A stretch of DNA of 64,000 nt from Botryllus schlosseri. Its lineage: Eukaryota. Positions 1 through 64,000 of the stretch are shown piece after piece; position 1 is the first letter of the stretch; each line of letters starts with the position of its first letter. Position numbers and translations under genes: made by a program. A model generated the notes under the pieces. That model was given only the letters and a program-made list of their open reading frames with translations, was not told the DNA's origin and did not search any database. The stretch is taken from contig CM119372.1 in assembly GCA_051294905.1 (NCBI GenBank), positions 35,776,001 to 35,840,000 of the forward strand, given 5' to 3'.

Positions 1-748
1 CTCGGCCATGGCCAGGGTAACAATAACAGTTACAATAACATTACCTAACATTAACCCTAACCTAACCCTAATCATAACCCTAACCTAATCCTAACCTAAT
101 CTTGACCCTAACCTAACCCTAATCCTAACCTAACCTTAATCATAACCCTAACCTAACCCTAATCCTAACCCTAAAATAACCCTCACCCCAACCCTAACCT
201 AACCCTAATCATAACCCAAATCATAACCCTAACCTCCTAATCACTTGATAATAATATAATTATGTAATATAATTCACATTAATAGTTGATAATACAACTT
301 TACACAAAATTCTCCGAGGGCCGAATATACCGGTTGAATTCGGTCCTCAGTAAATTCGGGACCGTATATATCCGCGTTATCTCCCGTGACTGTGTGATAT
401 ACGCATACCCTGGCCTCCAAATCACTCGATAATAATATAATTATGTAATTCATTCACATTAATAGTTGGTAATACAATTTTATACAAAATTCTCCTAGGG
501 GCGAATTTACCGAGTAAATTCGGCCATCGGTAAATTCGGATCCGTGAATATCCGCGCTATCTCCCACGATTACGCGATCTACGCATACCCTGACATCCAA
601 ATCACTTAATAATAGTATAATTATGTAATTAATTCATGTTAACGGTTAGTAATACATTTTAATACAATATTCTCGGAGGGCAGAATTTACCGAGGTCATG
701 GCCGAATTCACTGGCCGAATTTACCGAGGGCCGAATTTACTGGCAACC
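1..748. mobile_element. Non-autonomous DNA element (left part outside window) with degenerate (TAACCC)n tract and ~180-bp internal tandem repeats
   Basis: TAACCC-like tract ~50-238. Repeat units start at 239, 420 and 600. Repeated GGCCGAATTTAC subterminal motifs end in GGCAACC at 748. Confidence 0.6.
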
Positions 749-852
749 ATACGGACATACGGTACTATAGTAGCAACGCAATTCGTAAATAAACAGTTAC
801 ACGCACGAAACACATGCACTAGTGAGAATTCTCATGTTTAAATCCCTTTAGT

Positions 853-899
853 GTGCCGTTAACTCCTGAAAAGAGGCACCCGAAAAGTCTTCGAGTTAA
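853..899 (+). ncRNA. Minimal type I hammerhead-like motif, divergent PLE-type family (core variant)
   Basis: TTAACTC-CTGAAAA-G(AGGCACC)C-GAAA-AGTCT-TC-GAGTTAA. Helix I is 7 bp. Upstream GTGCC (853-857) is complementary to loop II GGCAC. The core reads CUGAAAA instead of CUGANGA. Confidence 0.6.
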
Positions 900-992
900 T
901 AAATATTATTATACAATGGATATTGTATTGAAAGCTATAATGATCATACAATTCGATAAACAGAAATACAATATACAATTGAATAGTGTAGC

Positions 993-2379
993 CAGTGGTT
1001 CTCAACCGCCGGTCCGCGGACCGGTGCCGGTCCGTGACGACGTTCCTGCCGGTCCGCCAAGCATATTAGAATTTTATACTTTAATTTCAAGATGCAATGT
1101 TGAAGGCTTGTTCATTGATAAAATAAATAAAACAGCAAATTTTAAACTGATTGATAACTTCCTGAGGTAACATAAGGGCTGGAAACATGTTCGATTTGAC
1201 TTAAAGTTCAAGACGTGTCATTTGACGATATGCGAGCGACAAGTACACAGAACAGATACGAGCCGACTCAACGCTAAACAGCGCAGTTTGATCATTGGTT
1301 TTCGATTCATTCATCTTGTGCAGGACCGTAACTGGGGCACCACAAACCGCCCAATTGGAGAGGGGCCGAGCTTGAATAGGGCTCATAATTATTTCGCAAA
1401 TGAACATAAATCACAGAATATTTATTTGAAACTTTTTCTAACATTTTTTAATTTCTTTTCGCGCTTTTCACGATTTAGTATCCCTAAATGTCTTGCTTAT
1501 TAGGTGACCTTTTCTGGGAAATACGCAATGATTTATTGGTATTTTGGCATCAGCCATTACCACGCCACGACGCACCAACACATAATCAAGCTTAGGTTAA
1601 CATGGGACTCCTAAAGAAGGGCCAAAAATTTGGCCACGAGAAAACTGCTTCACTCGTGAATGATCGAAAACTTTCTATATTGGCGCAATTAAGCTACGTA
1701 AACCCTCTGCTTACGCTGAGTAGAATGGGTGTGCTCACAAGTACAGGTGAAAACATCTACTCAATAATAGGGTCTTGGGGTGAAGCCCCCGGAAGTTTGA
1801 CTTATCGCCCTGTGGGGATCCCAAGACCAGCGTCTTTGGGGATGGGCCAACGAAGTGCTTTTTCGGCTCGGATTTGCGGATGGGTGGTATAGCTGCTGTA
1901 ATGTGTTTTCTTGCAGCACGCATTGTATTCGTATAGGTAGTTGTCAGAGTAGCCTGCGTCTGGTGGCAGTGGGCAATGAGCAATGTAGCACGACAAGGTG
2001 CTTGGTTCGACTACGATACGCTTCATCGCTCGATATTGTCAAAGAGAAGAATATTATTAGAGTTGGCGTGGTCGGTTGAACCGACGGCCTTCGGCGCGAA
2101 AGACTGTAAAGGACTCTCGGCGGTAGCACGTTTATCTGGACAAGGCAATTTTACCTCGACTCGGCAGACTCACTACCATAAAATCACATGGATGCCATCA
2201 TGAATATCATTAAATACGATAAAAACCCTCTAAATATCGCTCTCTAGCACCATATAATTGCAGAAAACGGTTGCATACTTTACATTTTGGCTTCATTTCA
2301 ATTTTGAAAGTTCACCGGTCCCCCAGACATTTTTTGAAATTTTACCGGTCCGCGAGGTGAAAAAGGTTGAGAACCACTG
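993..2379. mobile_element. hAT (Charlie/Buster-type) non-autonomous element, containing a truncated family-A MITE (1321-~1870)
   Basis: TIRs CAGTGGTTCTCAACC / GGTTGAGAACCACTG. Near-TSD GTGTAG(A)C. The interior is homologous to ~10486-11385, which lacks the 1321 insert. Confidence 0.85.
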
Positions 2380-2403
2380 GTGTAGACTATTCATATCGAA
2401 ATG

Positions 2404-2448
2404 AATCCGAATGTATTCGGTTGACACTCGTCAGGGATAATCGTCAGC
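2404..2448 (-). ncRNA. Degenerate PLE hammerhead motif
   Basis: GCTGAC..ATCC-CTGACGA-G(TGTCAAC)C-GAAT-ACAT-TC-GGAT. Helix I is covaried (ATCC/GGAT) and GAAA is changed to GAAT. Confidence 0.7.
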
Positions 2449-2706
2449 AATTGTCAACAATTGGAAAGAACAATCGAGACGACCGATTTCGAATCGTAGG
2501 TCGAGGTCGTTCACAATTCCATTTGTGTGCCTTGGAATCAACTTTTATCAAAATACACCAACCAAAACTCTGTCAACAAAAGGAGTTCGTGTATCACCTA
2601 AAAATAGTACATTGAACGTTCTCTCATTCGAAATTTCATGCTGGTGACGTTATATTTTGTGATACGATTGTTGATATACAATGTTCTTTCCAACTCTCTA
2701 CTAGTT

Positions 2707-2750
2707 GCTGACGATTACCCCTGACGAGTGTCAGCCGAAAATATTCGGGT
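2707..2750 (+). ncRNA. Minimal type I hammerhead ribozyme in PLE pLTR, intact core
   Basis: ACCC-CTGACGA-G(TGTCAGC)C-GAAA-ATAT-TC-GGGT. Helix III is the palindrome AATATT. Predicted cleavage is after C2746. 5' GCTGAC (2707-2712) pairs with loop II GTCAGC. Confidence 0.85.
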
Positions 2751-3981
2751 TCATTTCAATATGAATATACTATTTAATTGTATATTGAAGTTCTGTACCT
2801 CCAAGAAGCTCTTCAAAGAACAATGTATAAAAACAATCTTATTGCAAAATATGACGTCACCGGCATGGAATTTCGAACAATCGGAGCAAGAGTAGTAAAC
2901 GTAAGCCGTGTGACTCAGAGAGAGATTTGATCTGGAAATTAATGGCAATCTCTCCCGTAGAGCGTTCGAAGCTATTATGACTCCATAATTAAGTGTTGTA
3001 GCGGATAAAGGGGCATCGCAACTAGGGCAGAAACGTTAAAAGCACAAAGACCGAACTGTTTGGGTAGAAAAATATGAGGTTGTATCGCGAGCAGGCAGGG
3101 AAGCCTGTGTACAATTGGGAATTGAGTCATCGCGAGATTATACGGGATGCTCGAAAATGCCTTTCTCCAAATTGAAAGACTTTACAAAAGATAAAAAGGA
3201 CGCTGCCGTAATAATTCAGCATTGCCAGTGAATTGTCATAGTGATATCTGCATTAGTTCTAATTATAGTTCTATAGTTGGGATTTTGAAAAGTGACTAGT
3301 TTTAGCTCTAGTTCTAGGTTCGGAATTTAAGAAGTCAGGAGATCTAGTTCTAGCTGTGGTTGCACATTCGAAAAACAATTAGTTGCCGAACAATTAAAAA
3401 ACACGTTTGGCGTGAGTTGTGATACCGGTGTTCTGTTGTGTGATGTTTTTGCAACCATTGCGAGATCAGAGTCATCAGTGGCGTAGCCATAGAGGGTGGG
3501 TTTACGGGGTCGAAACCCCTCCCATTACATACTCGAAACCAGGTCTTTTTGAAATATCGAATAAATGTGTTGCGTCAAAGAATGAAATCTCGTTCAGTAT
3601 AATTCTTGATGACCTGGGAACCCGTTCGCACGTCTGCAAGCTTTCGGGGAACCCCTGATTTTCACTTGCGGTCACAAAAACATAAAACTACGACATTGCA
3701 CATCCAACTATACACATTTGATACATTACTTGTGCGTGAACATTGTTCGAGATCCATTGACATAGTTAGCTTTGTTTTACTCAATTGGTGATAGTCCCGT
3801 TGAGTAGTTGTAGTTCTAGCTGTGCATTTTGAAGATGCAGTTGTTTGTACGATTCTGCACCTGGTGTTCCCTAATCCTGACCATTACCGAGTCCTATACC
3901 CGCTAGCGCCAGAGTCACCCTTGACCACTAACCCCAGTCATCAGCAAACCTCAAACCTCAAACCGTAAACTACCTCTAACC

Positions 3982-5172
3982 CAGAGGTCTCAAACTCAAA
4001 CGTGCTCGCGGGCCAATTCCCTGCTTTTTGATGACGCCGCAGGCCGCAGCATCAAGGGATATTCAATATATAGTTTCCAATTAGGACCTATTTACCAGGA
4101 CCTTGTACACAGGCATTCCACAACATCGTGGAAATGTAATTCACTATTGTAGGCCTACTATCCATGCTTGATGCGGGAAAAGCTACATTTTCAAATATTT
4201 GAATGAAATTGTTTTTGTGCCGGGCATAATTTGTTAAAATAATGAGTTATAGACATCACGCAAGACGACGTATCATGACATCGTAAAACTGTCTGGCTAT
4301 AATATTGCAGCTATTAGACCTCTGACGTGCCACGATTTTATGTAGAATATTTTTAAATCCACTTAAGATTGATCTGATATCAGAGCATTTGAGCGGTGTA
4401 TCCTAATCCTGGTGTTGATATAGTCGTGATAATTAGGCTATTGTTACTGTCATTGCCACATTCAAATTAAATCAGCGTTAGATTTTGCCTTCCACTATTA
4501 TTGAAACGTATCAATAACATCTTAAATATATTAATTATTGAGCCATAGCAATATAGCATTGCTTCTTAATCTTTTTAGCGATCGTACCCCATTGATGCTT
4601 CCGAAAAGATTTCTCGTAGCCCCCGTCCATTTTAATCACAATTTCTGATGGTAACTATATTAAAATCAGAAAGACCATTCACAAAAAATCGTGGGTAGCA
4701 TGAAGACTATTTTCCATGACAGTTTCATAGATTGTTGCGTCTGTAGGATTACCAACTCACCGCTGCGAGTCGCAGGTCCTTCTCTGATTTTAACGTTTGA
4801 CCCAACCCAACTCGAGTCATTTTATTTAATCATCCAATCCATCCGAAATCATGAGATTTTACGAAAGGTCGCGCCAAACCAAATCGAAATTTTAAGTCAC
4901 GAATCATCAACGGGTCATGTTTTATCATCATGAACTAGAAATTTGACGTATTAAGTGATATTATACCGCATGGTAACTTTTAAAAGTGATGTGTTAGTGA
5001 AGTTGGTTGAGAATTCAGTGATTTTAGTAGTAGTTCGGGGTGAACTTCAGAAAAAGAGATATGGCACTTGAATATATTGATGAATACTTGAAATTCTGAA
5101 ATGCCGTCGCGGACCGCACAAAACGTTCTCGCGGGCCGCGGGTTTGAGACCTAGAATACATAAATCGAATTC
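3982..5172. mobile_element. hAT-type MITE with nested fragments
   Basis: Ends CAGAGGTCTCAAAC / GTTTGAGACCT with GCGGGCCGC subterminal motifs. Confidence 0.65.
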
Positions 5173-5915
5173 ACTAAGTGCCGAAGTCAACATGCGCAAT
5201 GTACGTCTCTCATATTCAGTGTAATAATAAGTTGCGTTTAATAATACAATTGATTAGTATAGCGGTCTCTTCGCGCCATGTATTCGAAATTTCATATCGG
5301 TGACGTCATATTTTGTGATACTATCGTATTTTACTATGAAACAGAAAACTGCCGTTTTCCAATAGTTACGTAACGCTCGACTGAATCTAGTCTATTTGGT
5401 CAATCGCAGCGCAACAATCGCAACAATTTACCGTAGATCATATTTACAGATACTCGACTTTGACTTCGAAATTACTACCCAAATCAGTTAGTCGTAATCT
5501 TGAAACTTGCTACCGTGTTAGATGACATCATTAATACGTACAATTTGAAAGCTAGTCGCTCATCTGCGTATGCAACACAATCAAAATCCACATATACCGC
5601 CACCGGCTTTTGCAAAAAATCCTTTACGCACTATAGGCTGCGCGCACCGTGCATATACATTGTACACAGTACACATACTCGACACAAATTGACTCGAGTC
5701 GAGTCGAGTCATTTTTCGTTTTCAAGAAAATGACTCGAGTCAAGTCGAGTCACCAAAAATCGCGACCCTAGTCATTGCAGCCCTGGTTAGATCGCATACA
5801 ATGAAAATATGCCATACAAAATTGGACGTATTGAACACCGCCAAACTCTGGACAGGGCAATACCGACATTGGCGTAAAATATATTACGCAATAGCTCACT
5901 TTACGCACACCTTAA

Positions 5916-8900
5916 AGGTCAACTATATCGACCAAAACAACTTTGGCTCATTTTGTAGAGTTTTTTATGCTGATTCCAATAATATACATCCTAACTTCTA
6001 AAATTACGTATTTTCTGAGATATCGCAGTGCAAACTGCCGACCTCTGAGAAACGGCTGTAAAATCAGCAACCGTGTCGATGACGTACTACCATGAGGATT
6101 TTGCCGATACATGGAACACTGAATGGGATGTCCAAGTCAATCGTTGGCAGCACCGTAACTGCCGCACCCCTAACCCCCCAATTGGGGGGGGCCCGAGCTC
6201 GAAGGGGGCCCCAAATTATTTCGTGAATTAGCATAAATTATAGAGTATTTTTTGAAAATTTATGCAATTTTTCCCAAAATTTTTCGCGCTATGCGCGATT
6301 TAAAGTTACCAAATATCTTGATTATTTGGTACTCTTCCCCCAAGAAAAAACACGCAAGATTTATAGAAATGGACATATCGGTGTTGGCCATTAAAACCGC
6401 CACTACTCACCAAGATATATAACGATTTAGGACTTATTACATGCGACTTCAAGAAGTGTGCCAGAACGATCGGCAGCGCGAAAAGCTTGGCCGAAACGGA
6501 CTGCCCTTACGCAGACCGAAAACTTCGTTATATATACAAAATATTAGGTTTAATTGTCCATAGGCGCCTAAATGACTGGCGCCATATGTTCCTGTCTTGG
6601 CAATCTGAACCTCAGAAGACAAATACCATCCAGCAGGAAAAAAATATGCCAGTGAAGAAATACCAATTTGAAATCGTGTGCGTCTTTTAGTTTAGTACGT
6701 TCGAGCGATTCTATATTTTTGATACAGCAGACAGGAGGTCACGAAATAAAATCATGTAACGAAGTCATACCAACGGGTCCGCCCGCCCGAAGATGTTTAA
6801 TTATTATTTACGGGCCCTACAGTTTCCGGTAAATCTGATAACGTGAGCAGAGAGAACAAGATATTAATAGCAATAGATATGCAATTCCCGATCTTATTGG
6901 CCGATTGTATCATGAATTATCGAAAATTTTCGCGCTTCGCGCTGGCTCACTAAACAGTGCAGCTAATTTCGTGGCTAAAGCGAACACTGTGATGGCGGGT
7001 CGGTTTATCACCCTATGAGAACCCAAAACCCAAGTTTTTGTGGGGCGGGGGGGTGGGGCTGACGAAGTGCTGTTTCGTTCCTGCCAACGGGTATACTCTC
7101 GAAGATGTCTAATTATTATTGGGCGGTCCTACGTTTTAAAACAGACCTCGCTCAGCTCTACCGGTAAATCTGATTACGTGAGCATTGAGAGGATCAAAAT
7201 TGATAGCAATATATATGTAATTCCCGATCATATTGCCCGATTCAATCATGAATTCTGAAATTTTTCGCGCTTCGCGCGTCTAGGCGGGAAAAGTTGTCTC
7301 ACCGAACGGAGACGCAACGGAAATGTCAAATAGCGTCAAAAAGCGGATAGCCAAAGGGGGTCTGGGGGGCGAAGCCCCCCAGAAGTTAGGTTTATCACAT
7401 CATGGGGGGCCCAAGGCCAACGTTTTGGGGGGGGGGCCTGACGAAGTGCTGTTACGGCCCTGATCGTTGGTTGTTGTCTTCGCCTAAATTACCTGATGCT
7501 GCGTAGTTTTGATTCGTCATGCCCGACTGGACTATTCAATCTTCATTTTATGGTACTTTAGGTTCTTATAATTTGCGATGGCTTGTGTAGAGGAAGTACA
7601 GAAGCCAACGTGCAAGGCAAGCAGTTCTGTTTCCATCTCATGTATTGATCGCATGGAAACGCCACCTCGGTAAGGACGAGGACGGCTAGCTGCCCCGCAC
7701 TTCAATGAAAACAGATGCAGAGAGCAGAAGAAAAGCAAGTCCGGAAAGACCCTTTTGCAGCCCAATATAAGGAAGGCTGCTGTGCTCACCGATGTACAGT
7801 GTTTTTCAATAAGCTGCTGTAGTCGGAGTAGGAGCACTTTGCCATCACACTTTCTCTACCGCAAAGGATGCTGTACAATAGTGATGAACGACTTCTGGAG
7901 GCACATCTGTCATTCAATCATTGACCAGTTGGCCACGAGGTGTGGCCAGAACCCCCTCCCTTGCTGCTGCACGTGCAAGATTGCAACGAGATCAAGCCAT
8001 ACATCACGATGATGCCGTGTCACGGTACGTAATTATTATTTGAACCTCACTTTTCCCAACAAATTCAGAGTTTTGTAACTTCAAACAACCACCTCTGATC
8101 TAGGCTTACATAAAAAACTCTTGTCCTGCTGCTGGCTTTCACATAGATATTGAACCGGTGTTACAATAAAAATAAAGTAAATGGAGTGTTAGTGACTGTA
8201 TATGATTGAATTTCTGCTGTAAATTATTATTTCAGAAACATTGACAATCCTGGCCGAGGGCATCATGATGGAGCATACCTTAAAAAAAGAAAATTCGCCG
8301 AAGAATCCTGGGAATATCACTTATTCACAGAGATTTATTGAGATAATTTCCTTCTATATTATAATTTTTGCGATTCTGTATTTATTAGAACCCAATAAAA
8401 GCTTTCGACTTTTCTGTATGTATTAGGATCCAGTAAAAGCTTTTGAGTAAAGCCATTTTATTACATACAAAGATAAAGTGGAAGTAGTAGTCTGTAAGAA
8501 CTGATCAGCGACGTCGAAATACTTCGGATCCAGTGCATGCGGCGGAGCTGAATTCCTTTGAGTGAATCTAGTCTGGTCTAGCGTCTCTGAAAATTCAATA
8601 TGTATTAGTCATATGCATCAGTCTTCAAGCTTGGATCGTCAGCATACCACACAATCTTACATGCATGCGTTACACCAATTGTTTTAGACGCGCAAGTCCA
8701 ATCATTTGACCAAACGGTACGGTACTTTCGTCGTCCAGTAATGCCTGATTGTATATACCATTCAATGGCTTACCTATATACGGGAATTCCTCAATAGCGT
8801 CGGAATCAGATTTACTAGACACCGTGTAGCTATCAGTTCAGTCCACAGCTTCACAGGTTGACATTATCCCACTTCAATACATACACCACAGCCGCAGCAT

Positions 8901-9100
8901 CAGAAATCCTCATGGTACTACGTCATCGACATGCTTCATTGATTTTACTACCGTTTTCGTCTGTGGTGGCATTTTACGACTTTCGCTGCTCGATATCTCA
9001 GAAAATACGTAATTTTAGAAGGTATGGTGTATATTTTTGGAATCAGCATGTAAAACTCTACTGAATGAGCCAAAGTTGTTTCGGTCGATATAGTTGACCT
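5916..9100. mobile_element. Kolobok-like DNA transposon (non-autonomous or decayed)
   Basis: TTAA at 5912-5915 and 9101-9104. Imperfect TIRs of >100 bp begin AGGTCAACTATATCGACC. An RR terminus plus TTAA TSD is the Kolobok signature. Confidence 0.75.
6148..7462 (+). mobile_element. hAT MITE family A, full-length copy
   Basis: Termini CAGCACCGTAAC / GTTACGGCCCTG. Perfect 8-bp TSD ATCGTTGG (6140-6147, 7463-7470). Several homologous copies occur in the window. Confidence 0.9.
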
Positions 9101-9249
9101 TTAACATTAAACAAGCAACTTCTAAAACGAAATTACTACACAAACCATCTGAGTGACAACCTTGAAATCTGCCGGTGTTGCTTGCCGAGAGAGATGACGA
9201 GATTGCTCATGGAATATTCGGTTTATGACCTAAACAGTCTGGCTGTAAA

Positions 9250-10480
9250 AAATGTTTAGTTAAAAAAGGAAAACAGAAGAAAAATTAGACGATGGTAGCA
9301 AATGATCAAATTAAGCAATGTCTGGGCGAGGTATAGGGCAACAGTGTTAGTATAACGACAGGAGGTGATCAAGTAGGTCTTTCTTGAATCTATTATAACG
9401 CAATTCACGGATATGTGGTGGTGATGCATTCCAGATGATAGGTCCCGAGTAGTCGATAGATCTCTTAGTTAGGTTGCTATTGGGTTGGGGTAAGTAGATA
9501 CTTCCCTTTGACGAGGATCTCGTGTAATGGGAATGGACATTTTTAGCTGGTATGAAAAAGTCATCAAACACAGGAGGCAGACTATTGGAAAAATATTTGT
9601 GAACAACTGTTGATACTTCGAAGCGATATAGCGTTTTTTTTTATGGTACGTAAAGGTACAGATGAGATCAGCCGTATCGCACGGTTTTGCAGGGTTCGAA
9701 TTCTGCGCAATAATGTTGTGCATGCATTTACCGGTACTACGATTCCATATTGCAGGTGAGAGTGGAAAAGAGAGAAGTAGATGGTCCGTAATACTGATCT
9801 GGAAACCAAAGATTGCAGACGGATCATTATTTCCACACACCGATCTAGTTTTGATATTGTGCATTCAATATGTTGCTTCTAAGACATTTTGGCATCAATC
9901 GTGACGCCGAGATATTTTGCCGAGTCACTTATGGAGATTTGTTTATGATTGATGTTCACAGTGAAATTCTGATTGGCCTTATTTAAAACGAGCATCTTGG
10001 CCTTGTCTGCATTCAAACTGAGTTTGCTTGCTTGCAGCCATCTCGACACATTCGGGAGTTCCCTATTTACAGATGCATGCAAATCATCGACAGTGCTGGA
10101 TGTTATAACGGGGTAAGTATCATCAGCTAATAGGGTTGTGCGGAATAAAGATGCAATAACAATATAATTAGTATAAATGAGGAAAAAATTCGGTCCAAGG
10201 ACTGAGCCGTGTGGCCCTCCACAAGTTATATCTCAAGTGTAGAGTTGCTGCAATACCCCTTATTCCATAGTGTTCTAGTTTGTATTTTAAGACTCTGCGA
10301 TTACCTGTGTCGAAAGCTTTGAGTAGGTCGATGAAAATGCTGCAGTCGCTTTTTTGCTTGATGGTTTTGTTATAGTCCGGTACGATTGATAGTATTGGAT
10401 GGTAGCCTAGGTGTTGTGGTTTGATCTGAATCCATGCTGAGTCGGAGACAGTACTGCATTCAATTCAGAAAATTCTTGAG
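9250..10480 (-). mobile_element. Decayed CR1/L2-group LINE, 3' half of ORF2 (reverse transcriptase)
   Basis: Frameshifted RT motifs QHGFR, DLLKAFDT, GGPHGSVLGP..FLIY, LADDT, LSLNADK and KYLGVTID. C-terminus RFKKDLLDHLLSLY stops at 9347. Confidence 0.85.
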
Positions 10481-10849
10481 TCGGCAGCATGTTCGATTTG
10501 ACTTGTCGTTCAAGCAGTCTCCATCAACGACATGCGAGCGACAAGTATAGTCCTATACGAGCTGACTCGCTAAACCGCGCAGTTCGCACAATCATTCGTT
10601 TTCGATTCATTCATTTTGTGGATGAACCCGGTGTCGCTGTTACCAGGTGTTTTGTTTTCGTACGGCACATTGTATTCGCAGTACGCCTGGTGCTGGGAAA
10701 AGAGCAAGGTGGCATCACTAGGTGCTTGGTCCGACTCCGAAACGCCTCTTCTCTCGAAAAGAAAAGGATTATTCTAGTTGCCGTAGGCGGTTAACCCACG
10801 GCCTTCGGCGCGAGACTTCAGTGGACTATCGGTGGTAGCACGTTTATCT

Positions 10850-11266
10850 TAGGGTAACCATACGTCCTCTTTCACGACGATTTGTCCTCTTTTTCGACGC
10901 TTTTAAAGTGCCCTCGGTGAACCCCCACTCTAGTGTCCTCTTTTTACGAATTTGTACTCTTTTTTGAAAATTTAGGTTAAAATTCGACTGAGATATAGGA
11001 AATCAGTAGTCAAGTCACGTTCAGGCGGGTATTTCGGGAGTTGAGCCGGAAAGTTGACATTTTTTTAGTCAACCAGCAGAGAATTCAACTAAAGTGAATA
11101 TTTCTGTAATCGAGTCGGAAAAATGACCTTTTTTATTTATTTTTTAGTCAACCAATCACAAAGACGGAAGGAATTTACAATTTTTCCCTATTTTAGTCCA
11201 GTGTTGTAAGTCTGAAAATTTTGAAAAAGTGTCCTCTTTTCAGATTTCCAAAATATGTTAACCCTA
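10850..11266. mobile_element. hAT MITE
   Basis: TAGGGTAACCATA / TATGTTAACCCTA termini. TSD GTTTATCT/GTATATCT. The empty site is visible in the homolog near 2130. Confidence 0.8.
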
Positions 11267-11669
11267 GTATATCTGGGCAAGGCGATTTTACCTCGCCTCA
11301 ACAGACTCACCACCGTAAAATTTCATGGATATCATCATGAACGTATTTGACTACGAACAAAACCCTCAAATCTCACTCTCTATTACATGGGGTTCTCTTC
11401 CCGTGGCTCCACGGGCCGCATGCGGCCCGCAGACGCTTCTTTTGCGACTCGCAGCATCTTTCATCACGAAAGCAATTACTGCTGATATGGTTTTGTTACA
11501 TATCAATTTAGCTATGAAGAGATGGTGTGAGCCCATAAAAGGTTCAGGTTCGCGTGAACGCGAACCTTTATGAAAAGTTCTGTGTGAACGCAAACGTAAA
11601 CCTCATGACGTTAAGTGACGTCATGGTGCAGATTCCAACCCTACATTTCAGTGAAGTGATAGCCTATAT

Positions 11670-12762
11670 TAGGGTTGCCATATTTTTGCGAAGCAAATTC
11701 CGGACACGCTTTAGCGCCCACTAGCGGATTTTATAATGAGATGTAACACATTGACGGTCAATATGACGTCACAATAGCAAAACAATGCCCATCGACTGTA
11801 TACACTATACAGGAATGAAGTGGAACATAGGTCATGAATTTGGCCATCTGTAATGCAAGCTCTGGTGATTGCTACTTGCTAGGGTTTGCCATAGATTCCT
11901 CCTCGGGCCTGATGAAATCATCTGGCGGGCAGTGTCTGGCCTGTCAGGATTGTGTTTGACAGCTCTGCTATACAGTTAGGTCGGTGCGGCTATCTGTTTA
12001 TGTGTTTTAATCAGGCCCGAAACAACATTTTTTTATCCCCCCCCCCTTCCGCCCCAAAAGCACTGATCTTGCGCCCACCATTTAGCTGTTAAATTTTAAG
12101 TATGAATTCTGTCAATAATATTGATTCTTCGATATATTAGGCTACTATAGAATGCAACATCAGGTTGCACATCCGGTGATTACCAACCTTTTATGCTCGC
12201 GACCTCATTTCCCACTTGAAAATGTTCCGTGGCAAAGCTCAAAACTTGATGAGCTGATTATTAAAAAAAAAAAAATTCAGCTTGCACAAACTCACTCACG
12301 GCCTAGGAAGCTGATTACGTCAAACATCATCGCGATCTCCAGATCGTGGCGGACGGCCCCAAGATTGGGAACCACTGTCTGTGATTGAAGCATCCAATCG
12401 GCCTTAACCAACTCTAGGAATATACCGTTAGCTTATAATTGCGATTACAATCGGACTTATTTGAGTAAATAATGGTTATTTATATTTATTTTGATTGCAT
12501 TTTTGGCGAGGGTGGTGCCTGGAGCCAATACTAATATCATTATACGTTGCATTAATTCGCGCGCGGCACGAAGAACAATTTTGAAAGCATAAATCGGCTT
12601 GAAAATAATATTGTTTATGTTGATTTACGAAAAACTTTTTCGCCTGCTTCAAGCCTTCAAAATTCCGAACATTTTGGCATATTTTAGAAATTCCTCCCGG
12701 ACGCAGATTTTTCAGTGAAATTCCGGACATGTCTGGGAAATTCCGGATGTATGGCAATCCTA
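11670..12762. mobile_element. hAT MITE
   Basis: TAGGGTTGCCATA / TATGGCAATCCTA TIRs. Perfect 8-bp TSD GCCTATAT. Confidence 0.88.
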
Positions 12763-12872
12763 GCCTATATCAATGTACACGATACCTAGCGACGACTCGG
12801 GCCACATAATGCCATAATGCTGAAGTACATATTGACGTTTTAAACGTCGTCAAATATATCAACTGGGGCAAT

Positions 12873-13291
12873 TAGGGGAAGCGAGTGGCGCAGTTGGTTA
12901 AGCGCCAGCGTCACGACACCAATGGTGGTGGTTCGAATCCAGGTTCGGACTAATTACTATGTGTCGGAGGTTGTCTGGGCTCCTCACCGCCGATCCCGCT
13001 GTGCTAGCAGTGTATTGAAAAGCCCAGATACAGAGTATATGCCACGCTCTTAAAAAAAAAAGTCGGCAGCCGTGACTCGAAAGACGGACGCATGCAAGAA
13101 GATATGCCTGAAGAGTGAATGAAAGAGTGATTGAAAGACGTCCCATGATCAAGCTGAAGATGAAGATGAACATTCATAACTGTACAAAGTCAATGCATCT
13201 GAACTGTACAATAAATCTGTGTTGTGACGCACAAGGCCTAAACGGCGATAAGCGTCACTGTAGTACCGTGTGTAATAATAATAATAATAAT
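12873..13291 (+). mobile_element. tRNA-derived SINE, full length
   Basis: A box TGGCGCAGTTGG (12886-12897), B box GGTTCGAATCC (12930-12940) and (TAA)n tail. 12-bp TSD AACTGGGGCAAT. The empty site is in the homologous MITE near 59220. Confidence 0.9.
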
Positions 13292-14169
13292 AACTGGGGC
13301 AATCAAATGATATAATAATCGCATAAAATCGATATCTTCCGTCGCTTTGCCAACAATTTCGACGAGGTCTTTTAAGGTAATACATAAGTTTACGCCTTAA
13401 CGGCCTAGGCCAGACCGGACAATGTTTCCGGCGTCTGAGTATTGCTACGTTGGAATTGAGCAGAGTGTTTCTATATACTTGCTACCGATAATACCCCCTT
13501 AAGTTTATACAGAAGTTAGCCAACACCCCAATCGCACTGATTTGTTTTTTTTTTTACGGTAGGTCTACAATAAATATATGAAGTTAAGATTGACCCCTAC
13601 GCCTGCTAGATTTTTGTTACATCAGACAACGATATCAATTTCATTGATTGATTGAATAAGTATCTTTCGCTGACCAGGCTACACGTAATGTATTTCGCTC
13701 TAGATGTTGTGTGATTGTGGGTCGATCTCACAGCAGAGAGTCACTATATTCACAAATGGAAAGCTAAATATTCCGAGCAAACTTTTGTATCATAAAGCAA
13801 GTAAATTTTTTGAGATTGTCAAGGTGCTTGCTCGTTTGGTGTTGATTCTTATATGCCGCCAGTGTCATGCATAGCGTGGCCGGCAGTTGAAATGCAATAA
13901 ATTTCAACCAGAGCATGTTATAATGAAGTGAAAATTGTAATATATGAAAAATGTTTACAGTGCAGAACCTATCAAGGTTCGTTTGCGAACGTGAACCTCT
14001 AAATATCTGAGGTTCACGCACAGAACGCGAACGCGAACGTCAAACGTTCACACCGTCCCTATATTTAGCTACTTATAGTTCTTTCATCGCACCATTCCTG
14101 TTCTGTTCATTGGTGACTCGTTCTTTGAGTGTTACAATCACGACTCACCACGACTGGCTTGAACAGATC

Positions 14170-14553
14170 GCGACAAGGAAAGGAAAATTAACGACGAAAA
14201 CAACTGGGCTTTCAACTCTGCGCGGAACGAGGAATTTGTTTTCGCAGGGATTTCAAGTTTAAAACGACGCCACTAACAGTTTCATCTTGAGTTCGAAAAT
14301 AAGTATTCACCTGGCCCACCGGATCTTTGGAAAAAAGCGTTGCAAGAGTCAAGCCCAGCAATCCATATTCAAGGCAATAACGTTAAAGAGGCATTGCTCA
14401 AAATTGCTTGGAATATCGCTGAAGCCAAGAAGTCAGGTATTCAACATGGACTTTTAAGAAAGACTGTGTGAACTCGCTGTTTCTGGAATTTAGGAACAAG
14501 GACAAAGTAACCGGGAAAATTTCGAAGTTACAGTTGTCTGATTAAACCGTGAC
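14170..14553 (+). pseudogene. hAT Charlie/Buster transposase N-terminal remnant
   Basis: Broken reading frames give RKINDEN..FNSA.NEEFVF, KIAWNIAEAKK and KISKLQLSD*TVT, typical of Buster/ZBED5-type transposases. Confidence 0.7.
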
Positions 14554-15745
14554 CAGGGCCGTAACTGCCGCACCCCAACCCCCCCCCCCCCCCCAATTGG
14601 GAGAGCGAGCTCGAAGGGGGCCCAAAATTATTTCGTGAATTAGCATAAATTGATGAGTATTTTCTGAAAATATATGCAACTTTTTCAAAAAATTTTGCGC
14701 TCTGCGTGATTACAAGTCGCCAATTTCTTTATTATTGGGTACTCTTCCCGCAAGAAAAAATACACATGATTTATAAAGAAATGGGCATATCGGCGTTGGC
14801 CATTACCGCGCCATGACGCGCCTCGACATGTAAAGTTTTAGGCCATGCAACATGCGACTCCAAGAAGTGCATGAGCCAGAGAACGATCGGTAGCGAGAAA
14901 ACCTTGGCCGTAATACGTAAAGGACTGCCCTTATGCTGACTGAAAACTTCGTTATATATACGAAATAGCCTACCTATTGGCCGAATTGTCCATAGGCGCC
15001 CAAATGACTGGCGCCAAATGTTCCTGTCTTGGCAATCTGAACCTCACAAAACAAATACCATCCCGCAGGAACAAATTATATGCCAGTGAAGAAATACCAA
15101 TCTGAAATCGTGCGATCTTCGAGTTTAGTACGTTTGGGCGATTCTATGTTTTTTGATATAGCAGGCAGGAGGTAACGGAATAACATCAAGTAACGAAGTC
15201 ATATCAACGGGGCCGCCCGCCCGAAGATGTTCAATTATTATTTACGGGCTCTACAGTTTCAAAGACACCTCACTCAGCTATACCGGTAAATGTGATTACG
15301 TGAGCAGAGAGGACAAGAAATTGATAAAGCTAAATTTGCAATTCCCGGTCTTATTGACCGATTTTGTCATGAATTATCGAACATTTCCGCACTTCGCGCT
15401 GGCTCACTGAACGTTACGGCTGTAATTACGTGGCAAATACGAACAACGTGATGGGGGGGGGGGGGGTCCGTTTATCACCTTATGGGAGCGCAATAGACTC
15501 AAGTTTTTTGGGGGGCCTGACGAAGTGCTGTTTCGTTCCTGCCAACGTGTATACACCGGGAGATGTTTAATTATTACTGAGGAGTCCTACCTTTTCAAAC
15601 TCGCCTCATTCAGCTCTACCGGTAAATCAGATAACGTGATCACAGAGAGGATAAAAATTGATAGCAATATATATGTAATTCCCGATCATATTGACCGATT
15701 CAGTCATGAATTATAGAAATTTCTCGCGCTTATCGCGTTTAGGCA
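14554..15745 (+). mobile_element. hAT MITE family A copy (right end missing)
   Basis: Starts CAGGGCCGTAACTGCCG and is colinear with 6148-7280. Confidence 0.85.
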
Positions 15746-16242
15746 AGAAAGGCGGACTCACTAATCGGACCCCTAATCGGCCTCCCACCAACACGCGGCT
15801 CACGAGGTCATATTTGCATATGCGGCCCGCGACCTGATCTGAAATTTCGGAAGAACGCCTAGTAAAGCATTTTGAAATGCTAAAATCGATTTCACTTAAC
15901 ATATTGTTGTTGTTCAGTAAGCTTTTCTCCTGTGCCCAATATCACTATTCTATACTAGTTGATACGATTTCGGCGATGGTAATATCATTTCATGCGGGAA
16001 CAATTTGCTGATATGAATGGGCATATTGCATTGACGGGCAATGACCCACCACTGCCAAGACCGAGACGCTTAGAAAACGAGTTCGGGCTCCCCTCTAAAA
16101 AAATCGTTACGAGGAGATAGTTTTCCAGCTGGTACCGTGTCTAGCTAACCCCATTATCGATACGCCTATTTGGTTCAGGGTGGCCAATCTGCGGCAGTAG
16201 ATAGCGAAAGTGATGCGGCCGGTAACACTTAATTTGATTAGA

Positions 16243-17560
16243 CAGTGGTTCCCAACCTTTTTGTCTTCATTCCCCACTTCAGATTTATTCCGACCCTTCA
16301 TCCCCCACCAGGACCATAAAACCCGCGAAGCGCGAAAATTTATATAACCCATGTTTGAATCGGTCAATATGATCGGGGATTGCATATATTTTGCTATTAA
16401 TTTTTTATCCCCAGCTCTCTGCTCACGTAAACAGATTTACCGGTAGAGCTGATTGAGGTGTGTTGGAAAAGGTAGGACCCCTAAATATGAATTGAACATC
16501 CTCGCGCAGATCCGTTGATATATTGACATCATTACATGATGCTATTTCGTGACCTCCTACATCTGCTATGTCAGAAGATATGGTAATCGCCCAAAACTAA
16601 AAGGCACACACGAATTTCAAATTGGTATTGCTTTACTGACAAATAATTTTCCCTGCGGGATGGCATTTGTCCTGAGGGGTTCAGATCGCCAAGGCATGAA
16701 CATTCCGCGCCAGCCAGTTGGCCGCCTATGGACAATTAAACATATATGTATATTGTATATATATCGAAGTTTTCTGTCACCACAAGGGCATTCCTTCTCG
16801 GCGAAGGTCTTCTCGCTGCTGATCGTTCTGGCACACTTCTAGGAGTCGCATGTTACATGGCCTATACCTTCATGTGCCTTGATGCGTCGTGGTGCAGTAA
16901 TGACCAACGCCGAAGTCTCCATTTCTATAAAATCCAAGTATTTTCGTGGGGGAAGGTTACCCAATAATCAAGATACTTGGCAATAACAAATCGCGAATCG
17001 CGCGCCCAGCGCAAAAAAAAATTGAAAAAGTGACATATATTTCCAAAAAAATACTCTCTAATTTATGTTAATTCACGAAATCATTTTGGGCCCCTTCGAG
17101 CTCGATTTGGGATGTGGCAGTTATGGTCCTGTTTCCCCCTTACCCAACACTTTTGTCATCACAGAGCAGCTATTTGCTGGTTTGACTACAGAAGACACAC
17201 AACCACACCAGTACGCAAGACAATCGCTTATACCTGCAACGTAAAACGTATTGTTAACTGATATCAGTAACACTCAAAATGTCGTGAAAGCGTTATTTCA
17301 CGTCTAACTAGTCGTGCTGGATGAGTCTGTGACGTCATCATTGGCCGTCCAGAGTTGAAAATCAGGTTTGGTGAACAACACGCAATATAATTTTCGATGC
17401 ATACATTCCAGAACATTTAACTGGTAACGGTAGTTGCGCATGTGTCTTCATGAATATGAAGACTGTCCTGTAGATAATTTTGAACAAATGCGTGTATCCC
17501 CCACTAGAAACCCCTGCATTCCCCACCAGTGGGGAATTCCCCACCGTTTGGGAACCACTG
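16243..17560. mobile_element. hAT MITE containing a partial inverted family-A copy (~16320-17131)
   Basis: CAGTGGTTCCCAA / TTGGGAACCACTG TIRs. GATTAG occurs at both flanks. Confidence 0.75.
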
Positions 17561-18101
17561 GATTAGGATGTGTTGGCGGCCGTCAGTATTCATATTGAAT
17601 TTACAAATCAACTTCCTAATTAATGAGGTTTGAATTATTATGGATTTGTTTTCGCGCTCACGTGCGGTTCAGTACGGGTGGATTTTCGATTTTAATATAG
17701 TAGTGTCCTTTCTAATCTGAGCCCCACAGACAGTACAGATGAAAACAGCAGAGGAAAATGATGCGCCCCATAAAAAAATACCATTTTTTAATCGTTTTCT
17801 CCTCGACACGAATGAAATTAGTTTCTGGTAGGCCGACGTTTGGGCGAATCCAATGTCTTTCCAAGACAATCCTCATGGGAGGTCAAGTAATAACAGCATG
17901 CTAAAAAGGGGGCTAATAACAATTGGCCCCCTCAAAGATAGAACACAGCATTATTAACTTCCCTGCATTTTCTAAGACTTGCATCAGCTGAAGGCTTACG
18001 ATTGAATCTGATCACATGGGCTGAGAACGGATGAATATTTGATAGTATAGGCTAATATATGAAACTATACAAAAATGAATGACGAAATTCACTCATGAGT
18101 A

Positions 18102-19061
18102 GGGGAGATGTGGTACCGATAGATCACTGGGACCGAAAATACTTGTAAAATTTTCTATGATAATCCCATGATTACATTCCGTGAGCTTGTCTACAATTGC
18201 ATGCTGACAACACCTTTCCTCACATACAAAAAAATTCGACGTGCGCGAGCTATGGGGTCTCTGACAGATGTTTTTTGTTTTGGGGGGTGTAAACTAAATT
18301 TTGATCGACGCATACATTTTCCTCTGTAGCCTTTACCACGAACAAACCAGCAATCATTTTTAATGTGAAGTGTAGGGCTTGTATCAGGCTATATAATGGC
18401 ACATATTATTTTATTCAATACCTTCCTTGAGCGGAATTTTTTTCAATTCATGTATCAAATTCGTAGGGTGAGGACCGATGATACAGTAGCCAAATCAAGC
18501 AAAATAATCAAGCATACTAATCTTACAACAACTGACACATGCCTACGTACAGAAATTCTTTATGTCATAATTGCATATGATGTTTTATCGCAATAACGAG
18601 GTATTTGGAAGTCACAATGTCGATTTTCGGAAAATATGTATGTACCCTCAAATTTATCAGGTCGAGCCTAAATCGAAACGTGATTTTATGGCAAATTTAA
18701 GGTATTATTAATTGTATTTTTCGACGGTTGCAACCAAACATTCTTATTTGGCTTGCTGTAGCTTACAATATAATACACAGAAGAGAGAAGTTGTCACATC
18801 TGAGTTTTTGAGAGTATGTCTCATAGGTCCCCGGGTCGTGTGCCATTGGACCCATCGGGTGGGGACCGATGACACTTTCGAGCAACAAATTTTGAACACT
18901 CATAAATATTCTTTGAAAAGACGGATATTCATGTATGTGCGCGCGATATGTAGAGCTTGTATCAAAGTGCTGAGCCAGCAAAAGATCTGCTGTTTTCGGC
19001 TGAACATTTTGGGGCCAGCGATCATTTTCCAATTTTTGATCCATCGGTCCCACATCTCCCC
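18102..19061. mobile_element. Tc1/mariner-pogo-like MITE
   Basis: TIRs GGGGAGATGTGG(T/G)ACCGAT(A/G)GATC and TA TSD (18100-18101, 19062-19063). Confidence 0.75.
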
Positions 19062-19137
19062 TACGCCAAAATGTTCGCGCTCCCTGCGCCTACATAACGA
19101 ATCCCGGTGGCTATTAAAACATGACTATACTCACGAT

Positions 19138-20651
19138 CAGGGCCGTAACAGCACTTAGTCAGCCCCCCCCCCCAAAACTTTGGTCTTGGGCCCCCCATAG
19201 GGTTATAGACCGAACTTCGCCGATACACTTTTGCCGCTATTCCTCATATTTATTGGGAGTTAGTTTAGTGAATCACATTTTGTCGCCTAAGCGCGCGAAG
19301 CGCGGAAAATTTCTAGAATTCATGATTTCATCGGTCAGTATGATCGGGAATTGCATATATTGTTATCAATTTTTATCTTCTCTCTGCTCACGTAATCAGA
19401 TTTGCCGGTAGAGCTGAGTGACGTGTGTTTGAAAAGGTAGGACCACTCAATAATAATTATACATATCTTCGGGCGTATACATGTCGGCAGGAACGAAACA
19501 GCACATGTCAGGCCCCAAAAAACGTGGGTCTTGGGCTCCCACAGGGTGAGAAAACGACCCCCCCCCATCACGTTGTTCGCGTTTGTCACGGAATTATCTG
19601 TACTGTACTGTGAGCCAGCGCGAAGCGCGAAAATTTTCGATAATTTATGATAAAATCGGTCAATCAGATCGGCGATTGCATATATAGCCTATTATGCTAT
19701 CAATTTATTGTCCTCTCTACTCACGTAATTAGATTTACCGGTAGAGCTGAGTGAAGTGTTTTGAAAACGGGAGGGCCCGTAAATAATGATTAAACATGTT
19801 CGGGCGGGCGGACCCGTTGATATGACTTCGTTACATGATGTTATTTCGTGACTTCCAGTCTGCTATATCAAAAAAATATAGAATCGTACAAACGTAGGCT
19901 TTTAAACTAAGAGAGAGAGAGATATGATATGCTTTCTCGCCTGCACCATCGAGATGCTTTGGCGACGGAGTTGCGATACGGCCCCATGAGGTCATCTAGT
20001 CTGCGCCCCCGTTTTTTTTTCTCCTCCATGCTATCCGTGATTGCTGAGCGCCTAGCAGGATAGCTGCGGATACCATTTTTCGAGTCTTTGGTATGACCCG
20101 GCCGGGGATCGAACCCACGACCTACCGCTCGAGAAGCCGGACGCATAACCATTACACACACGATTTCAAATTGGTATTTCTTCACTGGCATAAAATTTTT
20201 CCCAGCGGGATGGTATTTGTCTAGTGAGGTTCAGATTGCAAAGACAGGAACATTCGGCGCCAGTCATTTAGGCGCCTATGGAAAATTAAACCTATATGTA
20301 TTTTATATATATGACGAAGTCTTCGGTCTGCATAAGGGCATAGACCTTTTCGGCCAAGCTTTTCTCGCTGCCGATCGTTCTGGCACACTTCTTGGAGTCG
20401 CATGTTATATGGCCTGAAACTTGATTGTATGTCTTGGTGGGTCGTGGCGCAGTAATGGCCCAATACCCAATAATATAGATAAATGGCTACTTGAATTCGC
20501 GCCCAGCGCGAAAAAATTTTGAAAAAAACTGCATAAATTTTCAAAAAATACTCTATGATTTATGCTAATTCACGAAATAATTTTGGGCCCCCTTCGAGCT
20601 CGGGCCCCCCCCCCCAATTGGGGGGTTTGGGGTGCGGCAGTTACGGTGCTG
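19138..20651 (-). mobile_element. hAT MITE family A, full-length inverted copy with SINE insertion
   Basis: Termini as in 6148-7462. Perfect 8-bp TSD CTCACGAT. Confidence 0.9.
19911..20157 (-). mobile_element. tRNA-derived SINE with Meta/MESC-like central domain
   Basis: B box GGTTCGATCCC, then GGTCATACCAAAGAC..AAAATGGTA..CCTGCTAGGCGCTCAGCA, and a (TC)n tail. It is absent from other family-A copies. Confidence 0.75.
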
Positions 20652-21149
20652 CTCACGATTTCGGTGCGCATATGAGCCAATATGAGTAAATAAGAAATTA
20701 GTCCGTTGTTCATCGGCAATAGACATGGGCAGTTTAACGTCGGTAGTTGACCTCTAGTTAGATCAAAACGACAATGCACTGGAAAGCGGTCATATGCTAC
20801 ATATAAGCTTAATCGAAATGTGAGTGGAAAAAGGTTGACCACCCTGCTTGAGTTGCTGAGGAGTGTTGTCAGGTATCGTGTGCAGCTCATATAGTTCAAA
20901 ATGGAATGAAAGTGCAGATCATGATATTTTTTGTTGTATTTGTATATCTTCAATAAAATATTATTTCTTTGTGGTAACTGTGCCCGTCGCCCATGTTAGA
21001 GTACACAGCGTTATACTGACGTAGAGTTATATCAAAACGTTGTTGTTCTCTGTTGCCAATTTTTATCTCGATATTGAAGTCATGCGGCCCGCGGCCTCTA
21101 CGAATTTTAAAAAGTGTCACGCGACCCATTCTGAGTAGGCGACTACTGG

Positions 21150-21700
21150 GTTAGACTTTTACCAAATATGTAAGCTACGGCATTCTCCCAACCATTTCAC
21201 AAAAACGCATCAGTCTCCGCTTCGTCTTTCAAATCTCTCATTTGAATATTTGCTACTGCGACCAAGGGTGACCCATTTGGTTCTGGTGGGGTACCGGAAG
21301 CCCGCGTTGGTGACCTCTGTCCCTGAATATGTTCCGCATCGTATTTCCATGTACAAATGCAGTGTATTCTTGAGGTTGCAATTTCACCGACTTACAGTCA
21401 ACAATACAAAATGAAACAGACATGAAAAATTGTCCTTGAATAAATACTAACCCTACATAGTTTACCGGACCACAACCTGACATATTGATCCCGACTTTCA
21501 AGACATGCCGCCGTTTTATCACCTGTCCTTTCGTGATATCTTTTAACACTTTTCATTCAATGTGCATGCCTCCTTTTTACATCGCCCACGAAAGGTGGGT
21601 GTCTGATTTCGAAGACTGCTCCAAGTCGTTTCGAAACCTTCCTATCTTTCATTGTATCACAGTGTAGTGGTGTAATGAAAAAATTTTCAACAATAAATTG
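21150..21700 (+). mobile_element. LINE 3' end (decayed ORF2 terminus plus 3' UTR)
   Basis: The 3' part is homologous to 33868-34192 and 36022-36303. It ends in AATAAA. Confidence 0.6.
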
Positions 21701-22121
21701 AATTTTATATAGTTCACCGCTGAGTCCGAGTCATATTGTTGACACACAGTGTTAGCTGTTCATTATCGCGTTCAAGCCAGGTTCACCCCGCCGAAATATC
21801 CAGACATAAATCGAGCTCAGTGATACATCTGTATTATAAAGTATAGTGATCGAAAGTGGAATACACAAGAAGAGTTACTCTGAAGCATTTCGTGTGAGGA
21901 TACGTTCACAAATTGAACGGTGTAAAAAATATCGTTTAAAGCTCAAGTGAAAAAGATATGGTCCGTGATCAGACGATTTGAATAACACGGCTATCCTTGA
22001 TTCTTGAGCAATTCTAACTTCATAAATATGTATGAAACAAGGAAGCTGGCAAAGCCCGAGCGGTGATCATGGAAATGCAATTCTTCGTTAATGTCTGTCA
22101 TTCCCAATGGGTCACGTTCGA

Positions 22122-22162
22122 CTATGAGGCTTCCAGCGCCACTCTTTCGGTCTGTTTCGCTT
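22122..22162 (-). CDS. CHMP6: CHMP6 exon 6 (last coding)
   Basis: ttccag acceptor, (E)AKQTERVALEAS*. Confidence 0.85.
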
Positions 22163-25100
22163 CTGGAAAGAGAAGTACATGGTTGCTGCTTGCTAGGAGT
22201 ATTTACAATGACATTTAAACACAGGAAGTATTGTTTGTGCGAGTCCGACTAATTAGGTCCTGAGCAGGTCTTAAAAATACTCAAGTAGTTTCAAAAGAAT
22301 TTTTCTCTGCGTCTCATACTTTTTAGCCTTCTATCGGAGGTGACCCCCCGCACAATCAGTGGGATGTTAGCTTTTGATTAATAAGTTTGGGATAAATTTC
22401 ACGCTAAGGCTGCCTGCCAGCTTTAATATTACCAAATTTAGCTACTATTAGGCGGTGGCAGCAGGGTTGTAACCAAGTCAGAAGGTTCCCAGTACCAAGT
22501 CATGTTTACTTTATATTATTTCAACTAAAGCCAAGTTGAGCCATTTTCAACTCACTGCTGAGCCAAAGTCAGGGAGCAAGGTTCGAGTCCAAGTCACAGT
22601 GTTCGCTTTACATTCTCGAGTTCAAGTCAAGTTTAACACCCTTTGGTGAAACCAAAGTGTCCTACAATGGTGTGGACACAAGCGAATCTCGCGGCTCGCT
22701 GCGATTGGTCTACGTCACAATATCCATTTGGCCAAAGGCAATTCAAGGTAATTTTTGATAGATTTGCCGGGCGCGAAAATTATTAAATTGGTATCAATAG
22801 AAAGCTACCACGGTACTGATTGCAAAAATAAAGAATTAGTCCGCTCGTGGTCCTGGAACCCCCCAAAAATCAGCCTCCAATGTTGCATTGTATCGGAGTT
22901 TGGTATTGTAATGCAACAATGCCGTCTGGAATTTACGGCGAAGCAAGTTCGCATGAGTGCGAATGCTCAATGGCTTGCGCAAAAATGGCCAATACCCTGC
23001 GGTTTGCGCTGCTTTTCTCCCGCACCCAGGTTGCGTCACAATCCCAAACTCCGTTACGATGGAGCATTCGAGGCAATACACTAATTGACTAAGTCGAGTC
23101 GAGTCATTTTCCTTTTTTAAAGAAAATGACTCGAGACAAGTCAACGAAAATGCACGACAATTCGACGAATTACAAAAACCCACTAAGAATGCTTGTCTTC
23201 AAATGACCTCCACGAGCACAACGCTTACCTTTCTGCGTTTGAACCGGAACGTTCGGCTCATCAGCCGGCACATCAGGAAGGCTCGGTACCGCCTCTTGCG
23301 ACTGTTCTGCCTCGGTGATGGCTTCCAATTCAGCCAAGATGCTGCTCTCGTCTTCATCCGTCAGAGCGCCGGCCAGAATCTCGTTGAGTTGCTGCACGGA
23401 AGAAATGTCAGGGTCAAAACGATACCTTTTTTTATCACGGACTGAAGAAATCACATTCCCCTAAAACCAGGGCTGGGTATCATCGAGTGGCAGTACTAAG
23501 TGATTTGACTCTGAATATAGTTTTGAGTCGAGTCAAGCATTCGAGTATCACTCATTGTGATAAGTCTAAATGAGGAAAGTTGAACAATTCACTTATTACG
23601 TGACCACAAAGAATACAATGCAGTTCCACGTCACATTGAATAATTTTTTCTCTACCATGCCTATTTCATTGCACATTCTGACAACTGAAAATGCAGAGAT
23701 TATGATGGATATGTCATTTCAAAAAACGGGGTAGCTTTGTAGTAGTAGGTCTACATCAGTGGTTGATAACGTGGGCGATATTGCCAGGGGCGATTTGGCG
23801 GCCTAGGGGGGGCGAAAATGACGAAAGGGGGGATAGGGGGCGTAAATGGACAAAGGGGGCGACAGGGGGCCAAAATAGCGAAGACGCGTTAAAACGGCTA
23901 TAATGTAGTCAAGTCGATAAAACGACCTTTTTTTTTAGTCAACCCACGGAAATTTAGTTGCAAAAGTGTAAAATTCGACAACGAGCCGAAAAGTTGACTT
24001 TTTTTTTTTAGTCAACCCGCTGATGATTATAGATTGTATGCCGATTTTTTTGGTTCGCAAAATTTGGGGCGCGATGATCGGCGTTGAGGTTCAAAATGGG
24101 GCGATGGGTCGAAAAAGGTTGGGTACCACTGGTCTACATGTTTCGCATGGCAAGGAGCGTGCAATGTCAGTACTCGAAAAATTCATCTCTTCCAACTAAC
24201 TCGGATCATTACGAATGAATACTCCATTCAGATTTCAGTAGTCAGCCCTACCCGAACGGTAGTTACAAGCTCAGGAGGCAGAATTATTTTGGGGGGTTGA
24301 TTACTTCCAGGCGTATTGCGTCTGAGATGAAAAAATGACCATAACATAATTTGAAAACGTAAGAAGACCACAAAAGTCGAAAATATATACACATCTGTAG
24401 GGCCCCCTATTCAAGAAAATTTACGCGGTACTCAAACTCATCTTGCTTCAAAATAGATACCTGTACCGATTTCCCAAAGCATGTATATACTTGGAAATTT
24501 GCCATACGGTTCCAATTCATTCAAGTACTGGCAAGGCAGAAGGCAGTTACCTATAGATTTGAATCGATTGAACTCAGTCACAGCAAGGTAACGCAACTAA
24601 CGTGGCGAGATTATGTGCAGGTAATTGTGGCTTGAACAGCCCCTATGCATAACAGGGGTGTCAGGTCAACATCGAGAAAACCATTACCAAGAACGGTCAC
24701 CGCCGAGAATGTATGGGCTATTACCGAGTACGGACATATGCCAGATCCGGAGCTGATTCTCAGGTATAAATTTCTCGCCAACGTGCGTCTCATTATGTTT
24801 GATTCACGGCATTAGCCATTCTCGGTAATGGTTTTCTCGGTATTGGTATAGAACCATAACAGGAGTCACAAAGATGTGTCCTGCATAACGGTAACTGACT
24901 GGATATAATATCGAAGACTGTACTATTTGTAGCGGAATCAGTCGCAAAGATGCATTCTGCATTTCCGAAAATGCACATTTTCGATTCAAACTGTTTACAG
25001 CAAGGTCACCAACACGGAGCCCGCAAGGTTATATTTTGCGGCCCGGCATCTGACCCGAGACTACGGAAAATTGATATAGTTTCACTTTCAAATATTGTTG

Positions 25101-28100
25101 TTGTTAAAAATAATGCTATTCTACTGCGCCCAACATTCTCGCTAGCTGAAACGGCTTCGGCGGTGGCAACTGACAACAGCATTCCAGCTGATATGAGTGG
25201 GCCGGGGATATTGTCTTGATGCGCAATAGCCCTGACACTGCTGCGACGAGATGCTTAGAACACGGCTTGGGTCGTCCCCATGAGATGAAGTATTGTGATG
25301 TGATAGTTTTGCTTTCAGTTCATACTATTGTCAAGCTACATAACATAACATAACATGGTTGGGTTATATTTTAATCTGAACAAGTCACACACAATGTACA
25401 ATGCGATAAGACACAATGCGATGTCATGAACAGATAGGAGGATGTAGAACGACACGCATCAGCAGCGATCCTTTACTCTAACATCCACCTCGGCCTAGAG
25501 TGCCCGATGTCACAGTTCTTTTTCGATGTTGATCTCTTTGAAGCCGCGGCCCTTCCTACTAGTTCTTTTCCATTCATTGTGAGTGCTTTCTTTCGTCGGG
25601 TCTTTTTCTGGGCTTTTTTGTCGCCGTAAGAACGGCAACGGCAGGGGAAGAGGAGCCCAGATAAACCTCCGGCGGGACTCGAACGCGGGTCGCCTGCGTG
25701 CTGGGCGCTTATCGTAACCACTACACTATCTCCCCTACTGCTAGCCTCAATATTGGATCCTTGTTGCTGAAAGGCATCAGGATTGTGCGCACTACGACGA
25801 GCATGGTCATGATAATGTTGTTATATTTGTAATTCCTTCATGAACGATTATTTCGTGACTCAGAAATGTCATCGCTCAACACTCCGCTGGAATCATTACA
25901 ATTGATACTCGATTTGGAATCGAGAGTTCAAATCCGAGTGACCAGCTTTACTGACCAGTGATCACACGCATATTTGTGTATAATTTCTCACCTCTTGATA
26001 CTCCAAAGCTTCCCGTGTATCGTCCATAATCTGTTCGGCTTCCTCCAGAGACATCAACTGCAACAAAGTCAAGTGTATTATCATTGGAAACCATTAGCAC
26101 GCGAACATACGTACCTTATGTATGTCTTTCAGCGCCTGGTTCCCTACTTTCAGACCCTCCAAGACCTGCGTTTCCATTTGCGCGAATTCGATATCGTTGG
26201 CCAGCGTTTCCAAGTTCTCGATCTGCCGGCCAGTCTTTTCCGCCAGTCCCTCCTGACGCTTTTTCTTTTTCAGAAGCAGTAACGCCTTGCTGGAAAACAG
26301 TAATTTCTAAATGCAACGGTACACACATTATCTGCATTAATTAGTAGCCCTTAAAAATGGGCGCTTATTCCATATTTGCAAAAAAAGACATAGCATAGCT
26401 GGCAGGTTTCACCAGAAAAACTTGGCGAACAGTTACATAATGTACCTATAACTAGGGCAGAGGCGGCTTTAACGAACTATATTGTTCCCTGAACTGAAAC
26501 CTGATAATACTTTTGTGAGTCGTATAATTTGTCGTGTGAACGTAGATAACGAAATATGAAATCGTACGACGTTGGGTTCATTTCGAGATATACGTGTGTA
26601 ATACCACGTAGAGACATTGATGTATACATTCATGATTATTAGCTGACTCGGAAGTCGATATACATTCATGATTATTAGCTGGTTCGGAAGTCGATAGACA
26701 TTTATAAGTACTTCGCTAATGGCGAGAAATATATATTGCATTTTGAACCGTACGTGATATTCAATAAAGTTACAAGCCGGGGAGACGGAAACAAAATATA
26801 TTCGTCAGTGTGATACATCGAATACGTGTGCAATAGACAGGCCTGGTGGTACGTCAGCCAACAAGGTCGTACGGCGTGGGTTACGCCGGTCGTCGAACGG
26901 AAGAAGAAACACGCAGCGAATTGTAAACGCAACCTTCTTGGAGTCAATAATATATCTTGGAGTCAGATATACAATTATACAACTACAAACGTTCGCTCTG
27001 CGTTAAAGCGGCCAACCAGTGGCTCGCGAGAAGGTTTTTTGTAATTAGTTATTACAACAACCAAAATAAATTATTGTATTATGTAATTTATTGTGAACTT
27101 GCAAGGCTAGATAAAGTTTGATAATCCTGACCGTGAAATTTGTGATGTTGATGACTAAAATATATCAGTTCCGACGCATTTGCGTAGCCGGGGGCCAGCA
27201 ACATTTTTCGTGGATCTTCGTATATAATCTTGACCATTGAGTTTTGAGTAGAATATTTCGTGGCAGATTTATTTCACTTGATAATTTTCTTAGCACTTTG
27301 CGCGATTCATTGTCACTCGAATTTTTGCTTTTAGTATTGGTGCCCACTCCGGAAAATAAAAAATGCCCCAAATTTACAGAATTGAGTCGAACTATATTCG
27401 TAATTATGAGAGAACGTGTCGTCCAACATGTCATTCTGCATTCTGCATTCACAGAAAGATAGTGGGCGATGAAACCTTTGCACAAAATTATAGACGCCTG
27501 TTCACCAAAATCTTCCATATTGATATGTTCAAGCGCAGAATAATTCTGTCTTTACCAAGTAGGATACCAGTAGGATATACAGATACGACCCGCAATATAT
27601 GCAATTAACATTGTTATTGACCGAATTCATACATTTACCATGAAAAAATATTGCGCGAACACTGAGTCAGTTGTAATCAAGTGAGTTGAGAGTCATGTTG
27701 AACCAGGCTACTGATATCCATGGAAAAACATTTATGTCAATGTCCGACCCAGGCATTGGTTACAAAGCACTATAAAATAGCCATGGTCCGGAAATATGAA
27801 ACTATCTTGGATGACGTGCGACTTAGCGCCATTTTTTTTTGTGAACTTTACAAGTTATTGAATTGCTGTTAACGCGTCATAATAGTTGTTGCTGGAATGC
27901 TCGATAGAGTAATGGCACTCGCTTTTTTCTTCCATTGAAATTGGAAATTTGACTAGGCTTGACACTCTCCACTTCTATTGCTTGAGAGATTCTGTTTCAG
28001 GCAGACGACCACAAGTAATATTAACCACTTAGATTACTGTTAGCTAGGGTTTTGTTTAGTTTAAAGAGCTTGATCCAGAGGCGAGTGTTGTTCATAGCAC

Positions 28101-31100
28101 AAAAACCACAGATATGGGAACATGGATTTTGGATGCTTGATAGACGGTAGGCTATCCTATGTGATAAGCCTTTCGTCTTTATGAGTAGGCTACCAATCTA
28201 CCACAAATACAAAAGGTGAATATTTTCTTCTTCAATAGTTTAGCTTCTACAGGTTGGGATTGACGCAAATTTGATGCTGCAACAGTTTTCAGCCAGCCTA
28301 ACAAATCTATCAACCTGTCTGAAAAATTCAAAAATAAAAGTTACTTTCTAGCAACCCTAGGACACAAGCATTCGCAGATAGTTAGCCCTATTATTTGTGA
28401 CTTTATCAGCACCATATTCCACTTACATGACTTGTTGATGCTTGACATATCCTATGTGAAGCTGTTCGTCTTATGAGTAGGCTAGGCTGCTAATTGGACG
28501 CAAATAGATCAAGCAAAAAGATTACTATTTAAGCGAGGAGTAAAGGTTCTGGCATGAAACTGAAAGTGATGAGCCGCTGAGCCACCATCCGTTTCGAAAG
28601 GTGATGTAATCTAATATGATGAAAAACATTTCAAAGTATTATTTCTAAACCCAGAACCACATAGGCCCTAAACTTTTTGGGAAGATTTCTCAAAAAGCAG
28701 CACTTTCTCGTCGATGTATATCAAGACATCGAGATCAATCAAGATATCTTGGCAAATCGAATCTGATTCAGTATTCGGCAAGCTTCTACACCTCGAAATT
28801 GTAGTTTTTCCATTCAACATTTAATTTATCAAATGCCAGTGAGCACAGATTTAATTTCTGTTATGTTGAATGTACGAAAGCAAACCCTATCGAAGTATCC
28901 TGATCACAATATACTTGGGTAAGCTTTAGCAAATAGACTTAATCCCTTACTTTGCACTAGGGCTGGGCATAGCGATTCAATTTAAAGTAAAGTCAGCTAG
29001 TGAGAGCCGTTTTCGAGTAGGGGCTTCGAAATGATATGCCGCTATTATCTTATGACAGAGAATAGTAATTACAGGAACTTCGACGCGAGATTCCAAACAC
29101 CTAGCAATAAACAATATACACACATAGTGCATATCGGCATGAACATTGGCTCAGATGGCAATCACATATTTGGTGTCAATACATTGGTGATAACAATTCA
29201 TAATCATGTAGGTATAGGCCTAAACAGCATTACTTGGTTCATGGCAACTTGAGAGGTACATACCAATTAAACAGTTCAAGTCTGTTTTATTTTTAAGACA
29301 TTATAATCATTATAATGAGTGGTGTTGAAATACTAGACTCAGAATAGAATCACTCAAGCTTCAATTTTGCCCAGCTTTACTTACCATCAAGTTCTGTGGC
29401 GTCCATCTGTCATGAAATATTTATTCAAGGTCACCCACCTTTTCTGACCTTGCGACAGAAGACGTTTCGCTAACGTTCTGAGCTTCTCCTGTTCGGCGTC
29501 AATCTTCCTTTGATACATCTTCAACTGATCCCGCTGCTTCTTCAATTCCTGCAGCAGAACATTTTTTTTAACTAATTTTCAATAAAAGCCCCATAACCGC
29601 AATCGTACAGTTGAATGTCACAGAAGCACTATCAAAGGTGTTGGCATCAAAATGAAGCCTTGGGTGAGCAACCTTTTGACAAGGGGGCCAGAATAAATAT
29701 TGAAGTGAAACTATAACCGGCATATAGGCATTGTAATAGTTGCAAGGATGAACATCTTATTACGAATTGGTAATGGTGATAGTGAGACTAAGCATTAAAT
29801 ATCGATACCGGTACCCACTTCACACATAACAATAGCTCGAGTGAAATAGCGAAAGTTACTGAATGGAAATTGTGCAAGATATTCATGCGCAAAGTAAGCA
29901 TTACAGGCTTTTAGAAGTAGAGTAATTCCTTCTCAACATGCAAACGCCCGTCTCCACACCATTTCAGATCAAATTGAAAATTTTCACATCGATCAGGCAT
30001 TAAATTTGGTGCATAGCAAACTTTGTTTCAAGAAAATTGGACAATTCGTTACAGAGTTATTGCAATTTGAAAAATGACATTTTGTGCTCACTCGGCCGTG
30101 ACGCTATACCGCTTGGAACGTGTGTCTAATTGTAATTAACATTATAGTGATCAAATTGCTGCCGAGCAGACTTAAATTTCTGTAGTAAGATATTTTGGTA
30201 TATGCTTATTGTGATAGACCTAAATTTTTAACTTTACTAATGGGGGTTAGGGGTCAAATGTCAATTCAAAGTCATCATGTTTTCAAAATCAGCCATGCAT
30301 AACAAATATGCAACTCTGCCTAGCGTAATTCTATTTAAACCGATTTTTTCGAGGAAGGTGTCAAATGGAAGCTTGGAAAGAGTAGAACGTCGCTGAATTG
30401 GTATTGCATGTGATATTTGACTGCCACTTGTCTAAAACTTCATTGAAAAGATGCGCTCTAAATAGTGCATGACCTGTTATGCATAAAGTGTCAAAGTATA
30501 TTCTCAACTGTGTTCCTGTCTTATATTCAATTCAGAACCAATTCTGATGGATTCTAATTGGTAACAGCTTTCATATGACACCTTACTTATGAATTTTGAG
30601 TTAGAAAGAGTCGTGCCAGAGAGTTCAGAAATATCGTCACGCATCACTGATTTTAACATACTGGTATGTCAATTTTCAAATCAAGATTTGAACCTTGATT
30701 CTGTAATGCGGAGGGGAATATAGTGAGTGAAGAACATGTACCAGCAATCATTGCTTACCAGCATTACTACCTACAGGCTGCAGCCTGTATAAGTAATGAT
30801 TTTAGCAGTTATAATTATACGCAAATTTCATGGTTGAGTGAGTAAGCACGAAATCCTCATTCTTCATACTGCAATTGCTCAAGAACCGATCAATAAAGTT
30901 ATATTAATTAAATTCTATTCTACTCAGAATTGGGTACTTTAGTTGTACATGATATTGCAGAGAAATCTGAGAGGGTGTGAAGACGAATTAAAATATTATT
31001 TGGATGTTGACTCGAATTACTGATAGTCGGTAAACCCAGAAGCACCCTTGCAAGCATAATGCACATGCAATAAATATAAGTAGGGGCCTACTCTCTGAGC

Positions 31101-33615
31101 ATGGCAATAATTATCTACTGAAACACATTATCATATAAGGAGTAGAATAATGGCAAAATCAGATAATCACTGAAATAATATAATAAAAATTAATTAAAGA
31201 ATGACCTATTTTGCATTATGCACCATATTATATTTTTAACCACGTTGCTGTCAAATATCAATAATAAAACTAAGTTTCGTGCATTCTAGTTGAAAACAGC
31301 TTTCAAATGACACCTTGCTTGTGAATTTTGGTTCAAATAGAATTGCACCAGATGAGTTGAAAAATATCGTTATGCATCACCGATTTTAACACATGCCAAC
31401 TTTGAAATCGCGTTTTGAACCTTGACCCAATACTGTGGAGCGGGGAAATTCGTGGTAAGTGAAGAACATGTACCAACAATTATTGCTAAATAACATTCAA
31501 ACCTTTACTCTGAGCTATATCAGTTACAATCATACACAGGTTTTGTGTTGCTAAATTTCATGGTTGAGTAATCACAAAATCATCATTTTTCAAACTGCAA
31601 TAACTCAAGAGCCGTTCAACGAAATTGTCCGAAATAAATTTCGTTGTACTCAGAACTAGATACTTTAGTTGTATGTAAATTTAGAGAAAAATCTGAGAGG
31701 GTGTGGAGACGGATTTAAAAAATATTTGCATGTTGACAGGGAATTACTCAGTAGCCTGGATATCAATATATTACAACAAACTTTGTGGTAGGTTCATGTT
31801 GTCAGCCAACTATATTCCCCTCGAAGATTTTTGCGATAAAGTAAGCATTATCCTATCCATGTTTCTGTGGTTTTGAGCCTTCTCTAACACCCTTGCGCTT
31901 TACTCAATTTATCAAAACTAAGCTAAATCATAAACCCATTGCGCGGGCTGCACATTGCACACCCGATATAGGCATTGAGCAAAAAAACACCAAGACCTTA
32001 ACAATCAATTGAGTGGATAACTGTCAAATTTTATAACAAGCTTCGACAATGTAACTAAAAGTGTAATCAGTACAATAGCCTAATAGCCAACATGTTCCAT
32101 GAGACGAAAGGTATATGTGAAAAAGTGGATGAAGCCACTAAAAATTTTGACTACTGTCAGTGGGAAAATGATTGCAGTACCAGATGTCAGCCAACAACCA
32201 ATTAAGTTTGACTGGAAATTTCCTCAGAAGACATGGGGCGATTGACAAGACTAGAACCGGGTGATAGCTCATATTTCACTGTGTAAATCTGTAGCCTAGT
32301 ATTACTCCAACAGCGCAACGTTTGAAAGGCAGGAGCGGTGTCTTCGAAATGCATAGGCTATATGAGTTGGGCCTATCAAATTTTTATCAGGACTAGAAAA
32401 CAATGCAAAATTGCGACAATATTAGCGAGATAAAGATAACATCTCAACCTTGGGATGTCAGAACATGGCCTGTGAAAAGACAACATCTTTATTTTTGTAT
32501 CAAACAAATTAACAGATTAAGGCACTCTTTTAGCTGTTATGGCAGTTTTGCAGACCATCGTGCGTTCATTACAAGGCCATTCTCAGACCCTAACTCTAAC
32601 TCGGACCGGCTATAATCATTAACACAACTTGACCCGAACCCAAATCATAACCAACGCAATACTAATCCTAACCCTAACCGTAATTCTAACTCTGGATAAT
32701 ATTAAATCAAGCTAGGAAGGACGTTGTATATTTTTGTACTTGATATTTTGGGGCATATACACCGACTCATGATATACATACACACGATCTGTGCATATGC
32801 ATACCATGAGTACGTGATGTTCATATGCTATTGTACAAGGTAGGTGCAGATATAGCCTTGTAAGGCTTTCTAAGTCTGGCACAACCCCTAAATGCTATCC
32901 CAGAAATGGGATAAAGCGGAATCCTGCTACATTTTCCGCAGTCAATTGCACAATGCACATGATTCGATAATTCTAATTCATGGATTCCAGGCTCAATTTT
33001 CGTGGGGATTTGATTGTGTGACAGCGATAAAGTACAAGGGCGGTTTGCAGAAGAGCCATTGCGGTGATTGCGCAACGTTACCATGGCAATAAAAGTACAT
33101 TAACCAAGTATTTGTGTATTTTGTATTAAAAGGATTAATAAAGGACACGAATTGAAGTGCTGATTGCTCACCACAGGACCCAATTTGGACAGTTTACGCG
33201 TGGAAAATATTAAATATCTATTACTTTCTTTAAATTGGAGTCTATTATACCTTATGAATGAAAGTTGTGCCAGGTTTTTTACCTTGCGTCCATACAATGT
33301 TTCAATGAATAATTTCATACACACATAGGAATTTAATTTAGACAGTCAATCAACCGCATTCAATTTTAATAGTACTCAGTTATAATATGATACCATTAGG
33401 TTTGTTTATACAGCTCTCACATATTAGAGCAACTGCCCCTTTAAGGTTTTCTTTGAATCTACGCATAGGCACAGCTGTCGTCAGCAAATGCAATCTATTG
33501 TATGCCAGTAGCATCCCACAGCCACAGCCACAGCCACACCACTCACCAGAATAGCTTTATCCTGCTCAGTAACGCGGGATTGCGGTTTCTTCTTGCTTGA
33601 AAATAGCCCTCCCAT
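22122..33615 (-). CDS. CHMP6: Charged multivesicular body protein 6 (VPS20, ESCRT-III), 6 coding exons, 207 aa
   Basis: join(33547-33615, 29439-29548, 26115-26289, 25992-26057, 23229-23391, 22122-22162). All introns are GT-AG and phases are consistent. The protein has an MGGLFS myristoylation motif, a Snf7 core (VTEQDKAILELKKQRDQLK, IEFAQME, EGLKVGN) and MIM2-like LPDVP. Confidence 0.96.
23229..23391 (-). CDS. CHMP6: CHMP6 exon 5
   Basis: QLNEILAGALTDEDESSILAELEAI...LPDVPADEP. gtgcag acceptor, GTAAGC donor. Confidence 0.95.
23757..24131. mobile_element. hAT MITE in CHMP6 intron 4
   Basis: CAGTGGT / ACCACTG ends. Perfect 8-bp TSD GTCTACAT. Confidence 0.88.
24657..24855. mobile_element. Small MITE with GGT...ACC ends (superfamily uncertain)
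   Basis: 8-bp TSD ATAACAGG. Inverted subterminal CGAGAAAACCATTACC / GGTAATGGTTTTCTCG. Confidence 0.7.
25338..25737 (-). mobile_element. tRNA-derived SINE with LINE-derived tail
   Basis: A box TAGTGTAGTGG, B box GTTCGAGTCC and (ATGTT)n tail. The 3' part matches the LINE 3' UTR at 34046-34140. Confidence 0.85.
25992..26057 (-). CDS. CHMP6: CHMP6 exon 4
   Basis: LMSLEEAEQIMDDTREALEYQE, 66 nt. ttgcag acceptor, GTGAGA donor. Confidence 0.95.
26115..26289 (-). CDS. CHMP6: CHMP6 exon 3
   Basis: KALLLLKKKKRQE...IEFAQMETQVLEGLKVGNQALKDIHK, 175 nt. ttccag acceptor, GTACGT donor. Confidence 0.96.
29439..29548 (-). CDS. CHMP6: CHMP6 exon 2
   Basis: ELKKQRDQLKMYQRKIDAEQEKLRTLAKRLLSQGQK, 110 nt. ctgcag acceptor, GTGGGT donor. 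Confidence 0.96.
29920..31749. mobile_element. Sola2-like non-autonomous DNA transposon in CHMP6 intron 1
   Basis: GAGTAATTCC...GGAATTACTC termini, 4-bp TSD AGTA and long imperfect TIRs. The right arm is present twice (~30560-31020 and ~31285-31749). Confidence 0.7.
33547..33615 (-). CDS. CHMP6: CHMP6 exon 1 (coding part)
   Basis: MGGLFSSKKKPQSRVTEQDKAIL followed by GTGAGT donor. Confidence 0.96.
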
Positions 33616-33867
33616 GTTCAATACATGGATTATTAGAATCCAACACCAGGAACGAGTGCAAGAAGGCCAGTACAGACGGAACAAAACGGGGACAAGTCCA
33701 GGTAAATATTGGTAACTACAGTTATATCACGTATATCTATAACAGATCGACGAGAGACATCATAAACAAACCACTGAGGGCACTCAGTGGCACTTTAAGA
33801 GTATGTTGAGTAGAGTAGACCACTTATAGAGTATGACTGGATACCAGAGTCGACCACGAGTCAAGTC

Positions 33868-34192
33868 GAAATACAAGCAATTACTACTAAATAAATACAG
33901 TCCGTCCTTAAGATTACCGGACCACGACTGACCCATCGATCTCGCTTTCCATGACATGCCGCCCTATTTTCATGTCGCTTTCTTTTTTCCATACTATCTT
34001 CTTAACTTTCATTCAGTGTGCACTGTGCATGCATGCCTCCTCTTTACATCGCTATAGCTAGGCCAAGGTGGGTGTCTGATTCCATAGACTACTCCAAGTC
34101 GCTTCGACATCTTCCTGTCTTTTTCATTGCATCGCATTTTTGTGGTGTATTGAACTGATAAAAATTGCTAATAAACCAATGATGATGATGAA
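33868..34192 (+). mobile_element. 5'-truncated LINE 3' end
   Basis: KYKQLLLNKY-like ORF end, structured UTR, AATAAA and (TGA)n tail. Closely matches 36022-36303. Confidence 0.7.
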
Positions 34193-34780
34193 AATCATCA
34201 CACAAAATTATATCACACCATGGAAAACTGAATGGGATAGATCGGTAACTGCGTGGCCTGTCAATCATTTACGGTTGAATAGCAATCAATAGAGCCAGAA
34301 TGTTTCGATTGTATGCTGTTATTCTCCGACCACTGTGATTCTATTAGAATTTTTGGCGAAAATCGGTGATTGTGTGAATCATGAAAATATACTCGGGTGT
34401 CATTACATTTTGTGCTTTGGAAATTACATCGGCATATTCAGCAACCTCTTGCCATACTGTTTCTTGCTGATGTATTCAATGACAAATGCACGTAAACGAC
34501 CGTTTTCGGGTGTATTTCCAGGTATTATGACGTAAAAACAATTTTAAGAAGACGAAGAGATACCTACTACACAGCCGTTTGACTGAATATTTTGCAGTTG
34601 AATCGTAAGAAATGTGTCGGTGATAACGCTCAACAGACCATGTCTATCGACTATCCTTGGTTATAAATATATTTCGAAGAGTGCGGGAATGATTTGACAC
34701 CGGCGGCTGCTACGAAGAATCATCATTTTCTCGAATATATGATTACGACGAATAGTGGAACACTTTTTTAAAAGATTTAG

Positions 34781-35759
34781 GCTCCGGACTCTACATACAT
34801 CTCATTAGAATCGAATTGAAATCGGACATTTTCGAAATTTCCGTAATCCGGACACAATTAGGGCCCCAGTTCGACCCTTGGGACCTCGACTTGAATAATG
34901 ATTTTGGTGTCGATAGAAGCGGCCAGACTGATAAAATCCATTTCAAAAAGAATTGGGCTCCGGACTCTACATATATCTCATTAGAATCGAATTGAAATTT
35001 GACATTTTCGAAATTTCCGTAATCCGGACACAATTAGGGCCCCAGTTCGACCCTTGGGACCTCGACTTGAATAATAATTTTGGTCTCGATAGAAGCGGCC
35101 AGACTAGTAGAATCCATTTCAAAAAGAATTACGCTCCGGACTCTACATATATCTCATTAGAATCGAATTGAAATTTGACATTTTCGAAATTTCCGTAATC
35201 CGGACACAATTAGGGCCCCAGTTCGACCCTTGGGACCTCGACTTGAATAATGATTTTGGTCTCGATAGAAGCGGCCAGACTAGTAGAATCCATTTCAAAA
35301 AGAATTACGCTTCGGACTCTACATATATCTCATTAGAATCAAATTGAAATTTGACATTTTCGAAATTTCCGTAATCCGGACACAATTAGGGCCCCAGTTC
35401 GACCCTTGGGACCTCGACTTGAATAATGATTTTGGTCTCGATAGAAGCGGCCAGACTAGTAGAATCCATTTCAAAAAGAATTACGCTCCGGACTCTACAT
35501 ATATATCATTAGAATCGAATTGAAATTTGACATTTTCGAAATTTCCGTAATCCGGACACAATTAGGGCCCCAGTTCGACCCTTGGGACCTCGACTTGAAT
35601 AATGATTTTGGTCTCGATAGAAGCGGCCAGACTAGTAGAATCCATTTCAAAAAGAATTACGCTCCGGACTCTACATATATCTCATTAGAATCGAATTGAA
35701 ATTTGACATTTTCGAAATTTCCGTAATCCGGACACAATTAGGGCCCCAGTTCGACCCTT
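34781..35759. repeat. 176-bp tandem array, ~5.6 units
   Basis: Units start at 34781, 34957, 35133, 35309, 35485 and 35661 and are near identical. Confidence 0.97.
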
Positions 35760-36021
35760 CGGTTTAGAGCGCGTGATTTATGGCTCTGCTCTGTCCTCTT
35801 ATCCAGTGTACATAGCCTCCACTAATGATACAGCCGGAACAATAAAACAACATTCTAGCAATTCCGATTTTATCATATTTTTCGAACTGTAAGAATGTAC
35901 AAGATGTCCGAGGTCCGATGTCCCTATGGGGGGCCCAATACCAAAGTTTTGAGGGGGGGGGGGCTGACGAAGTGCTGTTACGGCCCTGGCTATAGAATTA
36001 GCAATTTTGTTGCGTTCAGTC

Positions 36022-36303
36022 CAATACAGTCCATCCTCAAGATTACCGGACCACGACTGACCTATCGATCTCGCTTTCCATGACATGCCGCCCTATTTCT
36101 TGTCGCTTCCTTTTTTTCTATACTATCTTCTTTACTTTTATTCAGTGTGCATGCCTCCTCTTTACATCGCCTAGGTCAAGGTGGGTGTCTGATTCCATAG
36201 ACTACTCCAAGTCGCTACGACATTTTCCTGTCTTTTCATTGTATTGCATTTCTGTGGTGTATTGAACTGATAAAAATTGCTAATAAACCAATGGTGATGA
36301 TGA
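36022..36303 (+). mobile_element. 5'-truncated LINE 3' end (second copy)
   Basis: Homologous to 33895-34192, with AATAAA and (TGA)n tail. Confidence 0.7.
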
Positions 36304-36415
36304 TCAGATTGCTGAGCAGTAATCACCCCTGGGCACGCAAGCGTGACGACGGGTGTTGCGTATCTATCCGTAGGTTAGTTATCTATAGTCGAAGCGACTT
36401 GGAGTACTGTAGACT

Positions 36416-37551
36416 CAGAGGTGGTCAGTAATGAAGTACTTCTACTTTTTTTAAGTGCTCAAGTAGTTTTCCTCTACTTCTGGTACTTACTCAAGTAGAT
36501 CTGATTTTCTCTACTTCTACTTCGTAATATTTTGTGATCTACTTACTTACTTTCCGCTATTTTCAGTTTGTCAAGTAGAAGTAGTTTAATCCCTCAATAC
36601 TAAAGATAGCCTGAGGAAGTTCGGGGCTGTTTTCACGGAGTACCAACATTTAATATTCATAAAAGTCATAAGTAAAGCTCAGAAATTTTGTTACTCTTCG
36701 CGCACAGAAGTTATGGAGTGACAAATATGTTTTCATGAAAGTATCAGTGAATGTACTTTAGGTACCGGATTGCTTGGTTCCGCTCACACCGCATTGTCGC
36801 CCATATCAAATATTCCATCACAGTAAATATGGCCCACCATAACGTGATCACCTTTGATGATTTATGGACTAAAGACATGACATATATTTTCCGCTTTTTA
36901 ATAATGGTATTGGTATTTCACTTACAATTCCGTGTATCATACTTTGAGTTCTAATTACTTTCAGTTCTTTTCTCTGCAGAACACATGTTGAAGCATAAAA
37001 GCAAGTGTAGTAATGCCTCTATTTTCCGAAAATAAACCTACACTAAATATAACTTTCACGATTCACAATATTTTTTATTAACGTTTAAATCGCGCAAAGT
37101 GTTGAAACCGTATCCGATAATACAACTTCTCCGTATTGCTATTCGCCGAAACTTGAGGCCTTCGAATATGGGGGAAGGGTGCCTTGTCATGATGTTCTCT
37201 AAAACGAGGTTTAATATCGCATTTTCATATCAATACTATAATTTGCATCCCATGATGGCAAAGAATGCTTATTCTGTCGAAAATTGATACCTCCTGGGAT
37301 GCATCAATACGAATCAAGCCCTCTGAACCTTCTGTATAGCTCAATTTGCAGCTTATGACAGTCCATCCCAACGAATTAAGACTGTTTTCAAAACTACTTA
37401 CTTACTTGAGAGTAGATTTAAAGTCAGTCAATTCTACTTCTACTTCAAGTAGTTTTAGGTGACTTATGGAAGAAGTACTTCTACTCGTACTTGAGTAGAT
37501 ATTTGCGTCGCTACTTCTACTTCTACTTGAGTAGCTTTCTTGACTACTTTG
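36416..37551. mobile_element. MITE with TACTT/AAGTA subterminal repeats, inserted in an inverted LINE-tail fragment
   Basis: CAGAGGTGGTCA / TGACTACTTTG ends. The flanks join into the reverse complement of ~36170-36220. Confidence 0.65.
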
Positions 37552-37752
37552 ACTGTAGTCTATGGAATCAGACACTCACCTTGGCCTAGGCCAGGGTTGG
37601 GCAAACTACGGCCCGCGAGAGTCGAAAGAAACTTATTAAAAATATTGTAGGGATATTGCACGAAATATTAATAGAAAACGTACCAAAAATCGGATTGATG
37701 CGGGGACTTGATTAACTTTTTCTTGGTGTACTTCGCCATGATAATTCTAAGG

Positions 37753-38061
37753 CAGTGGTTCTCAAACTGGGGAGCGCGCCCCACTTCGGGGCGTGAAAGC
37801 ATCTGAAGGGGGTTGCGAAGCTGAGCCCAAATGATTTTTTCGCGCCATGCGCGACAACATCCAATTCATAATTATTGCTCTGTATTTAGTCTGAATTTTA
37901 TATTCAAAAATCTCTCATCCACAGTCGTAACTTTCCACGCCATCAAACAATTTGTTAGGTTTGCTAGCATCCTGGTTGCGTTTTGTGATATGACGATAAG
38001 GGGGCGCGAAATCGTTCACCATCATAATGGGGGCGTGTCTTAAAAAGTTTGAGAACCACTG
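37753..38061. mobile_element. hAT MITE
   Basis: CAGTGGTTCTCAAACT / AGTTTGAGAACCACTG TIRs. Near-TSD TTCTAAGG/ATCTGAGG. Confidence 0.8.
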
Positions 38062-39412
38062 ATCTGAGGTAAATACTTCCTATATTATATTTTATGTTTA
38101 ATTTCTGGCGCGACAGACGGATCTCAAGGCCCACGCAGTTTGTAACGTTTCAACTGCTAAATATCACAGAAATCCTAAACGACATAGACTAAAAATTGAA
38201 TAGAGACTGTGGGTGGGCGTCAACATGATCTGCAGAATCTGGAAGGATTGCTCAAAAGGATTTGAAAATTTTTTGGCATCATTTAAGTCACTCGATTTAT
38301 CAAAACAGAAGGGTTGATTGCGACGATTGAGTGAGTAACTGAGTAATTTTATTGTATCAATATAATGACTGTACCTTCGTAATATAAAATCGGAACTAAC
38401 CGAAAACTATCATTGAGCTGGTTGCTAAAATGCTAAAATATATTACTTTTTTCCGGGTCAGGGCGTTGAATCTCGATCAATGATTCGAATCGGCATTATT
38501 CCGAACAATATTGCATCGGCAAAACAGTACTAGCACAGGAGTGGTCAACCTGAGGCCGTAGTGGGAAATTAATGCGATCGTCGACATGCAATTTGAATTT
38601 ACGAATTGATCCCAATTTCATGGGAGATTTTATTAAATCTTGAAATTTTCTTCGCGCTGGGCACGATTCAATGTCACTTCATTTTTCGATTTTAATAGTA
38701 ATTTTGTAATCATAGAGCCCGCAGTACAGATACGATTAGCAGAGGAAAATATTGCGCCTCATATAGAAATACCTACTCGTATAATCGTGTGCTCCGCACG
38801 ATACCGACAATCCTGATGGGAGGTCAAGAAATGCAAAGAGCAGCATGTAACAAAGTGACTATAATATTAATTAGCCCACCCGAAGATGCATCATCATTTA
38901 TAACTTGCCCTAAATTTTTTCGAATCTGATCATATGGGATGAGAAAATATGTTAAACTACAAATAGGCTACTAATGACGAGACTCATAAATAAATCTGAA
39001 AAAAATTTAGCGCTTAGCGCGGCTATGAACAATCCCATAACATGACCAGCGACCACTTGCGAAGTCGGTGCTTTAATTAAACCTATTTCATTATATATTA
39101 GTCCAGAGTTCGCCGGAAATAGACATAGACACCTTAACATGGGTATTGAGCGTCCAGCTAGTTCATTACGACTATACCGGCCAATGCGGCCATAGGCTAT
39201 ATCAGTGATTCCCAACCGCGGCCCCCAGCTAGCATTCTTGCGGCCCCCAGAAAATATTAAGAAATCGAGTTATGACAAAAAATAAAATCTATATTTATAA
39301 AATACACTTGCTTGGCTTGGAGTCTGGAGTTTTTAATTAGGATTGCAGGTAAGTCGTGAAAAGACTGCTATCGTTACGTCACTGCTGCTATCGTTACGTC
39401 ACTAGGTAAAGA

Positions 39413-40815
39413 CAGGACCATAACTGCCGCACGCCAAACCCCCATAAATTATAGAGTATTTTTTTAAAATTTATGCATCTTTTTCAAAATTTTTCACTGT
39501 AGGCGTGATTTCATGCTACCATATATCTTGAGTTTTGGGTACTCATCCTCAAGAAAAAATGCGTACGATTTATAGAAATGGGCATTGGGCATATCGGCGT
39601 TGGCCATTACCGCGCCACGACGAACCAAGACTTATTAAGTTTCAGGCCATGTAACATGCGACTCCAAGAGGTGTGTCAGAACGATCGGCAGCGAGAACAC
39701 CTTGGCCGAACAGGACTGCCCTTATGATGACCGAAATATTCATTATATATACAAAATACTGCCTTGGTAATCTGAACCTCACGAGACAGGGAAAAATTAT
39801 ATTCCAGTGAAGAAATACCAATTTGAAATCGTGTGCGTCTTTTAGTTTAGAAGGCTACTTTTTGGCGATTCTATATTTTTTGTTATCGCAGACAGGAGGT
39901 CATGAAATAACATGTTACGGAATCATACTAACGGGCCCTACAGTTTCCAAGACACCTCACTCAGCTCTACCGGTTAATCTGATTACATGAGCAGCGAGAA
40001 CAAGAAATTGATAGCAATATATATGCAATTCCCGATCATATTGACCGATTTTATCATGAATTATCGAAAATTTTCGCGCTATGCGCTGGCCCACTTCACA
40101 GTAAAGCTAGTTTCATGACAGCACCGAACAAGGTAATAGGGGTAGGTTTATCACCCTATGGGAGCCCAAGACCCTAGTTTATTTTAGTTTAATTTATTAT
40201 TTTTTTTGGGGGGGGGGCTGACGAAATGCTGTTTCGTTCCTGATAACGGGTATACGCCCGAAGAATAATTATTATTGAGTGGTCCTACCTTTTCAAACAC
40301 ACCTCCCTCGGCTCTACCTGTAAAACTGATTACGTGAGCAGAGAGAGGATAAAAATTGATGGCAATATAAATTCGATTCCCGATCTTATTGACCGATTTT
40401 ATCATGAATTATCGAAAAATTTTGCGCTTCGCGCTGGCCCACTTAACAGTAAAACTAGTTTCGTGGCAACAGCGAACAAGGTAATAGGGGTAGGTTTATT
40501 ACCCTATGGGAGCCCAAGACCCAAGTTTATTTTAGTTTCATTTAATAATTATTTTTATGGGGGGGGGGGCTGACGAAGTGCTTTTTCGTTCCTGCCAACG
40601 GGTATACGCCCGAAGAATAATTATTATCGAGTGGCCCTACCTTTTCAAACATACCTCCCTCGGCTCTACCTGTAAAACTGATTACGTGAGCAGAAAGAGG
40701 ATAAAAATTGATGGCAATATATATTCGATTCCCGATCACATTGACCGATTCAATCATGAATTACAGAAAATTTTCGCGCTTCGCGCGTCTAGGCGATAAA
40801 AGCTGACTCGCTAAA
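39413..40815 (+). mobile_element. hAT MITE family A copy with internal ~360-bp duplication
   Basis: Colinear with 6148-7300. ~40020-40380 is repeated at ~40380-40745. Confidence 0.85.
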
Positions 40816-41637
40816 CTGCCGTGAAAGCATCATAATTGGTAGTCCTATAGCTCACGACCGAAGCGTCCGAATAATTTGATCCGGTCCGGTCATTATCGAA
40901 TGCTAGTGTCGCACTGATTCCAAAAATATGAATTGAAATCTCGCCAGGGCAATAAAACTACTCCGAAATAGCCACCAAAGGTCGATTGTTCTGAACAATA
41001 GGAGCGGAACAGCACAATGACCATAACAATGGCCAATGGCGTCGAGCGATTGATCGAAACAATGCCAATTTTCAGATTTTGAAGACTATTTTGGGTCCGT
41101 TTCGTTGCCCTGGTATTCGTGCGGCCCCGACCGTACTCTGAAATTCTAAATTTGGCCCTGACACCGAAAAAGGTTGGGAACCACTGGGCTATATGATTAG
41201 TCGAAATGCGGCCGTGAATGGCTGAAAAGTTGGCAACCACTGCACTAGAATTACATTGAGGATAATTACTCCATATAGTTGCTATTGTTCTCATCGACAT
41301 GGCGTGATCTCGTACTCCTCTCAATAGTTGGTTGCGTCAGCATGGCCAGGCAATCTTTCACACCGGGGTGGTGTGCGAAAACCTCCACCAATGCCCTCTT
41401 ATTCAAAATATACCCGGTACACATTTTCGCACTTCTTCGATATAGACTACACGTCGCGAAGTGTTCCGCATGAATTGCCTGTTAACCTTGAAAATTAACA
41501 AGGAGCATTCGTCAAGATTGAAAACTGGAAGAATTGTACAAAATAGATGATTTATGCATTTGCGAGAAACATTTTATGGCATCTTATTCATTGAAAGGTT
41601 AGGAAATAATTTTGTAACCTTCATCATTGTGTACGTC

Positions 41638-41826
41638 CAATGTTCCCTGTAAGCTGCGCACGTGCGCAATTGCGCAGTCCTGACACGGTCTCTGCGCACA
41701 GAAAATCCACGCTGCGCAAAAAAATCCGAAGCGATGACCTTTTTTTTAGTCGGCACTGTTGTCCAAAGGCCCGCGCAGTCAGTTGGTGAGTGCATGCATG
41801 CTCATGAAAAATTAGAGGGAACTTTG
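41638..41826. mobile_element. hAT MITE (TGCGCA-rich)
   Basis: CAATGTTCCCT / AGGGAACTTTG ends and perfect TSD TGTACGTC. A homolog lies at 51550-51869. Confidence 0.85.
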
Positions 41827-44003
41827 TGTACGTCTATGGTATTTTATGTATACCCGTCAGAATTTTTCGCTATTTGCATTACGCTTTATGACCTGAGCAT
41901 GAACATCAACTTGTATTTGTATATACTGCCTAAAATACCCAGGTTATATTTTTCCAGTAAAATAACTCTACAATCTTCCAATGCAAAATATCTATCTTGA
42001 ATATGCTCATGCTCATATATACATTACATATGTGGCAATGCGGAAATTACTTGACGGCTTGAATATTTAACGTGATTTGAATTGTAGTTGACTGGCAAAA
42101 TTGTGACATAACAAATCCGATTTTGTAATGTCTAATGCATAATTTTTTACAGGACCGTTATTGACTAATTTGAAAATTGTGGTCCATTCTAACTTTCAAG
42201 AAAAGATTGTTGACGTTTTCAAGAAAAGATTGTTGACGTAACGAAACAGCCGCAAAGCAAACCACAACCGAGAGGAAATTGGAAAGTGTTGTGTACTACT
42301 AAATTTTATAGAATCCTGGCACGAGTCCGAGTGGCATAAATCTGCTCAGAATAATATCGTTTCTGATGATTTACGAAAAAAACTTGATCCTATTTTAAGC
42401 CTTCAAATCTCCGGACGACGTAGATCAATCTCCACAATTATCGGTAAATCAAATACTAATACCAATCCTAATCCGACAAAATTTCACAAATCCGACTTTA
42501 CGAAATCCTATTCCATGCTCATCTCTATCCGATGCTCAACGTCATGTAAAATCCTGCGAATGAAACATATGCGCCGACTTTTATTTTTACATGGGGGGGG
42601 GGGGGGAGGGAGCAAGATGAAAAAAGGGAGGGGTTTGAATAAAAAGGGAATTCTTCATAGGGCCAGATTTCGTTAAAATCAAGTTTTGTCATGTAAAAAT
42701 TTGTCAGTTGGCAGGTCAAAAAAGTTTTTTCCAGCCAAACTACTTCATGAGGACAGACAGTTCCAACCAGAAATGAAGATAAGTAGTATAATTCCAACAT
42801 TATGTGGGAAAACACCTAATTTGCATACGATAGGTCAAAATATGGTAAAAAGTAAGTTTTTCAAGGTAAAAAAATCGCCTGAGTCATTAGGAAAGAGTGA
42901 CAACGCTCGAAGAAATAACACTTGAGAATGCATATTTTGTTACGTGACGAGAAACATTGACGCTATCAGCTATTAGGCACAGTTATTCGATCGGTCATAA
43001 CTGCACAGCACTGTTTCATAAATTGTAACAAAAATGGATGCACAATGCACATAGTACATTTACCGAATGGCTCAAAAATAGGTATGTATCTTAACATAGT
43101 AATTCGCATAAACATGGAAGTTCTTTTTTCTACATATTGACTTGACCTGAATGATTTCCGTTGACCAAAAGTTTGGTTCTTGTTATTCTGAATTCTGAAT
43201 TTTGATAACGAATTCTGACATTGTAGCAAAATATGTTTTCTAGAATGAAAGTGATGTGATATGCAGTATTTAAGTGTTATAGTAACTGAAATATATATAC
43301 CCTGCATATAATTCTCAATGATATCATGGTGTTGGTATCCTTATTGAAATTTAGTCACGACTAGTATCAGCGCATTAGGAGTCCATGAAGAGGTGAGGTA
43401 TTTACGCTGTAATCCTGCTTCTGTAATACCCATATGATGTCACATTGTTATGACGCCCGGATTTGATCAACCTCTTCCGTGATCACCTTTACTGTTGAAA
43501 GAATAAATAGTGATGTGTGAGCCTGGAAATCTGTTGAGTGAAGGAAAATGTTGGACCGCCTCTATTTCGCCCACTTCTTCGAAGTCACTATTTTGCAAGC
43601 CAACTATAACTGTAGGAGTTGACAAACTAGTCGTTATCAAAATTAAATGACTACATGCAAAGGCTACGCTGCGAATTATTATTTATATATCATTGACTGT
43701 ACACCAGTCGATCAAACCTGAAATGGACAGTGACAGGAACTTTTTATCTATTGTGGGTCGCTCTTGCGAACACATACATCGATAAGATATACCATCACAT
43801 CATAGTAAATTGTACTCAAATAGTTTGAAAAAGTAGGTTAAGACCAGACTTTGCAGACGTTTGTTAGTCAATTGTATATTAAAATCAATTGGGTTAAGTA
43901 GAAAATAAACGGTCTGAAAAGTACTCAAGTAGTCTGAAGAATTAAGTTGAGACCAGACTAGTATAGACATTTGTCAGTTAATTGTATACTGTGTCTAGAA
44001 GCT

Positions 44004-44047
44004 GCTGACGATTACCCTGACGTGGATCAACCGAATATATTCGGGTT
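44004..44047 (+). ncRNA. Degenerate PLE hammerhead motif in pLTR remnant (~43995-44090)
   Basis: GCTGACGATTACC-CTGACGT-GGATCAAC-CGAAT-ATAT-TC-GGGT, followed by the same AT-rich pLTR tail as 2750-2790. Confidence 0.65.
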
Positions 44048-45054
44048 TATTCGATAGACTATATGAATACATTATTCAATTGTATATTGGAGCATTCGAA
44101 TCACAAACTGAATCTCCGTAACAAAGGAATAATGACTAATATTACTTCAAATACGTGATGTTTTGCGAAGTCCTCAAGTCGAGGTTTTGCCAATTTTCAC
44201 AACTTGAGAATACTTGATTTGAGTCAGTTTTAGAACTTGCCTGAATTGACTTGAAAAATTTAGAAATGGTTTCTTTACTTGATTAAAAAGCTGCAATGAC
44301 TCCAAGATAGTGACCATATCCTAACACTACCCCGTGCTATGAAATATCCACCGTTATTTGCTACTGCGAGAACACTTCCGATCACAATATACATCACGTA
44401 GGCACACTGGTACATCAGTTTTGTCTAAATATTAAGTCATGCTACCAGTAGTGGTCAAAACCTGCACAGTATGCACACATTTCACAATCAACAGAGGTCA
44501 TGATAGAAACTTTTCACAACTTTTATTCTAGTTCCTAAAAAAAGATTGCTGACGAACCTTTTGTTTACAATCAGGGGTGTCAAACTCATTTTGCGCCGCG
44601 GTCCGGGTTCAAACCTTCAAATCGCTCTTTGGCCGGACTATTCAACTGATTCCAAAATGTTACCTCGAGCTCTTGCTTTTCACTTGATCACCTCATAAGC
44701 ATATATAATGAATAATAGACGGATCATAGGGTTATTAAAGTAGCAAGTCGCAACACTTTTATTCGCGAACAATAGAATTGGTCAAAATACGATGATTGTG
44801 CAGTTGAATACAGTTCAGAACTGCTAAAACAGTGGTGGCAACGACGATATAAGTTGGCATATTCTATATTCCCTTTGATTCAACCGTAATCTGGCGTTAG
44901 CTCTGCATATGCGTTGTGAGAAATACAACCTATTCAATTGGAAACGCGGACGTTGCAATTTGGGTCAATATTATTATACCGCGAGTCCGGTTTCCCTCTT
45001 GTCTGAGGATCTATTGGGTCGAAAGTGACACCATAGTGTCATATATGATGTGGA

Positions 45055-45493
45055 CAGTGGTGGCTTTTGGGGTGGGCGAGGTGGGCGGTCGCCCGCCCCC
45101 CCCTATTTGGATTTTGCGCTTTTTTGAAGGATAATGACGAATAAACATGGAAATCCGTGTACCGAGCAAGAATATGATTCCGTACAGATGTGTCAATCAT
45201 CATCAAATCACTGCATTTGTTAGAAAAGTCCCGTATCCCGATAATCATCACGTCTCTGCATGCGGTAGAATTACTTAGATTTGATGTAGTCTATCCTTGC
45301 ACACATGCAGAAAAGACATGGCCGAATCCAGCACCTGGGCAAACCTTTGCGGTGGTGAAAGATAGATAATAATAACCGATTATTCGAAAGGGGGGTCTGG
45401 GGGGCGGAGCCCCCCATAAGTTACGGATAGATACTTATAGGCCCCCCCCCGGTAAGTCTCGCCCAGGGCCCCGCGTTCGTAGGGCCACCACTG
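45055..45493. mobile_element. hAT MITE
   Basis: CAGTGGTGGC / GCCACCACTG TIRs. TSD GATGTGGA/GATGGGGA. Confidence 0.8.
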
Positions 45494-46944
45494 GATGGGG
45501 ACACAGCGAGACTGAACGGCTCACGGCATTTGGGTTACGTCATACTTTCCATTTGACCAAAGGAAACTTTACGGACATTTTTGACCGGCTTGGCGGGCGC
45601 TTAATTCAATCAACGGAAAGATGCTGCTGCATTGATTACGAGAATGTAAATTTTATTCTGTTCCTGGTCCTGGTTCCTGGTTCCTTTTATTATTTCAAAC
45701 CGAATTCCATAACTGCATTTCTTGAATACGTGGTTGTGTCTTTAAAATCGAGGCCTTCGATTTCATATGAACGAGAGCTGAAAATCCATTTAGGTTATCA
45801 ACTATTTTGTAAATTTAGAGGCTACGGAGACCCCGCGAAAATGCTTCGTGGACCCCCGGTTGAGAAACACTTTGATAGAGTCAATAGATTCTCGATTTGC
45901 AAAACAAGCGTGCTAGTTGTAAAATAGAAATAGACAGCGACAGAATAACATAAAGCAAACGTTATCATCGCATTGGAATATGTTCAATACTATTTCGCTA
46001 CAATCCCTGAACATGTTCTCCAACTACCGCTATAATGTATCTGCAGTGACTCTACTTAATTTCTACTGTTCCATGATGCTGTGTGTTGCTGGTCTTTTCG
46101 TTCCCAAGTTTTCATTTTTTTTAAATTAGATGTCAACTGTAATTATTGCTCCTGGCTCGGTGACTCAGCTTCAAATACTTTGACATATCGAGTTTCTCGT
46201 CAAGCTTGCATGCCACATTTCACTCTGTTGTGCTATGTGTTACTAGTACAATATATACACACACGCTTACACGGCCACATAACAGATCATCGGTATCTGT
46301 GTTTCACGTGACGCAGAATTTCACGAGGATTACTTCAATACTTCTATTGGATATAGATAGAAATCATTCAAAAAGACCCATATATACGTTGGTATAGCCT
46401 AGTTCTGTTTCACGGACGTTGTCAAGTTCATCATTGCATAATTGCTATTACTGCACACATAGTCGCCAGCTTGTTACACAGACCGTGAGAAGGTTAAGGT
46501 GAAGGTGTTGATCATTTTTTAGTAATCAGCATTTCAAATTGAGAGGTGGGCTCGCGGATCGTTTACAAATCAGAATTCGGGGTCGCGACCTTTAAAATGT
46601 GTAGCGTAATGGTATTCATGGGAAAGTGCAGGAAACGAATTCCAAGTTTAGCAAGTTTCTATGCACATAACTGCTACATGTTGAGAGTTCACGAATCTAT
46701 CAAAATTGTTTTCTTTCGCTTCGCTGGTGCGTGGGTCTACACCTCGCAAAGTCAAGCTGGAAAACTCATCACATATTCTTGCGACCTGAAGTACAGAAGT
46801 CAAAAATCCAAAATTGCATTTGCGGCATCCAATTCTACAATTCAATATGTTGATCGATTACAAAGCCCAATATAAAGTAATCATAGGTAATTTCATTTTC
46901 AATAATCCTATCAATAAATTTTACGGAGTGGCTTTCGGTCCAGT

Positions 46945-47255
46945 TTACACACAATTTACTCCCGCGTCTTCGGAATGGGCGCAATTGTGTACGCCCCATC
47001 CAGCGTGACCACATGCAGAGATGTCAGTCTCCGTCCCGAGACACTGTACGTTATCCAGCCATATATGGGTCTCCCCTCCGCCGACAGTCGAAACTGATTG
47101 CACGGTACTGTAGCCAAGCATACGACAGACAACCGCCCCATCTTGGGGACCCCAGTCATCGTCGCATATTGTTCCCCAGACGCCGTTGTGATAGATTTCA
47201 ACACGTCCTGATGCCTCTGTTCCGTCAGACAACCGTATTCTCGGATTCGGCACTC
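46945..47255 (-). CDS. Group A SRCR domain exon (terminal)
   Basis: RIRLSDG...GRVEIYHNGVWGTICDDDW...VVCRMLG...IWLDNVQCLGTE...HNCAHSEDAGVNCV*. tttcag acceptor. Confidence 0.95.
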
Positions 47256-50200
47256 CTGAAACGTTGAATATACACACGTCGCACACACCCGAACAGCATA
47301 TACACATTGTATTGCAAATTTCCCTTCAAGTTTATATAGAAATGCAAGTTGCCGACAAAAAAATATAACACGGCAGTTGTGCTGATCATTACGCTATATG
47401 CTCTTCATCATTGTCATGGTCCTTGATCCCACCAAGCTCAATTTTCAAGTTCGGGTCTACGCACCAGCGAAGGAGAATTCCACAATACTATGAATCGGTT
47501 ACAAAGATGTAGGACTTGTCAAAATGACCAGAGTGTTCAAATCCTCTGGTTAAAAGTACTGATATTATTGATTCTAGACGAGCGGCGAGAGTGAAAGTTA
47601 ATTTTCTCAAGATCTGAATACGTGACTAAGAATTTTTTCGGATGTATCGTTGCGATACCTCCGTAACACCTATATGGTCCCGTTGAATTCTCCAGCTTGA
47701 CTGTATTACAGCACAGTGTTGGGATCAAGTCACTACCTTCGAGTCACGAGTCCTTTCGAGTCATTGCACATTTTCACTCGAGTCAAGTCAAGCCAATCGA
47801 TTTTCAAAGGTGACTCGAGTCAAGCCAAGTCACTCGATTTTTGGAGGTGACTCGAGTCAAGTCGAGTCAAGTCAAGTCAAGTCACGAGTTAAGTCACATT
47901 TCAAGTCAAGTTGCCTTTTCGATGCATGTATGAGGCATGATTACGTCATTGCAATTTGCTAGCTGTCTGAAATACAGTTTGAGTGGTCATTGGTCATTGA
48001 TTCTGAACCGATGAACGAATGTAGAGTTGAATATACACGCACGAAGGCGCTTTATCGCTCACATATACGTAGAACTGTTAAACTACTTAATTGCATAGCC
48101 TCAGTTTATAGTTACCAGCCAAAATGGAGAATAGGGAAACGAATTGATAAGGCAATACGTTACCCATTTACAAATAGATATGATACCATTCGAGCCTGCG
48201 CCAATGGTTGAGGACTGTATAAACTATATTCGACTTCAATTTCAATAAAACAATCGGTTTGGTTAAGGTAAGATGAGACCAGAAATATACATTTTACTAT
48301 TCTATTACTTTACCACTAGAGTTACAACAACGTAAGCTTTAAGCTTCGATCACTTCGTTTGCAGTCAATCTATTTGTGAGAGAACAATCGAGGCTCGGTG
48401 AAATGCACGCTTATTGAATGATTGGTCGCTCTCAGTCTCACGGGTTACACAAGCGTTTCGCGAACAATCCGAACATATCCAAGATACAGTGATTTTTATC
48501 GACACCGATTACTTGATGACTTGAAATTGACTCGTGAATTTTGCTCCGAGTCACGAGTCAATCCACATTTCTGATGCGCCGAATCAAGTCAAGTCAAGTC
48601 ATTTTGGCAAAGTGACTCGAGTCAAGTCAAGTCATGCGAAAAAGGTGACTCGAGTCTGACTCGAGTCAAGTCATGACTCGAGTCATCCCAACACTGTTAC
48701 AGCATCGAAAACATGCGTGAAACGGCCTGCGCATTTTCATTGAAAGTATGTTTCTTTGGAAGTAGCGATAAACCAACGGTGCTGTCACACTGATTTATCT
48801 CTAATTTTCGGTAGACGCGTATAGGACTGGCAAATTCTTTATGTAGTGATATATAAAAGGTATGCAGAGTATACAAGTTTCAGTTTATCAAACTTTCCGT
48901 ATCTGTATGATGCCATAAGAGGTGGCATGCGAAAACACTATGCGCGTACGTTCATACTTGACTCGTAATCGAATCACATGGGAATTCCATTTAGTCCAGC
49001 AATATAGAACTATGCCTGTATGTTGCATAGGAAGATGTATTCTATTAGCATGATCATTTAAATGCAAGTTTGCATGGACTAAGGAATGAGAATTAATGTC
49101 CACTGATACGAAATCGATTCTAATCATTTTTATTGATGTCTGATTCGAATCAGGCGTTTCGAATTAAATCATGCCTCCATACCATCGAATCACAGCATTC
49201 GAGGCGAATCGACATTAATAATCGCGGTATGGATACTTGGTATTATCTCCAGAGGTGTTCAAAGTAGTAGCCTAAGTATTGTCAGTAACGCAGAAATAGA
49301 AGAAACCGGTAAATTTCAACTAAATTACAAGTAATAGAAGTCATTTACAAGATATGTCAAAGCTACTTTAAATTGAAGTAGAAAATGAAAGTATTCGAGT
49401 ATAATTCAAAAAGTAGATTTGGTCAAGGGGCCGCATTAATTGTTGGCTGGATGAGTACTTTCGTAATTGCAAGATGTACCTTCGTGACTAATACAATACG
49501 ACTAATCGCTGGGCAAGTTTTTGCAAGTTTTTCAACTTTTTTACATCTTGCAGGAGCTTTCTAAATATGCCATATTTATTTAGTATGATGTTTTAAGTTG
49601 TTTGTAAGAATTTTAGATTGCAACATTTTGCAAATTTTTCTACTTTTTTCATGAAACTTTTAACTGCAACTTTTATCAAGTATTGCGCAAAATGCGAAGG
49701 AATGGTTTAAAACACACGCCGTAAAACTATTTCTAGTATGGCTCCCTCTTTGAAATGCTTTACCTAAAGGGCTTTGTGTCGGATTGGCTGCATTTCAATG
49801 ACATCTATGACGCAATGCCTTGTAAGTTAGAAGTTCAACAATCCCAGCCAAGCACGACTGTGCCCGGACTATATGCTACTACTTGCCCTACGAACTACGT
49901 GCCCTACTAATCACACTACAAATAGAGGTAGGCTACAATTGTCGAAACTATATATTGGTTATCATGATCAGACATGGGGTAATCGTGAAAAGTAATCGTA
50001 ATCGATTACGGCGATTAAAGTATTTTCAAATAATCGTGATCGCAATCGATTATATTCGAAAAAATTCCGAAGTAATCGTAATCGTAATCGACTATCTCTA
50101 ATCGATTTCTTTGTGAAAGAACGATTACTTTTCATTTGTGCAAGGACCATGACATAAATAACTGAACATTCGTGAGCAATGATGTACAGCAGTTATTGAT

Positions 50201-53200
50201 AGCGGAGACGTCGGATTTTCAAACGGCTCGTTATGGCGTCACAAGTATTAGCTTGGTTCGTTATTGTGCAACAAGTTATCCTCACGTAGTAAATAGACAT
50301 TCGATATACGTACAAGTCAGAATGTACATATACGTACAATTGTACATGTAGTACGGTGATTGTAACACAACACCCGCTAAGCCTTATATCAGGCTATCAA
50401 TACACTCCAGAGTCTAGACGCCGGTGCCTCGCAGCTCGCAGGATAATAATCACCACTCTGCTCAGTTTCAAATATAGTAACGTATGCGTTGATGTTTTGT
50501 TATGCTTAGTTAAACGCACTTTGACCGTTGCTGCTTGACGGGCAGTAGGCTTATTTAGGTACACCGGACAAAGATTTGAAATTTCGTACTTGTCAAATCC
50601 AAAATGACGATTTCCACATAAAAGCATTAAAAACCAATGGTTGCTGATAAAACATCGTAAACTAGCCGTTATTTGCCGTTTCTTGTATAACGGCAGCTCG
50701 AAATATATTTATTAATTGGATCATAGGAAGAATTTTATGTTTATTTTATCTTATTGTCATATGGCTCTCCTGGAAACCAATCGCCAATGGCTATTTCGCA
50801 ATCCCATACTCGTCATTTAGATGTGCACTCTTGGCACTCGCTTATAGACCATGTTAGTGTGGGTTGCAGCTAGAATCAGGACCGAAACAGTATTTAGCCC
50901 ACCCTCAAACGGTGGTTAAGCGCGAAAATTGAGGGCACGTAATTTATAACTATAGCATCTTATGGTGGGCCCGTTATTAATATTACGTAATCAAAAGATA
51001 TTGAAGTCGCCCAAACGTAGCGAACTATAAGAAATCCAAACGTAAATCTTTCGTCAGACGCACCCAGGAAAAATATTCATTTCTGCACGTGGTGCATCAT
51101 TTTCTTTAGTGGGTGCCCCGGTGAGTAATCGTGGTTACTTTTCCAAAGTTATCGTAATCGCAATCGACTACTTGCTGATTTTGCTGTAATAGTAATCGCA
51201 ATCGACTACACTCATGAAGTAGTCACCACATGTCTGCTCATGATACAGACTATTTTCAGTAAGTTTGTATGACAATTCACCTCATAGAAATGCTTTTCAA
51301 AATCCACGGTAAATAATATAGTCGTTTGGTTAATAACGCTGCATGAGGGAAGTAACCCAAAGCATAACCACCCCGGAGTGCAAGTAGGCAAATCCTACTT
51401 GAGTTCTCTACGCCAAAATTGTCGAAGTACTTTGCTACTGACGACCTCTTATTTTACTATTAGTCGAATCGAATCTGATTGACAGCTCCCAATAACCATG
51501 TTTGACTTCCTCGAGTTGACCACTCATTCGCACTGATGGAGCATGCAAGCAATGCCCCATCTAATTTTTCAGGTGTATGCACGCACTCACCAAGTCACTG
51601 CTCGGTCCCTTGGACAACAGTGCGTAAAGACTAAATTAAGGTCATCACTTCGGCTTTATTGTGCGCGCGACACATTTTTCTGTGCGCGCAGACATTGAAA
51701 GCAGTTGCTTTTATTGATCTTATTTTTAATTCAGGTTGTATTTCTTTTTGTGCGCGGCTTATATTTTCTGTGCGCAGAGACCAGGGATATCTAGAGTTTG
51801 AGATATCCCTGGGAGAGACCGTGTCAACAGTGCGCAATTGCGCACGCGCGCAGCTTGGAGGGAACAGTGCATGCAAGCTTACAACAATTCTGCATGTAAC
51901 GCACGCTCGCATACCAGACACCGGCATTTTAAGTGGAGGCTAATACCAGGAAAAGATATATTGGCAAATATCAAAAAATTGGTAAGCCAATTTTCTCCCT
52001 GTTCTCGTGGGTGTCAGTTGAGATTTTGGTAACAGATTGTAAAACTCCATGAGTTACATCAAACGCACGCATTGGCTTAGTTGTGACTATGGCCGTTACA
52101 GAGATATTGACAAATAGAGTGATTTTGGGGTATAAAACTTTTTTGCAACCCAGTTTTCTTTATGTTCGCATGCGTTGTCAGTTTAAATTTTGGTATCAGA
52201 TTGTGTAAGTCTAAGAGCTACATTGAACTCGCGCATTGGCTTTGTTGTGGCTAAAGCCGTTCAACAGATATTGACAAATACAGTGAATTTTGGTGGTACT
52301 TTGTTATATTGAATAGTATATTCAATATTCATATTGAAATGAACCCGAATATTTTCGGCTGACACTTGTCAGGGGTAATCGTCAACAACTAGTAGATAAT
52401 TCAAAAGAAACATCGTATATCAACAATCGTAGATCAACAACGTTGGTATATGTTACCGATGGTCTACGGATTAGATTTCGGTATCACGCCCGCAAACCAG
52501 ACACTGGCATGTGAAGAAGAGGGAAATACCCTAAAGAGGTATCTGCTCTACTTCTGTCATCAAACGATTTTCACATATTAAAGATATCAGTGTACAATTT
52601 GGGGTTGCATTTAAAACAAACGGTGTTTTAAAACACTTTGTTTAAAACATGTTTCAAACAGTGTTTTAAAGAACGGCCTTTCAAAAAAATTGTGTTTTTT
52701 TAAAGCTGTAAAATTATGCCATAATTGTGTCAATACTTTACAAAAAACATGTTGTATGAGCCTACGGACAATTACCACCCTATGTAGACGACGTATATCG
52801 ATGTGGGATGATTGAAACCCACAACATAGTCGGTTCAACAGCAATTAGCCTACACATATTTCGTCAAACGAGCTATTCTTACCCTATTTTTTCAATTGTC
52901 AATGTCAATCCCCTATGACGTCACAATTGAATATTCGTGACGTCATGTTTTTTTTTTAAAACATAAAAAACTATAAAAAACATGTTTTAAATCAGTGCCT
53001 TGTTTTAAACATATTTGTTTTAAATCGATTTTTGTTTTAAATGCAACCCTAGTACAATTGTACAGTACATACGCGGGATTCGATTCACGCCTTAGGAAGT
53101 ATGAGCGGCCTATGTGCAGAGGGACTTACGATATTCGAACACTTTCCACCCTGTCGAGTTGTGGAAATGAAGGAATTACATTGACGATTTAGGTCGAAAG

Positions 53201-54619
53201 AATAATTTCTCATTACAACAACAGCAACAACAACTTCAAATCGAATATCCATTGACTCAGACTTACGATGTCCACCGGATACTTGTCCAGGAGAATTCGG
53301 ATCTTCTGTTACTGTGAAAACAACACGTCTGTTTATCATGACAAATGTACAATGTGCATACTGTTCAAGCGCTACTCACGGTTTTGGATTTTCCTTTCGA
53401 GGTCATTGATTCTTCCGAGGACTAAATACAAATAACCAAACGTGACTATTATGGAAGCAGTGCTGGACCATAGTTTTGCGTCAACTCATACCGGTTTGCA
53501 GTTTCGAATCCATCACTTTGATATCATTTCGGCACGATGCAGTCTCTGAATTAGAATGAAATTCGAATCAGCCGAATAATGAGTACGTTTGCAATTTATT
53601 CATAAAATAGAGCCTACATTGCGATGCATCTATGTAAGTATTCTTTGGCAGTCATATATACCTGGACTCAAATCGAACGTAGACAGTGGCTCTATATCAT
53701 AGGTTCGCAAGCGCTTCCTATAGTCACGAGCCCTCTCCAATAGTACAAGCTCACAGATTCCCGAAATTTACGATTGGCAGTTACCAGTAATTTGGAGAAA
53801 CTATAGATAGAGCTTTATAAATGCCAGAGAAAGCCAACCATCGGGTAATCGTGATTTGTAATCAAAATGGATTAAGGCAATCACAGCTTGCTAAAGTAAT
53901 ACGGAGACTTTTGTGTCCGTGACAGGCGCCTGCCTGTTCGTGAGACGTGGTGTTCTGCTTCTGCAATTATAAACTGTTATGCGCAAAGTATTTCACAAGA
54001 AAACAGTGATCGCACAGAAACCAGTAGTCAATTTACCATGGATTCTGGAACTTCATGTGGTTCTTTACGGCTGTATACGTTGACATATGAGGCTGTACGC
54101 TATGGAAGTAATAAAAACGCGCCCGTGAAAAGAAGGAAGGTTTGGCACCCCGAATTATGTGTTTAGTTACCAGTTTTACTGTGATTAAAAAAATAAAATA
54201 TCAATATTGCCATCGTAATTTATTACAAAAGGCGATGCTATATAATATCATCTATTCGATGCTCGCTTGTGATTGCCTGAAATACCTAAGGCATAGCCGT
54301 GATAAATAGAATTAGATTTCTACACATAATATAGTACAACACTGTATATCCTCCTACCTTCTTGTATCCTTTGGGATAATATAGCCGTGAAATTGCCGAC
54401 CTCCAGAGCCGTACCTGCAGCCCCCTTTGCCCCCATTTCACCCTTCTGCCCAATCGGACCGCGTTTTCCTGGGGGACCTTGGTTTAGTACATTATTGCTC
54501 TCTAGCGTCTTGTTAGGGCACATTGTTTCATACACGCTCTGCAGTTGTTGGCAGACCTGGGGGTTCTGGGATAGACACGAAACTATTGCGAAAAATGAAA
54601 CAAATAATACACGAATCAT
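46945..54619 (-). CDS. Secreted collagen-SRCR protein (collectin-like architecture with scavenger-receptor head), ~219 aa
   Basis: join(54358-54619, 53380-53421, 53267-53311, 46945-47255). All introns are phase 1 GT-AG. Domains are signal peptide, two Cys, ~7 Gly-X-Y, amphipathic neck and 6-Cys SRCR. Linkage across the 6-kb intron is inferred from phase. Confidence 0.8.
47714..48696. mobile_element. hAT MITE with GACTCGAGTC subterminal arrays
   Basis: CAGTGTTGGGAT / ATCCCAACACTG TIRs and perfect TSD TTACAGCA. Related fragments lie near 5690-5785, 22460-23150 and 61352-61820. Confidence 0.88.
49969..51236. mobile_element. hAT MITE with GTAATC subterminal repeats
   Basis: CAGACATG / CATGTCTG ends. 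TSD ATCATGAT/CTCATGAT. Confidence 0.8.
51550..51869. mobile_element. hAT MITE (TGCGCA-rich)
   Basis: Perfect TSD CATGCAAG. Inverted homolog of 41638-41826. Confidence 0.85.
52342..52386 (-). ncRNA. PLE hammerhead motif with core G8>A change, in pLTR remnant (~52300-52432)
   Basis: ACCC-CTGACAA-G(TGTCAGC)C-GAAA-ATAT-TC-GGGT. Flanks match ~2660-2780. Confidence 0.75.
52600..53051. mobile_element. hAT MITE
   Basis: GGGTTGCATTTAAAACAAA inverted ends. Perfect TSD GTACAATT. Confidence 0.85.
53267..53311 (-). CDS. Collagen-SRCR gene exon 3 (linker)
   Basis: (L)TEDPNSPGQVSGGH, 45 nt. tcacag acceptor, GTAAGT donor. Confidence 0.8.
53380..53421 (-). CDS. Collagen-SRCR gene exon 2 (neck)
   Basis: (V)LGRINDLERKIQN, 42 nt. 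atttag acceptor, GTGAGT donor. Confidence 0.8.
54358..54619 (-). CDS. Collagen-SRCR gene exon 1 (signal peptide + collagen)
   Basis: MIRVLFVSFFAIVSCLSQ...GPPGKRGPIGQKGEMGAKGAAG...LSQRIQE. GTAGGA donor. Confidence 0.9.
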
Positions 54620-55565
54620 CGTGACTCAGTCTCGAATTTAGCTTAAAAGCTGTCCGTCGAGATGTATAGCCTACTTCAAATGTATCTTTATTTTCAGACC
54701 AACAGCGTATTTCAGAATCCTTCTTCCAATTGCCTTCCTCATTCGACGTCTTCCTGGGCAAACGGAAAGGTTCATTGCATTTATCAAGAGCAATTCTACT
54801 TATAATCATAATACGCACAGTCCATCTTATTTACAGACAGGAAAGGCAAACACATGATAAATAAGGTACTTGGCATGGCTCAGTCGTGAATGACTGAACG
54901 CACAAATGCCTGAGAATTGTTTCCGACAGGAAACTTTGAGAATTTGGTAGTCATAATTTGCGAGAGCGGAGTCTCGATTCGACAAGATTGCAGCAACACA
55001 ACTGACTTCATACAAGCGCAAAGTGTTATATGCTGTATCAGCCAAATATGGAGTGTGCACGAAAATATTTTCCAGCGTTTTACTGTGCAAAGCGCCTCAG
55101 TAAGCATGCCTGCAGCAGAAATCACTTGGATTGGATCTAAGAAATTGACTTGCATTAATGTAATTCTAGATCATGGGGGTCATGGGACTAAATCAGACTC
55201 TTCGAATCATAATCAATAATATTCGATTCAGATTCGAGCAGATGAATGGTTATGTTCAGCTTTATTTGTAAGTACCGAATTATCCACACAGCGTCGTTGG
55301 ATATTGGATGTAGTAGTATGATTGAGTAACTCAATGCCCGGCTATGAACAAGATGATCACCACTCTGCTTATAACCACATATACAATAGAAAATGCTGAT
55401 GTTTGGTGATTGTTACGAGGACTTTAAACGTGTACTTGTATACGTGTACTAGGAACTTGCCGCTCGGTCACAAATGATTTGAAAATATATACCTGTCAAA
55501 CAAGAAGTGACGATTTTCATGTCAAACGATTAAAATTATCCGGTTGGTGATATACATATTATGAG

Positions 55566-56412
55566 TAGGGCGATTTTGTGACAGGTCAGAATAAGTTAAA
55601 ATTTTTTCAAAATTGTTTACTAAGTCAAAATTTGCGACCTGCATTTCGTTTGTATCGTTGATGTTTGTACTGTCGGTGCTACTGTCAGTTTACATTTACA
55701 GCTTATAGCCTACTTTATTGGCCTACCATTGTATAGCCGACCCATTGTCTGTTCAATGTGAACCATAAAAGGGAAAATGAACAACAAGGTTGACATGGTG
55801 TTATGCTCAACCTACCGCAAATAGCAATATCCTAACTGAAGCAAGATTGCACGAGCATTAGTTCTTATACCAAGTAGCGCATGATGAAAAATGGTGATGT
55901 AGAGTGTACACAACATTCTTAGAATGAAGAAACACGGTGTGTTACCAGCAGTGTACGCACAACCTCAGCGTTGCCAGCCAACAACTGCTGATGCTGAACG
56001 TTCTTTTTCCATTCTTGGCAAGCTACTTAATAATGACAGACACTTTCTACCCCCGAGAATGTAAGAAAGTATCTTTCGTTATTCAACAAACTTTAATTAT
56101 TTGTACCATAATGCGTGATGTAACTACTGGTATTATTCAAAGGTCCAGATTCCGTTAACAAAAAGTTTTTTCGTGTAAATATTTGTCAGTTTTCAAGTCA
56201 AAAGGTTTTGTCAAGCCAAACTACTTCGTAAGGACAGACAGTTCCAACCAGAAATGAAGATAAGTAATGCAATTCCAACATTATGTGCGAAAACACCTAA
56301 TCTACATGGATGAGGACAATATTTTGTCAAAATTAGTTTTTTAGGGTAAAAAATGTCAAAATTTGGATTTTCTGGTCAAAATCTTCCGTTTGTACGTAAA
56401 CAAATCGCCCTA
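55566..56412. mobile_element. MITE (partial homolog at ~42680-42885)
   Basis: TAGGGCGATTT / AAATCGCCCTA termini. ~56170-56355 matches ~42690-42875. Confidence 0.7.
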
Positions 56413-56861
56413 ATCATGATCGAGCTGTTCTTTAGCACTACTCGTGATGGCGGCGTGTAGTGTCCGTTTTAGCGGGATACAAGTAGGCTACATATGTGTG
56501 ATTCATAATGCTATAAATAGCATTATTTGGTATGGTAGAATTCCATGTTTTCTTTATCTTACTCTCTTAGAGTCCTGGTTGGACCGAGTATCAATATAGC
56601 TACTTGGCGATTCTTAATGCTATTTCAGAATCTCTTATAGGCTTATTGGCGTTGGGCAGCTATAACTAGACTGAAATTATCTGAGGGAGAGTGTTGGGCT
56701 GACTAGAGCACACTCCAGATATGGTACACGAGTTTTACACAGACGTAAATGGAGTAGATTGCAGCACTGATACATGAATGATTTCTGACATGATCACAGT
56801 CTAGACATAATACTAGGTGTGGTGTGAACGTGAGGTTCATGTTCGCGTTCTGTGTGTGAAC

Positions 56862-58889
56862 CAGGGCTGTGGAGTCGGTAAATTTTACCACCGACTCCGG
56901 CTCCGACTCCGACTCCACACATTTTCAATGTACCGACTCCGACTCCGATTCCGACTCCCGAGTCTTTAAAAGTATAGACTCCGACTCCGACTCCTGGGTC
57001 TTTAAACGTACTGACTCCGACTCCCGACTCCGACTCCAGCATTATCACCAATTTACTTCGAAAATTATGTGCCACTTGTCGGTTGAATGACTATCATACA
57101 ACCATTAGACATATGCAAACATATGATTAACGGTGGCATGCTATATTGTTTCTTTGTGGCACAGCTCGAATTATCCACTATGCAATTAACATGAAAGAAA
57201 GATTTGCTAAATATCCTTCCTTTTTCAAGTTTTTATAACATGGAATCTCTAATATCCTGAAATGTATGAATCATTCAAATATGGCAGATATCCAATCCTG
57301 TATAATAAAAATGTCGATAAAAAATCCGAGTGTAGCTCTTGTGTATGAGTCATCAACTAATAAAGAGATTGAACTTACTAATTTTGTCATTGCACACTCT
57401 CCTGATTACAAGCACACACACTCTTACTACTAATAGACATTGGTCATAAATGGAATTTAGTTAAGTAGCCAAAGACCATAGCCTATGTCTAGTCTGCATG
57501 TACTTAATCAAGTATTCAAGGATTGGGACTTGCAATCTTTCTTAATCATTTGTTCGACCCAAACAGCTAAGCTACACTACAAATATTTTCAATTTTGTCA
57601 AGTGGGAAGCATCGTTTCGTCATATTTACATCATTTTTACACCTTTACAAAACCAGGCGATGCATTTGCTCTGTCACAGTATCATGGTATAATTCCAAAA
57701 ATTGCATCAATTTTGACTGCATCGCGAAAACGCATATTGCGATTTTCTTCCCCTGTGCAACTGAGTTGTAATTTGCAAGTAATGTCTAATTTTATCTATA
57801 TCAGGGGTGGGCAACTTTTTCGGCTAAAGGAACACATGAGATTTACGAACCATTGCGCGGGCAACTGGAATGTTGATAACCTTTTTTTAGTCCTCCGATA
57901 GGAGCGAACCGAATTAGGTAACATTGCAAACAAGACTTATAATAATACGCTCCAAAATTGATAGCAATATGTCATGCAACTGTGCAGTGCGCAATCAGGC
58001 CCTGGTCGCTCGAAGCGTGAAATTTTTTTGCAAGATAATGACTGGATTATATCAATAAATATGTTGCTATACATTGGGGGTCGCATCTGTATACCACTGG
58101 GCTCATTTGGCAAGGACAGGATTATTCGACGTTTAGACATAGCAAAATCGACGGTATCAGTGAACAATGTGAACATGCCTCTATCATTTTGTGCAAATGT
58201 TTTGTCGACGATCTCGCTGCGAGTGCACAAGCGAAGCGGCATGTTGGACGACACGTTATCTCCTAATTGCGAATATAGTTAGACTCAATTTTGTGAATAA
58301 TATGTATTTATAATTTTCAGAAGGGAGCTCTAATACTGAATGCAAGAAATCTAGTGACAATTAATGAATCATGCGAAGTACCGAGAAAAATTTCAAGTCA
58401 AATAAATCTGCTATGAAATATTATACTTTATGGTCATATAGAAAGATCTGGGATAAATGTGGTTGGCCCCTGGATGCGTCAATGCGTCACCACTGTTGTT
58501 TTAGTCATCATTAAATTTCGCGGTCATGCTAATCAAATTTTGGTTGGCCTTGCAATTGTACCTGATGTCATAAATAATTTCGAGAATTACCTCGCGGGCC
58601 ACACCTAACCTTCTCGTGTGCCAAATTTGGCCTGCGTGTCACGGGCTGACCGAACCTGATCTGTATGGTTATTAATAACATTGATTGGTGGAACATAGAA
58701 ATTATATTGACAATTCTTTGAAAGCAAATGTTTTCATGATAGAGAAGTAGGAGTCGGAGTCGAAGTCAGGGTCATTCTCACAAACTCCGACTCCGACTCC
58801 AGTCAGTATTTTCTCCACGACTCCGACTCCGACTCCGGGTGCCATCATGCGAAAATTACCCAGACTCCGACTCCGACTCCGCAGCCCTG
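56862..58889. mobile_element. hAT MITE with (GACTCC)n arrays, nested in MITE ~56815-59460 and hosting a further hAT MITE (~57802-58658)
   Basis: CAGGGCTG / CAGCCCTG ends and perfect TSD GTGTGAAC. The inner element has near-TSD ATCTATAT/ATCTGTAT and a homolog at ~27000-27660. Confidence 0.88.
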
Positions 58890-59960
58890 GTGTGAACCTC
58901 GGAAATTTAGAGGTTCACGTTCACAAACGAACCTCAGTAGGTTCTGCACTGTGAACCTTTTTCATATATTACAATTTTCACTTAATCAAAACATCTTTGG
59001 TTGAAATTTATTGCAATAAAACTGTGGACCCCTCTAAAAAAAACGTAACAACACCGCAGCAAACCGTAGCAACACCGTAGCAACACTCAGATGCCGAATA
59101 CATTGCCCGGTCTGGGCTAGACCGTTAAGGCATAAGATTATATTACCACGTAAGTTCTCGTCGAAATTACTGGCAAAGCGACGGAAGATGTTGATTCTAT
59201 GGGATTGTCATATCATTTGATTGTCCCATTTGACGACGTTTAAAAATTCAGTATGTACTTCATCATTGTGGCATTATGTGGCCCGAGTCGTCGCTAAGTA
59301 TCGTGTACAACAGTATAATCACTTCACTGAATGTAGGGTTGGAATTAGCAATATGACGTCACGTGAAGTCATGAGGTTCACGTTCGCGTTCACACAGAAC
59401 CTTTCAAAAAGGTTCGCGTTCACAAGAACCTGAACCTTTCAGAGGTTCACAGCAGCCGTACATGATACGATAGTATTAGTGATGAAGAGCGATAGCCGTG
59501 ATACACATGAGCAAACCCATACAGCAGGGACTGGAAATATCGGCCCGCGAAGGTATTTCGATCGGCCCGCAGAGAGTACCCTGAAAGTGAAATTCTATTC
59601 TGAAAGTCTTGACTAATTTATGCATCACAGAATGAATCCAAGTTTGCCAACTTGAGAAAGATGGACATGAAACTCTGCTCTGTTCGGGTGTATGACTTTA
59701 AAAAAATTCAAAATTTTATGTGTCCTGTAGTGACAAATGGTGAACTTTTGTGTCCTGATTTGAAAATTCACAAAAGCTAAGACTGTTTAGACCAGTGGCT
59801 CCCAACGTGGGCGATATTGGCCCCCAGAGGGCGATTTTGAGAACCAAGGGGGCAAAAATACCAAAGGGGCGACAGGTAGAGGTTGACAGATATTGAATTA
59901 CCGCCGGAAATAACCGGGAATGTTCCAAATATCGGCCTCGATAATCGGCCAGGTCGATAT

Positions 59961-61350
59961 CACTGGTCAACACATATTTTTAGGCAGACAAAGTAAGAGT
60001 GGTTTTGGGGGTTCTGAAGGGCACTGATTCCGAATATGACCTTAGTTTTTTCAAATTGGCTCTTGTGGAGATAACCCATGGGGCTATTTTGACCAAAACC
60101 TCCCATTTTCGCGGTAATGACTGGATATAAAATCGGCTTAGTCGTACTATGAAGTTTAGAAATTCAATCTATTTGTTATTTTTACACACAAAAGAATATT
60201 TTAAATCAAAATACAGCAACAGCACTATATTTAGGGGTATTAGATTTATCATAATTAAATACTTTCACGGGATATCATGAACATAAATAAACTCCAGTCA
60301 TGCATATGAGTATGAGTATTTACGTAGATACTCGAATAACGTGGCATTAGTTAAATCAGTTTTACGTCCACCACTTATTGTAAATTTGAAATAATCAGTT
60401 GGAATACAATATTATTGATATATGTTAAATCGAAATTGTTTTTTGTACGATTTTCACCAGTAAGCTATTTAGTGCAGTTTCTCGAAAGGTTCCGGCAATG
60501 GTCTGACATAATATGTTCAATGGTTCATATCATCTGCCCTGGTATCTTTCTTTTGTTGTTCTGATGTCTTGTTAGAACCCCTACCCTTGCTAATCAACAA
60601 GATGATCGGGAAATATACCAAGATGACTGAACAGGAAGTGAACTTTTATGCTCATGTTTGTTCCAAGTTTTCGATATGCAGTTACGAATTTTCGGACCAA
60701 CTGTTTGTAATTCGGTGCTTTGTGATCAGATAAAAAGTTTTATTTACTACATCTTAGGAGAAATTACGTGCTGTGAACTCCTCCTAATGTGAAATTGGAA
60801 TCTTTCATCGGTATTCGAATATACCAGATACCAGATTTAAGCTTCTCGTTTGATAGGGTTACTAGTTATACCCACTTTGTTGATTCAGTGGAAAATTATC
60901 CATTTACCAGTCAAAAGAAACGAGACACATATGAATATAGTAGTTAATCCTTTCAAGGACAAATTTTATAGTTTTATACTCCTCTATAATCTTGGTAGAA
61001 TGACCAATTGATACACGAGAAAATGAATTTACGCTTTGCAAAAGTACAATTTTTTAGGCTTGACAAACTGCTTTTTTGACAAACAAATTTTTCGCATCAC
61101 GCCATGTCAATATTGATAGAATGACTGAAAATGACATGAGGGTTCTTCATAGTCAATTAGCCATTTATGCGCAGTATAAAATTAGAAAAAAGGACGATTT
61201 TCTTCCTACCAAGCGAAATATTTAAGGGTAAATACAGTAATTTTGGGCTTTTTTAGGGGTATAAATATTTTCTGACAGAGAGCCAATCAGACAAAACCAT
61301 TGTGATATTCGTATAGAGTGAGATATATTTGATTTACACGGCCGAAAAAT
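59961..61350 (-). mobile_element. Chapaev(3)-type DNA transposon remnant with decayed transposase C-terminus (~60480-60800)
   Basis: CACTGGTCAAC terminus. The minus strand reads HKAPNYKQLVRKFVTAYRKLGTNMSIKVHFLFSHLGIFPDH...F*QDIRTTKERYQGR*. Confidence 0.8.
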
Positions 61351-61351
61351 C

Positions 61352-61830
61352 AGGGTTGTAATGACTCGAGACATGACTCGACCCGAGTCCGACTCGAGTC
61401 ACGATTTTTTAGAGACTCGATATGACTCGAGTCTTTTTTTCAAATGCATAAAATGACTCGACTTGAGTCAATTTGTGTATTGACTCGACTTGTACTTGAG
61501 TCATTGGGCATCACTCAAATCAAGTCATATGACTCGAGACTAGAACGGCCAAGACAAACATTTCATTGTAACTTCGAGTAATAGTGAAGTCAGAGTTGTA
61601 ATGACTCGAGACATGACTCGACCCGCGTCCGACTCGAGTCACGATTTTAATGATTCGATATGACTCGAGTCTTTTTTCAAATGCATAAAATGACTCGACT
61701 TGAGTAAATTTGTGTATTGTCTCGACTTGTACTCGAATCATTGGGCATAACTCAAACCAAGTCATATGACTCGAGACTAGAACGGCCAAGACAGACATTT
61801 TATTGTAACTTCGAATAATAGTAAAGTCCC
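61352..61830. repeat. Two tandem ~240-bp copies of a GACTCGAG-MITE end
   Basis: CAG(G/A)GTTGTAATGACTCGAGAC at 61352 and 61591. Confidence 0.85.
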
Positions 61831-62329
61831 CACATTGTTGGTATTTCATCTATCAGTCCTGATACTTGGAAAATAGGGCCAGAAACTGATAAGACTGAAG
61901 AGAATTGAGAGAATATGACCCCACCTCGTAAGGGTTAAAGCACTGTATTGCTGCAGGACATTCAAGCTCAAAGATAGTAGAAAGTAATCTTTGGTCTATT
62001 CTAGAGCCCGACCGATATTAGATTTTTGGATCGATACCGATAAAACCGATATCTCCTACCTTGACCGAGAACCCAGATACATTCAGCCGATATTCAAAAG
62101 AAGTGGAATATGCCTTAACCCTTACGAGGTGGGGTCATATTTCGTAGAACTGACCATCACTTTTTAAATTCATACCGTGATCCCACCAAGACTTGAATCT
62201 GGGCCGTTCCAGTTTAAAATTGGGCGGAGTAGGCCTATATCGACACCGCAAGACATGTCTAGGTTTTTTCATATTGAGACGCTTAGGAGTACAGAACTTC
62301 ATAACACATTTGAATAAAATATTCATATT

Positions 62330-62377
62330 TATTCCCGAAGCTTTTCGGCTGACGCTCGTCAGGGGAATATCGTCAGC
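62330..62377 (-). ncRNA. Minimal type I hammerhead ribozyme in PLE pLTR, intact core
   Basis: GCTGACG-A-TATTCCC-CTGACGA-G(CGTCAGC)C-GAAA-AGCT-TC-GGGAATA. Helix I is 7 bp, helix III is the palindrome AAGCTT, and there is a 7-bp loop II pseudoknot. Confidence 0.9.
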
Positions 62378-62511
62378 AATAATGCGAGAATTCGAATAAC
62401 TAAGTTCAGCAACAATATATATCGCTAATTATGACGCCACACAGAAAATATACAAAGTTAGGAAAACGAGAGAACTGAAGCGTTGGCATGGAGATAGCGA
62501 AGCCAAACAAG

Positions 62512-63426
62512 TTAATGCGCGATTTTCAAATGATACACAAATTCTTTCTGTTGGCATAAACTAGGTTTACTCATAGTGATGATGGTGGACTCAAGAACAG
62601 ACAAATGAAATAAATTGCGACCCTTAGCCAATACAGAGAACATGTCCTCGTGATAGTTAGCAGCACATGTATGGTTTTCTAGTAAATGTTTGCCAATAGA
62701 AGATTTTTGACTCATGGCCTGGTTATGTTCTAGAACAAGCGGATTGTTATGCTGCGATTTCGAGATATATGATTTGACAGACGGTGGGATGTGTTCTTTA
62801 ATTCGGTCCTGCAACCGTTTGGAAGTTCTCCCTACGTACCGACAATCGCAGTGGCACTTGAATTCATAAATGACGTTACTTTGTTGTAAAGCCGGGAGAA
62901 CGTCCTTTCGGACTGCAGGAAGCATTGGTATCGTGGTAAAAACAACATTGGTTTTCACCGCTGGATAACAGCGATGGACTGCTGAAGTGATCTGTTTCTC
63001 AAATCGATAAGAAACCGGGCCAATCCAAGGTAGATGAATGTACACATCCCTATTTTCACGAGAGACTTCTTCGGGGGTTTCATTTGGTTTGGTATCATTC
63101 CGATGACTTAACTTATTATTTATTGTCCGCTTGATGACAAACTCAGGGTATCCGTTGTCAATGAAAAGTTTACGGATGTAATCAAGTTCACTATTCAATT
63201 TGACCTCGGAACAAATCATCAACGCCCGGTGGACCAAGCTGCCGATTAAATTGATTTTACGACTTTTTGGACTGAAAGAGCTCCATCGAAGGTAATGACC
63301 CGAAAACGTGGGCTTCCTATAAACGGAGGTAAGGAATTGGCCATCCCGTTTCTCCACAAGAACGCCAAGGAATGCCAGCCGGTTGTTAATTTCTTTTTCC
63401 GACGTGAATTGCAATGCTGGATGTAA
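62512..63426 (-). CDS. PLE ORF, C-terminal ~300 aa (RT end/thumb and GIY-YIG endonuclease), no start
   Basis: LHPALQFTSEKE..LAFLGVLV, VYRKPT, NGYP, NVIYEFKCHCDCRYVGRTSKRLQDRIKEH, IGKHL and LES. The frame is uninterrupted. Confidence 0.9.
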   Translation of the reverse strand, partial: LHPALQFTSEKEINNRLAFLGVLVEKRDGQFLTSVYRKPTFSGHYLRWSSFSPKSRKINLIGSLVHRALMICSEVKLNSELDYIRKLFIDNGYPEFVIKRTINNKLSHRNDTKPNETPEEVSRENRDVYIHLPWIGPVSYRFEKQITSAVHRCYPAVKTNVVFTTIPMLPAVRKDVLPALQQSNVIYEFKCHCDCRYVGRTSKRLQDRIKEHIPPSVKSYISKSQHNNPLVLEHNQAMSQKSSIGKHLLENHTCAANYHEDMFSVLAKGRNLFHLSVLESTIITMSKPSLCQQKEFVYHLKIAH

Positions 63427-63545
63427 TTTGTCGGTACGTAGGGAGAACTTCCAAACGGTTGCAGGACCGAATTAAAGAACACATGCCACCGTCTGTCAAA
63501 TCATATATCTCGAAATCGCAGCATAACAATCCGCTTGTTCTAGAA

Positions 63546-64000
63546 CAGGGGTCACCAACCTTTTTGCAACCAAGGGCTACTTTTGGGTACTGATCGCAGT
63601 GACGGGCTACCATTTACTCCCGTCGTTTACCCGTGTCAGATTGAATTTCCGCTGTGATATTCATAACACTGGGCAGTAATCGTATTGCGGTAAGACTTCC
63701 ACAAGAGTCTTCTTAATCAAAACATCTCATTCCAACTAGCTAGGCACTAAGATCTTTTAAGAAATCACGAATTACTTCGCACCAAGTTTATATAAATTAT
63801 TCAACAGTCAGCTCAAAATTTAAAATAAGTCATGTCACACTTTAGACTGGACATCATGTTATCTGTTTCTATATCAGTCAGTGGCCGGCCTGGCATTGCA
63901 CACAATCAACTAGTGCGCTGTAGTGTGGTATGTAGCTTGACACTTCAACTCTGAGTGAGTGATCCAGATTTGCATTAGTGAGTTCTGTTCTGTGTTTGTT
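63546..64000 (-). mobile_element. hAT Charlie/Buster element end with transposase C-terminus (63878-64000)
   Basis: CAGGGGTCACCAACC terminus after a TTCTAGAA target. Minus strand reads NKHRTELTNANLDHSLRVEVSSYIPHYSALVDCVQCQAGH*. Confidence 0.8.

Follow-up and report, generated by a model that had tools for sequence, protein, structure and literature searches.

A hammerhead ribozyme with a helix II of a single base pair raises the question of how such an RNA could fold, and six motifs of this kind lie in the window, by which we mean the whole 64,000-nucleotide stretch of Botryllus schlosseri DNA that was analyzed. The hammerheads published for Penelope-like elements sit in the pseudo-LTR and have a large helix II (6 to 8 bp), a bulged base and, in the available text, no recognized contact between helices I and II (PMC4209133, PMC7761336). 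The same sources describe low activity in vitro, call the role of these ribozymes a mystery, and note the missing helix I/II contact, which natural hammerheads need for speed. For the motif at 62330 to 62377 and five others, a first-pass annotation had proposed that loop II pairs with an arm upstream of helix I. We consider it probable that all six are pseudoknotted minimal type I hammerheads which, with the fold and role proposed below, belong to the pseudo-LTR of one clade of Penelope-like elements.

Six hammerhead motifs in the window

Direct reading of the window sequence located all six motifs where they had been annotated. In RNA sense, an arm is followed in each copy by a linker of 1 to 4 nt, helix I, a 7-nt core strand, a G, a 7-nt loop, a C, GAA, 6 to 7 nt of helix III, a base other than G, and the return strand of helix I. 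On the strength of this anatomy, we regard the six as copies of a type I hammerhead. The copy of the AAGCTT type at 62377-62330 (minus strand), read directly, has an intact core and scored 58.1 bits with covariance model R1. Its arm spans 62377-62372 (plus G 62371), helix I 62369-62363 and 62336-62330, and the core strand 62362-62356; G10.1 lies at 62355, the loop at 62354-62348, C11.1 at 62347, GAA at 62346-62344, helix III at 62343-62338, and the H17 residue, a C, at 62337. The core is also intact in the copy at 2707-2750 (plus strand), which represents the commonest type (82.8 bits). Here the arm occupies 2707-2712, helix I 2717-2720 and 2747-2750, the core strand 2721-2727, G 2728, the loop 2729-2735, C 2736, GAA 2737-2739, and helix III (AATATT) 2740-2745; H17 is C2746, and an ATG follows at 2761. 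The cuts predicted beforehand, after C2746 on the plus strand and after 62337 on the minus strand, both coincide with H17 positions.

The remaining copies are altered to various degrees. A decayed inverted partner of the 2707 copy lies at 2448-2405 on the minus strand (site 2404; 63.2 bits); its core strand is intact, but a G-to-A change in the loop creates a mismatch to the arm, position 15.1 is T, and helix III reads TACATT. The copy of the GTGCC-arm family at 853-899 (plus strand) has its arm at 853-857, helix I at 859-865 and 893-899, a core CTGAAAA at 866-872, its loop at 874-880, helix III (AAGTCTT) at 885-891, and H17 at C892. Decay is evident in a copy of the commonest type at 44004-44046 (plus strand; 43.4 bits), in which one base of helix I is gone, the core reads CTGACGT (A9 to U), the loop GATCAAC, position 15.1 T, and helix III TATATT. 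Another copy of the commonest type, at 52386-52343 on the minus strand (site 52342; 78 bits; H17 at 52347), has the core CTGACAA (G8 to A) and the arm GTTGAC, which places a G-U pair inside the pseudoknot. The CUGANGA core ascribed to all six motifs is thus found in three of them (2707, 2404, and 62330), the others reading CUGACAA (52342), CUGACGU (44004), and CUGAAAA (853). Likewise, the description of helix III as AATATT or AAGCTT fits the copies other than those at 2404, 44004, and 853, and the mismatch at 2404 is an exception to the arm/loop complementarity.

Model R1, which was built in part from the same window copies that it recovers, returned the six at E values of 1e-18 to 1e-8 and found just these six convincingly in the window. 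A weak match at 58347-58411 (plus strand; 13.6 bits, E 0.46) is probably due to chance or to a very decayed copy. Generic descriptors were less telling: Rfam at gathering level gave no match within the window, and Hammerhead_1, in a 201-nt search, aligned end to end with 62331-62368 on the minus strand at 22.8 bits (E 0.0018), whereas its gathering score is 34. When a loose 20-nt pattern was allowed 2 mismatches, the window gave 24 matches versus a mean of 17.5, a count reached by 8 of 100 shuffles and therefore not above chance.

Huge repeat families of the host genome contain the motif

The 495.5-Mb host assembly (219 contigs) was searched with patterns of up to 35 places. The exact 20-mer pattern of the main type gave 6213 matches, compared to 0 for the reversed control; a pattern with a purine at N7 gave 422 versus 9, and one with a TTGAAAA core gave 844 versus 22. 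The motif is a member of huge repeat families, within each of which the copies are mostly near-identical.

Pattern searches and short fetched stretches yielded at least five arm/loop versions in the host. The GCTGAC/GTCAGC version accounts for the 6213 matches and combines a helix I of ACCC/GGGT or TATYCCC/GGGAATA with AATATT or AAGCTT as helix III. ACTGGC/GCCAGT has a helix I of TTCACTG/CAGTGGA or TCACTC/GAGTGG and AAGCTT as helix III; read by eye, it made up about 38 of the first 100 matches listed from the purine-N7 search. TCTGGC/GCCAGA, seen in one inverted pair, shares helix I with the ACTGGC type and has the AAGCTT helix III, which is also present in ACTGGT/ACCAGT, where helix I is TTCGCTC/GAGCGAA. 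Finally, GTGCC/GGCAC has the core UUGAAAA, a helix I of TTAACTC/GAGTTAA, and AAGTCTT as helix III, and it corresponds to the 844 TTGAAAA matches.

This last family is that of site 853. Its core pairs U3 with A8 in 844 copies, versus 9 with C3, and C866 of the 853 copy is a private or rare T-to-C change from the family core. An inverted partner of the 853 copy lies about 170 to 230 nt before the first base of the window (L035:420-482, minus strand); the two are the same over 63 nt save for TTGAAAA in place of CTGAAAA. A GC-rich repeat of the form TTGAAAAG-7nt-CGAAA (L090, L091, and L092, on contig C1) was considered as a further family and rejected, as it offers no helix I or III that fits. In this repeat, which is probably unrelated, a TCTGGG about 40 nt upstream is complementary to the loop.

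The motif lies between two frames of a Penelope-like element

A 319-amino-acid open frame at 62512-63471 (minus strand) represents the 3' part of an element frame and ends in a GIY-YIG-like domain (weak match, E 0.001). Its stop lies 134 nt upstream of the arm of the 62330 copy, and the ATG of the next, truncated element frame (MNILFKC...), read directly, lies at 62324-62326 (minus strand), 10 nt past the predicted cut. The same arrangement was found in the genomic copy L004. Here a 464-amino-acid frame matching RVT_1 (E 1.7e-8) has its stop 91 nt upstream of the arm; behind the cut, the ATG follows after 14 nt and the end of the insertion after about 70 nt. In the host genome, the motif is placed 10 to 15 nt before the start codon of elements encoding a reverse transcriptase and GIY-YIG; database relatives of the protein are about 840 amino acids long, with DKG, YxDD-type, and C-terminal GIY-YIG motifs. 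Some pairs of motifs on the same strand are 2692 nt apart (C1:13418401 and 13421093), which is the size of one unit.

With the stop of one frame before it and the ATG of the next behind it, the motif occupies the pseudo-LTR position, and the element that carries it is a Penelope-like element of the canonical kind, whose endonuclease is C-terminal. The pseudo-LTR setting named in the first-pass annotation is supported by both domain matches and by the position between stop and ATG. Penelope-like elements are described as carrying hammerheads at such a place (PMC4209133, PMC8557442). Inverted pairs, 2404/2707 among them, represent the head-to-head insertions that are usual for these elements (PMC8557442). 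The window also holds a 183-amino-acid open frame at 45376-45927 (plus strand) without a Pfam match.

Relatives outside the host genome

Scanning metagenome contigs with an alignment of the element protein gave 79 loci. Relatives with pseudoknot versions have 48 to 76% protein identity and add three further arm/loop versions. In those at 54 to 76% identity, the arm TCTGAC faces the loop GTCAGA, with a new U-A first pair, and the pairing is intact in 8 of 11 copies; this family keeps the 8-nt spacing, has the core UUGAAGA (U3 with G8), and places the ATG 3 nt past the cut. Locus L103 combines CGACG/TGTCG with a helix I of 6 bp, a linker of 4 nt, and a palindromic helix III of 10 nt, and L153 has GCATT/AATGC within a 6-nt loop at 8-nt spacing. 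At 27 to 41% identity, the relatives show the published minimal form, with a bulged base, a helix II of 5 to 8 bp, and GAAACGTY. Since close relatives are pseudoknotted and distant ones have the minimal form, the pseudoknot form marks one clade.

Ordinary minimal hammerheads with a long helix II and TTGAxAA cores (U3 with A8) were seen at L124, L134, L150, L166, and L173; the U3-A8 cores of these distant loci indicate that the swap of the core pair recurs in several lineages. A different small hammerhead, with helix II GATAAC/GTTATC and the sequence GAAACGTT, occurs twice in one locus (L125:1992, plus strand, and 607, minus strand). One of its two copies lies inside a stretch matching the element protein and may be a nested mini-element.

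Conservation of the core and of helices I and III

Alignment A1 comprises 66 of 120 distinct pattern matches from the window and the fetched loci. Left out were matches that lacked the flanks of a family, seven copies that are cut short or interrupted within the motif, and two rows of the GTGCC family; the sample is enriched for decayed copies. U4, G5, A6, G12, A13, and A14 were invariant in 66 of 66 copies, and A15.1-U16.1 was present in 60. The pair G10.1-C11.1 was G-C in 65 copies and G-U in one, helix II being otherwise absent; no closed helix II of several pairs was seen, and the 7-nt loop behind the single pair has its complement elsewhere. Of the six window copies, three retain the full core.

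Helix I had been said to change sequence while keeping complementarity, and this held: six of its seven pairs vary on both sides in A1, and the inner four are paired in 88 to 92% of cells. Across lineages, helix I measures 4 to 7 bp, the commonest type being at the lower limit with only 4. At H17, the host genome has C and L103 has A, whereas U prevails in the metagenome family. For the whole structure, 80.8% of the cells of A1 pair, compared to 69.8% after shuffling (reached in 0 of 500 shuffles) and at most 43.7% with slid partners. Helix III strands are either palindromic (AATATT, AAGCTT, and AAAAGCTTTT) or contain a central mismatch (AAGTCTT and AACTTGTT). The central dinucleotide is GC in 29 and UA in 21 copies of A1; as these are adjacent bases, helix III could pair only between two molecules.

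Loop II covaries with an upstream arm

Six of the seven loop bases are complementary to a 6-nt arm located 8 to 10 nt upstream of the core. Six lineages have 8 nt between arm and core, and distances of 9 and 10 nt are each found in a single lineage. The first-pass annotation had claimed that this complementarity persists despite changes in sequence, and the host versions together with A1 bear it out: 84.1% of 396 cells pair, compared to 70.6% after shuffling (0 of 500 shuffles reach this value) and 13.6 to 36.6% when the partner is slid by 1 to 3 columns. Covariation, which had been proposed as a check on a larger alignment, was thus found on 66 copies, with changes on both sides in five of the six pseudoknot pairs. 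The first pair is G-C in 25, A-U in 21, and U-A in 2 copies, the second is C-G in 45 and G-C in 10, and the fifth is G-C in 21, A-U in 16, and C-G in 10; the two middle pairs (U-A and G-C) are constant at the family level. These counts rest on roughly eight lineages, not on many independent events. Of the 5 to 7 bp originally proposed, 5 to 6 are kept; the seventh is Watson-Crick only in copies like 62330. A seventh pair is not general, since families differ in their first loop base, which can be T, G, C, or A.

These data bear on the possibility that the motif is a dead relic, alike merely through recent amplification and with an arm that is complementary by chance or by hitchhiking. Near-identity within families, the breakage of three of the six window copies, and RNA reads without a cleavage signal (see below) would all suit such a relic. 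Eight lineages with different arms nevertheless keep 5 to 6 complementary bases at the same place. In fixed register, at least five of six pairs form in 50 of 67 family rows, and the same complementarity is seen in only 4 of 53 unrelated pattern matches. The core bases are also invariant across families whose proteins share about 50 to 70% identity, and we consider the relic explanation very improbable. Individual decayed copies do carry uncompensated changes, as is to be expected once a copy has inserted: the loop reads TGCCTGC in 5 of the copies listed, four of which keep the arm GCTGAC, with the arm region replaced in the fifth.

In the two commonest types, arm plus linker form nearly the same 8-mer as the catalytic strand CTGACGA (window 2707-2735 and 62377-62348, minus strand). 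Arm and core may compete for loop II; the other families show no such resemblance. The idea that the arm, reading like CUGACGA in these two types, acts as a second catalytic strand was discarded on inspection: nothing upstream of the arm pairs with the bases behind the cut, and the arms of the other families are unlike the core.

A proposed fold without a closed helix II

The pairing pattern suggests a fold in which helix II is reduced to the single pair G10.1-C11.1 and loop bases 2 to 7 pair with the 6-nt arm. The arm would supply the missing 5' strand of helix II, directed away from the core, and loop bases 7 to 2 would extend the 3' strand outward from C11.1. Loop base 1 would span the groove, and short loops cross a groove in H-type pseudoknots. 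The linker of 1 to 4 nt would tie together the outer ends of helices II and I, keeping both side by side, an arrangement that the active fold needs. Helix I and linker together measure 8, 9, or 10 nt in all lineages, a constancy that fits the proposed linker geometry, and 1 to 4 nt between arm and helix I leave no room for an extra hairpin (helix IV).

Covariation proves a helix, not its coexistence with helix I, and the arm-loop helix and the hammerhead fold could be alternatives, the former being a separate hairpin, its loop containing the core and the 5' strand of helix I, that serves as a protein-binding or priming site or as an off-switch. The arm-loop hairpin is the lowest-energy nested fold in the GTGCC type, RNA reads pass the cut site uncleaved, and another Penelope-like element is reported to start reverse transcription in a stem-loop, with cleavage dispensable in vitro (PMC11167929). 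Nested minimum free energy folding, a method blind to pseudoknots, gave z scores of -2.0 to +0.6 for six copies, without significant energy. It also returned competing hairpins, in which GAA pairs with UUC around helix III or, in the two commonest types, loop II pairs with the core strand (5 bp between loop II and C3-N7). Helix I, however, covaries as well (six of seven pairs), so that both helices are kept, and the spacing of 8 to 10 nt from arm to core persists despite a variable helix I, as would fit a three-dimensional constraint. Moreover, a solved pseudoknot hammerhead in which the two helices form together has the same topology, the same single G-C pair, and a pseudoknot of the same length (6 bp). 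In that structure (PDB 8YDC; Zhan et al. 2024, PMC11300833), A9-G12 and G10.1-C11.1 are described as being kept, and a 6-bp pseudoknot coaxial with helix III acts as helix II, with helix I beside it. We therefore favor coexistence of the two helices and judge mutually exclusive folds to be unlikely.

The arm of one ribozyme might also pair with loop II of another, giving a doubly linked dimer joined through helix III as well. Covariation is blind to the difference between pairing in cis and in trans, and helix III is palindromic in every lineage, so that two copies are expected to meet. The short linker and the constant spacing are nonetheless those expected of a link in cis between the outer ends of helices I and II, and the solved pseudoknot hammerhead pairs in cis according to its published description (PMC11300833). 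Such a trans pseudoknot seems to us distinctly unlikely.

In the preferred fold, with the pseudoknot in cis, helix III would be a palindrome or quasi-palindrome of 6 to 10 nt that is unable to close on itself, and two ribozymes would pair through it. The working of such hammerheads as dimers has reportedly been shown by Lunse et al. in 2017. Dimerization through helix III has been proposed for Penelope-like elements (PMC4209133).

Predicted role and RNA reads

The predicted cut lies 3 to 15 nt before the start codon, and cleavage would probably serve to shorten read-through or tandem transcripts, leaving an RNA that starts just before the open frame. RNA reads from four runs with the same species label, aligned to one copy, were continuous over the predicted cut, and no pileup of starts or ends was reported there; in the bulk run, the depth was 217/211 before and 183/193 after the cut. 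On both strands, depth was 200 to 670 in the final 200 nt of the element, and it was 5 to 30 over the frame. Most reads, which lie on both strands, run into unrelated flanks and so come from truncated solo copies within other transcripts. The absence of read ends is compatible with partial or dimer-dependent cleavage as well as with none, and a similar lack of RNA ends is described for a Penelope-like element of Anolis, which needed no hammerhead to insert in vitro (PMC11167929). Genomic copies reach about 70 nt past the cut, so that the RNA that was copied had not been cut at that ribozyme.

At L004:1414-1505, reads with a "goes back 92" joint and 22 extra letters were seen (12 in X21 and 3 in X24); they may stem from a copy with a local duplication of the 3' UTR.

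DISCUSSION

The motifs resemble the published minimal hammerheads of Penelope-like elements (PMC4209133) in their pseudo-LTR location, type I layout, short helix I, tiny palindromic helix III, and thousands of copies; they differ from them in that helix II is a single pair, with a 6-bp pseudoknot in place of the large stem. The solution for helix II as such has already been published for other hammerheads (PMC3088659, PMC11300833). Pseudoknots between helices I and II are reported for about 40% of hammerheads, and compensatory mutants showed that one hammerhead with a one-pair stem II requires its pseudoknot (Perreault et al. 2011, PMC3088659). In pseudoknot hammerheads, as here, the loop behind the G10.1-C11.1 pair makes a helix of about 6 bp with a stretch on the helix I side, and this helix stands in for helix II (PMC3088659, PMC11300833). 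In PDB 8YDC, however, an extra hairpin (helix IV) provides the partner from its loop and holds the linker in its minor groove (PMC11300833), whereas the form proposed here would be hairpin free. The published pseudoknot hammerheads are further described as monomers with a closed helix III, and, in the available text, their reported sources are bacteria, phage, metagenomes, and mammalian introns, with no retroelement among them (PMC3088659, PMC11300833).

Further parallels are found in viruses and in other retroelements. The type I hammerheads in the 5' UTRs of chrysoviruses and fusariviruses also have a very short helix II (0 to 2 bp there, one pair here) (NAR 2026, PMC13725137), and their cut lies 7 nt before the start codon (PMC13725137), compared to the 3 to 15 nt predicted here. 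These viral ribozymes, which show low activity in vitro, have been proposed to yield an uncapped translated RNA (PMC13725137). They differ in having a long helix III, in acting as monomers, and in belonging to RNA viruses and not to retroelements, and the available text recognizes no helix I/II contact in them (PMC13725137). The HDV-like ribozymes at the 5' end of non-LTR retrotransposons such as R2 offer a functional analogy only: there too, a self-cleaving RNA directly upstream of an open frame is reported to release the frame from the transcript that precedes it (PMC6765202), with a ribozyme class and an element class other than those considered here (PMC6765202).

A full-text literature search found no description of a pseudoknot in Penelope-like hammerheads; Lunse 2017 above all, as well as Weinberg 2015 and Arkhipova 2017, may already show the pairing. 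What appears to be new is the hairpin-free pseudoknot form in Penelope-like elements.

Some Naiad elements without canonical hammerheads are described as carrying a bare "HHR_core" consisting of CUGANGA, 7 to 17 nt, and GAAA (Craig et al. 2021, PMC8557442). It is conceivable, if doubtful, that pseudoknot hammerheads without a proper helix II are common among Penelope-like elements and have escaped stem-loop descriptors, that some of these cores are active, and that the arm turns them into fast cutters. If so, fast cutting aided by the arm would contrast with the weak activity of the published minimal constructs.

The general picture of what a hammerhead is remains unchanged by these findings. 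For practical work, the pseudoknot would explain why the active form escapes any construct or search descriptor beginning at helix I, and the motif may offer a simple, hairpin-free pseudoknot hammerhead for studies of structure and for engineering. For the elements themselves, a covarying pseudoknot within one clade would mean that the ribozyme fold itself is under selection.
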